Below, one piece after another: positions 1 to 64,000 of a stretch of DNA of 64,000 nucleotides (its first letter is position 1; each line of letters begins with the position of its first letter). Made by a program: the position numbers and the translations under genes. The notes beneath the pieces are model-generated. The model was not told the DNA's origin. It worked only from the letters and a program-made list of their open reading frames with translations, and searched no databases. Source of the DNA: an uncultured Bacilli bacterium. Its GTDB lineage: Bacteria > Bacillota_I > Bacilli_A > RF39 > UBA660. Location: positions 8,732 through 72,731 of the forward strand of contig CANROU010000003.1 of NCBI GenBank assembly GCA_947632325.1. Reading direction: 5' to 3'.

Positions 1-247
1 GTTTTCTTTGTTTATAGGCAGCAAAATAAATACCTAAACTCCCATAAGCATAAATATTAATCCATGGTAAAAAATGACCACCACGCCAATAAAAATATTG
101 TCTGCCCCCATTTAAATAATAAAAAATATACTCGTATAAAAAACCATAAATTCCTGTAATCACAATCAACAAACATAAAATACCTAACAACGTCTTCCAA
201 TCAAAAGAATGATCTTTCATAAGATAATTTTTGTATTTTTCTGTCAC
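1..247 (-). CDS. Putative ABC transporter permease-like membrane protein (CmpB/DUF1113-like), runs off window start
   Basis: Manual translation from GTG at 247: VTEKYKNYLMKDHSFDWKTLLGILCLLIVITGIYGFLYEY...WRGGHFLPWINIYAYGSLG; G-F-x-Y-E and RG...P..IY.G motifs; frame open to the window edge. Confidence 0.6.
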   Translation of the reverse strand, partial: MTEKYKNYLMKDHSFDWKTLLGILCLLIVITGIYGFLYEYIFYYLNGGRQYFYWRGGHFLPWINIYAYGSLGIYFAAYKQRK

Positions 248-284
248 ATAACCACTTCCATTCCACTATTTCATTATAAAATTA

Positions 285-1682
285 TCATTTACAAGATTTT
301 AAAATATCTCTAGCAGCAATTAAACCTGTAGCGGCCGCTGTAACAATATTACCAGCTTTACCAGCGCCATCACCAATGAAATACAAATTTTTATTTTCTA
401 ATTTCATATTAGAATTAGTATCTATTTCGTTACTAAAAAATTTTATCTCTGGTCCATATAACAAAGTTTCGCCATTATTTACCCCCGGTATAATTTTATC
501 TAATATTTCAATTCCTTCCAATATATTTTTTATTATACGATGAGGTAGTACTAAAGCTAAATCACCAGCAACTACATCCTTCAATGTTGGTTCAATAAAT
601 CCTTTTTCAATACGATGGATATTACTTCTTCTACCTAATCGTAGATCTCGTAATGTTTGAACAATTGGTTTACCAGCTCCTAGAGTATTAGCAATCTTGG
701 CGATGCATTCACCATACTCTCTAGTATTAGTCACAGGTTCGGTTAAATTAACTTTGGAAATAAAAGCAAAATTGGAATTTTGTGATTTAATATCTTTTAG
801 AGCATGACCATTTACACAAATATAACCATTGTAGTTTTCCTTAGTAACAAAGCCACCGGGATTAGTACAAAATGTCCTAATTTCATCATTATATGTATTA
901 GTTTTAATAAATATAGTAGGGTCATAAATAATATCCGTTATAGGATCTAATATCTCTTTTCTTACTTCTACCCGTACACCAATTTCTATACTTTGCGAAG
1001 TATAATTAATATTATATTTATCAGCTATTTCCTGTAACCATTTGGCACCTGTTCTACCAGGGGCAACGATGACATATTTTGTTTTTACATTATAGTTTTT
1101 ATTATCTTTTTTATATTGTATTTCATATTGATTTTTATCATGTTCAATAATATCAAAAACATCAGCTGTCTCTAAAAGTGTAACGTTTTGTTTTTCTAAA
1201 TAATCCGTAATATTTTGAATATAACCTGCGAGTTTATCACTACCCAAGTGTTTTTGTTTAATTATTAATAAGGAAGCACCTGCCCTAGTAATTTGTTCTT
1301 CTAATTCTTTAGCTTTAGTATTATTAGTAGGATATACTTTAGCATCCATATTAAATTTATTAAAAATCTTTTCCGTATCATCAATTAATCGATAAGCTTC
1401 ACTTCTATCCATATATTTAAATAAATCAGATTTACCAAGTTTAGGTATAAAATTTAATTTACCATCTGAAAAAGTTCCTGCACCACCATAACCAGATAAT
1501 ATACCACAGGGATTACAATTAACACAGTATCCTGTTTTTTTATTATTCATAGGACAAAGTCTATTTTTAGCGTATCTACCTTTATCTAATAAAAGAATTT
1601 TTAAATTTTTATTATTTTCACTTAATTCATAAGCAGCAAACAATCCTGCCGGTCCCGCTCCTATAATAACAACATCATACAT
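285..1682 (-). CDS. FAD-dependent oxidoreductase (COG2509-like)
   Basis: N-terminal GAGPAG Rossmann motif, Cys cluster CPM..CVNCNPC, GGAGTFSDGK, TFCTNPGG, C-terminal GDGAG. Confidence 0.85.
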   Translation of the reverse strand: MYDVVIIGAGPAGLFAAYELSENNKNLKILLLDKGRYAKNRLCPMNNKKTGYCVNCNPCGILSGYGGAGTFSDGKLNFIPKLGKSDLFKYMDRSEAYRLIDDTEKIFNKFNMDAKVYPTNNTKAKELEEQITRAGASLLIIKQKHLGSDKLAGYIQNITDYLEKQNVTLLETADVFDIIEHDKNQYEIQYKKDNKNYNVKTKYVIVAPGRTGAKWLQEIADKYNINYTSQSIEIGVRVEVRKEILDPITDIIYDPTIFIKTNTYNDEIRTFCTNPGGFVTKENYNGYICVNGHALKDIKSQNSNFAFISKVNLTEPVTNTREYGECIAKIANTLGAGKPIVQTLRDLRLGRRSNIHRIEKGFIEPTLKDVVAGDLALVLPHRIIKNILEGIEILDKIIPGVNNGETLLYGPEIKFFSNEIDTNSNMKLENKNLYFIGDGAGKAGNIVTAAATGLIAARDILKSCK

Positions 1683-1728
1683 TTTATCTACTCCATTTCA
1701 GCTTTATTATATTTCCCCTTATAATCGT

Positions 1729-2301
1729 TTATTCTTGATATTTGGATTCATATAAATCTGTCTCTGTATCTATTTCAAGATCATCATCTTGATTTACAAA
1801 ATGTTCAAATTTAGGCAAATCTTCGATGGTGGCTAAGCCAAAGCAATCTAAAAATTCACTAGTTGTTTTATATAAAATAGGTCTCCCTGGTAAATCACTA
1901 CGCCCCAATTCTTTTACCAATCCTTTAGCTACTAATTTCCTAATCATTTGAGAACTAGAAACACCTCTTATCTCATCTACTTGTATCCTTGTCACTGGTT
2001 GATTATAAGCTATAATAGCCAAGGTTTCCAATGCCGATTGACTTAAGATATTTGTTTCTGGATTTTCAATTAATTTTTGAAAATATTCTTTATGTTCTTT
2101 TTTAGTAGTAAGTTTAAAAGCATTCCCTAAAAAATCAATTCTAATACCCCTATCATCAGTCTCATAACTTTTTTTCAAGTCCAATAAAAGCTCTTTAGCT
2201 TCATCTTCGGTTAATGACAAAATATCTTCAATTTGGCTAAGAGTCAAACCCTCCTCACCAACCACAAATAATAAACCTTCTAGTATTGCCTGCTTATTCA
2301 T
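1729..2301 (-). CDS. scpB: SMC-Scp complex subunit ScpB
   Basis: LEGLLFV, LSQSALETLAIIAYNQPVTR, PGRPILYKTT..FL..FGL motifs; directly follows scpA. Confidence 0.96.
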   Translation of the reverse strand: MNKQAILEGLLFVVGEEGLTLSQIEDILSLTEDEAKELLLDLKKSYETDDRGIRIDFLGNAFKLTTKKEHKEYFQKLIENPETNILSQSALETLAIIAYNQPVTRIQVDEIRGVSSSQMIRKLVAKGLVKELGRSDLPGRPILYKTTSEFLDCFGLATIEDLPKFEHFVNQDDDLEIDTETDLYESKYQE

Positions 2302-3010
2302 GATTCACCTCACACATGATCTCATCAAAATTATTCTCTTGTGTTATTCTTATTTCACCCTCTTTAGCCATCTCCAAAATAGCTAAAAAAGTTACCACAA
2401 TATATTCCTTAGTCAACACGTCAAATAACTTAAAAAAAGAAATTTTATGATGACGTCGTAAAATTTGACTAATATCACTACGTCTTTTTTTAATAGAAAG
2501 TTCCTTAGTAGTCACTTTAGTATGAAGAGGCCGATTTTCTTTTTGTCTTAATAAAAATTTTTCAAAGGCCTCCATCAAATCATCTAAAGAAACATCTGTA
2601 TTAATAGAAATAGATTTCTCGACATAGTTACTTAAATTCTCACTTGGTTTAGTATATATATTACGTCTTTCTCTTTCTTTCTCCTTAAGAGCTTCGGTAA
2701 TTTCTTTATACTGTTGATATTCCAAAAGACGATTAACTAAGTTCTCTCGTGGATCTTCTTCATTTTCTTCTTCCTCTTCATGTCTTGGAAGTAATAATTT
2801 ACTTTTCATCTCGATTAATTCGCTAGCCATAACTAAATAACTACTAGCAATCGTCAAATTCATTTTTTCCATTTTTTCAATATAACTTAAATATTGATTG
2901 GTTATTTCTTCTATTTTAATATCAAAAATATTCATTTTATTTTCTTTAATCAAATGTAATAACAAATCCAGTGGTCCTGAAAAAGTATCTATGGTAAAAT
3001 CAACGTTCAT
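2294..3010 (-). CDS. scpA: Segregation/condensation protein ScpA (kleisin)
   Basis: FSGPLDLLLHLI, YLVMASELIEMKSKLLLP, VVTFLAILEM. Confidence 0.96.
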   Translation of the reverse strand: MNVDFTIDTFSGPLDLLLHLIKENKMNIFDIKIEEITNQYLSYIEKMEKMNLTIASSYLVMASELIEMKSKLLLPRHEEEEENEEDPRENLVNRLLEYQQYKEITEALKEKERERRNIYTKPSENLSNYVEKSISINTDVSLDDLMEAFEKFLLRQKENRPLHTKVTTKELSIKKRRSDISQILRRHHKISFFKLFDVLTKEYIVVTFLAILEMAKEGEIRITQENNFDEIMCEVNHE

Positions 3011-3086
3011 TATATCACATCCACAATTCTACATTTATTATATCATAAACTCATCTACCTATGATATAATTTTTTTGGTGATATAA

Positions 3087-3389
3087 ATGAAGAATTTTAC
3101 GATGAAAGATGAACCATTTATCTGTGACAATTGTGGTAAGAAAGTATCTATCCTTGGTTATACAGCTAGAGACCATTGCCCTTTTTGTTTATATTCTAAG
3201 CATGTCGATGTCTTCCCAGGGGATCGAAAAAACGCCTGTGGTGGTCTACTTAAACCTATTGATATTGAAAAATTCAAAGATACTTATAAAATAATTTATC
3301 AATGTACACGATGTAAAGAATTCCATAAAAATATTATGGCCAAAGACGATAATATTGATTTATTAATCGCTTTATCAAAAAAAGACTAA
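3087..3389 (+). CDS. RNHCP-domain zinc-binding protein
   Basis: F-x-C-x2-C-G, RDHCPFCLYSKHVD..PGDR..CGG, C-terminal CxxC. Confidence 0.85.
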   Translation: MKNFTMKDEPFICDNCGKKVSILGYTARDHCPFCLYSKHVDVFPGDRKNACGGLLKPIDIEKFKDTYKIIYQCTRCKEFHKNIMAKDDNIDLLIALSKKD

Positions 3390-3401
3390 AAGCATAAACT
3401 T

Positions 3402-3752
3402 TTAATCTTTTGGTTTAAAAAACAAAGCAAATATAAAAGTAAAGACAATAGCTGAGGTAATACCTGACGCTGTTAAATCAAACATGCCCATTACTAGACC
3501 AATAAAGCCAAAATCACTGGCTTTTTCTAATGCCCCATGAATTAACAAATGACCAAAACTAGTAATAGGTACTAGTGCTCCTCCCCCAACATGAGCTACT
3601 ATCATATCATAAATACTAAATGTATCTAGAAAAGCTCCTACTATTACAAAAATGCTGGTAATATGTCCAGGTGTTAATTTAGTATTATCTAAAATCAGTT
3701 GCCCAATTAAACAAACAAACCCGGCAAAGAGAAAAGAATATAGATAAATCAT
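3402..3752 (-). CDS. spoVAE: Stage V sporulation protein SpoVAE (VAEb type)
   Basis: GQLILD.TKLTPGHI, GGGALVPITSFG, C-terminal FKPKD; ATGA overlap with spoVAD. Confidence 0.92.
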   Translation of the reverse strand: MIYLYSFLFAGFVCLIGQLILDNTKLTPGHITSIFVIVGAFLDTFSIYDMIVAHVGGGALVPITSFGHLLIHGALEKASDFGFIGLVMGMFDLTASGITSAIVFTFIFALFFKPKD

Positions 3753-4747
3753 TTTATCGCCTCCAAACTTATCGCGTGGGCAATACTTAAAATATTTTCT
3801 TTTTGATAAACAAAGGTTGGACTAAACAAAGCTCCTGTGACTACTAACAAAACTCTTTTTAATTTGCCTTGCTCTAGTAATTTTAAAATATGACTATAAT
3901 TAACCAAGGCACTACATACAGGACCACTTCCACCTGCCATGACTTCTTTTTGATCTTTTAAATTATAAAGTATAGTTCCACAGTCATCATAATTATTAGA
4001 AATATCTATACCATATTCGTTTTTCATATAATCAATTAAGATTTGTTTACCATAAACCCCTAAATCACCTGTTAAAATTAAATCATAATCACTAGGTTTT
4101 CTGTTCATATCTATTAAATGCCTATAAATAGTATCAGCAGCCCCTGGTGCCATAACAGCTCCCATATGATATGGATCAGTTTGTCCCATATCGATAACTC
4201 GACCTATAGTAGAACTTTCTACTTTGATATTACTTTTGGTGTTAGATAGATACAAACTGGCTCCACCTGTAGCTGTAAAAGTAGCCGTTTTTGGTTTAGG
4301 AGCACCATACTCAGTAGGATTTCTAAATTGTTTTTCACTTGACATATTATGTGAACTAGTAGCTGTTAAACAATTGTTTATCTTACCACTATCTATGAGA
4401 GTTGCTCCTATAATTACGCCTTCATTACTAGTAGCACAAGCACTATAGATACCTAAAAATGGTACTTTAAATTTTTCAACAGCATAACTAGAAGAAGTAA
4501 TTTGATTTAACAAATCACCTGCGACAATTAAATCTAATTCTTCCTTAGTTTTATTAACTTTCTTTAAAACAATATCCATACTTTCTTTAAGCAATCCAAC
4601 TTCTGCTGTCTCCCATGTTTTTTCACCATTATACAAATCACTATATGTTTTATCAAACAAATTACCTAAAGGACCCTTTGCTTCATATGGTCCAGCTACA
4701 GTACTCGCTCCATTAATATATACATTATTATATTTAAATGTCATCAT
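3749..4747 (-). CDS. spoVAD: Stage V sporulation protein SpoVAD (DPA-binding)
   Basis: GPYEAKGPL, GDLLNQ, SEKQFRNPTEYG, MGAVMAP, GGSGPVCS. Confidence 0.95.
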   Translation of the reverse strand: MMTFKYNNVYINGASTVAGPYEAKGPLGNLFDKTYSDLYNGEKTWETAEVGLLKESMDIVLKKVNKTKEELDLIVAGDLLNQITSSSYAVEKFKVPFLGIYSACATSNEGVIIGATLIDSGKINNCLTATSSHNMSSEKQFRNPTEYGAPKPKTATFTATGGASLYLSNTKSNIKVESSTIGRVIDMGQTDPYHMGAVMAPGAADTIYRHLIDMNRKPSDYDLILTGDLGVYGKQILIDYMKNEYGIDISNNYDDCGTILYNLKDQKEVMAGGSGPVCSALVNYSHILKLLEQGKLKRVLLVVTGALFSPTFVYQKENILSIAHAISLEAIK

Positions 4748-5187
4748 TATCCTCCCATTATTAATAATCTAAGCAATCCAAAAAACCATGCTGAAACAAC
4801 TCCATATAAAATAACGGAACCCGCTAATTTAAAAATATTGCTACCCAAGCCAAAAATAGGTCCTTCTTTTCGATATTCAATACCAGCACTAGTCATAGAA
4901 TGAGCAAAACCCGTGATAGGTATTAATAGTCCGCAACGAGCAAAGCTTACCCATTTATCAAAAAAACCTAACGCTGTAAATAAGGAAGCAAAAAAGATTA
5001 AAGTTACAATCATGAATACAGAAGCATCTTTAGTAGAAATATCTAAATTATAAGAATAAAACTCAATTAATAGTTGCCCTATTACGCCAACTAATCCACC
5101 TGTAACAAAAGCAATGAAAGCATTCTGGGCTCTTGTTTCAGTTGGTTTATGTGTGTTAACAATATTATCATACATTTTCTTTTCCAT
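4747..5187 (-). CDS. spoVAC: Stage V sporulation protein SpoVAC
   Basis: AFVTGG..GQ, IPITGFAHS, GLGSNIFKLAGSVI; start refined to ATG 5187 behind AGGTGA RBS. Confidence 0.93.
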   Translation of the reverse strand: MEKKMYDNIVNTHKPTETRAQNAFIAFVTGGLVGVIGQLLIEFYSYNLDISTKDASVFMIVTLIFFASLFTALGFFDKWVSFARCGLLIPITGFAHSMTSAGIEYRKEGPIFGLGSNIFKLAGSVILYGVVSAWFFGLLRLLIMGG

Positions 5188-5202
5188 ATCATCACCTATG
5201 GT

Positions 5203-5232
5203 TATTATGCAAAAGATAGCCATATTTTATAC
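5203..5232 (-). promoter_or_regulatory. sigma-G-type promoter for spoVA operon
   Basis: Minus strand GTATA-N18-CATAATA just upstream of the spoVAC RBS; spoVA is sigG-controlled in Bacillus. Confidence 0.7.
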
Positions 5233-5255
5233 AAAAAAAAGATAAGTCTATTATA

Positions 5256-5924
5256 TTAAACACATAACTTATCTTTTAATTTCGTTAAAATTTTATTTTC
5301 TTTTCGTGATACTTGTACTTGACTAATACCTAATACTTGTGAAGTTTCTTGTTGTGTCTTATCTTCAAAATACCTAGTCATAATCAATTGTTGTTCCTCG
5401 GGTTCTAAATGTCGTAGTTGTTCCTTTAAATCTAAAATATTAGCATGATAGCCCTTTTCTTCCTGTTGAACAGCATCATATAAATTAATTTCCTTACCAT
5501 CATCCGCTAGAGAAAAATCTAAACTTCGTACAAATTCAGTAGCATTCTTTGCCTCTATTATTTTGCTTTCTTCTATCCCTAAAAACAATGATAATTCCGT
5601 ATAACTTGGTTCTCTCATTAATTTTTGCGTCAAACTTTCTTTGGCTTTTTCAATGGCAGCGTTTAATTTTAACATATCTTTACTGACCTTAATACTTTTA
5701 TCTTCTCTAATATATTTACAAACCTCTCCTAAAATATGCGAAAAAGCATAAGTAGAAAATTTAACACCATATTTATCATCAAAATGCCGATAAGCATATA
5801 ACAAGCCCATCATTCCCACTTGATATAAATCATCTTGATCATAAAAATGTTCATATTTTTTAATGATAGAATAAACAAGTCGTTCATTTTCCATTAATAC
5901 TTCAGCTTCCCTATCCGTAATCAT
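5256..5924 (-). CDS. sigF: Forespore sporulation sigma factor sigma-F (N-terminally shortened)
   Basis: DDLYQVG..GL, KFSTYA...I.GE, region 4 GISQVQVSR (sigF-type; sigG has QAQVSR); between spoIIAA and spoVAC. Confidence 0.85.
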   Translation of the reverse strand: MITDREAEVLMENERLVYSIIKKYEHFYDQDDLYQVGMMGLLYAYRHFDDKYGVKFSTYAFSHILGEVCKYIREDKSIKVSKDMLKLNAAIEKAKESLTQKLMREPSYTELSLFLGIEESKIIEAKNATEFVRSLDFSLADDGKEINLYDAVQQEEKGYHANILDLKEQLRHLEPEEQQLIMTRYFEDKTQQETSQVLGISQVQVSRKENKILTKLKDKLCV

Positions 5925-5933
5925 GGCATCCTC

Positions 5934-6263
5934 CTATATATTAATCATTTTAAAAACACCTAATTCATTACTACTTTGATAAAGATCATTAAATATAGTT
6001 CTTAATCCCTTATTATGCATACCACATAATACTAATTGACCATCAAAAGACAGTATTTGTTGATAGTTCTTTCTAATAGTATCAATTCCTTCTTCTGTTA
6101 TTTGGACTAATCCTGCTAAATTAAAGGTAAAATATCTAATGCCCTTCTCTTTTATCATTTTATCTATCTTACTAGTTAAGGTTTTGGACGTTTCTTTATT
6201 TAATACTCCTATCAAACGTATAAATAAAATTCCCCTCCTAAATTCCATATTTATCTCTAACAT
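5934..6263 (-). CDS. spoIIAA: SpoIIAA-like STAS anti-anti-sigma factor (divergent; phospho-Ser replaced by Glu)
   Basis: LFIRLIG.L...T, IR...FNL..L..I, G.LVLCG align to SpoIIAA; directly upstream of sigF. Confidence 0.8.
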   Translation of the reverse strand: MLEINMEFRRGILFIRLIGVLNKETSKTLTSKIDKMIKEKGIRYFTFNLAGLVQITEEGIDTIRKNYQQILSFDGQLVLCGMHNKGLRTIFNDLYQSSNELGVFKMINI

Positions 6264-6315
6264 ATTATCACCTCGCTCATTTAATATAGAATATATTTTT
6301 TATTAAATATACCTA

Positions 6316-6348
6316 TTCGACAAAACTTATGATTTTTTTCTGTCGACA
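6316..6348 (-). promoter_or_regulatory. Spo0A boxes upstream of spoIIAA
   Basis: Consensus TGTCGAA on minus strand at 6316-6322 and TGTCGACA at 6341-6348; spoIIA is Spo0A-activated in Bacillus. Confidence 0.65.
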
Positions 6349-7727
6349 ATTTTTTTTAAACTATAAACCATCAAGATTATCCCCAACAGTAATATAAGAA
6401 ACCAAACAATTTGTTTACTATTTAATTTCGATTGACTAGTAGAAACACTAATATCATTTTTATTAGCAATAGGCACTACTTTAGGTTTTTGTGTAGATTC
6501 TTTATTATTAGTATCTTCCTTCACACCATTAACTTCTTCTAACGCATAATCATAAATGATAGGAATTCTAACATGTAAACCTGAATATAAAATCTCAATC
6601 ATATATTGCCCTGGAACATTCCAATTGATATTATTACGAATCATCAAATTACTAATAGGAACTGTTGAATAAGTAATAATATCATCTACATCTAGATAAT
6701 TTTTAGTAATATGAATATCATCATTAACTATAATTTTTTCTCTTGACCTTTGATAATAAACAGAAATTTTATTCTCATCATCCCTTACCCAATTATCTAA
6801 ATATGAAAAAAAATAGTTATCAGTATAATCTCTTACCATTTGATAATACAAATATTTAGTATCCTGATAGCGATAATAAGTAACTGGTTCTAAAGGATAA
6901 ACATCAATACTTTTTGATACTTCTTCATCACTTTCATAAATAGTATCTTCCCAATGAGGATTAACCATATAATCTAACAATTTAATACGATCAATAAAAA
7001 CATCTCCTGGGCTAGAATGAATCCAATAAGCTCTTTTAGCCATAACATAATAATCATTATTAACGTAATCATTAACAGTAACAGTAAAATTAGAATCACC
7101 ACTATCCAAAGGATCAGCAATATAAACATTAATAGCTAAATCTTTTAAATCATACTTTTGTAATAAATCAAGGCGTAATTTATCACTAGGATATAAGTAA
7201 CTTAATTTAGTATCATCTTGCTTTGTATCATTATCATTAAACCACTCTAATTTTATATTAGAACAACCTTCACAACTAATATTAAAAGGTATTTTTTCGT
7301 TTTTATATAATACTTCAATTTCTGTAATCCACAACTTACCACCAGATCCAAGTGCATCAAAAATAGTAAGTGAATTAATCTGTTGTAATATTTGATAAGG
7401 ATAAACCGTCTTTTCTTCAATTACTCTATCTTCTTGCTCCTCTGGTTTTTCAATAGACCATAGTGAAAAATCCATAACTTTTTTCTCTAAACTTTTATAT
7501 GGATAATCAAGAGGATTTTCTAATAGTCCATAATAATCCTCCGTAAAATTTTGTCTTTCTTGATAAAACTTATATTTATACTCAACCTTACCTTCTTGTA
7601 GTTCCGTATTATCAACCATATTAGATGTTTCCTGCCAATCACCATAGGCACTATAAAACGTTTGGGCTCTAACTGTGTAAGATGTTAAACAAAGTAATAA
7701 TAAAAAGACGAGTATTTTTTTCATCAT
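6327..7727 (-). CDS. Hypothetical exported, C-terminally membrane-anchored Tyr-rich protein
   Basis: Signal peptide MKKILVFLLLLCL..VRA, C-terminal hydrophobic helix plus basic tail, RBS GAGGTG. Confidence 0.75.
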   Translation of the reverse strand: MMKKILVFLLLLCLTSYTVRAQTFYSAYGDWQETSNMVDNTELQEGKVEYKYKFYQERQNFTEDYYGLLENPLDYPYKSLEKKVMDFSLWSIEKPEEQEDRVIEEKTVYPYQILQQINSLTIFDALGSGGKLWITEIEVLYKNEKIPFNISCEGCSNIKLEWFNDNDTKQDDTKLSYLYPSDKLRLDLLQKYDLKDLAINVYIADPLDSGDSNFTVTVNDYVNNDYYVMAKRAYWIHSSPGDVFIDRIKLLDYMVNPHWEDTIYESDEEVSKSIDVYPLEPVTYYRYQDTKYLYYQMVRDYTDNYFFSYLDNWVRDDENKISVYYQRSREKIIVNDDIHITKNYLDVDDIITYSTVPISNLMIRNNINWNVPGQYMIEILYSGLHVRIPIIYDYALEEVNGVKEDTNNKESTQKPKVVPIANKNDISVSTSQSKLNSKQIVWFLILLLGIILMVYSLKKIVDRKKS

Positions 7728-7811
7728 CAATCACCTCAATACTATTCTTTGCACCTTAAAAGAAAAAACCTCTAAAAAATATCATTTTATATTTTTTTTA
7801 TGATAATAGAT

Positions 7812-7834
7812 AAAAAGTCCCATAAAGGACTTTT
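7812..7834 (-). terminator. Intrinsic terminator
   Basis: AAAAGTCC-loop-GGACTTTT hairpin downstream of the 7859 gene. Confidence 0.55.
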
Positions 7835-7858
7835 AGTTTTTATATAAATAATAGCAAA

Positions 7859-8548
7859 TTATTTAGCGTGTTTTAAGCAAACAAAATATAACATAGATCC
7901 CATTACGATAATTATTATTCCCGCAAATGAATTATTAGATTTTACAATACCTGTATCTGGAACTTGAGCACTCGGCGTATTTTCTAAAGCTATTTCTCTA
8001 TTCCATAATAAACTACCACCGGCACGATCAGCTGTTAATGTTACTTTATAAGGATCAATGATTACTGTTACTGTTTGTTCATATGTGCCATCATTAGCCC
8101 AGTCAAAGTAAAATTTATATTCAATATTCGCTTGCTGTTTCACAGCAGTCAACAACTTATCCTTATTGATACCAACATAATAATCTCCATCTGAATAATC
8201 CTCTGGTGTTCCATTACCAACTTTTACTTTAGCTTTACCACCTTGTGCATTAACACCCGATGGTGCACTAATATGAAATCCCAACCATGCATAACCACTT
8301 GGCCTATTATCCTGTTCATTTAAGGTATTAACTTTTACTTCACCAAAACGCATTACCACATTTTGCGTCTCATTACCTGTGATATCTACTGAATAACCGT
8401 CTTCTTTATTCCATACAGAATCAGCATTTGATATATCCGTAATTTTACCATAAAGACTACTCTGGGCGTGTACTAAAATAATATTAGAACTAATAAATAA
8501 TATCGTTATGGTTAACATAGTAATATATGACATCCAATGTTTCTTCAC
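7859..8548 (-). CDS. Secreted cell-surface protein with LPXTG-like (VPDTG) sorting signal
   Basis: GTG start 8548 behind GGAGG; signal peptide ending VHA; VPDTG + hydrophobic helix + KHAK tail. Confidence 0.7.
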   Translation of the reverse strand: MKKHWMSYITMLTITILFISSNIILVHAQSSLYGKITDISNADSVWNKEDGYSVDITGNETQNVVMRFGEVKVNTLNEQDNRPSGYAWLGFHISAPSGVNAQGGKAKVKVGNGTPEDYSDGDYYVGINKDKLLTAVKQQANIEYKFYFDWANDGTYEQTVTVIIDPYKVTLTADRAGGSLLWNREIALENTPSAQVPDTGIVKSNNSFAGIIIIVMGSMLYFVCLKHAK

Positions 8549-8767
8549 TTTTTTACCTCCTTCCACTACTTTTAAGTATATAACCAATTAATATACAGCC
8601 ACAGCATTACTAAAATTTTATATACTCATTTATAGTATGGTTTCACTTTTAATTCCAATACAAAAATTTTTAAAAAAATTTTTTTAAATTTTAATTAAAA
8701 ATATTAAAAAACTAGTAATTCTTTTATAGTTTGTCTCAGTTATAGCTATAACATACAAAAATTACCA

Positions 8768-8805
8768 AAAAAATAACATCACTTTAAATGGTGATGCTGT
8801 TTTTT
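8768..8805 (-). terminator. Intrinsic terminator after hybrid kinase
   Basis: Minus strand AGCATCAC-loop-GTGATGTT followed by T-run. Confidence 0.65.
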
Positions 8806-10633
8806 ATAACATTTCATCAAGAATTAAACTAACTGTTTCTTGAAAGCGAATTTTAGTAAATGGTTTAGCAATATATCCTACGAATCCTTCACTTAAATAT
8901 TTCTCTTCTGCTCCTGCTTCTACATCGGCTGTTACGGCAATAACAGGTGTTTTAAATAAAGGATCCTCTTGTAATTTTTTTAAAGTTTCTACGCCATCCA
9001 TCTCAGGCATCATTATATCCATAAGAATCAAATCATAATTTGTTCCATTATGAATTTTGTCAATCGCTTCTTTCCCAGATGTACACTCATCTATTTCAAA
9101 ATTAAAATCAACTAATGCCATACGGGCAACTTTAATATTCAACTGATTGTCATCGACAATCAATACTCTCTTTTTTGTATGTTTTTTAAATGTAATATCT
9201 TCTTTAATAGCTTGCGTTTTAATAGGATTAATGTTTTTCTGTGGTAATTGAGCCATAAACAAGCTTCCTTTACCATATTGACTTTGTACGTTGATTTTAC
9301 CACCCATCATTTCAACCAAACTTTTGGTAATAGCAAGCCCTAATCCTGTTCCCTCTATCGTTGTATTTAATTCAACATCTAATCTCTCAAACTTATTAAA
9401 CAATTTATCAATATCCTTAGCTTTAATACCTCTACCTGTGTCTTCAACACTGATAAATAATAAACATTTTTCTTTATCATTGATACATTTGATAGTCAAA
9501 TCAACTGTTCCTTTATCTGTATATTTAATAGCATTGGTCAATAAGTTCATAATAATTTCTTTGACATGAACTTTATCACCCAGTAACCTTTCAGGAACAT
9601 CATCCGCTATAACATAATTTAGTTTAATAGGTTTTGATCCAATTTTAGATTGAACCATCTTAATTAAAATTTTTACCTCTTCTCTAAGATCATATTCCAC
9701 TTCTTCAAAAGTCATATGATTACTTTCAATACGATTAATATCCAATATATTACCAACAATCTCAACCAAAGTTCTTGATGCATCTAAAATATCTTCGTTA
9801 TTCTCCACCACATTAGATGGAAGTTGATCTTTATATGTCATATTATCTTCACTAAGTCCCATAATAGCATTAAGAGGTGTCCTAATTTCATGAGACATGC
9901 TTGATAAGAAATCACTCTTGGCTCGATTGGCCTTTTCAGCACTATCTTTGGCTAGATTTAATTGATCAATTAACTTTTTATCTGGATTTTCTATCGTAAA
10001 ATACATTGTATAGCAAATAAATGTTCCAATCATATTAGTAATTAAAATACTAGGATCTATAGAATTTAGCAAAGTCATAAATATTAAACATATAATTACT
10101 AAATATATTGGTAAGTATTTTTTATTTTTTAATTTTTTATAATTTATTAATAACAATATTACATATAAACTGATTTGAACAACAATATATCCTTTAAGCA
10201 CATCAAGTGCTAATCCTTCTATATACATTTTTGATGTATCATAATATCTGGTATATGGAGTAATAAACAAAATTACTGTAATAATTACTTCTACTAAAGC
10301 TACAAATATCTTACTTGTATGAATCTTTTTCTCATAATTCTTTTTTGCTCTATTAAAGCAAATAATAAATACATACATTGTAAATAAAGAATATGATATC
10401 GTTATAGAAATTAAATATAATCTGCAAATAATATCTACTAGTATATAATTTATTCCAAGAGTTCTAACCAATATTTGTAGAGGAATTTCAATCAAATATC
10501 CTATTAAATTAGCCATAAGTATATATTTAAAAATTTTATTTTCTTTAGAAGGAATAACCTCTTTTGGATAAAAAACTGCAATTAAAAGTATTATAAATAT
10601 AGCACCAGTTATTAGATAAATCAAATTCCACAT
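8804..10633 (-). CDS. Membrane-bound hybrid sensor histidine kinase/receiver
   Basis: ~7 TM N-terminus; H-box FLSSMSHEIRTPLN, N-box NLLTNAIKYT, G1 DTGRGI, G2 GTGLGL; receiver VDD...MDIMMPEMDG...KP. Confidence 0.95.
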   Translation of the reverse strand: MWNLIYLITGAIFIILLIAVFYPKEVIPSKENKIFKYILMANLIGYLIEIPLQILVRTLGINYILVDIICRLYLISITISYSLFTMYVFIICFNRAKKNYEKKIHTSKIFVALVEVIITVILFITPYTRYYDTSKMYIEGLALDVLKGYIVVQISLYVILLLINYKKLKNKKYLPIYLVIICLIFMTLLNSIDPSILITNMIGTFICYTMYFTIENPDKKLIDQLNLAKDSAEKANRAKSDFLSSMSHEIRTPLNAIMGLSEDNMTYKDQLPSNVVENNEDILDASRTLVEIVGNILDINRIESNHMTFEEVEYDLREEVKILIKMVQSKIGSKPIKLNYVIADDVPERLLGDKVHVKEIIMNLLTNAIKYTDKGTVDLTIKCINDKEKCLLFISVEDTGRGIKAKDIDKLFNKFERLDVELNTTIEGTGLGLAITKSLVEMMGGKINVQSQYGKGSLFMAQLPQKNINPIKTQAIKEDITFKKHTKKRVLIVDDNQLNIKVARMALVDFNFEIDECTSGKEAIDKIHNGTNYDLILMDIMMPEMDGVETLKKLQEDPLFKTPVIAVTADVEAGAEEKYLSEGFVGYIAKPFTKIRFQETVSLILDEML

Positions 10634-10645
10634 AAATATACCACA

Positions 10646-12649
10646 CTACTTCCTAATCAAAGACTTAACCTTATTATTTGATATTATAACACATTTTGAT
10701 GAGTATTTACCATCTTGATTTAAAGTAAATTCTATATTATGCATTTTGCCACCCTTTACTTGAATATAACCGGATGTTTGCTTTGACATTTTATTCTTAT
10801 CCTTTTTTAATGTTGTTGGAGAATATGGTAACATTAAATCATGAACAGCATATGCTGACACCTCTACTTCATTAGGCAAAAAATCATCTAATTTTTCGTT
10901 CATTTTTTCTATATAATCTTCTTTTTCAGACTCTAATACATTAGCTTCCCAAACAATATGAGCCACTAAATTATTATCATTTTCTTCAGTAGGCATCGGT
11001 AAAACAACAACATCATGTATAAAATCATTTTCCCTTATTTTATTTTCAACATCAAATAAATATAATTCTTTCCCATCACTTAATTTCAAAGAATCATTTG
11101 CTCGTCCCCAAACGTAAAGGAAACCATTTTCATCGATTTCAACTATATCACCAGTTTTAACCCAACCATCTACTAAAATTTGATTAGTTAATTCTGATTT
11201 ATTATAATAGCCTTTCATTTGTGACTTAGCTCTAACCCGCAACTCCCCTCTTTGATTATATGATAATTCATTACCATCTTTATCAAAGACACCAGCAATC
11301 ATACCAGCTTGTATTAAACCGACACTGGCAATTGGTTTGGAATAATTATGTTCAATATCAACTCTATCAATGCTTATTCCAGAAAATGTTTCAGAAAGTC
11401 CATATCCACCATAAATACCATTAGCACCACAATTATGCATTATATTATTCCATTTTTCAAAGCTTTTAATATTAGTTCCTTCACCGCCAACCATCCAACC
11501 TTTAGCATATTCAAAATTAAATTTTTTACCTTGTTGCATTTCTTGAGTAATGCGATTAAAAAACGCTTCCCACATACTACTAGTGTTTATACAAATATTT
11601 GGCTTTAATTTTACTAATTGATTATAAAAATCTTTTTCTGATACTCTTGGATCAATAATAACGGTTGCGCCATTCATTAAAGCAACTAAAAACAAAGAAT
11701 TTAATGATGTAGATGCAGTAGGTGGAAAGTGATTTAATGTTCTATACCCTTTTTTATATGGTATATCAGAATATGTAGTACTATACATTTGTGAAATTAT
11801 TGATTCATTTGTTGCTACTACACCTTTTACAAGTCCACCAGTGGTACCACTGGAAGAAGTTATAACAGCATCTCTATTTTTTACAAATGGAACTTTCACT
11901 TCACCAGTATAATACTCAGCCATCTTTTTAGCTTGATCAACCCATATATATTTTTTATAATCTGGTATTTTGGATTTATCTTTCATAGATTGTATTTTAC
12001 TTAAAAATGAAACAATTTGTTTTTTAGGGCTAGGCATATTTGCCCAAGCCGTGGCAACTATAACATTTTTAAATTTATCTTTTTCAAACTCTAACGCAAC
12101 ATTAGGCCACATTTCGTCAAAAACAATTGCTATTTTTGCTGCTCTTGTTTCTTCTTCTAAAGCTTTTTGGCTCATAGCTAATTTTAAGAAATAAGGGCAA
12201 GCACCTATCATATTAAGCGCAAAAAACATGGCACATATATCAGGTACAAATGGTCCATATATTGGAACAATTTCATTTTCTTCAATACCAATAGCTCTAA
12301 AAGTTTTAGCCCATGTATAACACAAGTCTATGAATTCTTGTTTGGAAAAAACCTTTCCAAAATATTCAAGTGCTGGTACATCGTAAAATTCCAACAATTT
12401 TTCTTCTATAACATCCCAAACGGTTTTTTCAACAGGAATATTGTTAGCTAAATTTTCTGCGCCTTCTTTATAATACTTTAACCATACCTTATCAACAGAA
12501 GGATATCCTGTTAATCCTTTAGAAAAATATATGGCCAGTTCTTTAGGCATATTTACTATGGATTTAATTACCTCTATTTCTTGAATATTATTTTCCTCTA
12601 CTGCTTTAGTTAATCTTTTCTTAAGATCTAATAGAAATTCTTTTTTCAA
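10646..12649 (-). CDS. Class I adenylate-forming (AMP-binding, acyl-CoA ligase-like) enzyme
   Basis: P-loop SSGTTG..KG, YGLSE, GELRVR...MKGYY, GWVKTGD, GR..D, C-terminal PYSPTTLKKD. Confidence 0.88.
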   Translation of the reverse strand: MKKEFLLDLKKRLTKAVEENNIQEIEVIKSIVNMPKELAIYFSKGLTGYPSVDKVWLKYYKEGAENLANNIPVEKTVWDVIEEKLLEFYDVPALEYFGKVFSKQEFIDLCYTWAKTFRAIGIEENEIVPIYGPFVPDICAMFFALNMIGACPYFLKLAMSQKALEEETRAAKIAIVFDEMWPNVALEFEKDKFKNVIVATAWANMPSPKKQIVSFLSKIQSMKDKSKIPDYKKYIWVDQAKKMAEYYTGEVKVPFVKNRDAVITSSSGTTGGLVKGVVATNESIISQMYSTTYSDIPYKKGYRTLNHFPPTASTSLNSLFLVALMNGATVIIDPRVSEKDFYNQLVKLKPNICINTSSMWEAFFNRITQEMQQGKKFNFEYAKGWMVGGEGTNIKSFEKWNNIMHNCGANGIYGGYGLSETFSGISIDRVDIEHNYSKPIASVGLIQAGMIAGVFDKDGNELSYNQRGELRVRAKSQMKGYYNKSELTNQILVDGWVKTGDIVEIDENGFLYVWGRANDSLKLSDGKELYLFDVENKIRENDFIHDVVVLPMPTEENDNNLVAHIVWEANVLESEKEDYIEKMNEKLDDFLPNEVEVSAYAVHDLMLPYSPTTLKKDKNKMSKQTSGYIQVKGGKMHNIEFTLNQDGKYSSKCVIISNNKVKSLIRK

Positions 12650-12693
12650 TCTAATTTCCCCCTATTTGTTAACATAAGATTTACTGCAAGATT

Positions 12694-12722
12694 ATTCTAG
12701 CATTTTTTCTTCTTCACGTCAA
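12694..12722 (-). promoter_or_regulatory. sigma-A promoter for the AMP-binding/kinase operon
   Basis: TTGACG-N17-TAGAAT with TG extension on minus strand. Confidence 0.7.
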
Positions 12723-12742
12723 ATATTCCTTTTATTAAACCA

Positions 12743-12768
12743 AAATAAAGATCATAAGATCTTTATTT
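12743..12768 (-). terminator. Intrinsic terminator after dacF
   Basis: AAATAAAGATC-ATAA-GATCTTTATTT perfect inverted repeat (AT-rich stem). Confidence 0.5.
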
Positions 12769-12822
12769 ATTTAATATAATTATAAAACTTCCTTAATAAG
12801 CAAATAACTTAAACCTTTACCC

Positions 12823-13986
12823 TTATAGTCTTATTGAAATATCACCTGTTACAATATCTTCAAAATTTTTTAATAATAATCTTAAAAAGCTACTCTTTTT
12901 TAAATCTTCTTCGGGTGTAACTGATATTTCTTCAACCACTTTATTATTATCCAATATTTGAGCCTTACCAATAACATCTCCTGCTTTAATAGGCAAAGTT
13001 ATATTATCTAATTTAACCTTAATCTCATACTTCTTATCATCTTCCGCTTTTTTCTGTAAAATACCCGCGTCATTTTTTAAAATAATATTTATTTTTTCTT
13101 TATCAGCTTTATCTAAAGAAAGTTGTCCTACTACATCACCTTTCTTTTTTAATAATTGCATTTCATAATTACTAAAACCATAATCTAATAAATTCATAGT
13201 TTCTTGATTTCTTACTTTACTAACTTCTTCTCCTAAAACGATAGCAATTAATCGCATATTATTTCTTTTAGCTGTACCAGCGAGACAATATAAGGCATTA
13301 TCGGTATGTCCCGTTTTTAGTCCATCAGCGCCTTCATAAAAACGTACTAATTTATTAGTGTTAACTAACCAAAATTTATTAGGAGTATCTGTGCGTAAAT
13401 AATCTTCATATACTCCTGAAAAATTCAGTATCTCCTCATGTTGCAACAATTCTTGGGCAATCATAGCCAGATCATACGCTGTCGAATAATGATTTTCTTC
13501 ATCTAACCCTGTACTATTAACAAAATGCGTATTTTTTAATCCTAATTGCTTAACTTTATCATTCATCATCTTGACAAAATTTTGTTCTGTTCCCCCAATT
13601 TTCTCAGCCATGGCCACTGTTGCATCATTAGCGCTAGCCATAGAAATACCTTTCATCAAATCACGAATGCTCATCACTTCTCCGGTGGATAAATAAATTT
13701 GACTACCACCCATTCCTGATGCATTTTCACTAGCAGTAACCTTATCCTCCCATTTTAGCTTTCCTTGCTCTATTTGTTCTAAAATTATAATTTGAGCGAC
13801 CATTTTTGTTAATGATGCCATTGGCAATTTCTCATCTTTATTCTTTTCAAATAATATTTTTTTAGTCGTTGCCTCTATCAAAATACCACTTTTAGCCCCT
13901 GCTAGTAATTCAGTACCTTGCGCCCTAACTTTAGTAACAGGCAATAAAACACTTAAAATTAATAATATTAGAAGGAATTTCTTCAT
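12823..13986 (-). CDS. dacF: D-alanyl-D-alanine carboxypeptidase (S11), DacF-like
   Basis: SxxK (ASLTK), SxN (SAND), KTG; DacF-typical GGSQIYL and WLVNTNKLVRFYEGADGLKTG. Confidence 0.85.
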   Translation of the reverse strand: MKKFLLILLILSVLLPVTKVRAQGTELLAGAKSGILIEATTKKILFEKNKDEKLPMASLTKMVAQIIILEQIEQGKLKWEDKVTASENASGMGGSQIYLSTGEVMSIRDLMKGISMASANDATVAMAEKIGGTEQNFVKMMNDKVKQLGLKNTHFVNSTGLDEENHYSTAYDLAMIAQELLQHEEILNFSGVYEDYLRTDTPNKFWLVNTNKLVRFYEGADGLKTGHTDNALYCLAGTAKRNNMRLIAIVLGEEVSKVRNQETMNLLDYGFSNYEMQLLKKKGDVVGQLSLDKADKEKINIILKNDAGILQKKAEDDKKYEIKVKLDNITLPIKAGDVIGKAQILDNNKVVEEISVTPEEDLKKSSFLRLLLKNFEDIVTGDISIRL

Positions 13987-14101
13987 ATCATCACTCCTAT
14001 AACCATCTTTATGTTAATTAATAAATATCTATGAATATTTCCTGTTATTTTTTGTCATAAATAATCGTTTTTATGATACTATTAAAAAGAAGGAGGAACC
14101 C

Positions 14102-14974
14102 ATGAAGAAAACATTATTACCTTTTATTATTATAATTATATTAATTATCAGTGGCAGTATTTATTGGCTCAAAAAACAAAATATAACTAAAGAAGAAACT
14201 CCTACAGAAGATACTTATACTAAAGAAGAAAAAGAAAAATTAGCTAAGTTAGATAATATTAACGAAAAAATTGATTATTTCAATATGGATTACTTATCAC
14301 GATATCTTACTTATCAACAAAAAAATCCTAATTTAAAAATAGAAGATATTATTACAAGAGTCAATATTGGTCTAGATCAACCCTATTACACCAATGTTAA
14401 AATGGCGCCCTATTTAAACCAAATTTACATTCTTAGCAATAAATATTTAGCTTTAGGCGAAAATTATGTTCCAGATAATTTAGAAACTTTATCTAGTGAA
14501 TGTGCCAGAAGTGGTATGCAACTAGTTCATGAAGCCAAAGAAAAGTTTGAAGAATTGTGCCTAGCAGCTAAAAAAGATGGTTATACTATTCGAGCCATGT
14601 CCAGTTATCGTGATTATAATTATCAATTAAATCTATATAACCGTTATGTAAAACAAGATGGCAAAGAAGCCGCTGATACTTATTCTGCTCGTGCTGGTCA
14701 TTCTGAACATCAAACAGGATTAGTAGTAGATGTTGATAATAATCAAATTGACTATACTTTATTTGAACAAACAAAGGAATATAAGTGGATGCAAGAAAAC
14801 GCTTATAAATATGGCTTCATCATGCGCTATCCTAAAGATAAAGACAATATCACGGGTTATGAATATGAATCATGGCATTATCGTTATGTAGGAAAAGAGA
14901 TTGCTACTTACATTAAAAATAATAATATCACTTTTGATGAATATTATGTTAGATTTATTGAAAACAAAAAATAG
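14102..14974 (+). CDS. M15B zinc carboxypeptidase (VanY/LdcB family), membrane-anchored
   Basis: SSYR, SARAGHSEHQTGLVVD, YESWHYRYVG; N-terminal TM. Confidence 0.9.
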   Translation: MKKTLLPFIIIIILIISGSIYWLKKQNITKEETPTEDTYTKEEKEKLAKLDNINEKIDYFNMDYLSRYLTYQQKNPNLKIEDIITRVNIGLDQPYYTNVKMAPYLNQIYILSNKYLALGENYVPDNLETLSSECARSGMQLVHEAKEKFEELCLAAKKDGYTIRAMSSYRDYNYQLNLYNRYVKQDGKEAADTYSARAGHSEHQTGLVVDVDNNQIDYTLFEQTKEYKWMQENAYKYGFIMRYPKDKDNITGYEYESWHYRYVGKEIATYIKNNNITFDEYYVRFIENKK

Positions 14975-14992
14975 AAGCCGAAGCTTCTTTTT
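14973..14992. terminator. Bidirectional terminator between convergent genes
   Basis: AGAAGC-CGAA-GCTTCT flanked by A- and T-runs. Confidence 0.7.
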
Positions 14993-15990
14993 TATTCCTT
15001 AACCATCCAAAAAGTAGGTAATTTTCGTAGTCCATTTTTACCACTAGCTACAGGATGGTTAATAATCTTATTATTAATCACCAATGAAGTAGAACTACCA
15101 CCATCTAAATTAGCCGCATTATAAGCACCATAACGTTGCATAATCTTAGTTAAGTCTAACATATCAGCTCCAATACTACTAACTATTCGACCATCTATAA
15201 CCACTAGTAAAACAATACCATCTTTTCTTTGACCAATGGCTGTTCGAGGCGCAATTCCCCAACCACCATTACCACTGATAAATGATGCCTTTCCATTAAC
15301 AATTAAAAAAGGTCCAAATTCAATCGCGTCACGATATTTAATGGTTAATGCTTCTTCAGTAGTCATTTTACCTAATATCAATTTATTATCATAATTAAAA
15401 CCAATAAAGCCACCACCTACAGGAGCATCACTATAATCACTAATAACTTTACCATCTTTAATTACCGTACCATGTGCCATACCACCTTCACTACTAAAAT
15501 TAAGATCATAAAACCCACTTGCGTTTATTACTACTTTAGCTTTATAATCTTTTGCTATTTCTAAAGTAGTTTGACCTTTATTTCCTAAATATTTACTAGT
15601 AGCCAAAACTACTTTTGAAGGATCATAAATGGCCACTAAATAACCTCTATATCCTAATCCCTTTATAGAAAGTACTTTATATAAGTCATTCCCCTTGTCT
15701 TTAGTCAAGATTTGTTTATCATAAACAGATGCATTATAAGTTTTACTCATATCAATTAATTCGGGTTTTGTTATACCAACAACCTCTTCTATTTTATTTT
15801 TATCAAGCACTTTTTGAATCGTTTCATCACTATAAAACCACGTAGCTAAATATTGATGATTTTTACTAGTCATAGCCGTAGTAATTAAAGTATCCCTAAT
15901 ATAACTATATGGTCCATAAAGTAAAAACAATCCTATTACTATTGTACTTATAATTATAGTGAAAATTATTTTCTTTTTACTTATTTTCAT
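14992..15990 (-). CDS. Phosphodiester glycosidase (NAGPA/EpsL family)
   Basis: INASGF, PRTAIGQRKDG, IDGR, NLDGGSS; N-terminal TM. Confidence 0.9.
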   Translation of the reverse strand: MKISKKKIIFTIIISTIVIGLFLLYGPYSYIRDTLITTAMTSKNHQYLATWFYSDETIQKVLDKNKIEEVVGITKPELIDMSKTYNASVYDKQILTKDKGNDLYKVLSIKGLGYRGYLVAIYDPSKVVLATSKYLGNKGQTTLEIAKDYKAKVVINASGFYDLNFSSEGGMAHGTVIKDGKVISDYSDAPVGGGFIGFNYDNKLILGKMTTEEALTIKYRDAIEFGPFLIVNGKASFISGNGGWGIAPRTAIGQRKDGIVLLVVIDGRIVSSIGADMLDLTKIMQRYGAYNAANLDGGSSTSLVINNKIINHPVASGKNGLRKLPTFWMVKE

Positions 15991-16016
15991 TTAATTTCAT
16001 CCTTAATAACAACTAA

Positions 16017-17468
16017 TTATTTGTGATAGAAAATAAAATATTGCCAATGGTTATCTATCAAATTAACTTTAACATCTTTATCTATATGATAATATTCCTT
16101 AAATTTTTCTAAGTGATAACTATTTTCAGGATTAATATTACAATTAACATAATAAGGATATTTAACAATATTTAGTATCTTTTGTTTATCTTCCTTCATC
16201 TTTTTAATTATCTGTTCATTATCATAATTTAATCTAGCCACATTAATATATAAAATACCATAAAAACATATACCTACTAGCAATACAACCGATAATATCC
16301 TAATAATCAATTTATGCTCTGTAATATATTTGTCTATAATTATTAAAGCAGAAAGGCAAAGAAAAACATAAGAACCAAAATCAGTTCTAAACCCCCATGT
16401 TGGAGAAATAAGCATCACTAAATTACTAACTAATCCTAACATAAAGAAAAATAAACCTTTAATATCCTTCATTTGTTTATAATTATATAATAACAATATA
16501 AAGTACATGATAGTAAAAACTATAAAGTACAAGATAACACCAATATTATTTTGATAATTAAAAGATATTCCTTTTATACAAGCAAAAAGATAATATAAAG
16601 TTATTATGAAAGCTGGAATAGATAAAATATATATTCCTATTTTAAATATTTTAGATGAAATAGCTTTCGCTAAATAATAAATAGTTAAACATAAAAGTAC
16701 AACTAGATAAGGATTAACAATATATGTATAATATACAAAATTAGGTAAATTATAACTAATCTTAGCTAATAGATTCAACTTATTAAAGTATGGATTTTCA
16801 ATCATACTACGCTTCATTGATCCAGGACTGATTAATACAATAACTAAACCTAATAGGGAACACAATAAATAACATAATATAGCTTTATTTAATTTTTTGT
16901 TTTTTAGATAATCAAATAATAATAAACATATATTAGCAAACACTAAACATACTCCCATATGTTCCACAAATAAAGGCATAATAATATTAAGAAAAGATAA
17001 TAATACAATCATTTTATAGCTATATTTTTTATGATGATAAACAATATATAAATAACCAAGTAAAAGAGGAATGACAAATAAATAAGTAATATTTCCGGCA
17101 ACCCAAACAATCACTTGTGAAAAGGTAAAAACATTCATCCCTAAAATTACAAATGTGGTTAATAAAAACATGGTTTTAGGATGACGAGGTTTAATGATTT
17201 GCATAATCAAATAAATAATAGACACTATTAAAACAGCATTAACAATATTCCATAAAAATTTATGGTAAGTAAAAAAATTAATTAAAAGGCGACTAATTAT
17301 CCTACTTTCCCAATCAAAATACATTCCTAAAGCTTGCCCTATCATGTGACGAAAGCCTAGGCTACCTACTAGATAGTTACCCCAATCATCACCACTAATA
17401 GGACTTAAAAACAAAAGAAAACAAAAGAAGATAATCAATAATATATATTTAATGTAATCCTTTTTCAT
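16017..17468 (-). CDS. Polytopic membrane protein, DUF6056/GT-C-like glycosyltransferase
   Basis: P..GDDW, W.SR, W..G...Y, SPG...R motifs; many TM helices; downstream of gtrB-like gene. Confidence 0.65.
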   Translation of the reverse strand: MKKDYIKYILLIIFFCFLLFLSPISGDDWGNYLVGSLGFRHMIGQALGMYFDWESRIISRLLINFFTYHKFLWNIVNAVLIVSIIYLIMQIIKPRHPKTMFLLTTFVILGMNVFTFSQVIVWVAGNITYLFVIPLLLGYLYIVYHHKKYSYKMIVLLSFLNIIMPLFVEHMGVCLVFANICLLLFDYLKNKKLNKAILCYLLCSLLGLVIVLISPGSMKRSMIENPYFNKLNLLAKISYNLPNFVYYTYIVNPYLVVLLCLTIYYLAKAISSKIFKIGIYILSIPAFIITLYYLFACIKGISFNYQNNIGVILYFIVFTIMYFILLLYNYKQMKDIKGLFFFMLGLVSNLVMLISPTWGFRTDFGSYVFLCLSALIIIDKYITEHKLIIRILSVVLLVGICFYGILYINVARLNYDNEQIIKKMKEDKQKILNIVKYPYYVNCNINPENSYHLEKFKEYYHIDKDVKVNLIDNHWQYFIFYHK

Positions 17469-17483
17469 AACATTTATCCTCTA

Positions 17484-18434
17484 TTAGTTATGTTCTTTCG
17501 TAGTTACATTGTCCATCTCTTTAACAATATAAATAGGTCTATTCTTAGTTTCTAAATAAGTTTTAGATAAATAAGCACCAATAACACCAATACAGAACAA
17601 TTGAATACCACTTAGAAAAAACATAATACAAACCATACTAGGCCATCCACCTACAGGATCACCAAAACACAAAGTTTTAATGATGATAACCACAATCATT
17701 ATAAAGGAAATAACACAAAATAGACTACCTATTAATACCGCTATCATTAAAGGAGCTGTTGAAAAGGCAATTATTCCATCAAAACCATAAAGTAATAACT
17801 TCCAAAAATTCCATTTAGTCGCTCCCGCAACTCTTTGAACATTTTCATATTCTAACCATTTTGTTTTAAACCCAACAAAACTAAATAATCCCTTAGAATA
17901 ACGATTATATTCTTTCATAGACAAAATAGCCTCAACCATTTGTCTAGTCATCAAGCGAAAATCTCTCGCACCGTCTACCATTTCTACTTTACTCATCTTA
18001 TTGATAATCTTATAAAAACATCTGGCAAAAAAACTCCTAATAGGCGGTTCACCACGTCTAGTAACACGTCGAGTAGCTACACAATCATAATCTTCTTTTT
18101 TAATAATGTTATACATTTCTTTTATCAAATATGGCGGATCTTGTAAGTCAACATCCATAGTAGCTACATAGTCACCTGTGGCATGTTCTAATCCAGCATA
18201 AATAGCGGCTTCTTTCCCAAAATTTCTAGAAAAAGATAAGTATTTGATGGTTTTATCCTTTTTAGACAGTTGACGTAAGATCGTCAAAGTATCATCACTA
18301 CTACCATCGTCTATAAATAATACTTCATAAGTTATTTTTTTCATATCTTTAAATACTTTTTTTATTTCCTCATAAAATAATGGTATGGTAGCTTCTTCGT
18401 TATAACAAGGAACTATAATCGATATTTTTTCCAT
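17484..18434 (-). CDS. GtrB-like bactoprenol glycosyltransferase (GT2)
   Basis: IIVPCYNEE, DDGSSD, SRNFGKEAA, DVDLQDPP, DFRLM, two C-terminal TMs, RPIYIV; start refined to 18434. Confidence 0.9.
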   Translation of the reverse strand: MEKISIIVPCYNEEATIPLFYEEIKKVFKDMKKITYEVLFIDDGSSDDTLTILRQLSKKDKTIKYLSFSRNFGKEAAIYAGLEHATGDYVATMDVDLQDPPYLIKEMYNIIKKEDYDCVATRRVTRRGEPPIRSFFARCFYKIINKMSKVEMVDGARDFRLMTRQMVEAILSMKEYNRYSKGLFSFVGFKTKWLEYENVQRVAGATKWNFWKLLLYGFDGIIAFSTAPLMIAVLIGSLFCVISFIMIVVIIIKTLCFGDPVGGWPSMVCIMFFLSGIQLFCIGVIGAYLSKTYLETKNRPIYIVKEMDNVTTKEHN

Positions 18435-18463
18435 ACTTTTCACCTCTTTTAGTTTGCTTATTA

Positions 18464-18943
18464 TCATATATTATCTATATATTCTTCTATTATAGTAATA
18501 ACATTTTGTGTATTACTTTTAAAAGGTTTAGGAACAAAATGTTCAGCTTTTTTTAACACACTAGCAAAACGATTTAAATCTTTTAAAGCTATAAGATAGC
18601 CTCTACGAGAAAATTGTTCAATAATTTGCAATTGATGATCATTAGTATGTTCCTTATACTTAGCTAACCTTGGCACCGCAATAACTTTTTTACCAAGTTT
18701 AAGACCTTCTGTTATAGAGCCAACACCTCCATGGGTGATCAATATATCGCATTTTTTCATCAATTTTTGTAATTCACAATTAGGCATAAAGTCAAAGATC
18801 TGCATATTGTTACTATCATATTTTGTATGACCAGCTTGAACAATTACCTCATCTTTAATAACACCTTTTTCTATTTGCTTATCAATAGCTTCTAATAATC
18901 GTTGGAAACTTTTATCCTGTGTTCCTAATGTAACTAATATCAT
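18464..18943 (-). CDS. PssE/Cps14G (Alg13-like) glycosyltransferase subunit
   Basis: ILVTLGTQ..F.RL, ITHGGVGSI, VPRL..Y.EH.NDHQ. Confidence 0.9.
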   Translation of the reverse strand: MILVTLGTQDKSFQRLLEAIDKQIEKGVIKDEVIVQAGHTKYDSNNMQIFDFMPNCELQKLMKKCDILITHGGVGSITEGLKLGKKVIAVPRLAKYKEHTNDHQLQIIEQFSRRGYLIALKDLNRFASVLKKAEHFVPKPFKSNTQNVITIIEEYIDNI

Positions 18944-18962
18944 AAAATCATCCTTCACCAAA

Positions 18963-18991
18963 ATTATACTACAACCATCTATGTTTGTCTA
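18963..18991 (-). promoter_or_regulatory. sigma-A promoter for pssE-like gene
   Basis: TAGACA-N17-TATAAT on minus strand. Confidence 0.6.
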
Positions 18992-19024
18992 ATTGATAAA
19001 TAAGACCTTGACAATGTCAAGATC

Positions 19025-19351
19025 TTACTTTTTTTCATTCTTTAAGATGGCTACATTTTGTGCTAACTCAATTATCTTCTCTTGTTGTTCAGCAATTTTT
19101 TTACTGTTTCGAAAATTGATAAACAATAAGAATAAAATACACAATACAAATAATAATGATGGTGGATAAGAAATATTTAAGAGTTTAGCTATCTTATCAA
19201 TTGAGTAAGGAAAAATAGCTAATATCAACATGATAATAGAACTTATCACCCACCAAAAACTTTCTTTAATAGAAAACCTCTTTTTTCTAACTTCCATAAC
19301 AATATATATCAAAATAAACAAAGCAATAATTACAAAATATATATTTCTCAT
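19025..19351 (-). CDS. DUF2304 small membrane protein (GacJ-like partner of GT2)
   Basis: Three TMs, W in helix 2, FP, ISYPP, C-terminal coiled coil ELAQNVA; ATGA overlap with upstream GT2. Confidence 0.8.
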   Translation of the reverse strand: MRNIYFVIIALFILIYIVMEVRKKRFSIKESFWWVISSIIMLILAIFPYSIDKIAKLLNISYPPSLLFVLCILFLLFINFRNSKKIAEQQEKIIELAQNVAILKNEKK

Positions 19352-20070
19352 TTGTTATCCACCTTCTTTTGTCTAGGAGTTGATATCAATATAAAAAATA
19401 TTGAATAAAACATTTCTATCATATATTTAATAGGTTTAATAATACCGCCGTGCATACTAACACCTGCTTCTCTAAGGCGCATTTTAGTAGGAATTTCGAC
19501 AATATTATAACCTTTTTTTAACATTTCAATAACCAAATTAGCATCAGGATATTCAGGATAATTACCCATTTTAGAATAATATTCAATAACCCGAGCATTC
19601 AAACATTGAAACCCACTAAGAGGATCAGCAATTGTTTTATGACAAAATAATTTTATTAATAGTGAAAATATCTTAGTACCAATGCGTCTAAAGAATGGAC
19701 ATGGATATCCTGTATCAACCAAATATCTTGAACCAATTACAATATCCGCTTTACCTTTTTTTATCTCATCTAACAACTTAATAGCTTCCTTAGCAATATG
19801 TTGTCCATCAGCATCAAATTGTATAACATAATCATAACCATTTTCATATGCATACTTAATACCTGTTTGAATTGCCATAGCATAACGCATATTAAAAATA
19901 TTAGTTATACAAGGGACTTTCTTTTTTTCTACTATTTCCTTAGTCCTATCTTTAGAACAATCATCAATAACTAATATATCGGCAAAAGAAGCATCTTTTC
20001 TTAATTCATCCAATACTTTACCAATATTTTCTTCCTCATTATAAGCTGGTATTACAAATAAAACTTTCAT
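19348..20070 (-). CDS. GT2 polyprenol-phosphate sugar synthase (GacI/DPM1-like)
   Basis: IPAYNEE, DDCSKD, QFDADGQH, IVIGSRY, DPLSGF, R..G.S. Confidence 0.88.
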   Translation of the reverse strand: MKVLFVIPAYNEEENIGKVLDELRKDASFADILVIDDCSKDRTKEIVEKKKVPCITNIFNMRYAMAIQTGIKYAYENGYDYVIQFDADGQHIAKEAIKLLDEIKKGKADIVIGSRYLVDTGYPCPFFRRIGTKIFSLLIKLFCHKTIADPLSGFQCLNARVIEYYSKMGNYPEYPDANLVIEMLKKGYNIVEIPTKMRLREAGVSMHGGIIKPIKYMIEMFYSIFFILISTPRQKKVDNK

Positions 20071-20123
20071 TTACATCTCTCCATACATCTATTATATCAT
20101 ATTTATGATTTCAACACTACTCA

Positions 20124-20594
20124 CTAATATATCCAACCACAATAAACAGCTTTAGGATATAATTTTAACATTTGCTCCCACTGTACTAAGAATAAATCAG
20201 CAAAATGATAGATCAGTCTACCAGTAATAGTTTTAGTATTTATATTAGCAAATGTTTCAACATAAATAATTTTACTTCCTAATAATTTGCCAATACAACA
20301 CATGGGACCTGCGGTATGAGCACCAGTGGTAATAATAACTTTAGGTCTTATTTTGATAAATAAATAAATGCTTTTAAAACAATTAGCTAACAGTTTAAAA
20401 GGATATGTTAACAAATGATCCTTAGTACCATAGATAAGATAATCTACTTTTTTAGGATACTGCTCTTGTAAAACCAAATTAGCTTTTGTTTTTTCTGTTA
20501 TAATATGATAGTCATACTTCTTAAATAACGGAGATAATTGTAACATTTCTGATAAATGCCCTCCGGTTGAAGAGATAAATAAAACCTTTTTCAT
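20124..20594 (-). CDS. PssD/Cps14F (Alg14-like) glycosyltransferase subunit
   Basis: SSTGGHL, RPKVIITTGA, IYVETFA, TGRLIY..AD.F.VQW. Confidence 0.9.
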   Translation of the reverse strand: MKKVLFISSTGGHLSEMLQLSPLFKKYDYHIITEKTKANLVLQEQYPKKVDYLIYGTKDHLLTYPFKLLANCFKSIYLFIKIRPKVIITTGAHTAGPMCCIGKLLGSKIIYVETFANINTKTITGRLIYHFADLFLVQWEQMLKLYPKAVYCGWIY

Positions 20595-21805
20595 TTTATC
20601 TTCCTTTCTAATAACTCATACCATTTTTTTAATACAATTGGCTCAGTATATTGTCTAACAGCTCTACGACCATTTTGTCCCATTTTTATCCGCTGTTTAT
20701 CATCAGTCATCAATAATTTAACCTTATCAATATACATTTGAAAATCCCTGTTAGTAATTAAATACCCTGTTACATTATCTTCGATAATTTCTAAGGCTCC
20801 CCTTGCTGAAGTAAAAGCTACACAAGGTAGGCCATTAGACATTGCCTCTAATAATACTAAACCAAAGGATTCAGTATATGAACTCATCAAATAAATAGAA
20901 CTTTTTAACATTTTCTGTTTAATATATTTTTGATCTTTAAAGCCATGTAATGTCACGTAATTAGTTAAATTATTTTGTTCTAGGTATTTTTCTAATGACT
21001 CTCTTTCATCACCATCACCAATAATATCTAATTTCCAACTATTATCATAAGCTAAAAGTTGTTTATACATTTTAAGCAAATCTAAGTAACCTTTTTCTTT
21101 GGATAAACGTCCAACTGAAATAAAATGCTTTGAGGTCAAATCTGCTGATTTAGTTGGAATATCAGGAATCATGTTAGGAATGTAAAGCACTTGACATCTA
21201 CTATTAATATTTGTCATTTGTTCTTGATAAAAAGATGTCAATTCTTGCGATACCAAAACCAAGTAATCTAGATTTTTACTAGAACTTACTACTTTATTTA
21301 TATAACTTTGATCATTATTGTGATGATTATGTTCCCAACCAATTTTTAAACAATCAATTCTACCACACTTAGCTAATATTTCATTTAAAAAATCTCTGGT
21401 GGAAATAATAACATCACTATCACAATTTTTAACACTACTTTCCATTACCATTCGTCTTTTACGGTACATTCCAATACCTTGTATCCCATCTTTAAACAAA
21501 GCTATAAATTTACCCTTAATAATGTAATCATGTCCAATAGCTCCTAAAAGTTTTATTATTCTACCTTTTTTTAATAATAATTTATAAGTAGCTACTCTCT
21601 TTGGTAAATCACTTTCAATTAAATATGTTATTTTAACTTTCTTATCAATGAGAAAAGCTGGCTCTGATGATAACTTATAAATAGAAATAATTTCAACATC
21701 ATAATCTTTACACAGACCATTAGCTAAAGTAACAATAGCTCGTTCAATCCCTCCATAATCCAAATGAAGCGCTAAAAGAGAAACTTTTTTTCGCTTGTTT
21801 TCCAC
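20591..21805 (-). CDS. GT4 glycosyltransferase
   Basis: GGIER, WEH, VGRLSKEKG, ESFGLVLLEAM. Confidence 0.9.
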   Translation of the reverse strand: MENKRKKVSLLALHLDYGGIERAIVTLANGLCKDYDVEIISIYKLSSEPAFLIDKKVKITYLIESDLPKRVATYKLLLKKGRIIKLLGAIGHDYIIKGKFIALFKDGIQGIGMYRKRRMVMESSVKNCDSDVIISTRDFLNEILAKCGRIDCLKIGWEHNHHNNDQSYINKVVSSSKNLDYLVLVSQELTSFYQEQMTNINSRCQVLYIPNMIPDIPTKSADLTSKHFISVGRLSKEKGYLDLLKMYKQLLAYDNSWKLDIIGDGDERESLEKYLEQNNLTNYVTLHGFKDQKYIKQKMLKSSIYLMSSYTESFGLVLLEAMSNGLPCVAFTSARGALEIIEDNVTGYLITNRDFQMYIDKVKLLMTDDKQRIKMGQNGRRAVRQYTEPIVLKKWYELLERKIK

Positions 21806-21819
21806 TAAATCACTTCCTC

Positions 21820-22170
21820 TTATTTCGTTCCAAAAGCCATTACAATAATACCAGCGATAATCATCATTGCCCCAATTAAAGATACTACACTTAGTGATTC
21901 TTTAAAAATGAAATGACCTGCTAGTAAAACTAAGATTTGAACAATTCCTGTGACAATGGGAACCATTGTAGATAAATCATATTTAACAATCATTCTCTGC
22001 CATAATAGAAAACTAACTAAATACAAGAAAAAACCAATAAAGGTCAAAAAACCAATTTTGAAGGTAAAACCACCTTTTAATGACAACTTAAGGGAATCGC
22101 CCCCCAATTTCATAAAAGTAATTCCACCTGTAGTACATGCTAAATAAATTAACGTTAATATATATTTCAT
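21820..22170 (-). CDS. SMR/EamA-like small membrane protein, putative lipid-linked sugar flippase
   Basis: Four TMs, LS..VP, FKE.LS....G...II.GI pattern; located in polysaccharide locus. Confidence 0.65.
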   Translation of the reverse strand: MKYILTLIYLACTTGGITFMKLGGDSLKLSLKGGFTFKIGFLTFIGFFLYLVSFLLWQRMIVKYDLSTMVPIVTGIVQILVLLAGHFIFKESLSVVSLIGAMMIIAGIIVMAFGTK

Positions 22171-22232
22171 TTTATTCTCCTTTAAATTATTTATGTAACT
22201 GGATTATATAAAGACATATAATAGTTATTATT

Positions 22233-23747
22233 TTATCTTAAAAATATAAATATGGAATATAACGAGTTTATATTTATTAAAAACAAAATAATAAAGCAAA
22301 CAATATTAGTATATTTAAATTTAACATACTTATCGCGATTCACTAATGTTAATAGACTAAGGAAAATAATTGGTATAAAATACCTACCTTGTACTCCTTC
22401 AATAATAGATCCATAAACACTAGTCCAACTTAAATACATAGCACCTATAACAAAATTACAAGCTAATATAGCAATAATATTTACAAATAATTTTTCCTGT
22501 TTAGTTAAACTATATTTAGAATCCTCCAAAAAAGGTGCTATAACAAATAAAACAACTAACACTAAGGTTGAAATATAAGCACCACTGATATTAAGCCAAC
22601 CTAAATATTGTCCCATAAAAGTTGTTATATAAAATTCGTGGCGGTGCACTAAGCTATGAATTAAAGTTACTACATAAGTTTTAGGATGAGAAATGACAAA
22701 CTTTAACTGTTTTATAGCATCAATATTATTCATTTTTATATACTGTTCATGAAATAAGAAACTACTATTATAAATATAGCTACCAATCGCCATCAATACA
22801 GATAATATCAAGCTAATATATATAATTTTCTTTATTTTAGCATCTGCTGACTTTGTTTTATTCTTTAAAAGTAACATTAAAAAGCAAAGTGGCAAATATA
22901 CAACCTTACAACAAGCAATTAATAAGGAACAGCAACACAAAATAACAGCTTGTTTGCAAGATATTGTTTTTACCTTATCATTAAATTTGAGATGTAATAA
23001 GTAGCTAACAAAAAATAATGAAATAACATTTATAAAGTTATCTGCTGAACAAGATGCTGCTTGATGCAATACCATTGGTGTCAACAAATAAACAAACATA
23101 ACTAGTTTCCCAAAAGGAATTATTTTAATGATAAAATATGAAACTATAACGAAAAAAATCAGATTACATAATTTAGCTAAATAACTAGTTAAATAAACAT
23201 TTAAATGCAATAATCTCCCCACATTAATACCAATGCTAGGTATTAAATACATACCAAAAAAATATCCTGCAGCACTATTGGCTTTGGTTATTTCAGTATC
23301 ATTATAATCAGTTTTTACTTGAATAAAGTCCTTTAAATTTCTATAATTGTTAATCTTTGCCGCAGAATAAGTTTGTAACTGCTTGGGTAATTCTATTAAT
23401 GATTCACCTCTTTCATTTTTTTCCGGAAAAAGCTTAAAATCTGCTACTGAATAAGCTTTGGCAATATGAACACCTTCATCTGGAGCAAAATTGGGAATTA
23501 AAAAAAAGCAATATCCTAAACCAATGGGAATAACAAAAATAATAAACAACATTTCCAAACGTGTCTTATTATTCCAAAGTAATGCGGCTATATTTAATAT
23601 AAATAAAAGTCCAATAAAAACCAATAGAGGTTTAGCAGAATGCAAAGCACCCTTATATATTAAAAAGAAAATAATCAAAGTGAACATTAATTCTAAAAAT
23701 AATAGTATTTTGTTATTATTAAGTAAATTAGTTAACTTTTTTTTCAT
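22233..23747 (-). CDS. DUF2142 polytopic membrane protein (GT-C-like)
   Basis: APDE..H, PM....AS.S.D, K..Y, G.LGWL, GVQGRYFIP; start refined to 23747 behind GGAGG. Confidence 0.85.
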   Translation of the reverse strand: MKKKLTNLLNNNKILLFLELMFTLIIFFLIYKGALHSAKPLLVFIGLLFILNIAALLWNNKTRLEMLFIIFVIPIGLGYCFFLIPNFAPDEGVHIAKAYSVADFKLFPEKNERGESLIELPKQLQTYSAAKINNYRNLKDFIQVKTDYNDTEITKANSAAGYFFGMYLIPSIGINVGRLLHLNVYLTSYLAKLCNLIFFVIVSYFIIKIIPFGKLVMFVYLLTPMVLHQAASCSADNFINVISLFFVSYLLHLKFNDKVKTISCKQAVILCCCSLLIACCKVVYLPLCFLMLLLKNKTKSADAKIKKIIYISLILSVLMAIGSYIYNSSFLFHEQYIKMNNIDAIKQLKFVISHPKTYVVTLIHSLVHRHEFYITTFMGQYLGWLNISGAYISTLVLVVLFVIAPFLEDSKYSLTKQEKLFVNIIAILACNFVIGAMYLSWTSVYGSIIEGVQGRYFIPIIFLSLLTLVNRDKYVKFKYTNIVCFIILFLININSLYSIFIFLR

Positions 23748-23802
23748 AATCTCTTTATCCTCCATAATAAATATATAATTTAATCAAAACAACTTCGTCT
23801 TA

Positions 23803-23831
23803 ATTATAAAACGATTAGTAGTAAGTGTCAA
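23803..23831 (-). promoter_or_regulatory. Consensus sigma-A promoter
   Basis: TTGACA-N17-TATAAT on minus strand upstream of the DUF2142 gene. Confidence 0.8.
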
Positions 23832-23873
23832 GTTGACTAACCTGTTAAGGACACAGTAAAAGATTAGATATCT

Positions 23874-26009
23874 CTAATCTTTTTGCTTACCCTTATCTAA
23901 CATAAAATTTCTTTTTTTGCTATAATTTAAATTATAAAAAGAATCATTATTAAGTAGGTTCGCCCATTTTTTATACATATATTCCCGTTCTTTAATGAAA
24001 AGATTGTATTTTTCTTTAGTAGTAACCATTCCTCTTGACTTTGATTCATAATGATAAAGTTCTACTTGAGGTAAAAAAACATTATAATAACCCTTTTTGA
24101 GTAATTTCAAACATAAATCAACATCATTATATGATACTTTTAATTGTTCTTCAAATCCACCAACTTCTAAAAACTTCTTTTTTTCAATCATCATACAAGC
24201 AGCCGTTACCGCACTATAATTGTAAGGGACTACCAATCTTCCATAAATACCAAAAGAATTCGCATCCTGTTTTAAAAAAGCATGTGTTGCTACACCTCCT
24301 ACTCCTAAGATCACACCTCCGTGTTGAATCGTTTCATCTGGATATAACAATTTCACCCCAACAGCGCCAATGTGATCTTGCATAGCGTAACCAATCATAA
24401 TATTTATCCAATTATCTTGTAATATTTCTGTATCATTATTCAAAAAAAGCAAATATTCACCCTTTACTTTGTCAATAACATCATTATGTATCTTGGAATA
24501 ATTAAATTCTCCTGGAACATCCATGACAAAAAAATTTTTATGATGTTTCTTATAGAATTTGAATAATTCATAAGTATCTTTTTCTTTGCTATCATTATTT
24601 ATAATAATCACTTCAAAATTTTTATAAGTTGTCATCTTATAAATAGAATCAACGCATGTTTTTAAAGTAGAAGAAAAATCCCTTGTTGGAATTAGAATAG
24701 AAACTTTAGGTTCTTTCTTGTAACAATAATTCACAATATAATGGGTTGAATGAATAGGTACATCTACCTTAGCATCATATCCTCTTCTTTTTAGGGCATC
24801 TTCGACAGCCTTCTTTCCATTCAAAATAGCATAATCTTTATTTTCAATAGTATCCGCTGTAGAACCAGGCACCTTACGCCAATGATATAGTATTTTGGGG
24901 ATATGATAAATCTTATCCGGAGTAGTTTTTTCAATAAATCTTAAAAACAAATCAAAATCTTGTGCCCCAACATATTTATCTTTAAAGCCACCAATTTCCT
25001 CCATAATACTTTTTCTTAATATTTCAAAATGACAGATATAATTTCCTCCGTACAAACTGTCTGGAGAATAATCAGGTTTAAAGTGTGGTTCGCACCTTCT
25101 TCCTTTCATATCCAACTTATCTTCATCACTATATATTAAATCGTATTTTTTATTTTGATTTAAAACATACACCATTTCATATAATGCATTCTCAGTTAAC
25201 ACATCATCATTATCCATTAAGGCTACAAATTCTCCAGAAGCCATTTTTAAAGCATCATTCGTGGTTTTAGAAATATGTCCATTCTTACTACGATACTTAA
25301 CTTTAACTCTATTATCTTTCTGTTTATATTCTTCCAAAGTCTGTTTTGTTTCCTCTAAAGTAGAACAGTCATCAACCAGACAAATTTCAAAATTTTGATA
25401 ATGTTGATTTAATATAGAATCTAGACATTCGCTCAAGTATTTTCTTTGAATGTTATATACTGGAATTAAAATAGAAATTAATGGTTGATAAGTTAAGTCC
25501 TTATAAACAGGTTTTGGCTCCTTCTTCTTAGTCCAAGCAATAAAATCTTTTTGGCGGAAAGGATCATAACAATCCATGCGCAAAACCCTCTTAATTTTAT
25601 TTAAAATCCTAACACTATACTCTTTCCATAAGAAAGGTGGAACTAAGAAATGATGTTCAATCCACAAATATTTAATCGAATTACCTAATTTAGCAAAAAA
25701 CTTTCCTACTGAACTAAAAATAGCTCCTATTCTACCAATAATTCTTCTAATTAACGTATTTTTTAAAATAAACAACTGCATTTTTTTGCTTTTTTCAACT
25801 GCATAAACAGTAATATATTTATCTTTTTTGTTCAAAATGGCCATGAAGACTTTTTTTCTATTAGATCCAATTACAGATATAGGAAGTTTCTTTTTTTCAT
25901 TCCATATTTCCAAAGTAATATTTTTATTCTTGATAATTACCTCAATACAAACTTGAGGATGTATAACACCTGATATCTTTTTTCTTACAACATAAATTTC
26001 ATTTAACAT
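23874..26009 (-). CDS. Two-domain GT2 glycosyltransferase (rhamnan polymerase-like)
   Basis: ISILIPVYN...YSDEDK...QDFDL...LYHWR, second domain VSILIPT...LNNDTE...AVTAAC...NDVDLCL; start refined to 26009. Confidence 0.88.
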   Translation of the reverse strand: MLNEIYVVRKKISGVIHPQVCIEVIIKNKNITLEIWNEKKKLPISVIGSNRKKVFMAILNKKDKYITVYAVEKSKKMQLFILKNTLIRRIIGRIGAIFSSVGKFFAKLGNSIKYLWIEHHFLVPPFLWKEYSVRILNKIKRVLRMDCYDPFRQKDFIAWTKKKEPKPVYKDLTYQPLISILIPVYNIQRKYLSECLDSILNQHYQNFEICLVDDCSTLEETKQTLEEYKQKDNRVKVKYRSKNGHISKTTNDALKMASGEFVALMDNDDVLTENALYEMVYVLNQNKKYDLIYSDEDKLDMKGRRCEPHFKPDYSPDSLYGGNYICHFEILRKSIMEEIGGFKDKYVGAQDFDLFLRFIEKTTPDKIYHIPKILYHWRKVPGSTADTIENKDYAILNGKKAVEDALKRRGYDAKVDVPIHSTHYIVNYCYKKEPKVSILIPTRDFSSTLKTCVDSIYKMTTYKNFEVIIINNDSKEKDTYELFKFYKKHHKNFFVMDVPGEFNYSKIHNDVIDKVKGEYLLFLNNDTEILQDNWINIMIGYAMQDHIGAVGVKLLYPDETIQHGGVILGVGGVATHAFLKQDANSFGIYGRLVVPYNYSAVTAACMMIEKKKFLEVGGFEEQLKVSYNDVDLCLKLLKKGYYNVFLPQVELYHYESKSRGMVTTKEKYNLFIKEREYMYKKWANLLNNDSFYNLNYSKKRNFMLDKGKQKD

Positions 26010-26010
26010 C

Positions 26011-26784
26011 TTATAACTCCTCTGCAAAACCTTTTTCCAATTTTCTAAAAATAGCCAAACCAATAAACAATATTAATAAAGCAATTAACAAAACATAAAT
26101 AATACCTTCAAGCGATGGTAATTGATGGTACATAAATACACTACGATAAGCATCGATAATTTCTGTCATGGGATTAAGTTGTAATACCCACCTAATTTTC
26201 TCAGGAAACAAAGTCGAAGAATATAAAATCGGTGTAGCATAAAATAATAAATTAAGAATGAATTGCACAATATATTCAGTATCTTTAACATAAATATTTA
26301 TAGCGCTTAAAGCTAAAATCAATCCTAAACTAAACAAGAATTGGATAATTCCAATTAAAGGAAAAAGCAAGAAATGCCACGTTATACCTATTCCCCCAAA
26401 TAAACAAAACAGTAAAATAATAATACAACTAATCATGAAATTAACTAAACCACTGATAGCTACTGATATAGGTAATATTTCCCTTGGAAAATATACTTTT
26501 TTAATAATACCTGCGTTCATACGGACAACAATCATACCCTGATTTATGACTGTAGTAAAAAAAGTCCACGGAATTATTCCAATAATTAAGTATTGAAGAT
26601 AATGATCAGTTTGCACCCGCATAATATAAGGAAAAACAATCGCATATACCGCCACTTGTAATAATGGATTAATAAAAGACCACAGAACGCCTAAAAAAGA
26701 GCCTTTATATTTACCTCTTATTTCTTTTTTTACATTACTTTTAAGTAATTCCCTATATTGATATAAATTTTGTATTAATTGCAT
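26011..26784 (-). CDS. ABC-2 polysaccharide exporter permease (Wzm/RgpC/TagG family)
   Basis: KYKGSFLGVLWSFINPL, IKKVYFPREILP, FYATPILY, LNP. Confidence 0.92.
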   Translation of the reverse strand: MQLIQNLYQYRELLKSNVKKEIRGKYKGSFLGVLWSFINPLLQVAVYAIVFPYIMRVQTDHYLQYLIIGIIPWTFFTTVINQGMIVVRMNAGIIKKVYFPREILPISVAISGLVNFMISCIIILLFCLFGGIGITWHFLLFPLIGIIQFLFSLGLILALSAINIYVKDTEYIVQFILNLLFYATPILYSSTLFPEKIRWVLQLNPMTEIIDAYRSVFMYHQLPSLEGIIYVLLIALLILFIGLAIFRKLEKGFAEEL

Positions 26785-26795
26785 GTTTTCATCAC

Positions 26796-27536
26796 CTACT
26801 TACATTCTTCTAGATATTGATCAATAACCTTATTAGCTTCCCCATCTATTTTAATAACCCCATCTTTAATCCAAATGGCTCTTTTACATAATTGTCTTAC
26901 AGATCGTAAATTATGACTAACAATAACAATAGTTTTATCACTATCTTTTAACTCATGTAATTTTTTAAAACATTTATCCTGGAAATGTTGATCACCAACC
27001 GCTAAAATCTCATCTATCAACAAAATATCCGCATTAACATTAATTGCTACTGAAAAAGCAAGACGCATATACATTCCTGAGGAATAAGTACGTACAGGAT
27101 TATCAATGAACTCTCCTAATTCCGAAAAAGCAATAATATCTTCCATCTTATCTTCAATTTCATTTTTTGTTAAACCAAAAATAGAAGCGTTAAAATAGAT
27201 ATTTTCTCTACCCGTGAAATCATCATGAAAACCAGCACCTAATTCCAATAGCGATGTTAACTTACCATTAGTTATAATTTTACCTGAAGTAGGATAGATG
27301 ATTTTAGTCATCAATTTCAACAAAGTACTCTTACCACTTCCGTTAGTCCCAATTAAAGCTACTACTTCACCTTTATTAATATCTAAGGAAATATCTTTTA
27401 AAACGGTCCTCTCTTCAGCATTAGAACTTTTCCAAAAACATAATCTTTCCTTCAATGTATTTGGTTTATCATAATATACCTTAAACTTTTTCGTTACCTT
27501 ATGTACTTTAATAGCACAATCTTCATTTTTCTTCAT
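26796..27536 (-). CDS. ABC polysaccharide exporter ATPase (Wzt/RgpD/TagH family, no C-terminal CBM)
   Basis: GTNGSGKST, YSSGMYMRLAF, IDEILAVGD. Confidence 0.93.
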   Translation of the reverse strand: MKKNEDCAIKVHKVTKKFKVYYDKPNTLKERLCFWKSSNAEERTVLKDISLDINKGEVVALIGTNGSGKSTLLKLMTKIIYPTSGKIITNGKLTSLLELGAGFHDDFTGRENIYFNASIFGLTKNEIEDKMEDIIAFSELGEFIDNPVRTYSSGMYMRLAFSVAINVNADILLIDEILAVGDQHFQDKCFKKLHELKDSDKTIVIVSHNLRSVRQLCKRAIWIKDGVIKIDGEANKVIDQYLEECK

Positions 27537-27600
27537 AATTTTTCCTTCTTAATCAAATTTTCCACATCAATTATAACATGAATCACTAATTTTAACAAAA

Positions 27601-28464
27601 TTAACTATTTCCCTTTTTACCAATTAAACGTATTTTTAAAATTATTAGGGATAATTGCCTTGTTATCCATAAACATGCCAGCTGAAAAGAATTGGCCTTT
27701 AGATAGTTTTTAACATAATATCTTTGACTTTCTTTTAGTATGTTATATTTTTTTAATCTATTAATACTCTTATCGATACTAACAGAATGATCATGTATTA
27801 TTTTAACAGTATTATCAATAGCTATCTTCTTCTTATCTTCCTGCACTTTTACTGAAAAGATAGCCTCTTCATAATATAAAAAGGTTTGATGATCAAAATA
27901 ATTTATTTTCTTTAAAAAAGCAGCATCAACCATAAAAAAGCACCCTGATACTACATCAACTAATGAAAGCTTATCTTTATAATGTTTTTCATCATAAAAC
28001 AACAATTTCCTACGAAAATAACGACTAATTAAAGGTAAATTAAGTAAAATTTCCGTACCTACTGATGTTTTTTTCCAACCCCTATTATAATTATCATGTT
28101 CCACTATAACAGGTGCGACAACCTTAATATCTTTATCAATATCATTAGCTAACCATTCAATATCTTGTTCTTTTTCAATAATAATATCCGAATTAGAGAA
28201 AATAATACAACCATTTTTAAGTTCTCTCATAAGTTTTTTAGCGCCTAAATTCATCCCAGAAGCATAGCCACTATTATCTTTGTTTTGCACAACACTAATT
28301 TTATTATTGGCCAACTTTTTTAATTTTTTAAATGAATCATCTGTAGAATGATTATCAACTACCACTATTTTTTTCAAACATTGATAATTTTTAATGTTAT
28401 CTAATAATCTATACGTTGTCTCAAAATCATTATAATTAATAATTACCATTCCTATATCTTTCAT
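27601..28464 (-). CDS. GT2 glycosyltransferase (rhamnosyltransferase-like)
   Basis: IINYN, VDNHSTD, NSGYASGMN, NSDI, SGCFF, FLYYEE. Confidence 0.85.
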   Translation of the reverse strand: MKDIGMVIINYNDFETTYRLLDNIKNYQCLKKIVVVDNHSTDDSFKKLKKLANNKISVVQNKDNSGYASGMNLGAKKLMRELKNGCIIFSNSDIIIEKEQDIEWLANDIDKDIKVVAPVIVEHDNYNRGWKKTSVGTEILLNLPLISRYFRRKLLFYDEKHYKDKLSLVDVVSGCFFMVDAAFLKKINYFDHQTFLYYEEAIFSVKVQEDKKKIAIDNTVKIIHDHSVSIDKSINRLKKYNILKESQRYYVKNYLKANSFQLACLWITRQLSLIILKIRLIGKKGNS

Positions 28465-28466
28465 AG

Positions 28467-29747
28467 TTAGTCACTCCTTTTTCCATTTTCCACAATATCT
28501 TTTGATTTAATTAATAAAAGCACCACTATAGCGTAAATGCTAACATTAGGAGAAGTTAGTACATGACCTTGAAATAATGATAAAGCTAATATAAGTAACA
28601 GTACAACTCGATAAATATATTGCTGAAAGTTAAGTTTATTATGGATATTCTTAATAAAAACAGTATATAAAACACTTACTAACGGCAAGATAAAAAGAAT
28701 GAAACCAACAATTCCCTGCTCTAAAAAAACATCATAATAATCCATTTCTACTGACTTAGTAAGCCCTTCTTCATCGTATATACCTAAACCTAATATTTTT
28801 TGAGGCCAACTACTATGATGATAATCTATTATTCTATTGCTTAAAAAAGTAATCCTTTGACTAAAAACAAAATGATCAATTAACTCCACATTAGAAAATA
28901 GTTCTTGGATACTATCAATTTCTAAGAATGCTAAATGCACCTTAATATTCTTATAAAAATTAGTCTTAGGAACAATTAAAATCAATATACTTGTAAGTAC
29001 AATAATACCACTACCTAAGATAGCTATCCTATTATATTTTTTCTGTCTTATACAAGCAATAACAAAATATATTGCTCCAAAGAATAATATAAACACAATA
29101 GCTAATAAAGGTACTTTTGTTCCCATTGTTAAAACAGAATAACCATATATCAACAAGCCGATTACTTTTAACCATAAATATTTTGAATGCCTAAAACTAA
29201 GCAAAAAGAAAGGAAATAAAATAGCTAAAATAGCTCCTATTTCATTAGCGGAATGAAACCATCCTATACTACCATACTTAGTAATTTCATAGCTTTTAAA
29301 ACCAATATTAAAAATAGTTGGTAAAAAGAAACCTAATAGATAAACTCCAAATAAAATAGCTAATGTAGTATAAGAAATTTTTAATTTATCTTTCATAACT
29401 ATTAATGATATTAATAATAGTGGAAAATAAAATATTTTCAAAACATTTTGTAATTCCAAAAACCAAAAGCTATGATCCTTAGTTAAAATAGTTAACAATA
29501 AATATAAAATTATATACGCTAAACAACTACCATAATATATTAAAACCTTCTTTTTCTTAAATACAAAAATACTACTATATAAACAAAACAAAAGAAATAA
29601 AAATCGAATAACCATTCCTATGGTAAAATGTATTTTAAAATAGCCAAGCATAACTCCTGTTATAATATCTATTATAGGCCCCAGGCAAAGAAATATAAGG
29701 AATAATTTAGAAAAATTTTTAGCTATAAATCCATTAATCTGTCTCAT
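28467..29747 (-). CDS. O-antigen ligase/Wzy-like membrane protein
   Basis: GWFHSANE, GTK, S.R, EMDYYD....G..G, GHVL; start refined to 29747 behind AGGAG. Confidence 0.75.
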   Translation of the reverse strand: MRQINGFIAKNFSKLFLIFLCLGPIIDIITGVMLGYFKIHFTIGMVIRFLFLLFCLYSSIFVFKKKKVLIYYGSCLAYIILYLLLTILTKDHSFWFLELQNVLKIFYFPLLLISLIVMKDKLKISYTTLAILFGVYLLGFFLPTIFNIGFKSYEITKYGSIGWFHSANEIGAILAILFPFFLLSFRHSKYLWLKVIGLLIYGYSVLTMGTKVPLLAIVFILFFGAIYFVIACIRQKKYNRIAILGSGIIVLTSILILIVPKTNFYKNIKVHLAFLEIDSIQELFSNVELIDHFVFSQRITFLSNRIIDYHHSSWPQKILGLGIYDEEGLTKSVEMDYYDVFLEQGIVGFILFILPLVSVLYTVFIKNIHNKLNFQQYIYRVVLLLILALSLFQGHVLTSPNVSIYAIVVLLLIKSKDIVENGKRSD

Positions 29748-29890
29748 TTTTAACTCCTTTATAATCACCCCAATTATAACAAAACAATATAAGCAAAGCA
29801 AGTGTCTAGTTATGTCAATATAACTAATAACAATTTCTAATTTAATATTTTTGTTATATAATAGAGATAGATAAAGAATAGGTGGTTGTT

Positions 29891-31675
29891 ATGAAGGAAA
29901 AACCTAATAAGTTTAAATTTAAAATAGTAGCCTTAATCTGTGCTGTAGTTACGACCATTATTTATTTTGGCTACACCGTTTTACACAGTATGGACATGCC
30001 TGAGAGATTGACGGCAATTATTGCTGTAGGTATTTTAACTTTGTTTGTTTGTTGTTTTTGCTTTGTAGGCTTAAAACAAAATAGCAAAAATCAAAAATAT
30101 GTTATTCTTACTGCTCTACTAATGACCCTTTATAGTAGTTTTCAATTATTAACTAACATGAATATTTTAAAATTACCAATGCAAGAGACAGTTAAAGATT
30201 TTACTAATAAATCATCAGTTGAAGTGTCTAAATGGGCTACTAAAAATAATATCTCGTTAAATCAAGAATTTGAATATAGTGATAGCGTTGATGAATATTA
30301 TGTCATTAGCCAAGATGTACAAGCCGGGACATTGGTTAAAAAAGTAGATGAAATGGCTATTACAGTATCTGATGGACCTAATTTAGAAAAAGAAGTTATT
30401 ATTCCTAATATGGTTGGCTGGAAAGCTGAGGATGTATTAGATTTTATCAAAAAAAATCATTTATCAAATGTTGATGTAGAATTTGTTTTATCAGATAAAA
30501 CGAAAGATACGGTAATTGCTCAAGATGTTTATGGTAAAAGAAAAAGATCCGATCCATTAAAACTTACTTTTTCCCTTGGTAGCGAAGCTGACATTAAACC
30601 AACGAAAATGATTGATTTAACTAACAAAAGTAAATTTGAAGCTACTTTTTGGCTAAAACAACACGCTATTAAATATCAAGAAAAAACAGATTATAGTGAG
30701 ACAATTAGACGAAACTATGTTATGGCGCAAAGTATCAAAAAAGGAATAACAGTGGACCCTAATAAAGATAGTATAGATATTACTATTTCCAAAGGAAGTA
30801 AAATAATTGTACCAGATTTAATGAAAATGTCTCTAGCGGAAATCACGGAATGGATTACAGCTAATAAACTTAAAATTGAAATTACTGATAAATATGATGA
30901 ATCTATTAAAGTAAACATGCCTATTGAAGTCAATTATAAAGCTGGTGATGTAATTGAAGAAGGAACCATTATCAAACTAATCATTTCTAAAGGAAAATTA
31001 GTAATGGAAGAATTTACTTCTTTAGCTGATTTTAAAACTTGGGCTGATCAATATGGTATAAAGTATAATGAAGAATATGAATTTAGTGATACTGTAGCTC
31101 AAGGAGATATTATTAAATGGTCTCATAAAAAAGGTGATGTCTTAAAAAATAACGATGCTGTTACAGTAACTATTTCACAAGGTCGAAAAACCTCTGTTCC
31201 TGATTTTTCAGGTAAAACTAAAAACGAATGTAATAAGCTATGTAATCAATATAGTTTATCTTGTTCTTTCTTATATAAATACAATAATAGTGTAGCCGAA
31301 GGCAAAGCTTTTGCTCAATCTAAATCAGCTGGACTTGAAGTAGCCGAAAATACCTCTGTATCTATTACCTTAAGCAATGGTAAAGCTCCTGCTAACAGCG
31401 GTAGTTCCAATAATAATAGTGGATCTAGTAATACCAATCCAACTCCAAGTTGTGATACCTCTAAAGGAGCTAAGTTCTATATAGCAGCTGGAAATAATGG
31501 TCGACAAGTATTTGAAGCTACAAAAAATCAAAATCCTGGATTTAATATTACAGCTAATTATGTCCAAAGTTGTCCAAACGGATCAACAGCCAGTGGCTCT
31601 GTATGTAACAGTAGTCAATATCATGGAAAATGGATTTCCTACTGTACGACTATCACATTAACAATAGTAGAATAA
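29891..31675 (+). CDS. Membrane protein with multiple PASTA domains
   Basis: Three N-terminal TMs; repeated (V/I)PD/N....; EYS.....G.(V/I)I.Q; I.ISKG units; Ser/Asn linker; Cys-containing tail. Confidence 0.85.
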   Translation: MKEKPNKFKFKIVALICAVVTTIIYFGYTVLHSMDMPERLTAIIAVGILTLFVCCFCFVGLKQNSKNQKYVILTALLMTLYSSFQLLTNMNILKLPMQETVKDFTNKSSVEVSKWATKNNISLNQEFEYSDSVDEYYVISQDVQAGTLVKKVDEMAITVSDGPNLEKEVIIPNMVGWKAEDVLDFIKKNHLSNVDVEFVLSDKTKDTVIAQDVYGKRKRSDPLKLTFSLGSEADIKPTKMIDLTNKSKFEATFWLKQHAIKYQEKTDYSETIRRNYVMAQSIKKGITVDPNKDSIDITISKGSKIIVPDLMKMSLAEITEWITANKLKIEITDKYDESIKVNMPIEVNYKAGDVIEEGTIIKLIISKGKLVMEEFTSLADFKTWADQYGIKYNEEYEFSDTVAQGDIIKWSHKKGDVLKNNDAVTVTISQGRKTSVPDFSGKTKNECNKLCNQYSLSCSFLYKYNNSVAEGKAFAQSKSAGLEVAENTSVSITLSNGKAPANSGSSNNNSGSSNTNPTPSCDTSKGAKFYIAAGNNGRQVFEATKNQNPGFNITANYVQSCPNGSTASGSVCNSSQYHGKWISYCTTITLTIVE

Positions 31676-31698
31676 CACAACGGTGTTATTCTTTTTTT
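31669..31698 (+). terminator. Intrinsic terminator
   Basis: AGAATAACAC-AACG-GTGTTATTCT plus T-run. Confidence 0.75.
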
Positions 31699-31700
31699 GC

Positions 31701-31726
31701 AAAAAAAAAGCAAATTAATTCGCTTT
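31701..31726 (-). terminator. Intrinsic terminator for the repeat-protein transcript
   Basis: Minus strand AAAGCGAAT-TA-ATTTGCTTT plus T-run. Confidence 0.6.
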
Positions 31727-31882
31727 ATTGATTTTTTGTAAACATTTAATGCCCTCGTTTATTCTTGTTTCAATTTCTCCAAACTTCTTAGGAGTTTTAA
31801 TATTTACTCCTTTTACATTTTGATCAAACAAGCAATTATATCTTGAATCATTGCTATCTATTTTAAAAACATATTCTACTGT
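31715..31882 (-). pseudogene. Start-less out-of-frame fragment containing one degenerate copy of the 28-aa repeat
   Basis: Manual translation VEYVFKIDSNDSRYNCLFDQNVKGVNIKTPKKFGEIETRINEGIKCLQKINKAN*, in a different frame from ORF 31876-32514. Confidence 0.55.
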
Positions 31883-32514
31883 TTATTAGACACATGCTTC
31901 AACTTAAGAATTTTCTGATGTATTTCATAAAGAACAGACTCCTTATAAAAAGCCTTTTTAAACGCGTTTAAATAATGGGTATCATTACTGTTGATTATAA
32001 CTTCACCATGCGCTCTTATGTCAGCTTCTTTTACATCTTTAGCAAACAAATAATTAAATTTTGGATCTTGACTATCTATTACTACTTGTTCATGAGCTTT
32101 TATATCCGCTCCTTCTACATCTCGGGCAAACAAATAATTGAATTCTGGATCTTTACTATCTATTATTACCTTACCATGAGCTCTTATATCCGCTCCTTCT
32201 ACATCTCGGGCAAATAAATAATTGAATTCTGGATCTTTACTATCTATTATTACCTTACCATGAACTTTTATATCCGCTCCTTTTATACCAGCAAACTTAC
32301 AATTATATTCTAGATCTTTACTCTCTATTACTACCTGTTCGTGCGCTTTTATATTAGCTCCTTTTATCCACAGTGCAAAGCGATGAGATAATTTGGGGTT
32401 ATGCACTTCCAAAACATCCTCTTCAAGTTCTTTAAGTATAAGATCATCCTCAATCCCATTTTCACGGGCCTTTTTAATAGCAATTATAATTTCATTAACA
32501 GCATCTTCACCCAT
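31876..32514 (-). CDS. Hypothetical tandem 28-aa helical-repeat protein
   Basis: Repeats of AHGKVIIDSKDPEFNYLFARDVEGADIR; RBS GAGGAG; own promoter. Confidence 0.8.
   Translation of the reverse strand: MGEDAVNEIIIAIKKARENGIEDDLILKELEEDVLEVHNPKLSHRFALWIKGANIKAHEQVVIESKDLEYNCKFAGIKGADIKVHGKVIIDSKDPEFNYLFARDVEGADIRAHGKVIIDSKDPEFNYLFARDVEGADIKAHEQVVIDSQDPKFNYLFAKDVKEADIRAHGEVIINSNDTHYLNAFKKAFYKESVLYEIHQKILKLKHVSNKQ
31981..32365 (-). repeat. Coding tandem repeat, 84-bp unit, ~4.5 well-conserved copies
   Basis: Near-identical units, e.g. tatccgctccttctacatctcgggcaaa..aataattgaattctggatctttactatctattattaccttaccatga occurring twice. Confidence 0.85.
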
Positions 32515-32545
32515 AATTTACCGCTCCTCTCAAATACTGTTTCCT

Positions 32546-32574
32546 ATTATATTTATATATTTTAAAAAAGTCAA
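32546..32574 (-). promoter_or_regulatory. sigma-A promoter for repeat protein
   Basis: TTGACT-N17-TATAAT on minus strand. Confidence 0.7.
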
Positions 32575-32623
32575 GTTAACTAATATCTAGATAATCCTTG
32601 TTTAATTAAATAAAAAGTGAACA

Positions 32624-35600
32624 TCAGGCCACTTTTAATTCTATTGTATTACCTTTTTCAAAATTTAATTTAAACTGGTATGTTTTATCAGCAATAGTAG
32701 CTTTTACATCACTTAAATCACGACCCATTAAATCAGTTAATTCAGCGATATCCGTAACATTTGATGTTGTAGTAATATAAACCTTATAATCTCCCTTTGG
32801 TAATTGACTTATATCAAGTGTAGTATCATACCAAGCCCTTGTTTTATCATATCCATCAGCAACAGGTAATGCCACTTTATATAAGCCATTAGTTATACTA
32901 CCCAAATTAAATTGATAAGTTTTAAACGTCTTTTTATTTTCAAAGATAATTTTTCGATTAACAGTCGTATTATCCGCTAAATTCATGCCATATGAATAAC
33001 TTACACCTTTTAAATATAATCTTTCATTTTTAAATTCCAAAGTATCCCAAACATCATATTGATTATAATAACTATCTACTGTTTTAAGTGGTATCGATAT
33101 ATTATCTCTTATATATAAAGTTACTGCACTACTACGATTACTATAATTATTTTGAATATTTACCACTTTATTGCTTGATTGATAACTAGTAATTTCTTCT
33201 GTAAATAATTTATTATTGACTATTGATTGTGAATAAGTATCCTTTCCTTCTGCTTTTATATACATAATATAATTACCAACAGGAAGCGAATCAATATCTA
33301 AATTAATTAAGAACCAAGCATGTGTATAAGTATAACCATCAGGTGAATAAATAGGATTATCAATTCCTTCTAAATTTGTAATTCTCGTAGCTTCTTGTTC
33401 GTAAATATTATTTTCATTTTCAGTATTAACGAAGATAATCTTATATTGTATATCATTGTCTAAAGTGTTATCCATACCTTGTATAGTCATATAGCCTCGA
33501 AGTTGTAAATTAGTATCCATCTTTTTTAAATAATCAAAATAGAACACACCCTCAACTTCACTTTTATCAATAACTTCTACGGTGATAGTTTTAGTTGTTA
33601 TGTTTTTATAACTATCCTCTACTTGATAAGTAACTTCATAACTACCCAATTTATCTGTTTTTACTTCATTTTTAACAACCTCAATACTATCTGTTAAATC
33701 TCCATCTTCAAAATCGATAGCGCTAACGCCCTCTTTTGGATTAAAAGTCGATTCTATAGTAATAGTATGATCAGAAGCATAAATAACAGGTGCCATATTT
33801 TCCTTTACTTCAAGAGTAATAGTTTTCTTAACTATATGCCCAAAAGAATCCTTAACTTGATAAGTAACTTCATAACTACCTAATTCATTATATTTTACTT
33901 TACTATCATCAAAACTAACTTGACTAGATAAATCGCCATCTTCCTTATCCATAGCCTCTACATTATCAAGTAAATTTGGTTTTGGACTACCAAGAGTTGT
34001 CATTATATCTTTGGCGGTAATAGTTGGTTCTTCATCTTTTAAGACAGTAACTACTATGGTTTTAGAAACCGTATGTCCATAATTATCTTTTACAGTATAA
34101 GTAACTTGATATTGTCCAGGGCTATTTACATCAACTGTTTTAGTAACGTCAATCTTAGTTATATTGCCATCTTCCGGATCAGTGGCACTAACGCCTTCAA
34201 AATAATCAAATTCTCTTCCTTGGATAATGGTTTTATCACTGGCTGTGATAGTTGGTTCTTGATCAATGTAAGTACCTTGATAATATGTAACACTACATCC
34301 CCCAGCTGGATCACTCGCTAAAACATATCCCATTGTACCATTCATATCAGCAGGAACCTGATACCATTTTACACCATTAACAACTACTTCATCTAAAATT
34401 GGGAAATACGTATTTTTATAAAAACCACTAATAACCGTCTCTCTAGTATCGACTGGAGTCGAATTAACCCAAGCCCAATGACGTCCAGGATCAACGTTTT
34501 CTTTGCCATAACTAAGTCCCATAAACTGAATGGCATCGGCAGCAACCCAATCTTCTTGATTGTGTTTATAATCAGATGTTATTAAGTACGCTACGGGTTT
34601 ACCGTTTTCATCTTTAGCTTCAGCATAGACCATTACATAAGTATTAGCTCTAGCACTAGTAATTCTAGTAGAACCATCATCACTGAATACACTACTTTGT
34701 ACTGGTGTGGTTAAAGCTGCATCATAATAGAAAGTTACATCTTTTTTCAATTTAGCTACTTTAGGGATACTAACAGTATCTTTATCATAAAGGTTATTAC
34801 TACTAGAATAGATATTATACGTATAATCATAATCACCATAATGGTATACTTCACTTGGATCAATAAAGCCATGTTTACCATTGTTAATTTTATATACTAC
34901 ATCAACTGGTACATAAACATAACTATTTTTCCAATCATAAGGACCATCAGCAATTTGATTTTTATTAGCGTCAATATTTAAATCACTAACAACCTTATAC
35001 CAAGCGCCTTCTTGTTTTACAATAATCATAGGGAAATCTCGGCGATCATAAGAATATACTTTCTTACTATCATAACTAGCAGAGGCATAAGCATAAACTT
35101 TATCGGTGGTTGTAACTCCTAGTTGATAAAAATTATAATCATTACGAGCGTAATCAAATTCATTATAATATTTAGCTGCTTTTTCACTCCAATATGGATC
35201 AGATGCATATTGAACATTCATTCCCACACCCTTATTACCTAATACACTACCGTTATAACGCCAATCATAAGGATTAGAATATCCATAAGTAAATAAATTA
35301 CGGGCATAAGCATAAATAGAATTAGCAAAAGAAGCATAAGTTTTAGCGGCTTTATAAGCATCACCATCAATAGCTCCATCACCAAAACCATTATTTTTAT
35401 CTACCGAAATAGCACTACGCCCATTAGCTGATTCATTTCTCGTAATACCGAGCATCACAATAGCATTAACACCATAATATTGTTGAGCATTATATAAAAA
35501 TGTTCCTTGACCATATAGTTTAGAAATATACCCATTTAGATAAGAAGCTTCATCGAACGTCGTAGCTGAATATTTTAATTGATTACGAATATAATTATCA

Positions 35601-36454
35601 ATATCAGTAGCAGAATATGTAGTCCTAGAGTGTTGTGGTAAGAACATATAATAGTTATAGTAAGGATAATCCCTATTAACAGCTCTAGTATAAACTTTTT
35701 GTCTATAATCTTGTAACATTGTTCTAAGATCAGTATAAAAATATTTACCATCATAACTGTAATATGTTCCTGGAGATAACATATCAGGTTTTGGTCCAAT
35801 ATTAATACAATATGATTCAGCCACAGGTGTATAAATATCCTTAGTTAAACAATGCCTGATAGCATCATCGCTAACTGTATAATAATTACTAGATTTTACC
35901 CAATTAAGTGGTACTATTTGATAATCATTAGTCAACCAGTTAGTCCAAGAGCTAATAAAATTTACCCATCCATCATAACCCGCTATTTTAACATGAGCTA
36001 CTCTGTTTGGCCAATTTACTTCCACAAAAGCTCCATCAACCGAACGATATAAAGATCCCGTATCCATATAATTGTCTTTACCAGTTAAATCTCCAGCATC
36101 AGGGAAAAACAGACTATAAGCCTTTTGCGTATTAACTGATAAATCCAATAAAGCCACCTTAGCATCCGCAATTTCTGTTCTAGTTTCCCCATAAACTTTA
36201 TTATAAGCTCTAGCTAAAACAACTAAATTATCGTCACTACTACTATTCATAGCGTTTTTAGCACTATAATAATCACCATAGCAAGCTACAGTAGTAAGAG
36301 AACCATCAGTATTAGCTGTTGCTAATTCATATTGATCTCCACAAACCATACGATTTTTAAAATCTACAGGTTTCATAGCATACACTGGAGTAAGAGATAA
36401 TAACATCAAAAAACCACTAAAAAATAGATATTTTAATAACCATCTTTTTTGCAT
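32624..36454 (-). CDS. Secreted GH73 glucosaminidase (LytB-like autolysin) with Ig-like repeats
   Basis: Signal peptide; YGVNA.......NESANGRS, YASDPYW; three P.I.A.D...V.A.D.EDG...Y.VTY.V.D Ig-like repeats; duplicated C-terminal domain. Confidence 0.85.
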   Translation of the reverse strand: MQKRWLLKYLFFSGFLMLLSLTPVYAMKPVDFKNRMVCGDQYELATANTDGSLTTVACYGDYYSAKNAMNSSSDDNLVVLARAYNKVYGETRTEIADAKVALLDLSVNTQKAYSLFFPDAGDLTGKDNYMDTGSLYRSVDGAFVEVNWPNRVAHVKIAGYDGWVNFISSWTNWLTNDYQIVPLNWVKSSNYYTVSDDAIRHCLTKDIYTPVAESYCINIGPKPDMLSPGTYYSYDGKYFYTDLRTMLQDYRQKVYTRAVNRDYPYYNYYMFLPQHSRTTYSATDIDNYIRNQLKYSATTFDEASYLNGYISKLYGQGTFLYNAQQYYGVNAIVMLGITRNESANGRSAISVDKNNGFGDGAIDGDAYKAAKTYASFANSIYAYARNLFTYGYSNPYDWRYNGSVLGNKGVGMNVQYASDPYWSEKAAKYYNEFDYARNDYNFYQLGVTTTDKVYAYASASYDSKKVYSYDRRDFPMIIVKQEGAWYKVVSDLNIDANKNQIADGPYDWKNSYVYVPVDVVYKINNGKHGFIDPSEVYHYGDYDYTYNIYSSSNNLYDKDTVSIPKVAKLKKDVTFYYDAALTTPVQSSVFSDDGSTRITSARANTYVMVYAEAKDENGKPVAYLITSDYKHNQEDWVAADAIQFMGLSYGKENVDPGRHWAWVNSTPVDTRETVISGFYKNTYFPILDEVVVNGVKWYQVPADMNGTMGYVLASDPAGGCSVTYYQGTYIDQEPTITASDKTIIQGREFDYFEGVSATDPEDGNITKIDVTKTVDVNSPGQYQVTYTVKDNYGHTVSKTIVVTVLKDEEPTITAKDIMTTLGSPKPNLLDNVEAMDKEDGDLSSQVSFDDSKVKYNELGSYEVTYQVKDSFGHIVKKTITLEVKENMAPVIYASDHTITIESTFNPKEGVSAIDFEDGDLTDSIEVVKNEVKTDKLGSYEVTYQVEDSYKNITTKTITVEVIDKSEVEGVFYFDYLKKMDTNLQLRGYMTIQGMDNTLDNDIQYKIIFVNTENENNIYEQEATRITNLEGIDNPIYSPDGYTYTHAWFLINLDIDSLPVGNYIMYIKAEGKDTYSQSIVNNKLFTEEITSYQSSNKVVNIQNNYSNRSSAVTLYIRDNISIPLKTVDSYYNQYDVWDTLEFKNERLYLKGVSYSYGMNLADNTTVNRKIIFENKKTFKTYQFNLGSITNGLYKVALPVADGYDKTRAWYDTTLDISQLPKGDYKVYITTTSNVTDIAELTDLMGRDLSDVKATIADKTYQFKLNFEKGNTIELKVA

Positions 36455-36576
36455 ATTATCCCTCCTTTTTCTTTATCTATATTATAACATAAAATCACTT
36501 TATAGTATAGTAATAGCCCCATTATAAATTATTGTTTACATCTATATAGACATAAAAAAAGTACTATTACTAGTAC

Positions 36577-36858
36577 TTATTCAGCAACAGGATAAACACT
36601 TACCTGTTTTTTATCTTTTCCACGTCTTTCGAATTTTACAATACCATCAACTATGGCATATAAAGTATCATCATTACCTCTTTTAACGTTATCCCCTGGA
36701 TATACTTTAGTTCCTCTTTGACGATATAAAATATTACCAGCGGTAACAAATTCACCATCAGCAGCCTTGCTACCTAATCGACGTCCTATTGAATCACGTC
36801 CATTAGAAGTAGATCCTTGACCTTTGTGATGAGCAAATAATTGTATATCTAATCTCAT
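36577..36858 (-). CDS. rpmA: 50S ribosomal protein L27 with N-terminal pro-peptide
   Basis: [35 protein letters not shown]. Confidence 0.97.
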
Positions 36859-36884
36859 GTTACTCTTCTCCTTCCAACTGTATA

Positions 36885-37190
36885 TTATCCAATCTTTGTA
36901 ATTTCAATTTTAGTATATGGTTGTCTATGTCCTTGTGTTAGTCTATTTGATTTATTAGATTTTGACTTATATTTGTATACTTTAATTTTTTTACCTTTAC
37001 CATTTTTGATGACCTTACCTTCTACTGTAGCACCTTTAATATAAGGATTACCTACCTGACCATCTTTCATTAATACTTCATCAAAACTAACAACATCATT
37101 TTCTAAAGCATCGATTTTTTCAATATAAATAACCGATCCTTCTGTTACATAATATTGTTTCCCTCCTGTTTTAATAACAGCATTCATCAT
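36885..37190 (-). CDS. rplU: 50S ribosomal protein L21
   Basis: [18 protein letters not shown]. Confidence 0.97.
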
Positions 37191-37199
37191 ATTACCTCC

Positions 37200-37277
37200 T
37201 TTATTATACTAAGACTCGCTCTTAAGGTACCAATGGTTTCTACCTTTTCAATGCGGTTTGAGCTTGAGGCGTCAAAC
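37200..37277 (-). ncRNA. L21 ribosomal protein leader
   Basis: Minus strand ACCGC...AAGGTA..TACCTT...GAGCGAGTCTTAGT directly before the rplU RBS, resembling the Bacilli L21 leader. Confidence 0.7.
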
Positions 37278-37283
37278 AAGAAG

Positions 37284-37312
37284 AGTTTACCATATTTTTT
37301 ATGTATCGTCAA
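37284..37312 (-). promoter_or_regulatory. sigma-A promoter for rplU-rpmA
   Basis: TTGACG-N17-TAAACT. Confidence 0.7.
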
Positions 37313-37341
37313 ACTCTTTTAGAACTTTTTCGCAAAATTAT

Positions 37342-38754
37342 TTAAATTTCTTCAATTTTCATAAAATTAGTCTTATGACAATTTACTGGAAAACCACCCG
37401 TTATGATAATATAATCTTTATTTTTCAAATGTAACATATCTATAGCTGTTTTTTTACAACTATCTACTATTTCATCTGTAGAATGACATTCCTCTATTAA
37501 TTTTGGATAAATACCAAAATATAAAGTTAATGACCGAACTGTATGTCTGTTAGGACTAGTCGCTACAATTGGACATCGTGGACGAAACCGACTGATTTTT
37601 TTGGCCGTATTACCAGAATTAGTAGAAGTCACAATAGCTTGCACTTTTAATCTATTGGCACTATCTACTACTGAATGAGCAATACAAGAAGTTATATCAG
37701 GGTGCGTACTAAACATCGTATCATCTAAAAGATCAATATAATTAATATCTTCTTCAGCACTTTTAATAATTTTGTTCATCATTTCAACCGTTTCCACAGG
37801 AAAATTACCAATAGTCGTTTCACCAGATAACATAACGGCATCACTACCGTCTATTACGGCATTATAAACATCAGTAATCTCTGCTTTAGTTGGTAAATTA
37901 TCATTTTCCATGGTAGACAACAATTCCGTAGCTACAATTCCTATTTTACCTTCAACATTAACCTTTTGTAACATCATCTTTTGTAACCCTGGTAATTTTT
38001 CAATAGGAACCTCTACGCCCAAATCACCTCTTGCGACCATAATGCCATCACTATGTTTGATTATTTCATCCAAATCATCTATGGCTTCATTGTTTTCAAT
38101 TTTACTAATAAGTTGTATATTATCATCACCTAATTCAATTAAATAATCATTAACATCTAATACATCAAAATGATCCCTTACAAAAGAAAGAGCTAAAAAA
38201 TCAATCTTTTGTGAGACAGCAAAACGAATATCTTCTTTACTACTTGTAGATAAATAATCTAATTGTAAATTACTATCAGGAAAATGAACAGTACGATTAC
38301 TATAAATAGGTCCTTCTTGTTCTACTTCACACACCACATAATCTTCATGTTGTTCTTGAACCTTTAAAGACACTTTACCATCAGAAAGTAATAAATGCAT
38401 ATTAGGATGTAATAAAGAGATAATATCACAGTAATTAACAGAAAACTCTTGATTGGTTCCTAAAATATCACGATTTACAATCTTAACATGACTTCCTTCT
38501 TTTAAAAAGCATTTTCCATCAGTCATTTCTCCCAAACGTACTTCAGGACCATTCATATCCATCATAATACCGATGGCTTTATGATATTCATCTTCTAATT
38601 GATGAATTTTAGCAATAATCTCTTTACACTGTTCTTCGGTCGCATGTGATAAATTAAACCGCGCTACATCCATCCCTGATTCTATCATCTTTCTTAATAT
38701 TTCTATGTCATTACTTGCTGGACCAATTGTACAGATAATTTTTGTCTTTTTCAT
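37342..38754 (-). CDS. pyk: Pyruvate kinase (divergent)
   Basis: KTKIICTIGPAS, SKIEN, GIMVARGDLGVE, DAVMLSGET. Confidence 0.9.
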   Translation of the reverse strand: MKKTKIICTIGPASNDIEILRKMIESGMDVARFNLSHATEEQCKEIIAKIHQLEDEYHKAIGIMMDMNGPEVRLGEMTDGKCFLKEGSHVKIVNRDILGTNQEFSVNYCDIISLLHPNMHLLLSDGKVSLKVQEQHEDYVVCEVEQEGPIYSNRTVHFPDSNLQLDYLSTSSKEDIRFAVSQKIDFLALSFVRDHFDVLDVNDYLIELGDDNIQLISKIENNEAIDDLDEIIKHSDGIMVARGDLGVEVPIEKLPGLQKMMLQKVNVEGKIGIVATELLSTMENDNLPTKAEITDVYNAVIDGSDAVMLSGETTIGNFPVETVEMMNKIIKSAEEDINYIDLLDDTMFSTHPDITSCIAHSVVDSANRLKVQAIVTSTNSGNTAKKISRFRPRCPIVATSPNRHTVRSLTLYFGIYPKLIEECHSTDEIVDSCKKTAIDMLHLKNKDYIIITGGFPVNCHKTNFMKIEEI

Positions 38755-38755
38755 T

Positions 38756-41710
38756 TTACACCCTCTTTTCTAATTTTTCTATTTTTTGAACCACAATCTG
38801 CCATGAATTAAATCGTCTTTCTACTACACCAATGATTTTTAACAATTGCCCTGTTTGTAAATCGGGATATTGTTTCAACACACTAGGGAAAAGCACAAAT
38901 GTTGAACTTGTCGTATCATCACTACCTGTCAAAAAAGCCATCTCTTCTTTATTTTTTGTGGTTATGATCTTAATTTTTTCAACTAAAATAAGCACTGTTA
39001 CTTTTTGACTGATATTACTTAAATTATCTATTTCATTTAAAGATAATGCTTCTTGATATTGATACTGATAAGCTGTAATAGGATGGGCACTCATATAAAA
39101 GCCAAATAATGCTTTTTCCTGTTGCAAAAGTTCCTCTTTTGTATATTCAGTAGATATTTCTATTTCTGGTTTTATTACTAAAGATGGATCTAAATCTTTA
39201 GTCAATTCAGCATAATTAATCAAATTACTCAAATTATTAATCAATGTTTTTTTATTGTAACCAAAGGAACTAAAAGTTCCAGCTAAAATCAATGTTTCTA
39301 AATTTTTAGAACCCACGTTTCTAGAATAGATACGACTAATAGTATCATAAATATCTTGGAAATTTTCCTTAGATCTTTCTTTTATTATTTCATTACTAAC
39401 AGTCTGTCCAATACCTTTAATATTTGATAACGGAAATAACAACCCCTCATCTACTACCCTAAAACTAGTCGTACTTCTTTTTATATCAGGAGGTATAATC
39501 GTAATATGCCGATTTCTAGCCTCCATAATATAATCTTTAGTTTTACTTTCACTACCTATAACACTAGATAATAAATTACTATAAAAATATTTAGGAAAAT
39601 GAGCCTTTAAATAAGCCATTTTGTAAGCAATAAGCGAATATGCCACCGAATGTGAACGATTAAATCCATAACTAGCAAAATTTAAAATCAATTGAAATAT
39701 CTGTTTAACGGTTTTAGGATCATGTCCCAATGCTACACTCTGCTTAATAAATTTTTCCTCTTCATTTTTTAAAAGAGATACTTTCTTTTTACTCATGGCC
39801 CTTCGTAAAATATCAGCTTCTCCTAAACTATAGCCCGCTAAAACATTGGCAACTTGCATTATTTGTTCTTGATAAATTAAAATACCATATGTATTATCTA
39901 AAATAGGTTTTAAGGCTGGATCCAAATAACTAATTGGTTCTTTTCCTTGTTTCCTTCTAATGTAGCTATCAATATTCACAGCTGGACCAGGGCGAAAAAG
40001 GGCAATAGCCGCAAAAATATCTTCAAAAGTAGTTGGTTGTAATTTTTTTAAAAACTGTCTCATACCACTTGATTCAAACTGAAATATTCCCGTAGTATCA
40101 GCAGTCTTAAATATTTCAATAGCATCCTCATCATTTAATGGAATCTTTTGAAAATCAACACTTATTTTTTCTTTATCTTTTATATCATTCAAAATATTCA
40201 TAATGGTAGTCAAATTCTTTAATCCCAAAAAATCCATCTTCAATAGTCCTAATTCTTCTAGATATTCCATAGAATATCCTGTTAAATACATATCTTGATT
40301 TTTAACTAGAGGAATTATTTCGTCTAAGTCAACGTCACACATGACAATTCCTGCAGCATGAATAGAAGTATGTCTTGGGAAACCTTCCAGTCTATCAGCA
40401 ATTTTAAACATTTTAGATAATTGTGGATCACTTTCAACCATTGCCCTTAAAGATGGAATGTTTTTATACAAAACACTCAGTTTATCCTTAGTGATATTAG
40501 GTATTAATTTACAGACAGCATCTACTTTATAAAGAGGAATATTAAGAGTTCTTGACACATCCCTAATGGCTTGTTTAGCTCCTAATGTACCAAAGGTAAT
40601 TATACCCGCTACCCGCTTTTCACCATAACGATCAATAACATATTTTATTACCTCATCTCGATAACAATCAGGAAAATCTGTATCTATATCAGGCATAGTT
40701 ATCCTCTCTGGATTAAGAAAACGTTCAAATAATAAATCATATTTCATGGGATCAATATCCGTTATACCAAGTGAATAGGCCACCAAAGATCCAGCAGCAC
40801 TTCCTCTTCCTGGACCTACTAAAATATTTTTTTGTTTAGCATATTTAATAAAATCATAGACTACTAAAAAATAATTAGAAAACCCCATTTTCTTAATAAC
40901 ACCAAGTTCATACATGAGCCGTTTTTGATAAGCAACAGGAACTTCATTGTTCAATCTCTTTTTAAGGCCCTTTTTACTAAGTTCCAATAAATAAGTATCA
41001 TCATCTAAACCCTTATTTTGCGAATATTTAGGTAATCTTACTTTAGCTTTAGGAAATTCCAAATTACAACTATCTGCAATCTTATTACTATTGTAAAGTA
41101 TCTCATTTGGAAATTTAGTATATTCTAAATCATTAATTATAAAAGGTTTATCACTATTAGGAACAAAAACATTATCAGCTATCGTTTTACCATCACGAAT
41201 CATTAACAAGTAGGTCAAAAATTGCCTATCTGTCTCCTTAAAATATGTACTTTTAGGCAAATAAACAATCTCTTTATCTTTGGGAATAGTTTGATATTGT
41301 TCTAAGGTCGCAACACCAATATATAAATCTTCTAATGCAACTAACTTATCATATAATTCTATACATTCTACCACAATCTTGATTGTTCCCTTACTATATT
41401 GTTTTAAATCATCTATAGTAATCATTCTTTCGCTTTGAATAGTTGCTAATTTAATTAAATTTTGATAACCTTTATAATCTTTGGCAAAATATAAAACGAT
41501 ATCCTTTTCTAAAAACATTTCTAAACCAATTAATGGCTTAATATTATTTTGTTTGCATTTATGATAAAATTCCATTGCCCCATACATATTACAATCACAA
41601 ATAGCTATGGAGGTTAAATGTTGTGCTTTACTAAATTCAATCAATTCATCAATTGTTATTAAACTAGATAATAACGAATAGTTCGTTTTAACATATAATG
41701 GTGTATACAT
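38756..41710 (-). CDS. dnaE: DNA polymerase III alpha subunit
   Basis: GPGRGSAAGS, FERFLNPER..MPDIDTDF, KMDFLGL, FNRSHS. Confidence 0.96.
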   Translation of the reverse strand: MYTPLYVKTNYSLLSSLITIDELIEFSKAQHLTSIAICDCNMYGAMEFYHKCKQNNIKPLIGLEMFLEKDIVLYFAKDYKGYQNLIKLATIQSERMITIDDLKQYSKGTIKIVVECIELYDKLVALEDLYIGVATLEQYQTIPKDKEIVYLPKSTYFKETDRQFLTYLLMIRDGKTIADNVFVPNSDKPFIINDLEYTKFPNEILYNSNKIADSCNLEFPKAKVRLPKYSQNKGLDDDTYLLELSKKGLKKRLNNEVPVAYQKRLMYELGVIKKMGFSNYFLVVYDFIKYAKQKNILVGPGRGSAAGSLVAYSLGITDIDPMKYDLLFERFLNPERITMPDIDTDFPDCYRDEVIKYVIDRYGEKRVAGIITFGTLGAKQAIRDVSRTLNIPLYKVDAVCKLIPNITKDKLSVLYKNIPSLRAMVESDPQLSKMFKIADRLEGFPRHTSIHAAGIVMCDVDLDEIIPLVKNQDMYLTGYSMEYLEELGLLKMDFLGLKNLTTIMNILNDIKDKEKISVDFQKIPLNDEDAIEIFKTADTTGIFQFESSGMRQFLKKLQPTTFEDIFAAIALFRPGPAVNIDSYIRRKQGKEPISYLDPALKPILDNTYGILIYQEQIMQVANVLAGYSLGEADILRRAMSKKKVSLLKNEEEKFIKQSVALGHDPKTVKQIFQLILNFASYGFNRSHSVAYSLIAYKMAYLKAHFPKYFYSNLLSSVIGSESKTKDYIMEARNRHITIIPPDIKRSTTSFRVVDEGLLFPLSNIKGIGQTVSNEIIKERSKENFQDIYDTISRIYSRNVGSKNLETLILAGTFSSFGYNKKTLINNLSNLINYAELTKDLDPSLVIKPEIEISTEYTKEELLQQEKALFGFYMSAHPITAYQYQYQEALSLNEIDNLSNISQKVTVLILVEKIKIITTKNKEEMAFLTGSDDTTSSTFVLFPSVLKQYPDLQTGQLLKIIGVVERRFNSWQIVVQKIEKLEKRV

Positions 41711-41771
41711 ACTTTACCTCCATTCTAATCATATTTTATCATATGTTTGGCATAAAATACAGTGTTAATAT

Positions 41772-41800
41772 TTGACTTTCCTAAAATTATGTGATAAAGT
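41772..41800 (+). promoter_or_regulatory. sigma-A promoter for rpmB
   Basis: TTGACT-N17-TAAAGT with TG extension. Confidence 0.6.
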
Positions 41801-41837
41801 TATTAGGCAATGAAACTGTATTAAAGGAGGAGAAAAA

Positions 41838-42038
41838 ATGCCAGTTAAAGTAACATCTAAAAAACCACTTTCAGGAAATTCTAGAAGTCATGCTTTAAAT
41901 GCTACTAAGAGACAACAAAAGGTTAATTTACAAGTACAACGTTTAAGTGACGGTACTAAAGTACGTTTAAGTGCTAGAGAAAAAAGAACCTTAAGAAAAG
42001 ATGATAAAATAGTAGAAGATGAACAGACGAACGTTTAG
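41838..42038 (+). CDS. rpmB: 50S ribosomal protein L28 (Cys-less)
   Basis: GNSRSHALNATKR...NLQ; strong RBS AAAGGAGG. Confidence 0.93.
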   Translation: MPVKVTSKKPLSGNSRSHALNATKRQQKVNLQVQRLSDGTKVRLSAREKRTLRKDDKIVEDEQTNV

Positions 42039-42070
42039 TAATTTATACTACCACAATATTGTATTTAAAA

Positions 42071-42095
42071 CAGTCAAGTAATGACTGCTTTTTTT
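42071..42095 (+). terminator. Intrinsic terminator after rpmB
   Basis: CAGTCA-AGTAA-TGACTG plus T-run. Confidence 0.7.
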
Positions 42096-42167
42096 GTAAA
42101 AAGATGAAAAGACATTGTAAAACAGCTATCTATTAGATATAATATATACTAGTTGGAGGTTATTAAA

Positions 42168-44312
42168 GTGAAGAAAGAAAAAGAAGAAAAAAGGAAAATA
42201 AGCAAAGCCTGGACTATTATTTTAACTATCATAACATGTATTGCTTTAGTTACAAATGCTTATTCTATTTATAATATTTTATTACTAGGTCCAATTGAAC
42301 CACTTATTCGCTATATTATAGTAGGAATCATGATCCTAATTGATTTAATAATCATAATTAAATTATTTATTATCTATAAACGTCATAGAAATCCAAAACA
42401 TTCTATCCTGATGTTATTCTTATTATTAATATATATATTAATTAATGTATTAATAGGTTATATGATTAATAGAGTATATGGATCTATCAATTCTATGAAT
42501 AAGGGATATATAACCTATACTACTGATTTAATTACCTTAAAAGATTCTAAAATAAATGATATTGCTGATGTTAAAGATTTAGAAATTGGTATCATTGATG
42601 ACAAAGAATCGATAGATGGCTATGTAATCAGTCAAGAAATTATAAAAGAAAACAAATTAAGTGAAACTAATGATATAAATTCATATTCTGATTACTCATC
42701 AATGATGGATGATTTATATAACAAAAAAATTGATGCACTATTTATTTCTGATAATTATCCCTCTATGTTTCAGGGCATTAGTCAATATGAAAATATTAAA
42801 GATGATACTAAAATAATTTTTAGTAAAAATAAAAAGGTAAAAAAAGATAATGCTGATTCTACTTTGTTAGCTACTAATAAGCCTATTACAGAACCATTTA
42901 CTATACTATTAATGGGTGTAGATTCAGAAATGGATGGACTTGATAAAAATAGTGTTGGAAATGGTGATGCCTTAATATTGATTACTTTTAACCCTAAGAC
43001 ATTAAATGCCACTATGCTTAGCATCCCACGTGATACTTATGTACCAATTGCTTGTTTTGCTAATCAGATTGAAAATAAAATAACTCATGCTGCATGGCAT
43101 GGTGAAAGTTGTATGATTAAAACTATTCAAAACTTTACAGATATTAATATTGATTACTATGTTAAAATCAATTTTAAAGGTGTTGTAGGATTAGTCGATG
43201 CTTTGGGAGGAATTGATGTTGAAGTTCCACAAAGGCTTTGTACTGATGATAGTAATCGAGGCAAAACAGTATGTATTAATGAAGGATTACAACATTTAGA
43301 TGGTGAAGGAGCATTAGTTCTATCAAGAAATCGTAAACAGTTAGATAATGGTGATATAGGTCGTGGTTTAAATCAGCAGCTTGTAATTCAAGCCATGATT
43401 AATCAAATTAAAAACATTAATAATGTTAATAAACTATTAGAAATATTAGATATGGTTTCTAGAAACATGGATACCAATCTTACAACTGAACAAATTCTAT
43501 CTTTCTATAATATTGCTAAAGATATTTTAAGTCGCAAGTTAGATAAGGAAAATGGTGAAATTGTTAACGTACAACATTTGTTTATTCAGGGTAATGGTCA
43601 AATGATCTATGATGAGAATACTAGAATGGTTTTATGGAATTATGTACCTGTTCAAAAGAGTATTGATGATGTTGTTGATGCTATGAAAGTTAATTTAGCT
43701 TTGAAAGATTATGAATTAATTAAAGAATTTGATTTCTCTATTAATGAAGATTATGAAAAAGAAATTATTGGTGAAGGACCTTATAAGAGCAATAATAATT
43801 ATACCCTTCTACCTGATTTTACTGGTGATACAAAGGAACAAGCTACTAAATGGGCTAGTGCTAATGGTGTAAAAGTAACATTTGTTACTGAAGAAACCAA
43901 TGCATATCCAAACGGTACTGTATTTAAACAATCAGAACCCGCTAATAAGAGAACTGATAAACTTAAAGGTAGTGTGACATTAACTTTAGCGGCTAGCAAA
44001 AAGAGCAATGACACTACTACTGATGAAATAGATTGTAGCAAAGATAAAAAGAACAAAGCTTGTTTAGTACCTGATTTTACTAAAATGACTAAACAAGAAA
44101 TTATATCATGGGTAAAACCTTTAAAAAATGTTAATATTAAATTTGAAGAAGTTGTATACCCTGGAGCTACAGCTGGACAAATTGTTTCCCAAAGTGTAAG
44201 TGCTAATACCTATTTAGGAGATACTATCAACATTACTATAGGTATTGCCAAAGACAATCAAGAAACAGTGGAACCGGATGATAATGATACTACGGAAGAA
44301 ACCGATGAATAG
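42168..44312 (+). CDS. LCP (LytR/CpsA/Psr) family protein with accessory domain and C-terminal PASTA domains
   Basis: Three TMs; FTILLMGVD, SIPRDTYV, KITHA, YYVKINF....LVDALGG, DIGRGLNQQ; LPDFTG and VPDFT PASTA-like units. Confidence 0.9.
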   Translation: MKKEKEEKRKISKAWTIILTIITCIALVTNAYSIYNILLLGPIEPLIRYIIVGIMILIDLIIIIKLFIIYKRHRNPKHSILMLFLLLIYILINVLIGYMINRVYGSINSMNKGYITYTTDLITLKDSKINDIADVKDLEIGIIDDKESIDGYVISQEIIKENKLSETNDINSYSDYSSMMDDLYNKKIDALFISDNYPSMFQGISQYENIKDDTKIIFSKNKKVKKDNADSTLLATNKPITEPFTILLMGVDSEMDGLDKNSVGNGDALILITFNPKTLNATMLSIPRDTYVPIACFANQIENKITHAAWHGESCMIKTIQNFTDINIDYYVKINFKGVVGLVDALGGIDVEVPQRLCTDDSNRGKTVCINEGLQHLDGEGALVLSRNRKQLDNGDIGRGLNQQLVIQAMINQIKNINNVNKLLEILDMVSRNMDTNLTTEQILSFYNIAKDILSRKLDKENGEIVNVQHLFIQGNGQMIYDENTRMVLWNYVPVQKSIDDVVDAMKVNLALKDYELIKEFDFSINEDYEKEIIGEGPYKSNNNYTLLPDFTGDTKEQATKWASANGVKVTFVTEETNAYPNGTVFKQSEPANKRTDKLKGSVTLTLAASKKSNDTTTDEIDCSKDKKNKACLVPDFTKMTKQEIISWVKPLKNVNIKFEEVVYPGATAGQIVSQSVSANTYLGDTINITIGIAKDNQETVEPDDNDTTEETDE

Positions 44313-44424
44313 GTTTCTTTTTTTATTAATAATTAAAAAAAAGAAAGACCATAACACTATGTATCTTTCTTCGTTAGAAATAAATTCTAACAGTAAAGTA
44401 TATGTAATAAACTAATTAATATGC

Positions 44425-45036
44425 TTAATCCATTTCTACAACTACCAATTTAATATCATCATGAACTAAAGTAATTGTGGCTTCATTTTCATATCCTAAA
44501 TCTTTAGCGTACTCCCAATTTACTTTTACTTTATAAGCATTTTCATCAGTTGTATCCAAGTAATCAAAAGAAGTATTACTAATATCTTCTACTGTTACTT
44601 TTTTAACATATGGTAATTCTTGTTTTCTTTCATTATAAATATTGCTTTGAACATACTTATAAACTGTATCCATTGCTTTTTCTAAGAAATCATCAAGTTC
44701 ATCAGGATGAACAAAATCAGCTCCGCCTACATCTGTTTTAGCTACTTTATTATCTAAGGTATAAAAGTCTAAGATAAACATTTTACTAATCAATTCAGCA
44801 TACTTTTTTTCATCTACGACGTCTTCTTTTAAAACATTTTCTAATTCCTTAAATAAGGCTTGATATTCCTTACTTTTATTATCATGTAATTGGTAACCAT
44901 ATTTTTCAATCTCACTTACTACTTGTGCTTCACTGACTTTTGATTTAGGGCGAAAACCCAAATACCATACTACGCATCCTATTATCAACAATACTACTAT
45001 AACAATTATTATTTTTGCTTTCTTTTTCAATTTCAT
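44425..45036 (-). CDS. Hypothetical membrane-anchored protein
   Basis: N-terminal TM; ATGA overlap with ltaS. Confidence 0.7.
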   Translation of the reverse strand: MKLKKKAKIIIVIVVLLIIGCVVWYLGFRPKSKVSEAQVVSEIEKYGYQLHDNKSKEYQALFKELENVLKEDVVDEKKYAELISKMFILDFYTLDNKVAKTDVGGADFVHPDELDDFLEKAMDTVYKYVQSNIYNERKQELPYVKKVTVEDISNTSFDYLDTTDENAYKVKVNWEYAKDLGYENEATITLVHDDIKLVVVEMD

Positions 45037-47114
45037 TTTTCATTCTCCTTATTAAACAATTCAGTTTGTTGTCTATCTCTTAATATCAAATCATAAACGA
45101 TTATATCATTAGAAACATCTAATAAAGATTCTGAATACTCATTACATTTTTGAATATCTTCTTCACTAATCGCTTCATCTCTTAATGATAAATACTCTCC
45201 CTTTTGACTATTGTAGTATACAGTATTGGTCACCCAGTTACCATTTGGGAAGACAACAATATTATCATCTTTAATAGAAAAAATATCATGTCCTAATTGA
45301 TAAGGATTATTAACACCTAACATATTACTAAGAGTTGGTAAAACATCATACATGCCCATGACATTACTATTAATAGTTACATGTTCACCCGTTGGATCCC
45401 AAATAATAAATGGCACTTTACGATTGAGTTCATATTGATAACTATCAAAATCATAATAGTTAGGATCATCTTTATCTAATACACTATCAGTAAGTTTATC
45501 ATAATTGTAAAGACGAACATAATCATTTTTAGGTAATCTAGCATCATGATCACCATAGAGAACAATAATTGTATTATCTAATAAACCATTATTTCTTAAA
45601 TCCGTAATAAATTGACCTAAAGCAGCATCAGCATAATGAATAGATTTTAAATAATTACCTAATTTAGTACCTTCCATATAAGGATAGCTTATCTCCTCTA
45701 CCTGCCCTTGCTCATTGGTAATGGTCTCCTTGATATCTACATCAAAAGGATCATACTTTTCTACATCCGAAAATGGTGTATGGTTAGTAAGAGTTATAAA
45801 AGTGCCAAAGAAAGGAACACCTTTATTTTTAATTTCTTGTAAATAAGGAATAGCTTGACTAAAGAAAGATTTATCAGAAAGACCCAAGCCAATAGTATTA
45901 TCTTTGGTTACCTCAAAATCTTTTTTACTATAAAAACGTTCATAGCCCAATTTTTCATGCATAACCCGCCTATTCCAAAAATCAGCCGTATTCGCATGCA
46001 TACTAAAAGTATAATAACCTTTTTCTTTTAAAAGTAATGGCATACTAATATAAGTACGATCAGAATAACTAACAAAGGCTGTACCATTGTGAGTAGGCAT
46101 TAATGATGTATTAACAGTTAATTCCGTATCACTACTTGTTCCAACACTCACTTGAGAATAGAAATTATTAAAAAACATACCTTCTCGAGCTAATTTATTT
46201 AAGTTAGGCGTAACTTCCTGCCCGTTGAATGATAAATTCATGACAAATGATTGCATACTTTCAGCATGTATCGCAATAACATTTTTACCCTCAAAAATAC
46301 CTGTATATTCATTTGCTGTATGCTCTTTTCTATTAGCAAAATAATCATGAAACTTCTTAGTGGCATTATCTAATCCAAATAATGATGATACTTTAGGTTG
46401 AACGCTTGTAATAACATCATTAATCTGGTAAGTATAAATACCAAAACGCATAACAATATATTCTCTATTCCATTGCTTACTAAAACGACCAATTTCTAAT
46501 GAGGTTAAAGTAATCGTAAAAAGTGCCACACAAATACCACCAACTAATAAATGCTTAAAAGTTTTTTTCTTACGTTGACTAAAAGGTAAATTACGCTTAT
46601 AATCCGCTCTTTTCTTAAGTTTTAAATGAACAATAACAAAAACAATAGGTCCCCATAAATAAATAAGATCTTTAAGTTGTAAAACATTTTCTACTACAGC
46701 ATCTCCCACTGGCGCAATAAACTGCGTAAGCGATAGCATCGAAACAGAGGCAAAAGAAGTATAAAAAGTATAATAAATAGAATTAATAAGACAAATAGCC
46801 GTAAAAATAATTTCCCATACTAAATAATATATAAAACTCTTATCTTTCTTAAACAAATAACCTATGCTTCCAATAATAACCACAATAGCAAAATCAGCCA
46901 AAATAGGTTTAAAAGCAAGATAATTTTCCATTGTCTTCATAGTAAAAAATCTTAACAAAGTAGCATTTATAACACAAGTAAAAACATATGTCAAAAACAA
47001 AACATTGTTAGTTACATATGTTTTTATTCTCTTTTTCAAATATAGCAATTTCCCTTTTGGATCCTTTTTAATATTTAAACAAAAGTTTTTAATTTTTGTT
47101 CTTATCTTTTTCAT
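45033..47114 (-). CDS. ltaS: Lipoteichoic acid synthase family (sulfatase fold)
   Basis: Five TMs; NVIAIHAESMQ, EVTPNLN, GTSSDTE, TLTNHTPF, YGDHD; start refined to 47114. Confidence 0.85.
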   Translation of the reverse strand: MKKIRTKIKNFCLNIKKDPKGKLLYLKKRIKTYVTNNVLFLTYVFTCVINATLLRFFTMKTMENYLAFKPILADFAIVVIIGSIGYLFKKDKSFIYYLVWEIIFTAICLINSIYYTFYTSFASVSMLSLTQFIAPVGDAVVENVLQLKDLIYLWGPIVFVIVHLKLKKRADYKRNLPFSQRKKKTFKHLLVGGICVALFTITLTSLEIGRFSKQWNREYIVMRFGIYTYQINDVITSVQPKVSSLFGLDNATKKFHDYFANRKEHTANEYTGIFEGKNVIAIHAESMQSFVMNLSFNGQEVTPNLNKLAREGMFFNNFYSQVSVGTSSDTELTVNTSLMPTHNGTAFVSYSDRTYISMPLLLKEKGYYTFSMHANTADFWNRRVMHEKLGYERFYSKKDFEVTKDNTIGLGLSDKSFFSQAIPYLQEIKNKGVPFFGTFITLTNHTPFSDVEKYDPFDVDIKETITNEQGQVEEISYPYMEGTKLGNYLKSIHYADAALGQFITDLRNNGLLDNTIIVLYGDHDARLPKNDYVRLYNYDKLTDSVLDKDDPNYYDFDSYQYELNRKVPFIIWDPTGEHVTINSNVMGMYDVLPTLSNMLGVNNPYQLGHDIFSIKDDNIVVFPNGNWVTNTVYYNSQKGEYLSLRDEAISEEDIQKCNEYSESLLDVSNDIIVYDLILRDRQQTELFNKENEK

Positions 47115-47182
47115 TATTTTCAACCTCTTCATCATTATAACACTGTAAGTTATGTTTTTCAAGTATAGCTAAATCACTAATT

Positions 47183-48010
47183 TTATTTCTTTACTTCTTC
47201 ATTATGAATAGTATTAATAGCCATACCTAATACAAAAACATAAGCTAAAACGTATACCCACAATAATAAAATTAAAATATTAGAAATACTTCCATAAAAA
47301 ATATCGTATTTAGCAAAAATCTCAACATAAACAGAATATATTTCAGTAGCTATTATCCAAGTGATGGTTGTAAAAATAGCTCCATATGTAGTAGTACTAC
47401 TTTTTATCTTAACATCAGGAGCAATAGTATATAAGAGTTTAATATTAAAATAAATTAAGAAGATAGATAAAGGATATTTTAAAATTTGATACAACTTATA
47501 AATTAAAAGTACTATCTCATCACCATGAAAAACAGTCCTTATGATGTTAAAAATAAAATCACCAAAAGCCGGCACTAATAGCACAAAAATAAGTAGTAAC
47601 ACTAAAATAAAAGTCATCAAAATTGCCTTAATTCTTCTTTTCAATAGATTAGAATCTGGGGTTTTATATAATTGATTAGAAGCAATAATCATCGAATGAG
47701 TTCCATTGGATGCCAAAACAAAAGCCGAAGCAAAAAAGATAATCATATTAAAATTTAATCCTTTACCAGATACAATAGACAAAAGCAAAGTAGAAGCACT
47801 CCCTGGTACAGATTTTATAATAAATTCTTTGATAGTATCCATAGAAAGGGAGAAGAGGGAGGCAATCCCTCCTACTAACGCAATCAATGGAATAATGGAT
47901 AAAACAAAGAAGAAAGCTAATTGACCTGGTAAAATACGCATTTCCGGTTTAGTAGCTGCTCCAACCAATTGCTTTCCTATATCCTTGAACCGTTCTTTTA
48001 TGGATTTCAT
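47183..48010 (-). CDS. YihY/virulence factor BrkB family membrane protein
   Basis: QLAFFFVLSIIP, ASNG, YGSI..I.ILLLW.Y, G..IN. Confidence 0.9.
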   Translation of the reverse strand: MKSIKERFKDIGKQLVGAATKPEMRILPGQLAFFFVLSIIPLIALVGGIASLFSLSMDTIKEFIIKSVPGSASTLLLSIVSGKGLNFNMIIFFASAFVLASNGTHSMIIASNQLYKTPDSNLLKRRIKAILMTFILVLLLIFVLLVPAFGDFIFNIIRTVFHGDEIVLLIYKLYQILKYPLSIFLIYFNIKLLYTIAPDVKIKSSTTTYGAIFTTITWIIATEIYSVYVEIFAKYDIFYGSISNILILLLWVYVLAYVFVLGMAINTIHNEEVKK

Positions 48011-50049
48011 TTATATTCCTCTTTATTAGTCCTCATATCTAATACTGCTTCATTAATAGCATCATCAATCGTTTTAATTTCATCACGGATCATACTAAAA
48101 CCAATAGCCGCTCCAAATTGATGTGGCAATTCCTTTAATTCTTTAGATAACTTCTTAGTATAAGTTGATACCTGCTGTTCACTATATCCCATTAAATATA
48201 TCAAAAATTCATTACCATCTGTTCTAATAATTTCACTATTTTCTAGTTGTGTATTAACCAAAATAGCCGCAGCTTTAATAATTAAATCATCACCTGCTTC
48301 ATGGCCATAATTATCATTAACATATTTAACATTATTTAAATCAATAATAACAATAGCTTGAGGAAAAATATTACACTCTTCCCATTTTTTCATATTCAAA
48401 TTCAAGTAATTACGGTTTTTAAGAGATGTTAACATATCTGTATATTTACGGCGTTCTTCTTTCCTTACTGTTTTCTGCTGCTTTTTCTTATGTAGTAAGA
48501 AATAAACTATTCCAGCAACAATAGCCACCAACACAATAATAACTATGATAATTAAATATAATTGCCAAAGAGTAACTTTACTTAATATTGGTTGTGAAAG
48601 AGTTTCCATAGCTGTATTACGGTAACGGTAATAAGAATTAGTGTTAATAATATAATTAAATAAATCATAGAATGTCTCATTATCTTTTTTTACCATGAAT
48701 TTATAATCATTCATCATAGTATCAATATATAAAATCTCATATTTAGCAAATTTAGAAGAGCGATAATAATTATAAGTTTCTCTATCTACTATAATAATAG
48801 AATTTTTACTCTTTTTAATTAATGTGTTTAAATCTTCATATGGTTCAATTATAGCCTTACTATTATTAACAAAATAATCATACAAAGCATTCCCTTTAAG
48901 CATAGATATCGTCTCATCTTTTAAACTTTCTAGTGATGAAACAATATGATTACTATTAGGAAGAGCTAAAACAACATAATCTTCAACAAAAGTTGAAATA
49001 GTCGTTAAATAATCATCATCAACCATATTATAATAATCAAAATAAAGGTCTACTTCTTTATTGTCAATAGCTTGTTTTAAATCATCGACACTAGTATACT
49101 TCTTATAAGTAAATTCAATATTTGTTAAACGTTTCATACGTTGTAAATATTCACTAGCAATACCCAAGGGTTCATGATTAAAGGTAACATCATATGGAGC
49201 ATTCTCAACATAACCATATACATAATTTTTAGAAATTAAATCCGCCCTAGTCTTATCATTGATATTATTTTCTAATACATAATAATCTAAATAAGCCTCA
49301 TTATACTCTTCAACATAATTGTTTTCTTTCCAATTTGTATAATATTTTTGAATTATCTCATTTAATCGTTTATCACTATCTTCACTTAAAGTCAAAACCA
49401 CCTTTTTGTTCATTTCGGTAAAATAATAATTAATGTAATAATTTTCTTGACCAATTAATTTATCTAAATACATCATGTTAGGAATAATAATCATCCCAAC
49501 ATCACCATTATCTAAAGCTTTGTACAATTCATCGATAGTATTATAAGTTTTATAAGACAAATCAGTACCTGATTTTAGATAATAACTAAGTTCTCCAACA
49601 TCCTCATTAAACACACCAAAAGTTATATCTTTTAAATCACCGAGATGATTAATCTTTTGGTAAGATCTTCCTACCATTACATAGCCATCTTCAAATATTA
49701 ATAAATCTTGATTACTAAGTTTTTCATCATTATTTAAAATACGAATACGATAACCATTAGTAGAAGGCTTATCTTCTTTTAAATAAGGAATACGATTGAA
49801 CTCTAGGCCAACATTTTCTTCAAAATCATCTAAAAATTGGAATAAGACACCCTCGCCTTCCATACCATAAAGAGGAAAATTATTAACAATTTCAAAATCA
49901 ACAACAGTGTCTTGATTATTTTCTAACCAACGTTTCTCAATAACATTTAAGGAAGTTTTTTTATCAACAGTATGATAATATGCATAACCTGATAAAATGC
50001 CTCCTATAACTAATACCACACCAATAAATATAAATATCTTTTTTTTCAT
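48007..50049 (-). CDS. Membrane sensor with tandem solute-binding-like domains and a degenerate GGDEF domain
   Basis: TM-extracellular region-TM; D.LT.L.NR, KYVNDNYGHEAGD, signature RTDGNEF. Confidence 0.85.
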   Translation of the reverse strand: MKKKIFIFIGVVLVIGGILSGYAYYHTVDKKTSLNVIEKRWLENNQDTVVDFEIVNNFPLYGMEGEGVLFQFLDDFEENVGLEFNRIPYLKEDKPSTNGYRIRILNNDEKLSNQDLLIFEDGYVMVGRSYQKINHLGDLKDITFGVFNEDVGELSYYLKSGTDLSYKTYNTIDELYKALDNGDVGMIIIPNMMYLDKLIGQENYYINYYFTEMNKKVVLTLSEDSDKRLNEIIQKYYTNWKENNYVEEYNEAYLDYYVLENNINDKTRADLISKNYVYGYVENAPYDVTFNHEPLGIASEYLQRMKRLTNIEFTYKKYTSVDDLKQAIDNKEVDLYFDYYNMVDDDYLTTISTFVEDYVVLALPNSNHIVSSLESLKDETISMLKGNALYDYFVNNSKAIIEPYEDLNTLIKKSKNSIIIVDRETYNYYRSSKFAKYEILYIDTMMNDYKFMVKKDNETFYDLFNYIINTNSYYRYRNTAMETLSQPILSKVTLWQLYLIIIVIIVLVAIVAGIVYFLLHKKKQQKTVRKEERRKYTDMLTSLKNRNYLNLNMKKWEECNIFPQAIVIIDLNNVKYVNDNYGHEAGDDLIIKAAAILVNTQLENSEIIRTDGNEFLIYLMGYSEQQVSTYTKKLSKELKELPHQFGAAIGFSMIRDEIKTIDDAINEAVLDMRTNKEEYK

Positions 50050-50516
50050 TGTGTGGCCTCCCGATTTTTAGTCCAACTATAACTATCTTTAGCATGGTGT
50101 TTATACGCTATAATTGGAAAATCGCTAATTTCTTCATTATTTTTCTTAATTAATACCTGAAAATCATAAAATTTCTTTTGATTATCTTCAAAATAATTTA
50201 ATAATTTATCAGCTAATACTCTAGCATCTGCCACTGATGCTTCATCAGCAACAGTTATAATAAAGTTAATTAATTTGCCTTTTGTTTCTTGAGAAATATC
50301 AACAACAAGGCCTTCTTGTTTCATTTCACCAATTATTTGTTCATATTTTGAATCTTTAATCTTAACCTCTTCTATGCCATCTAAACGATCTCCATAAACT
50401 GCATTGCCTGTATCAGGGAAAAAGATTTGCATTGCTTTAGCAGCAATAAATATCAATAAAACAAAAGCCACAATTACTATAATAGTATACTTATTTCTTT
50501 TAACAAACTTCTTCAT
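50046..50516 (-). CDS. Hypothetical membrane-anchored protein
   Basis: N-terminal TM, YGDRLDGI motif; start refined to 50516. Confidence 0.7.
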   Translation of the reverse strand: MKKFVKRNKYTIIVIVAFVLLIFIAAKAMQIFFPDTGNAVYGDRLDGIEEVKIKDSKYEQIIGEMKQEGLVVDISQETKGKLINFIITVADEASVADARVLADKLLNYFEDNQKKFYDFQVLIKKNNEEISDFPIIAYKHHAKDSYSWTKNREATQ

Positions 50517-50568
50517 TCTATCACATCCTATTATACCTATTATACAACATCTTTTAACATCTGGCAAT

Positions 50569-51990
50569 TTATACTTTCTTTAATTCTTCTTGTAATAACT
50601 TATTAGCTACAGCGGGATTAGCCGCTCCTTTTGTTTCCTTCATAATTTGACCCATGAGGTATTTAATAGCTCTATCATGACCATTATGATATGCTTCAAC
50701 ACTTTCGGGATTATTCTCTATTATATTCTTAATAATTTTAATTAGAAGTTCTGTATCATTGATATTCTCAATGCCTTTTTCTTTTAATAATGTATCAACA
50801 TCTTTAGTAGTCTCTAGATAATCAATTAAAATATCTTTTATATTCTTATTAGTAATCTTGCCTTCTTTTAATGATGTTAAAAGCTCAAGACACCTGGTTT
50901 TAGACAAATTAGTATCTGTTAAATCCTTCATTGTTCTATTAAGATAAGCACTAATATCCCCTAATAATAAATTACTTAAAACAACAAAATCAATATCTTC
51001 ATCTAAAAATAAATTTATATAATCACTTAATGGTTTATTTTGTAAAAGTTTTTTAATATTAATATCACTAATATTGCGTTTCTTATAAGCTTCTATTCTA
51101 TCATCAGGTAACATAGGCATATTATCTTTAGTATCCCTGATAAATTCCTTGCTTAGATGTAATTTAGGAATATCTGGTTCTGGGAAATAGCGATAATCAT
51201 TACCAATTTCTTTAACCCTCATCAAAATAGTGGTACCACTGACATCGTCAAAACGTCTCGTTTCTTCTTGAATAACAATACCTTGATTTAACAATTCCTC
51301 TTGTCGTGTGGCTTCTTTATCTATAGCAATACCAACATTTCTAATGGAGCTGATATTTTTAATCTCTGTCCTAGTGCCTAATTGTTCGGTTTTACTAATC
51401 GAAACATTAACATCACAACGCATACTGCCTTCTTCCATCTTACAATCTGAAACATCAGCGTAAAGAAGTAATTGTCTTAGTTTTTCTAAATATAACATTG
51501 CTTCATCACTACTAGTCATGTCCGGTTCTGTGACAATTTCAATCAAAGGAACTCCTGCTCTATTAAAATCGAGATATGAGTGATCCGTTTGATGAACACT
51601 TTTGGCTGTATCTTCTTCAATATGAATATCATGAATCCTAATTTTTTTGCTATTTTCATCTTCACCAATTTCTACATATCCATTAATTCCAATGGGTGTT
51701 CTTGCCTGGGTAATTTGATAACCCTTTGGTAAATCGGGATAAAAATAATTTTTACGATCAAAAAACATATCTTCATTAATCTCACAATTAAGCGCTAAAG
51801 CAGCTCTAAGGGCTAACATAACCGCACCATAATTGACAGTAGGAAGAGTTCCAGGATAAGCCAAATCAAGTAACGTAATATTAGAATTAGCTTCATCTCC
51901 ATAAGCATTAGCTGCTGAAGAAAACATTTTAGTATTAGTTTTTAATTCACAGTGGACTTCGATACCAACTGTTTTTTTATAATCACTCAT
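50569..51990 (-). CDS. gatB: Asp/Glu-tRNA amidotransferase subunit B
   Basis: GIEVHCEL, RKNYFYPDLPKGYQITQ, MEEGSMRCDVNVS, DYRYFPEPD. Confidence 0.97.
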   Translation of the reverse strand: MSDYKKTVGIEVHCELKTNTKMFSSAANAYGDEANSNITLLDLAYPGTLPTVNYGAVMLALRAALALNCEINEDMFFDRKNYFYPDLPKGYQITQARTPIGINGYVEIGEDENSKKIRIHDIHIEEDTAKSVHQTDHSYLDFNRAGVPLIEIVTEPDMTSSDEAMLYLEKLRQLLLYADVSDCKMEEGSMRCDVNVSISKTEQLGTRTEIKNISSIRNVGIAIDKEATRQEELLNQGIVIQEETRRFDDVSGTTILMRVKEIGNDYRYFPEPDIPKLHLSKEFIRDTKDNMPMLPDDRIEAYKKRNISDINIKKLLQNKPLSDYINLFLDEDIDFVVLSNLLLGDISAYLNRTMKDLTDTNLSKTRCLELLTSLKEGKITNKNIKDILIDYLETTKDVDTLLKEKGIENINDTELLIKIIKNIIENNPESVEAYHNGHDRAIKYLMGQIMKETKGAANPAVANKLLQEELKKV

Positions 51991-53452
51991 CCTTTATCCC
52001 TCCTTCCCTATAGTTAGGTTGTAAAGATAATTTTAATATTTCCTCTAAACGAGAGGCAAGCTGATACATTTTAGCTTCTTCAAAATAATTACCAATAATA
52101 TGAAGGCCAATAGGCATATGATCACGAGAAAAACCAACAGGAATATTCATCCCTGGTAAGCCGGCCATATTAACTGGTATTACTAATACATCGTCTAAGA
52201 AGGCTTTTAAAGGATTATCCATATCTTCTCCTAGATTATACGCTACTGTGGTAGTAGTTGGACCAATGATCATATCATATTTAGCAAAACACTTGGCAAA
52301 ACTTTTACAGATATCATCACGAATCATAAGGGCTTTATCATAGTATGTTTTAGCATTCTCTCCACTTAATAAATAAGACCCTACCATGATTCTTCTTTTT
52401 ACTTCATCACCAAAACCCTCTTGCCTACTTTTAAGATATAAATCATCTAAATTTTGACATTTATCATATGAATAGCCATAACGAATACCATCAAAGCGTG
52501 CCAAATTACTACTAGCTTCTCCCATAGCAATTATTTGATAAAGGGTTACTGACTTATCTAAATATGGCAAATCGACATAATCGACTTGTACCCCTTCTTT
52601 TTCTAGTAATGATGCCACGTCATGTACTTTTTCAACAATCTCCTTATCAACTATCTCACTAACAAAATAATTAGGTATAGCGATTTTCATCCCTTTTATA
52701 TCTTGTTTCATAAACCGAGTAAAGTCTTCATCTTCTTTATCTACACTGGTTAAATCATGTTCATCTTTACCCACTATCGCATTTAACAGTAACGCATTAT
52801 CATAAACATTACGTGTCATAGGCCCAATTTGATCTAAACTAGATGCAAAAGCAATCAAACCATAACGAGACACTCTACCATAAGTAGGTTTCATTCCCAC
52901 AATACCTGTATAGCTAGCTGGTTGTCTAATACTACCACCAGTATCGCTACCAAGGGCTAAAGGAGTCATTCTACTAGATACAGCTACAGCACTACCACCA
53001 GATGAGCCACCCGCAATGCGTTTTAGATTCCATGGATTATGTGGTGCTTTAAAGTAACTTGTTTGAGAGGTAGATCCCATGGCAAATTCATCCATATTAG
53101 TTTTACCTATAATAATCATATGTTTATTTTTTATTTTTTCAACAACGCTTGCATTATATATAGGTACAAAATTAGCTAACATCTTAGAAGCACAGGTAGT
53201 TCTTAAATCTTTTGTAACTATATTGTCTTTAATCGCTATAGGAATGCCAAATAATAGATTATCTACTTCCGCCATCTCTAATTCTTTAGCGTCTTTAATA
53301 GCTTGTTCTTTGTTTAAAGTGATAAAAGCATTAAGTTCTTTATTTTGTTCAATTCTATCAAATGATTCCATTACCAAATCTAAAGGACTTATTTCTTTAT
53401 TTTTTAATTTTTCATTAATTTCAGTGATACTTAGATCTAAATATTTACTCAT
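51983..53452 (-). CDS. gatA: Asp/Glu-tRNA amidotransferase subunit A
   Basis: GKTNMDEFAMGS, GGSSGGS, GSDTGGSIRQPA, SSNLARFDG. Confidence 0.97.
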   Translation of the reverse strand: MSKYLDLSITEINEKLKNKEISPLDLVMESFDRIEQNKELNAFITLNKEQAIKDAKELEMAEVDNLLFGIPIAIKDNIVTKDLRTTCASKMLANFVPIYNASVVEKIKNKHMIIIGKTNMDEFAMGSTSQTSYFKAPHNPWNLKRIAGGSSGGSAVAVSSRMTPLALGSDTGGSIRQPASYTGIVGMKPTYGRVSRYGLIAFASSLDQIGPMTRNVYDNALLLNAIVGKDEHDLTSVDKEDEDFTRFMKQDIKGMKIAIPNYFVSEIVDKEIVEKVHDVASLLEKEGVQVDYVDLPYLDKSVTLYQIIAMGEASSNLARFDGIRYGYSYDKCQNLDDLYLKSRQEGFGDEVKRRIMVGSYLLSGENAKTYYDKALMIRDDICKSFAKCFAKYDMIIGPTTTTVAYNLGEDMDNPLKAFLDDVLVIPVNMAGLPGMNIPVGFSRDHMPIGLHIIGNYFEEAKMYQLASRLEEILKLSLQPNYREGGIKDE

Positions 53453-53741
53453 GAATCATCACCGGCACTTCTATTAAATTTCCACTAGTATGAGGTATAT
53501 TATCTCTTACTAAAGAGAAAGAAATAGTATCCTTTTCCACATCAGGACGCATCTTAATTTCTTCTTTCACAGGTGTAATCATCATATCTTTATCATAGTT
53601 AGTTACATCCTTAATTTTATCTACTTCATCTAATAATTCCTTTAGTTGTACCCGATACTTTTCAATCTCAGCATCATTAATATTAATTCTAGCCAAATGA
53701 GCCACATGTAATACTTCTTCTCTACTTAATTTATCTGTCAT
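53445..53741 (-). CDS. gatC: Asp/Glu-tRNA amidotransferase subunit C
   Basis: EEVLHVAHLARI, MRPD, VP; start refined to 53741. Confidence 0.92.
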   Translation of the reverse strand: MTDKLSREEVLHVAHLARININDAEIEKYRVQLKELLDEVDKIKDVTNYDKDMMITPVKEEIKMRPDVEKDTISFSLVRDNIPHTSGNLIEVPVMIHE

Positions 53742-53881
53742 TAGCCTCTTCCTTTCTTCTACACACATAGTATATCAAAAAAATACCAAAGATGGTATCT
53801 TTATATTCATATTATAACTTAATTAATATTTATTTTTTAATTCCAATAATTTTGGACAAGAAAAACACTTTATTTAAGTGT

Positions 53882-54586
53882 TTAACGCATAAAGCAATCT
53901 CGCATAATTATTTGATTAGGATTTTTACTATTAGCATCAACAAATCCTGAGACACTTCCTACAAATGATACCGTAGTATCTACGCCATAGCCAGATAAAT
54001 CAATATCCTTATCATACATATTACCTACTACATCTAAAGTATATTTACCATCTGGATCGGTATAACGAATTGTTAATACTTTCTTTTGATTATCTACTGT
54101 ATAAACAGAACCTGTTAATTTTAGATATTCATCATAATATTTTTGATATGTTTCCTTGGGATAATTACGATACGCAATAGCTAAATCCAATATATCAATG
54201 TTTGTTTCATGAGCAGTATATGGCATTGTCCAAAAACCTACCTTAGTACCATGTTTGCCTTCTTCTTGATTATATTTTATTACTTTATAACCAATACCGT
54301 AATAAACCTTAGTACCACCATCTTTATACACATTAGTGCGTACAGCAAAGAAAGGTCCAACGTGAAATTTTAAAACACATATTAAATCAATGGTTATAAT
54401 GGCCAATATTGCGATAATAGCAATAAAAATTATATTAATTATTTTTTTATAATTTATTATTTTCTTTTCGCCATTAACCTTTTTACTTTTCTTATCTTTC
54501 TTATAACTTTTTCTAGTTTTTATTTCTTTAATGCTTTTATGTTTCTTTTCTGCTTGTTGTTCTTCTGTAACCAATCCCTTTCTCAT
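53882..54586 (-). CDS. Hypothetical membrane protein (DGGT..Y.G.GY motif, possible C-terminal OB-like domain)
   Basis: Lys-rich N-terminus, one TM, RBS GAGGTG. Confidence 0.7.
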   Translation of the reverse strand: MRKGLVTEEQQAEKKHKSIKEIKTRKSYKKDKKSKKVNGEKKIINYKKIINIIFIAIIAILAIITIDLICVLKFHVGPFFAVRTNVYKDGGTKVYYGIGYKVIKYNQEEGKHGTKVGFWTMPYTAHETNIDILDLAIAYRNYPKETYQKYYDEYLKLTGSVYTVDNQKKVLTIRYTDPDGKYTLDVVGNMYDKDIDLSGYGVDTTVSFVGSVSGFVDANSKNPNQIIMRDCFMR

Positions 54587-54640
54587 ATTATCACCTCAAT
54601 TTTAATTATATAATAAGTAACTATTTTTAGCTATATTTTT

Positions 54641-56731
<2,091 letters not shown>

Positions 56732-56758
56732 TTAAAAAGAGCCGAGTTTGATATCTAC

Positions 56759-56835
56759 TGGGGCGATATAAGAGGATCGAACTCTTGCATACTGGTGCCA
56801 CAAACCAGCGTGTTAACCACTTCACCAATATCGCC
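56759..56835 (-). tRNA. tRNA-His (GUG)
   Basis: GGCGATATTGGTGAAGTGGTTAACACGCTGGTTTGTGGCACCAGT...GTTCGAT...ATATCGCCCCA; G-1:C73 pair, encoded CCA. Confidence 0.97.
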
Positions 56836-56852
56836 ATGTCAAATACGTTTTT

Positions 56853-56881
56853 ATTTTATCAATATTTCGCTGGTTTGACAA
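56853..56881 (-). promoter_or_regulatory. sigma-A promoter for tRNA-His
   Basis: TTGTCA-N17-TAAAAT. Confidence 0.65.
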
Positions 56882-56929
56882 CCCTTTTTATTTATTTTAG
56901 AAAAAAAAGACTGTAAATACAGTCATAAA

Positions 56930-57517
56930 TTAATCTTGACGTGGTTCAATTTTATTTGGCAATTCAAATTTTGTTTGATAATATTCAAATAACTCTTTAA
57001 AACGATTGTAATGAACTATTTCACGTTGTCTTAACCATAAAAGTGGGCCAATTACATCAGGATCATCCGCCAAATCTATCAAATTTTCATATACAGCTCT
57101 AGCTTTTTGTTCGGCAGCCATATCTTCCATTATATCCGCTAAAGGATCACCGGTTGTAGCAAAGTATGCCACCGTAAATGGAACTCCATTAGCATCTGTT
57201 GGAAATAATGCTCTAGAATGTTCAGCATAATGACTGCTTAGTCCTGCAGCTTCAAGCTCTTCAATAGTAGCGTCTTTCATCAATTGATAAACCATTGTGG
57301 AAATCATTTCAATATGAGCCAATTCTTCTGTCCCAATATCAGTAAGCAAGGCCTTCCCTTTATTATCTGGCATAGTATAACGTTGATTTAAATATCTAAG
57401 CGCTGCGGCTAATTCACCATTAGCACCACCATATTGAGTAACTAAATATTTAGCCATTCTTAAATCTTTCTTTTTAATATTAACTGGATATTGCAATCTT
57501 TTTTGATATGACCACAT
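56930..57517 (-). CDS. cotJC: Spore coat protein CotJC (Mn-catalase family)
   Basis: MWSYQKRLQYPV, QYGG..GEL.A, DIGTEELAH.E, AAEQKAR..Y, REIVH. Confidence 0.95.
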   Translation of the reverse strand: MWSYQKRLQYPVNIKKKDLRMAKYLVTQYGGANGELAAALRYLNQRYTMPDNKGKALLTDIGTEELAHIEMISTMVYQLMKDATIEELEAAGLSSHYAEHSRALFPTDANGVPFTVAYFATTGDPLADIMEDMAAEQKARAVYENLIDLADDPDVIGPLLWLRQREIVHYNRFKELFEYYQTKFELPNKIEPRQD

Positions 57518-57518
57518 T

Positions 57519-58025
57519 TTATATACCCCCTTCATCCCATGGAAAATTAAGTTGTTCCCACATCCAAGGGAATTGATTTAATTGTTCACTTGTTATTGTT
57601 ATAGGACCAAATTTTTCTTCATAAGCTCTTAAAGCCTGATTAGCCATAGTGCGATAATCGTTAAATAATCGTACTATCGTCCTATCATCTGGATAATTAT
57701 CTAAATATAAATTTAACTCATGGGCCGCGAAAGCTAATTGAGCATAATTTAAATACATACGTTGTTGTTCATTATTAGCTGTCAAAACAGCAGGTTTATA
57801 ATTCTTGTATTGTTGATAAAGGTTCCCAAACAAATTACCTCTTATAAAGGCCTCTTGGGGTGTCAATAAGGCAACTGGACTATTATTACTAGGTTGAATC
57901 CCATTAGGATTATTTATATTTGAGTTATTATTTTGATTCATATTAACCGCTGGTTGACTAAATGTTTGTCGATCAAAAGGCATCATGTTTGAATTAACAT
58001 TATCCCGTTCATCATAATAATTCAT
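57519..58025 (-). CDS. cotJB: Fused CotJA-CotJB spore coat protein
   Basis: CotJA-like EAFIRGNLFGNLY..Y followed in frame by CotJB FAAHELNLYLD.YPDD...YEEKFGPI...W.W...FPW. Confidence 0.85.
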   Translation of the reverse strand: MNYYDERDNVNSNMMPFDRQTFSQPAVNMNQNNNSNINNPNGIQPSNNSPVALLTPQEAFIRGNLFGNLYQQYKNYKPAVLTANNEQQRMYLNYAQLAFAAHELNLYLDNYPDDRTIVRLFNDYRTMANQALRAYEEKFGPITITSEQLNQFPWMWEQLNFPWDEGGI

Positions 58026-58045
58026 AAAATTCCTCCTTCAACATT

Positions 58046-58075
58046 AGTCTATGTCCCCAAGACAAATGTGTATGG
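58046..58075 (-). promoter_or_regulatory. sigma-E-type promoter for cotJ operon
   Basis: Minus strand cATA-N17-CATAGACT upstream of RBS GGAGG; cotJ is sigE-controlled in Bacillus. Confidence 0.6.
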
Positions 58076-58129
58076 GATAATGTCTAGATAACTATAATTT
58101 TTTTATCAATAAAAAAGAAATTATCTTAG

Positions 58130-59092
58130 TTAGATAATTTCCGTATTGTTATTTTCCGTATTCTGTTTATCCATTAATTGTTCTTTAAAAACTTCATTAA
58201 AGTGAACGAGCTCTTTTTTTATGACATCAGGATAAACATTTTTGCTATTTTCGATTGCTTTATATATATGTTTAATATCAACTTCTTTTTTATTATCAAA
58301 TACAGCATAAGAGAAAGCTTGTTGAAGTAAAGTTAAAGCAATATCGGGATATCTTGATCCTATTTCATAAATACGACGATATTCACTAGTTAAATCAACT
58401 ATAAAGCCCATGATTTTTTCTTGAATAAAACTAGTATATTTTAATTTAACGCCTGTCTTTTTTTCAATCTTTGGTAAAGTACCCATTAATATTTGAATCG
58501 TCTCTTCCCTAGTTGGCTCTAAGACATCAACCCTTTGAAACCGTCTAACAAAAGCTTTATCACGAAGTATATATCTTTCGTATTCGACAGTAGTAGTAGC
58601 GCCTATAACTTTAATATCACCACGATCTAGCCCTGGTTTAAAAATATTAGCAAAGTCCATCGATTCCCCTTTACCAATTAGAGTATGAATCTCATCAATA
58701 AACAATATTAATTTTTTTTGGTTTTTAATTTCATTTAATAACATTTGAATACGAGGAACACCACTTACTGGATCTTGTCCAATTAAAGAAGCTGTATTTA
58801 TTTTAATAATAGTATAATTCTTTAGAGCATCTGGCACATCATTATTTATTATTCTATAAGCCAATCCTTCGACAATGGCTGTCTTACCTACACCTGGTTT
58901 TCCTGTTAAAATAGCTGATTTCTCCGGAGTCAAAAGAATTAAAATTAATTGTTTTATCTCTTCATCTCGTCCAATAGCTGGATTAGTAATATATTCTTTT
59001 TGCGTAAAATTTTCACCATATGTGGTTAGAATACCTACTTCTTTATTATTTGTATCATCTAATATTTCCACATTATCCTGATCTTTATTCAT
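58130..59092 (-). CDS. Single-module Clp/Hsp100-like AAA+ ATPase (D1 only)
   Basis: P.IGR.EEI, Walker A GKPGVGKT, Walker B LFIDEIH, IGATT..EY, D.AF.RRF; start refined to 59092 behind GGAGG. Confidence 0.85.
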   Translation of the reverse strand: MNKDQDNVEILDDTNNKEVGILTTYGENFTQKEYITNPAIGRDEEIKQLILILLTPEKSAILTGKPGVGKTAIVEGLAYRIINNDVPDALKNYTIIKINTASLIGQDPVSGVPRIQMLLNEIKNQKKLILFIDEIHTLIGKGESMDFANIFKPGLDRGDIKVIGATTTVEYERYILRDKAFVRRFQRVDVLEPTREETIQILMGTLPKIEKKTGVKLKYTSFIQEKIMGFIVDLTSEYRRIYEIGSRYPDIALTLLQQAFSYAVFDNKKEVDIKHIYKAIENSKNVYPDVIKKELVHFNEVFKEQLMDKQNTENNNTEII

Positions 59093-59144
59093 ATTACTAC
59101 CTCCTTCTAGTATTATAACATATTTTATTTCATTTTGTACTAAT

Positions 59145-59633
59145 CTATCGATAATAACCATTTAAATATCTACTATATTTTAAAAGTGGATAATCTACTA
59201 ATATTTTCTGTAATTCTTCTTTAGAAGCATTTATTTCTATTTTAGCAATACTAACACCATATTTGTTTATTTTTTCTATATCATCTCTTAGGCCATATCT
59301 TGTTAAAATATTAATATAATTATTAACAAAATACTCAATATTATAAAAAGAAAATTCCTGTAATTGTTGTAAAATTTTATCCTCATTTAACACTAAATTA
59401 TTTTGCGGATAAAGTTTCGTTATTTCTATATTATAAGGAGAAAAGAGTGTATCTATGTTTTGCGAATTACATAAAACTTTAGCACACGAAAGATAGTATC
59501 TAGTATTTTCAACTGTTTTTTCTTTAAAGACATCAACTACTAAAAAATCTTTTTGATTTTTATTTTTCTCTATTATAAATATAGATACACCCAACGCTAT
59601 TATTAATATACTAAGAAAATAATATTTTTTCAC
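59145..59633 (-). CDS. Hypothetical membrane-anchored protein
   Basis: GTG start behind AAAGGTGA; N-terminal TM. Confidence 0.65.
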   Translation of the reverse strand: MKKYYFLSILIIALGVSIFIIEKNKNQKDFLVVDVFKEKTVENTRYYLSCAKVLCNSQNIDTLFSPYNIEITKLYPQNNLVLNEDKILQQLQEFSFYNIEYFVNNYINILTRYGLRDDIEKINKYGVSIAKIEINASKEELQKILVDYPLLKYSRYLNGYYR

Positions 59634-59648
59634 TATTATCACCTTTTT

Positions 59649-59678
59649 TAGTATGCACCAAAAAAGCTAGCTATAAAC
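59649..59678 (-). promoter_or_regulatory. sigma-F/G-type promoter
   Basis: Minus strand GTTTA-N15-GTGCATACTA. Confidence 0.55.
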
Positions 59679-59691
59679 TTTTATACATTAA

Positions 59692-59718
59692 AAAGGACAG
59701 ATTTAAAACCTGTCCTTT
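59692..59718 (-). terminator. Intrinsic terminator after sspA
   Basis: AAAGGACAG-loop-CTGTCCTTT. Confidence 0.75.
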
Positions 59719-59731
59719 AATTTACAAATCA

Positions 59732-59947
59732 TTATTTGTTATTGTAACTTCCACTGATTTGGTTCATACCATTTTGAACTAAACGTCTTGTAATTTCACC
59801 ACCAACTGAACCGTTAGCACGAGCAGTAGCGTCTGCGCCTAAGTTAACACCAAATTCGTTAGCGATTTCATATTTCATTTTATCGATAGCTTGTTTAGCC
59901 CCTGGTACTCTCATTTTCATTGAAGAGCTGTTTTGATTTTGATTCAT
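59732..59947 (-). CDS. sspA: Alpha/beta-type small acid-soluble spore protein
   Basis: [35 protein letters not shown]; downstream of thiI as in Bacillus. Confidence 0.9.
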
Positions 59948-59970
59948 TATTTTCACCTCCTATACATTTA

Positions 59971-59999
59971 TAGATTGTGAAATTTTAACAAAATCATAC
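59971..59999 (-). promoter_or_regulatory. sigma-G-type promoter for sspA
   Basis: Minus strand GTATG-N17-CAATCTA. Confidence 0.6.
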
Positions 60000-60030
60000 G
60001 TATTTTAGATTGGTAATTTATACCTTTCTA

Positions 60031-61221
60031 TTATAATAAACCCTCATATTGTTTTTCTTCTTGATCTTTAATAGTAATTGTTTTAATTTTAGATAATGTA
60101 TCATCAATTAAATTGTTAAAATCATATTTTTGTTCAATTTTAAGACACTCTTCACTATTAGGATTAATAACTGGATGCTTTGGCACAAAAATAGTACAAC
60201 AATCCTCATATGGTAAAATACTAATATCATAAGTATCAATTTTTTTGGCAATGTCAATTATTTCTAATTTATCTAAACAAGCCACTGGTCTAATTATTGG
60301 TAAATTAGTAACTTCATTAATAACTTTCATACTAGTAAGTGTTTGACTAGCTACTTGTCCAATAGATTCCCCGTTAACAATAGCATAAGCTTTTCTTTGA
60401 TTGGCTAATTGTTCCATTATACGATACATCATTCGTCGCATAATAGTAATACCATAACTATGAGGAGCTACTTTATAAATTGCTTCTTGAATTTCTGTAA
60501 AGGGGACAATATGTAAAATTATTTTATCAGTATAAGTAACTAGTTTTTTTACTAAAGAAATAACTTTCTCACGAGCCTGTAGAGAAGTATGTGGTAAAGC
60601 TTCAAAATAAACAGCTTCTAATTTAATACCTCGTTTCATAGCTAGATAACCACTAACTGGTGAATCAATACCTCCGCTTAACATCAGCAAAGCCTTAGGT
60701 TGACTACCAACTGGGTATCCACCTAATCCATGATATTCATTGGTGTATAAATACGTAATATTATTAGCTTTAATTTCCACATGCATAATAACATCCGGAT
60801 TATGAACATCTACCTTAATATCTGGTTTATTTTTCAATATATAGCCACCAAGATGTTTACTTAATTCGACACTATTCATAGGAAAGCTTTTATCACTACG
60901 TTTAACTTCTACCTTAAATGTTTTAAATTTTACGAGATCTAAAATATTTATAATTTGCTTCTTAATGACTGATAGATCTGTTGTTATTTTATACGCTACA
61001 TGATATTTGTGAATCCCAAAAACGTGTTTAATTATTGGTAATATTTCTTCTAACTGGTCATTAGTAAAAATAATTTCCATACGGGACATTTCTTTGATAA
61101 TTTCTACATCATAATCTTTTAATTTATGTTTTAGCATTTCATATAAATTTTTAATAAAAAAATTACGATTACCTTTTTTAGTAGTTAATTCTCCATATTT
61201 AATTAAAATTACCTTTTCCAT
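60031..61221 (-). CDS. thiI: tRNA 4-thiouridine synthase ThiI
   Basis: YGELTTKKGNR, THUMP domain, LSGGIDSPV, GESIGQVASQT, EDCC. Confidence 0.95.
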   Translation of the reverse strand: MEKVILIKYGELTTKKGNRNFFIKNLYEMLKHKLKDYDVEIIKEMSRMEIIFTNDQLEEILPIIKHVFGIHKYHVAYKITTDLSVIKKQIINILDLVKFKTFKVEVKRSDKSFPMNSVELSKHLGGYILKNKPDIKVDVHNPDVIMHVEIKANNITYLYTNEYHGLGGYPVGSQPKALLMLSGGIDSPVSGYLAMKRGIKLEAVYFEALPHTSLQAREKVISLVKKLVTYTDKIILHIVPFTEIQEAIYKVAPHSYGITIMRRMMYRIMEQLANQRKAYAIVNGESIGQVASQTLTSMKVINEVTNLPIIRPVACLDKLEIIDIAKKIDTYDISILPYEDCCTIFVPKHPVINPNSEECLKIEQKYDFNNLIDDTLSKIKTITIKDQEEKQYEGLL

Positions 61222-61223
61222 AA

Positions 61224-62363
61224 TTAGTTTTCCTCATTTCTAAAATTTAATGCATCATAACTTTTTTGAAATATTTTTAAAAATTCTCTTATTTCGTTTT
61301 CTGTTGTCATATATGATAAACTTATGCGAATAGAGCTAGTACATATTTGGGATGGTTGATGCATAGCCACAAGTGTTTTAGAACTACTTATATCTTTACT
61401 ACAAGCTGTGTTAGTTGATACATAACAATCATATTGTTCTAGACTATGAATCAATGTCTCTGGTTTAATACCTTTGATACTAATATTTAAAATATGTGGT
61501 ATACAGAATGTATTGCTGTTTATCTTTATATTAGGATAAGTAGATAATTCTTTTTTTAAAAGAAGTGATAACTTTTCAACATGTTGATATTTTTCATCTA
61601 AATTTTCTAATGCTAAACGTAAAGCTTTGGCAAAACTAACAATTAAAGACACTGCAGGTGTTCCACTGCGATAGATTGATTGACTCTTCCCACCATGTAT
61701 TAGGGGTTCTAAGATAACCTTTTTATCTTTAATAAGACAACCGATTCCTTTTAAGCCAAAAAATTTATGGGCACTACAAGTAAATAACGCAATATCAGTT
61801 AAATCAACAGGGATTTTACCTACAGCTTGTGTTCCATCAACATGCAAAAAAGTTTGCGGATAATCTTTTAATATCCGTTTAATAGATTTTAAATCTTGCT
61901 TAATACCTACTTCGCTGTTAACTGCAGTAATACTAACTAACAAAGCGCCCTTATCCAACAAACGTCTTAAATCTATTAAATCTATTTGACCATTATCATC
62001 ATTTTCAACATATTCAATTTCAAAATCATACATCCTCTTTAAATACTCAACTGTATTCAAAACGCTAGCATGTTCTAATTTAGTTGTAATAATTCTTTTA
62101 GGTCGATCAGGATATTTTTGTGCTATACCTACGATAGATAAATTATTAGCTTCACTAGCTGAAGAGGTAAAAACCACTTCTTTATCTAAAGATTTAAATA
62201 GTTTTAATACTTGCTGTTCAGCAGATTGCATTAAATTTCTACTTTCAAAACCCAATTTATGTAAAGAATTAGCATTACCTATGTAATCTTTTGATACTTT
62301 GATAAAAGAAGATAATACTTCATCATTTACAGGAGTTGTTGCACTATAATCTAAATATATCAC
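61224..62363 (-). CDS. Cysteine desulfurase (NifZ/IscS-like, ThiI partner)
   Basis: IYLDYSATTP, EHAS, HVDGTQ, SAHKF, RSGT, catalytic Cys in TACS; GTG start 62363. Confidence 0.9.
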   Translation of the reverse strand: MIYLDYSATTPVNDEVLSSFIKVSKDYIGNANSLHKLGFESRNLMQSAEQQVLKLFKSLDKEVVFTSSASEANNLSIVGIAQKYPDRPKRIITTKLEHASVLNTVEYLKRMYDFEIEYVENDDNGQIDLIDLRRLLDKGALLVSITAVNSEVGIKQDLKSIKRILKDYPQTFLHVDGTQAVGKIPVDLTDIALFTCSAHKFFGLKGIGCLIKDKKVILEPLIHGGKSQSIYRSGTPAVSLIVSFAKALRLALENLDEKYQHVEKLSLLLKKELSTYPNIKINSNTFCIPHILNISIKGIKPETLIHSLEQYDCYVSTNTACSKDISSSKTLVAMHQPSQICTSSIRISLSYMTTENEIREFLKIFQKSYDALNFRNEEN

Positions 62364-62431
62364 TTTACCACCACCAACACTTATATTATTATAACAAAAA
62401 AATAAGTACATTAACTACTTATTTTTTATTA

Positions 62432-64000
62432 CTATTTTTCATAAACAGACAATAACTTACGATAGATATCTGGTTCAACTGTATTAATAGCTCTAATAGA
62501 AGTTTCAAGTGAACCTTTATAATTACCTTTAAAAAACAACATTTCAGCTCGATTTATTCCCAAATTAATATCCTTATTATCTATATCTCGATAACGATTA
62601 CCATAAACAATAGCCATTTCAGCTAATTGAGCCGTTTTAATCATCTCACTAGTAGTATGATATAATTTTAAAACCAAATCTCTTGCTGTATCGACTCTAG
62701 TGTTTAATATTTTAATATTAATAGGTTTCCTTTCCAATTCCTTAATAATCTCTTTAATAGCTTCATTAGCTTCTGATAATTGTACAAAATATTGATCAAT
62801 TATAATAGGCAATTTATAAGTGCGCATCTTTACTTTACATTGTTTTAATAATTCTTGTATTTCATTTAATTGTTCTCTAGCACGCATTTCATCATCATAC
62901 ATACTACCTAATGATTTTAAAGAATGATCTAATTCTTCCTCCAATTGTTTTAAATTAGCCATTAATAATTCAATTTCTTTATGTAATTTAGAATATGGTT
63001 CAACCTTGTCATTTACTTTTTCTTTTAATTCTTTATAATCTTTATTAATATTTTTTAATAAATTATTCACTTCATCCATCTTAGCTAAATCTTCTTTAGT
63101 AAGATTATACATGTTTTTAATATCATCTAATTGCTTATATATGTCCTTAACAATATGATTAGTCCTCTTAAGTTTAACACTAAAATCTGTATCAATTTCA
63201 TCATATATTTTACGACTTAAACGTTCTTTTTCAAAATCAGTAAACAAAGAATCTAAGTAATCTAACATCGTTTTTAATTCAAACATGCATTCTTCTAAAT
63301 TTAAAACTTTAATTCTATCTATTATGCCTTTAATGTTTTTTGACGTTTGTTCAATATTATATTCAATATGTAAGTATTCTAAAGGATATCCTTGTTCTCG
63401 CATCTCTTGATACGTTTTCGTTATCTCATCCATTCGCCTTGGAATAAGCTGATTAGCTAAAAGTAATAAATTAGGAACTTCATCAATAACAATAGCCATG
63501 TGTTCAATCATCTCATCTAAAGCTTTAACAATATGCAGTACGTCATTATATTCATTATTTTCCATGACTACTTCAAAATCCATAAAACGCTTTTCAATAT
63601 TTTCAAACTGCAATTCAATAACATCTTCTATTTCATGATATTCTGTTTTATGATTTTGATATTCACTGTTTAATTTACGATATTTAGTCTTTAACTTGGT
63701 AACAATACTACGGTATTTTTCTTCACTTAAAGTGATTTCTTTTATTTCATCTAATAAAAAATCTGTTGCTACTTTAGCTTTATATACTTCTAACTCTGTT
63801 TTAGCTAAATAATAATTGTAATTACGATAATCTTTTTGTTGCCTATATGAATCCAAATGTATTAACATATCATCTAATTTATTTATTTTTTCTTCTTTAA
63901 TTTGATCGTATTTTTTTTGAAATTGTTTATACTTTTCTTCCATTTTCTCATTTTTGATAATAGGTTCTATTTTTTCTAACTCTAAAGAAATAGGTGTGCT
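62432..64000 (-). CDS. ezrA: Septation ring formation regulator EzrA (5' end outside window)
   Basis: Long coiled coil, C-terminal YGNRYR (QNR patch); frame open to the window edge; ezrA-desulfurase-thiI-sspA synteny. Confidence 0.85.
   Translation of the reverse strand, partial: STPISLELEKIEPIIKNEKMEEKYKQFQKKYDQIKEEKINKLDDMLIHLDSYRQQKDYRNYNYYLAKTELEVYKAKVATDFLLDEIKEITLSEEKYRSIVTKLKTKYRKLNSEYQNHKTEYHEIEDVIELQFENIEKRFMDFEVVMENNEYNDVLHIVKALDEMIEHMAIVIDEVPNLLLLANQLIPRRMDEITKTYQEMREQGYPLEYLHIEYNIEQTSKNIKGIIDRIKVLNLEECMFELKTMLDYLDSLFTDFEKERLSRKIYDEIDTDFSVKLKRTNHIVKDIYKQLDDIKNMYNLTKEDLAKMDEVNNLLKNINKDYKELKEKVNDKVEPYSKLHKEIELLMANLKQLEEELDHSLKSLGSMYDDEMRAREQLNEIQELLKQCKVKMRTYKLPIIIDQYFVQLSEANEAIKEIIKELERKPINIKILNTRVDTARDLVLKLYHTTSEMIKTAQLAEMAIVYGNRYRDIDNKDINLGINRAEMLFFKGNYKGSLETSIRAINTVEPDIYRKLLSVYEK

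Follow-up and report, generated by a model that had tools for sequence, protein, structure and literature searches.

The window, that is the whole stretch of 64,000 nucleotides that was analysed, carries on its minus strand a SpoIIAA-like STAS gene with sigF downstream of it and the spoVA genes adjoining, which is the context expected of SigF. The genes of this region and the ribosome-binding site of sigF are the following:

5934..6263, minus strand: SpoIIAA-like STAS gene, 109 aa (Pfam STAS domain, 40.2 bits)
5256..5924, minus strand: sigF, 222 aa, with Sigma70 regions 2, 3 and 4 (TIGR02885, 198.2 bits)
5930..5935, minus strand: sigF ribosome-binding site AGGAGG, read from the sequence, sharing 2 nt with the STAS stop codon
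4747..5223, minus strand: spoVAC (PF03862, 113.9 bits; TIGR02838, 150.2 bits)
3749..4747, minus strand: spoVAD (PF07451, 421.4 bits; TIGR02845, 419.7 bits, above cut-off)
3402..3752, minus strand: spoVAE (TIGR02839, 135.6 bits, above cut-off)
6327..7730, minus strand: upstream neighbour, a protein of 467 aa that has a signal peptide, is anchored in the membrane at its C-terminus and belongs to no Pfam family

The STAS stop codon TAG (5934-5936) is separated from the sigF start codon ATG (5922-5924) by 9 nt (5925-5933). Owing to this short junction and to the overlap of the ribosome-binding site with the stop codon, there is no space for a spoIIAB remnant between the two genes. The first-pass annotation of this DNA had described the same arrangement (STAS gene, 9 nt, sigF, overlapping ribosome-binding site, spoVAC-D-E), and both its coordinates and its description proved right against the list of open reading frames and against Pfam and NCBIfam scoring. 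Judging from gene order and profile matches, the window holds a genuine spoIIA-type operon cut down to two genes, STAS and sigF, which are translationally coupled.

The same organization was found in relatives. Within the family, sigF lies between -23 and +21 nt after the STAS gene in 25 of 27 loci; of the two others, one has a sigF broken at a contig end and one has metK inserted between STAS and sigF. Since it is retained in 25 of the 27 loci, the STAS-sigF arrangement is not due to chance. The sister family shows an identical layout. A scan of public contigs returned 392 stretches encoding STAS relatives, the best 80 of which were examined. Among these best 80 of 392, sigF follows the STAS gene in 76, and the spacing is -26 to +29 nt in 74 of them; three of the four loci devoid of sigF stop at a contig edge. 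Tight coupling of the pair extends to more than 100 genera. Three relatives that bear spoIIAB have STAS-to-sigma gaps of 426-488 nt.

With one BLAST query, homologues of the 467-aa protein were detected immediately upstream and in the same orientation at no fewer than 28 of 80 loci. This neighbour belongs to the conserved context of the operon, and we do not claim it as part of the sigma-F switch. Its candidacy as a substitute for SpoIIE was set aside, as the protein is almost entirely extracytoplasmic between its signal peptide and its C-terminal anchor.

We then assigned the sigma factor, which belongs to group 3. The best NCBIfam model was SigF (198.2 bits, vs 144.3 and 126.8 for SigG and 118.1 for SigB), although this score is below the equivalog cut-off of TIGR02885 (321.45). 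The closest solved relative is sigma-F in 1L0O_C, with 141.8 bits. A quick maximum-likelihood tree was computed from 75 sequences (25 STAS-linked sigmas, 7 spoIIAB-linked SigF, 30 SigG, 10 SigE and 3 others from the window genome). The STAS-linked sigmas formed one group (SH-aLRT 88) within the spoIIAB-linked SigF clade (93), sister to SigG (98), in a tree where three outgroup SigF rows were shortened by locus ends and stood on long branches. Phylogeny, which the first-pass annotation had named as the way to tell SigF from SigG, places the window sigma in the SigF clade and not with SigG, SigE, SigK or SigA. The sole other SigB/F/G-type sigma of the window genome is a SigG located on contig C7 (368 bits on the SigG model). 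The ORFs that come after it there resemble ylmC and yunB, an assignment made by eye on the translated sequences. As this only other sigma of the type is a SigG on another contig, there is no second spoIIA operon in the genome; a second complete copy, like a sigma outside the SigF clade, had been named by the first-pass annotation among the findings that would speak against its reading, and neither was observed.

SpoIIAB and SpoIIE in the genome and its relatives

In Bacillus and Clostridium the spoIIA operon is composed of spoIIAA, spoIIAB and sigF, in this order; SpoIIAB is the anti-sigma kinase and SpoIIE the phosphatase. Textbooks invoke the SpoIIE-SpoIIAA-SpoIIAB switch to explain how a programme specific to one cell is started by asymmetric division. 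We searched for the two missing enzymes in the assembly from which the window is taken (1.05 Mb, 35 contigs, 93.65% complete). The SpoIIAB model TIGR01925 gave only four matches in this genome, at 34 bits or less and all within open frames of 347-631 aa, and PF13581 (HATPase_c_2) gave nothing above cut-off. The genome encodes 10 GHKL ATPase domains, each of which sits in a frame of at least 347 aa, none of them SpoIIAB-sized. Regarding a SpoIIE-type phosphatase in the same genome, TIGR02865 yielded one match of 13 bits and PF07228 none. A SpoIIAB fused to another domain or anchored in the membrane was also considered among the sub-threshold frames of about 420 aa. The two best of these, one in the window genome and one in a relative, were read and turned out to be ordinary histidine kinases with H-boxes, and this candidate was rejected.

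The survey was extended to relatives, all of which are draft metagenome bins. A first sample comprised 61 genomes, 37 from the family of the window and 24 from other families of the class. SpoIIAB was above cut-off in 0/37 family genomes and in 7 of the 24 others, at 152-190 bits. A second sample covered the order with 251 genomes from 111 genera, each at least 90% complete. Here again, no genome had SpoIIAB above cut-off (0/251), and the five best matches did not exceed 51 bits and lay in frames of 406-434 aa. No SpoIIE-type phosphatase was detected in 38 close relatives (0/37 in the family, 0/1 in the sister family); SpoIIE was present in all seven SpoIIAB-bearing genomes. The sigma factor itself is widely kept, with a sigF-type sigma in 216 of the 251 order genomes (profile, E 1e-57 or better), and the STAS profile matched 192 of the 251. 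Genome sizes in the group range from 0.6 to 1.6 Mb. The SpoIIAB-bearing genome G042 measures only 0.9 Mb, so that the loss is not accounted for by genome reduction in itself.

We considered that spoIIAB might be located in the 6% of the genome that was not assembled, or that the models might have missed it. The incompleteness of the assembly and its division into 35 contigs leave room for such an artefact, as does the seeming absence of sigE, which both genus-mates possess. However, the 9-nt junction leaves no space at the canonical site, and SpoIIAB was above cut-off in none of the 251 order genomes, all of which are at least 90% complete. The same model readily recognizes SpoIIAB in the seven more distant relatives, and an HMM built from these seven real SpoIIAB proteins matched no SpoIIAB-like ORF in the best 80 of the 392 public loci. 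An artefact is on these grounds extremely unlikely. The first-pass annotation had argued for a true loss of spoIIAB rather than its relocation, and the genome searches together with the 0/251 count in the order bear this out: genome-wide profile searches found neither SpoIIAB nor SpoIIE in the genome or in the order and family relatives surveyed for them. As judged from these surveys, the joint loss of SpoIIAB and SpoIIE is true, ancient and order-wide, and ancestral to an order of small-genome gut Bacilli, which is probably the GTDB order RF39, with the window in family UBA660.

The STAS protein and the promoter region

The STAS protein of the window scores 39 bits on the SpoIIAA model TIGR02886, vs a cut-off of 114.75, and thus does not reach the equivalog threshold. 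Its only three matches among solved structures are all SpoIIAA chains, the best being 1TH8_B and 1AUZ_A, and its N-terminal block is common to the SpoIIAA of G042. Where the SpoIIAB-bearing relatives have M-D-S-S-G, the window protein reads I-T-E-E-G (E57, E58). DSSG was found in none of 105 STAS copies of the group. Ser or Thr occupies the first Ser position in 7/105 and the second in 8/105; most often the first holds I, L or M and the second K. Of the G-E-L-D motif, the Asp is retained in 7/105 copies. The first Ser of DSSG is probably the acceptor, as suggested by the D-A-S-G variant of chain 1TID_B and by the residue numbering, in which we take Ser58 to be the phospho-acceptor of SpoIIAA. 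The loss of the phosphorylation motif is seen both here (TEEG) and throughout the group. We asked whether E57 and E58 could be phosphomimetic as a general rule, and rejected this idea because the two columns are mostly I/L/M and K across the group.

Despite the lost motif, the gene is constrained. Nei-Gojobori dN/dS had a median of 0.10 for STAS (range 0.035-0.249, 134 non-independent pairs) and of 0.13 for sigF (76 non-independent pairs). By this measure, the STAS gene is under purifying selection and not decaying. A constraint as strong as that of sigF argues for an important rather than a merely accessory role of STAS. Two members of the family, with genomes of 0.8 Mb, are devoid of sigF and sigG and have neither a STAS gene nor spoIIR, which links STAS to sporulation. 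Conversely, sigF is present without an adjoining intact STAS gene in G016, G019 and G023, and one genus (g79) has sigF in 7/7 genomes and STAS in 0/7. The STAS protein thus appears useful yet dispensable, as several genera dropped its gene and kept sigF.

Two readings of the STAS protein have to be weighed at this point. It might itself regulate sigma-F directly by binding sigma-F or RNA polymerase, in the role of anti-sigma, chaperone or delivery factor. The tight coupling of the pair over so many genera, the joint disappearance of STAS and sigF and the similar constraint on both genes would agree with such a role, but the genera that retain sigF without STAS would not, and we know of no precedent for a STAS domain directly binding a sigma factor. 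We regard direct regulation as distinctly unlikely. According to the second reading, which we view as unlikely, an anti-sigma-F non-homologous to SpoIIAB is encoded elsewhere, and the STAS protein is its antagonist, switched by a ligand, by redox state or by localisation and not by Ser phosphorylation. Homology searches are blind to a non-homologous anti-sigma, and phosphorylation-independent STAS antagonists exist, such as mycobacterial RsfA. The strong purifying selection on STAS, its translational coupling to sigF in nearly all loci and its loss along with sigF in asporogenous family members are consistent with a hidden partner as well. On the other hand, every STAS antagonist known to us acts on a GHKL-type anti-sigma, and the window genome contains no GHKL protein of fitting size. 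Moreover, sigF occurs without a STAS gene in several genera, and no candidate gene is conserved within the operon.

Upstream of the STAS gene, the following sites were read or predicted:

6316..6322, minus strand: exact TGTCGAA, predicted Spo0A box, 53-59 nt upstream of the STAS start codon
6342-6348: copy of the box with 6/7 identities, TGTCGAC, read from the sequence
6283..6312, minus strand: predicted promoter core, composed of GTATA (6308-6312), an 18-nt spacer and CTATATTA with a -10-like TATATT (6283-6288)

We take TGTCGAA to be the consensus of the Spo0A box (0A-box). An exact forward box was found within 200 nt upstream of STAS in 63 of 79 related loci, 54 of these 63 falling in the -60..-51 bin, vs a mean of 2.9/79 and a maximum of 9 in random windows of the same loci. 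The predicted Spo0A box upstream of STAS is thus conserved in position. The box-anchored consensus of 64 loci reads tCTAgTTTTGTCGAA...gTaTaaa....tgtgcTAaaTTa. Its conserved -10 region is ambiguous and can be read either as a putative housekeeping extended -10 or as a putative forespore-type -10. The forespore reading, with GTATA 18 nt upstream, resembles the promoters found ahead of sigG in the family. A loose forespore pattern was present in 41 of 80 upstream regions vs 1.2 expected; these regions are homologous, and the excess is therefore a lead and not a test. Upstream of spoIIR in the window genome, no match to a sigma-F-type promoter was found with a consensus pattern.

Sporulation status and control of sigma-F

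In B. subtilis, spoIIR and sigG are downstream of sigma-F in the cascade. Both genes are present in the window genome, together with spo0A, a sigK-type sigma, spoIVA (711 bits) and spoVAC-D-E. Among 36 family relatives, spo0A is kept in 35, spoIIR in 34 and sigG in 33, and sigE is kept in most of the family. We did not find sigE, spoIIGA or spoIIIAE in the window assembly, which is 93.65% complete. Both genus-mates do have sigE, and the absence of sigE and spoIIGA is probably an assembly gap. The sigma encoded on contig C12 was examined as a possible sigE and rejected, since it scores as SigK (306.5 vs 215.4 bits). The statement of the first-pass annotation that the sporulation genes look intact holds for spoVAC-D-E and SpoIVA and needs a caveat for sigE and spoIIGA. 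Its overall reading is supported in part. The loss of spoIIAB, the identity of SigF and the lack of a second operon all stood; a loss of the SpoIIAB contact residues from sigma-F and a compartmentalised sigma-F activity, which it also put forward, are hypotheses.

This lineage could be in the course of losing sporulation or have lost it already, which would make the STAS-sigF pair a relic or a device reused for another differentiation or stress programme. The extreme genome reduction of the group, the family members from which sigF, sigG, spoIIR and STAS are all gone and the failure to find SpoIIIAE, SpoIIGA and sigE in the window assembly are compatible with such a decay. A machine-learning study, in the portion of its text accessible to us, also scored RF39 genomes as non-sporulating, with a sporulation probability of 0% (PMC12536801). 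The same portion lists spoIIAB in all 63 predicted sporulators, so that the classifier may be biased against this lineage (PMC12536801). Against decay, both STAS and sigF are under purifying selection, spo0A, spoIIR, sigG and sigE persist in most of the family, and SpoIVA and spoVAC-D-E are intact in the window genome. Sporulation of RF39 is predicted in the accessible part of a 2024 survey (PMC10868615), and RF39 sequence variants were transferred together with spore-formers on eggshells, according to the available part of another study, which is circumstantial (PMC7028958). Overall, we consider decay improbable and retain spore formation by these uncultured bacteria as a candidate trait.

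The reading that we favour, with a probability of about 55%, is that of a two-gene spoIIA operon without partner switching, in which sigma-F is controlled mainly by its synthesis and the STAS protein is accessory. Phosphorylation-based partner switching would no longer govern sigma-F. The main level of control would most likely be the synthesis of sigma-F from the conserved Spo0A-box promoter, and the sigma factor would be active as soon as it is made. Self-amplification through a putative sigma-F/G-type element of this promoter may come in addition, and the orphan STAS protein may have a phosphorylation-independent accessory role tied to sigma-F. In B. subtilis the loss of spoIIAB is deleterious, which counts against this reading. 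A bolder form of this proposal dispenses with any anti-sigma: the promoter would be primed by Spo0A, sigma-F would amplify its own operon through a forespore-type element, GTATA-N18-C(T/A)A(A/T)ATT, within that promoter, and the STAS protein would have acquired a novel function, independent of phosphorylation, that is exerted on sigma-F or on RNA polymerase. We put this form forward tentatively and think it rather unlikely. If true, an anti-sigma-free, self-amplifying sigma-F would show a natural design, pared down to the minimum, by which genes are activated in a single cell type during endospore formation.

A large and widespread gut lineage that keeps sigma-F, STAS and the cascade under selection but has neither enzyme constitutes a natural experiment on minimal sigma-F control. 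It also bears on the prediction of sporulation in uncultured gut bacteria, as classifiers leaning on spoIIAB will call this order non-sporulating. Interest is tempered by the fact that the gene loss was already noticed in print and that these organisms are uncultured, their sporulation being only predicted. Indeed, the accessible part of the 2024 survey names spoIIAB and spoIIE among the genes reduced or absent in order RF39 (PMC10868615), and the bare loss is thereby already published. In that part of the text it takes the form of a one-sentence statement of presence and absence, to which we add here how the operon is built, what has become of the STAS protein and its phospho-motif, selection and the promoter. 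Our literature search found no paper analysing the STAS-sigF operon, the STAS protein or the promoter.

Other reduced spore-formers offer a comparison. The Erysipelotrichaceae and Planococcaceae, two families of related Bacilli, still sporulate after the loss of many sporulation genes, as stated in the available part of a preprint that counts SpoIIAB and SpoIIE among the core genes universal to endospore formers (bioRxiv 10.1101/2022.02.25.481979). According to the same text, these two families no longer have most of the SpoIIIA components, and SpoIIIAE was likewise not found in the window assembly. Unlike the gene sets described there, those of the window lineage have lost SpoIIAB and SpoIIE.

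The window and its relatives also differ from mycobacteria: the RsfA-type STAS protein is an antagonist that works without Ser phosphorylation and still acts on an anti-sigma of the RsbW/SpoIIAB type, of which there is none here. The sigma-F switch must work differently in the window bacterium and hundreds of its relatives than in textbook spore-formers. Unlike the spoIIA systems of Bacillus and Clostridium, the present one is devoid of spoIIAB, of SpoIIE and of a phosphorylatable DSSG, its STAS and sigF genes are directly coupled, and neither protein reaches its NCBIfam equivalog cut-off. It nevertheless resembles these systems in the orthology of STAS and sigF, supported by the structures 1TH8, 1AUZ and 1L0O and by the SigF clade, as well as in its gene order, the spoVA genes downstream, the predicted Spo0A box upstream and the presence of spoIIR and sigG in the genome.

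Coupling of the STAS gene to sigF

The SpoIIAA-like STAS gene and sigF are not always adjacent among the relatives. At two STAS loci, L035 (genome G003) and L136, metK sits between the two genes; the two copies separated from sigF in this way share 91% identity and have a dN/dS of 0.096, so constraint on the STAS gene persists where it is not coupled to sigF. Conversely, sigF is kept without a neighbouring STAS gene in several genera (L186 in G023, L187 in G019, L188 in G016, and genus g79 of the order sample), and at these loci spoVAC-D mostly lie downstream of sigF. The expected position of the STAS gene is occupied by a 380-nt gap in G023, and in G016 the sole STAS remnant, a fragment with a stop codon, lies on a separate contig from sigF. 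End branches in the tree were far longer for sigF (0.11-1.46) than for sigG (0.04-0.33). A conserved GTATA-N18-CA(n)TATA element precedes the sigG genes of the window's family (L153 and other loci among L144-L173).

Other sporulation genes and a kinase-like ORF

Neither sigE nor spoIIGA was found in a whole-genome search of the assembly carrying the window (G000), and SpoIIIAE was likewise not found there. The sole SigE/K-type sigma factor of this assembly (C12:2402-3202) was ruled out as sigE, since the SigK model outscores the SigE model (306.5 vs 215.4 bits). Because both genus-mates carry sigE (about 308 bits), the missing sigE and spoIIGA likely reflect a gap in the assembly. In the sister-family genome G037, an in-frame TAG splits the spo0A match into two pieces (G037:C28:9933-10674), which may stem from a sequencing error or from recoding, or may mark spo0A here as a pseudogene.

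The SpoIIAB model gave four weak matches in G000, one of which (G000:C3:17994-18299) falls within an ORF of the window:
8804-10633, (-), 609-aa ORF, by eye a hybrid histidine kinase carrying a receiver domain
This ORF was rejected as a SpoIIAB.

Anchored proteins upstream of the STAS gene

Two proteins that match no Pfam family, each bearing a signal peptide and a membrane anchor at the C-terminus, are encoded upstream of the STAS gene:
6327-7730, (-), 467-aa protein
7859-8587, (-), 242-aa protein
In at least 28 of the 80 related loci (the best 80 of 392 public contig stretches), the STAS gene is immediately preceded by a homologue of the 467-aa protein, which evolves fast; a homologue of the 242-aa protein was found in only one of the 80. 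In G019, a D-alanyl-D-alanine-carboxypeptidase-like ORF (named by eye) replaces the 467-aa protein. In B. subtilis, the gene at this place is dacF.
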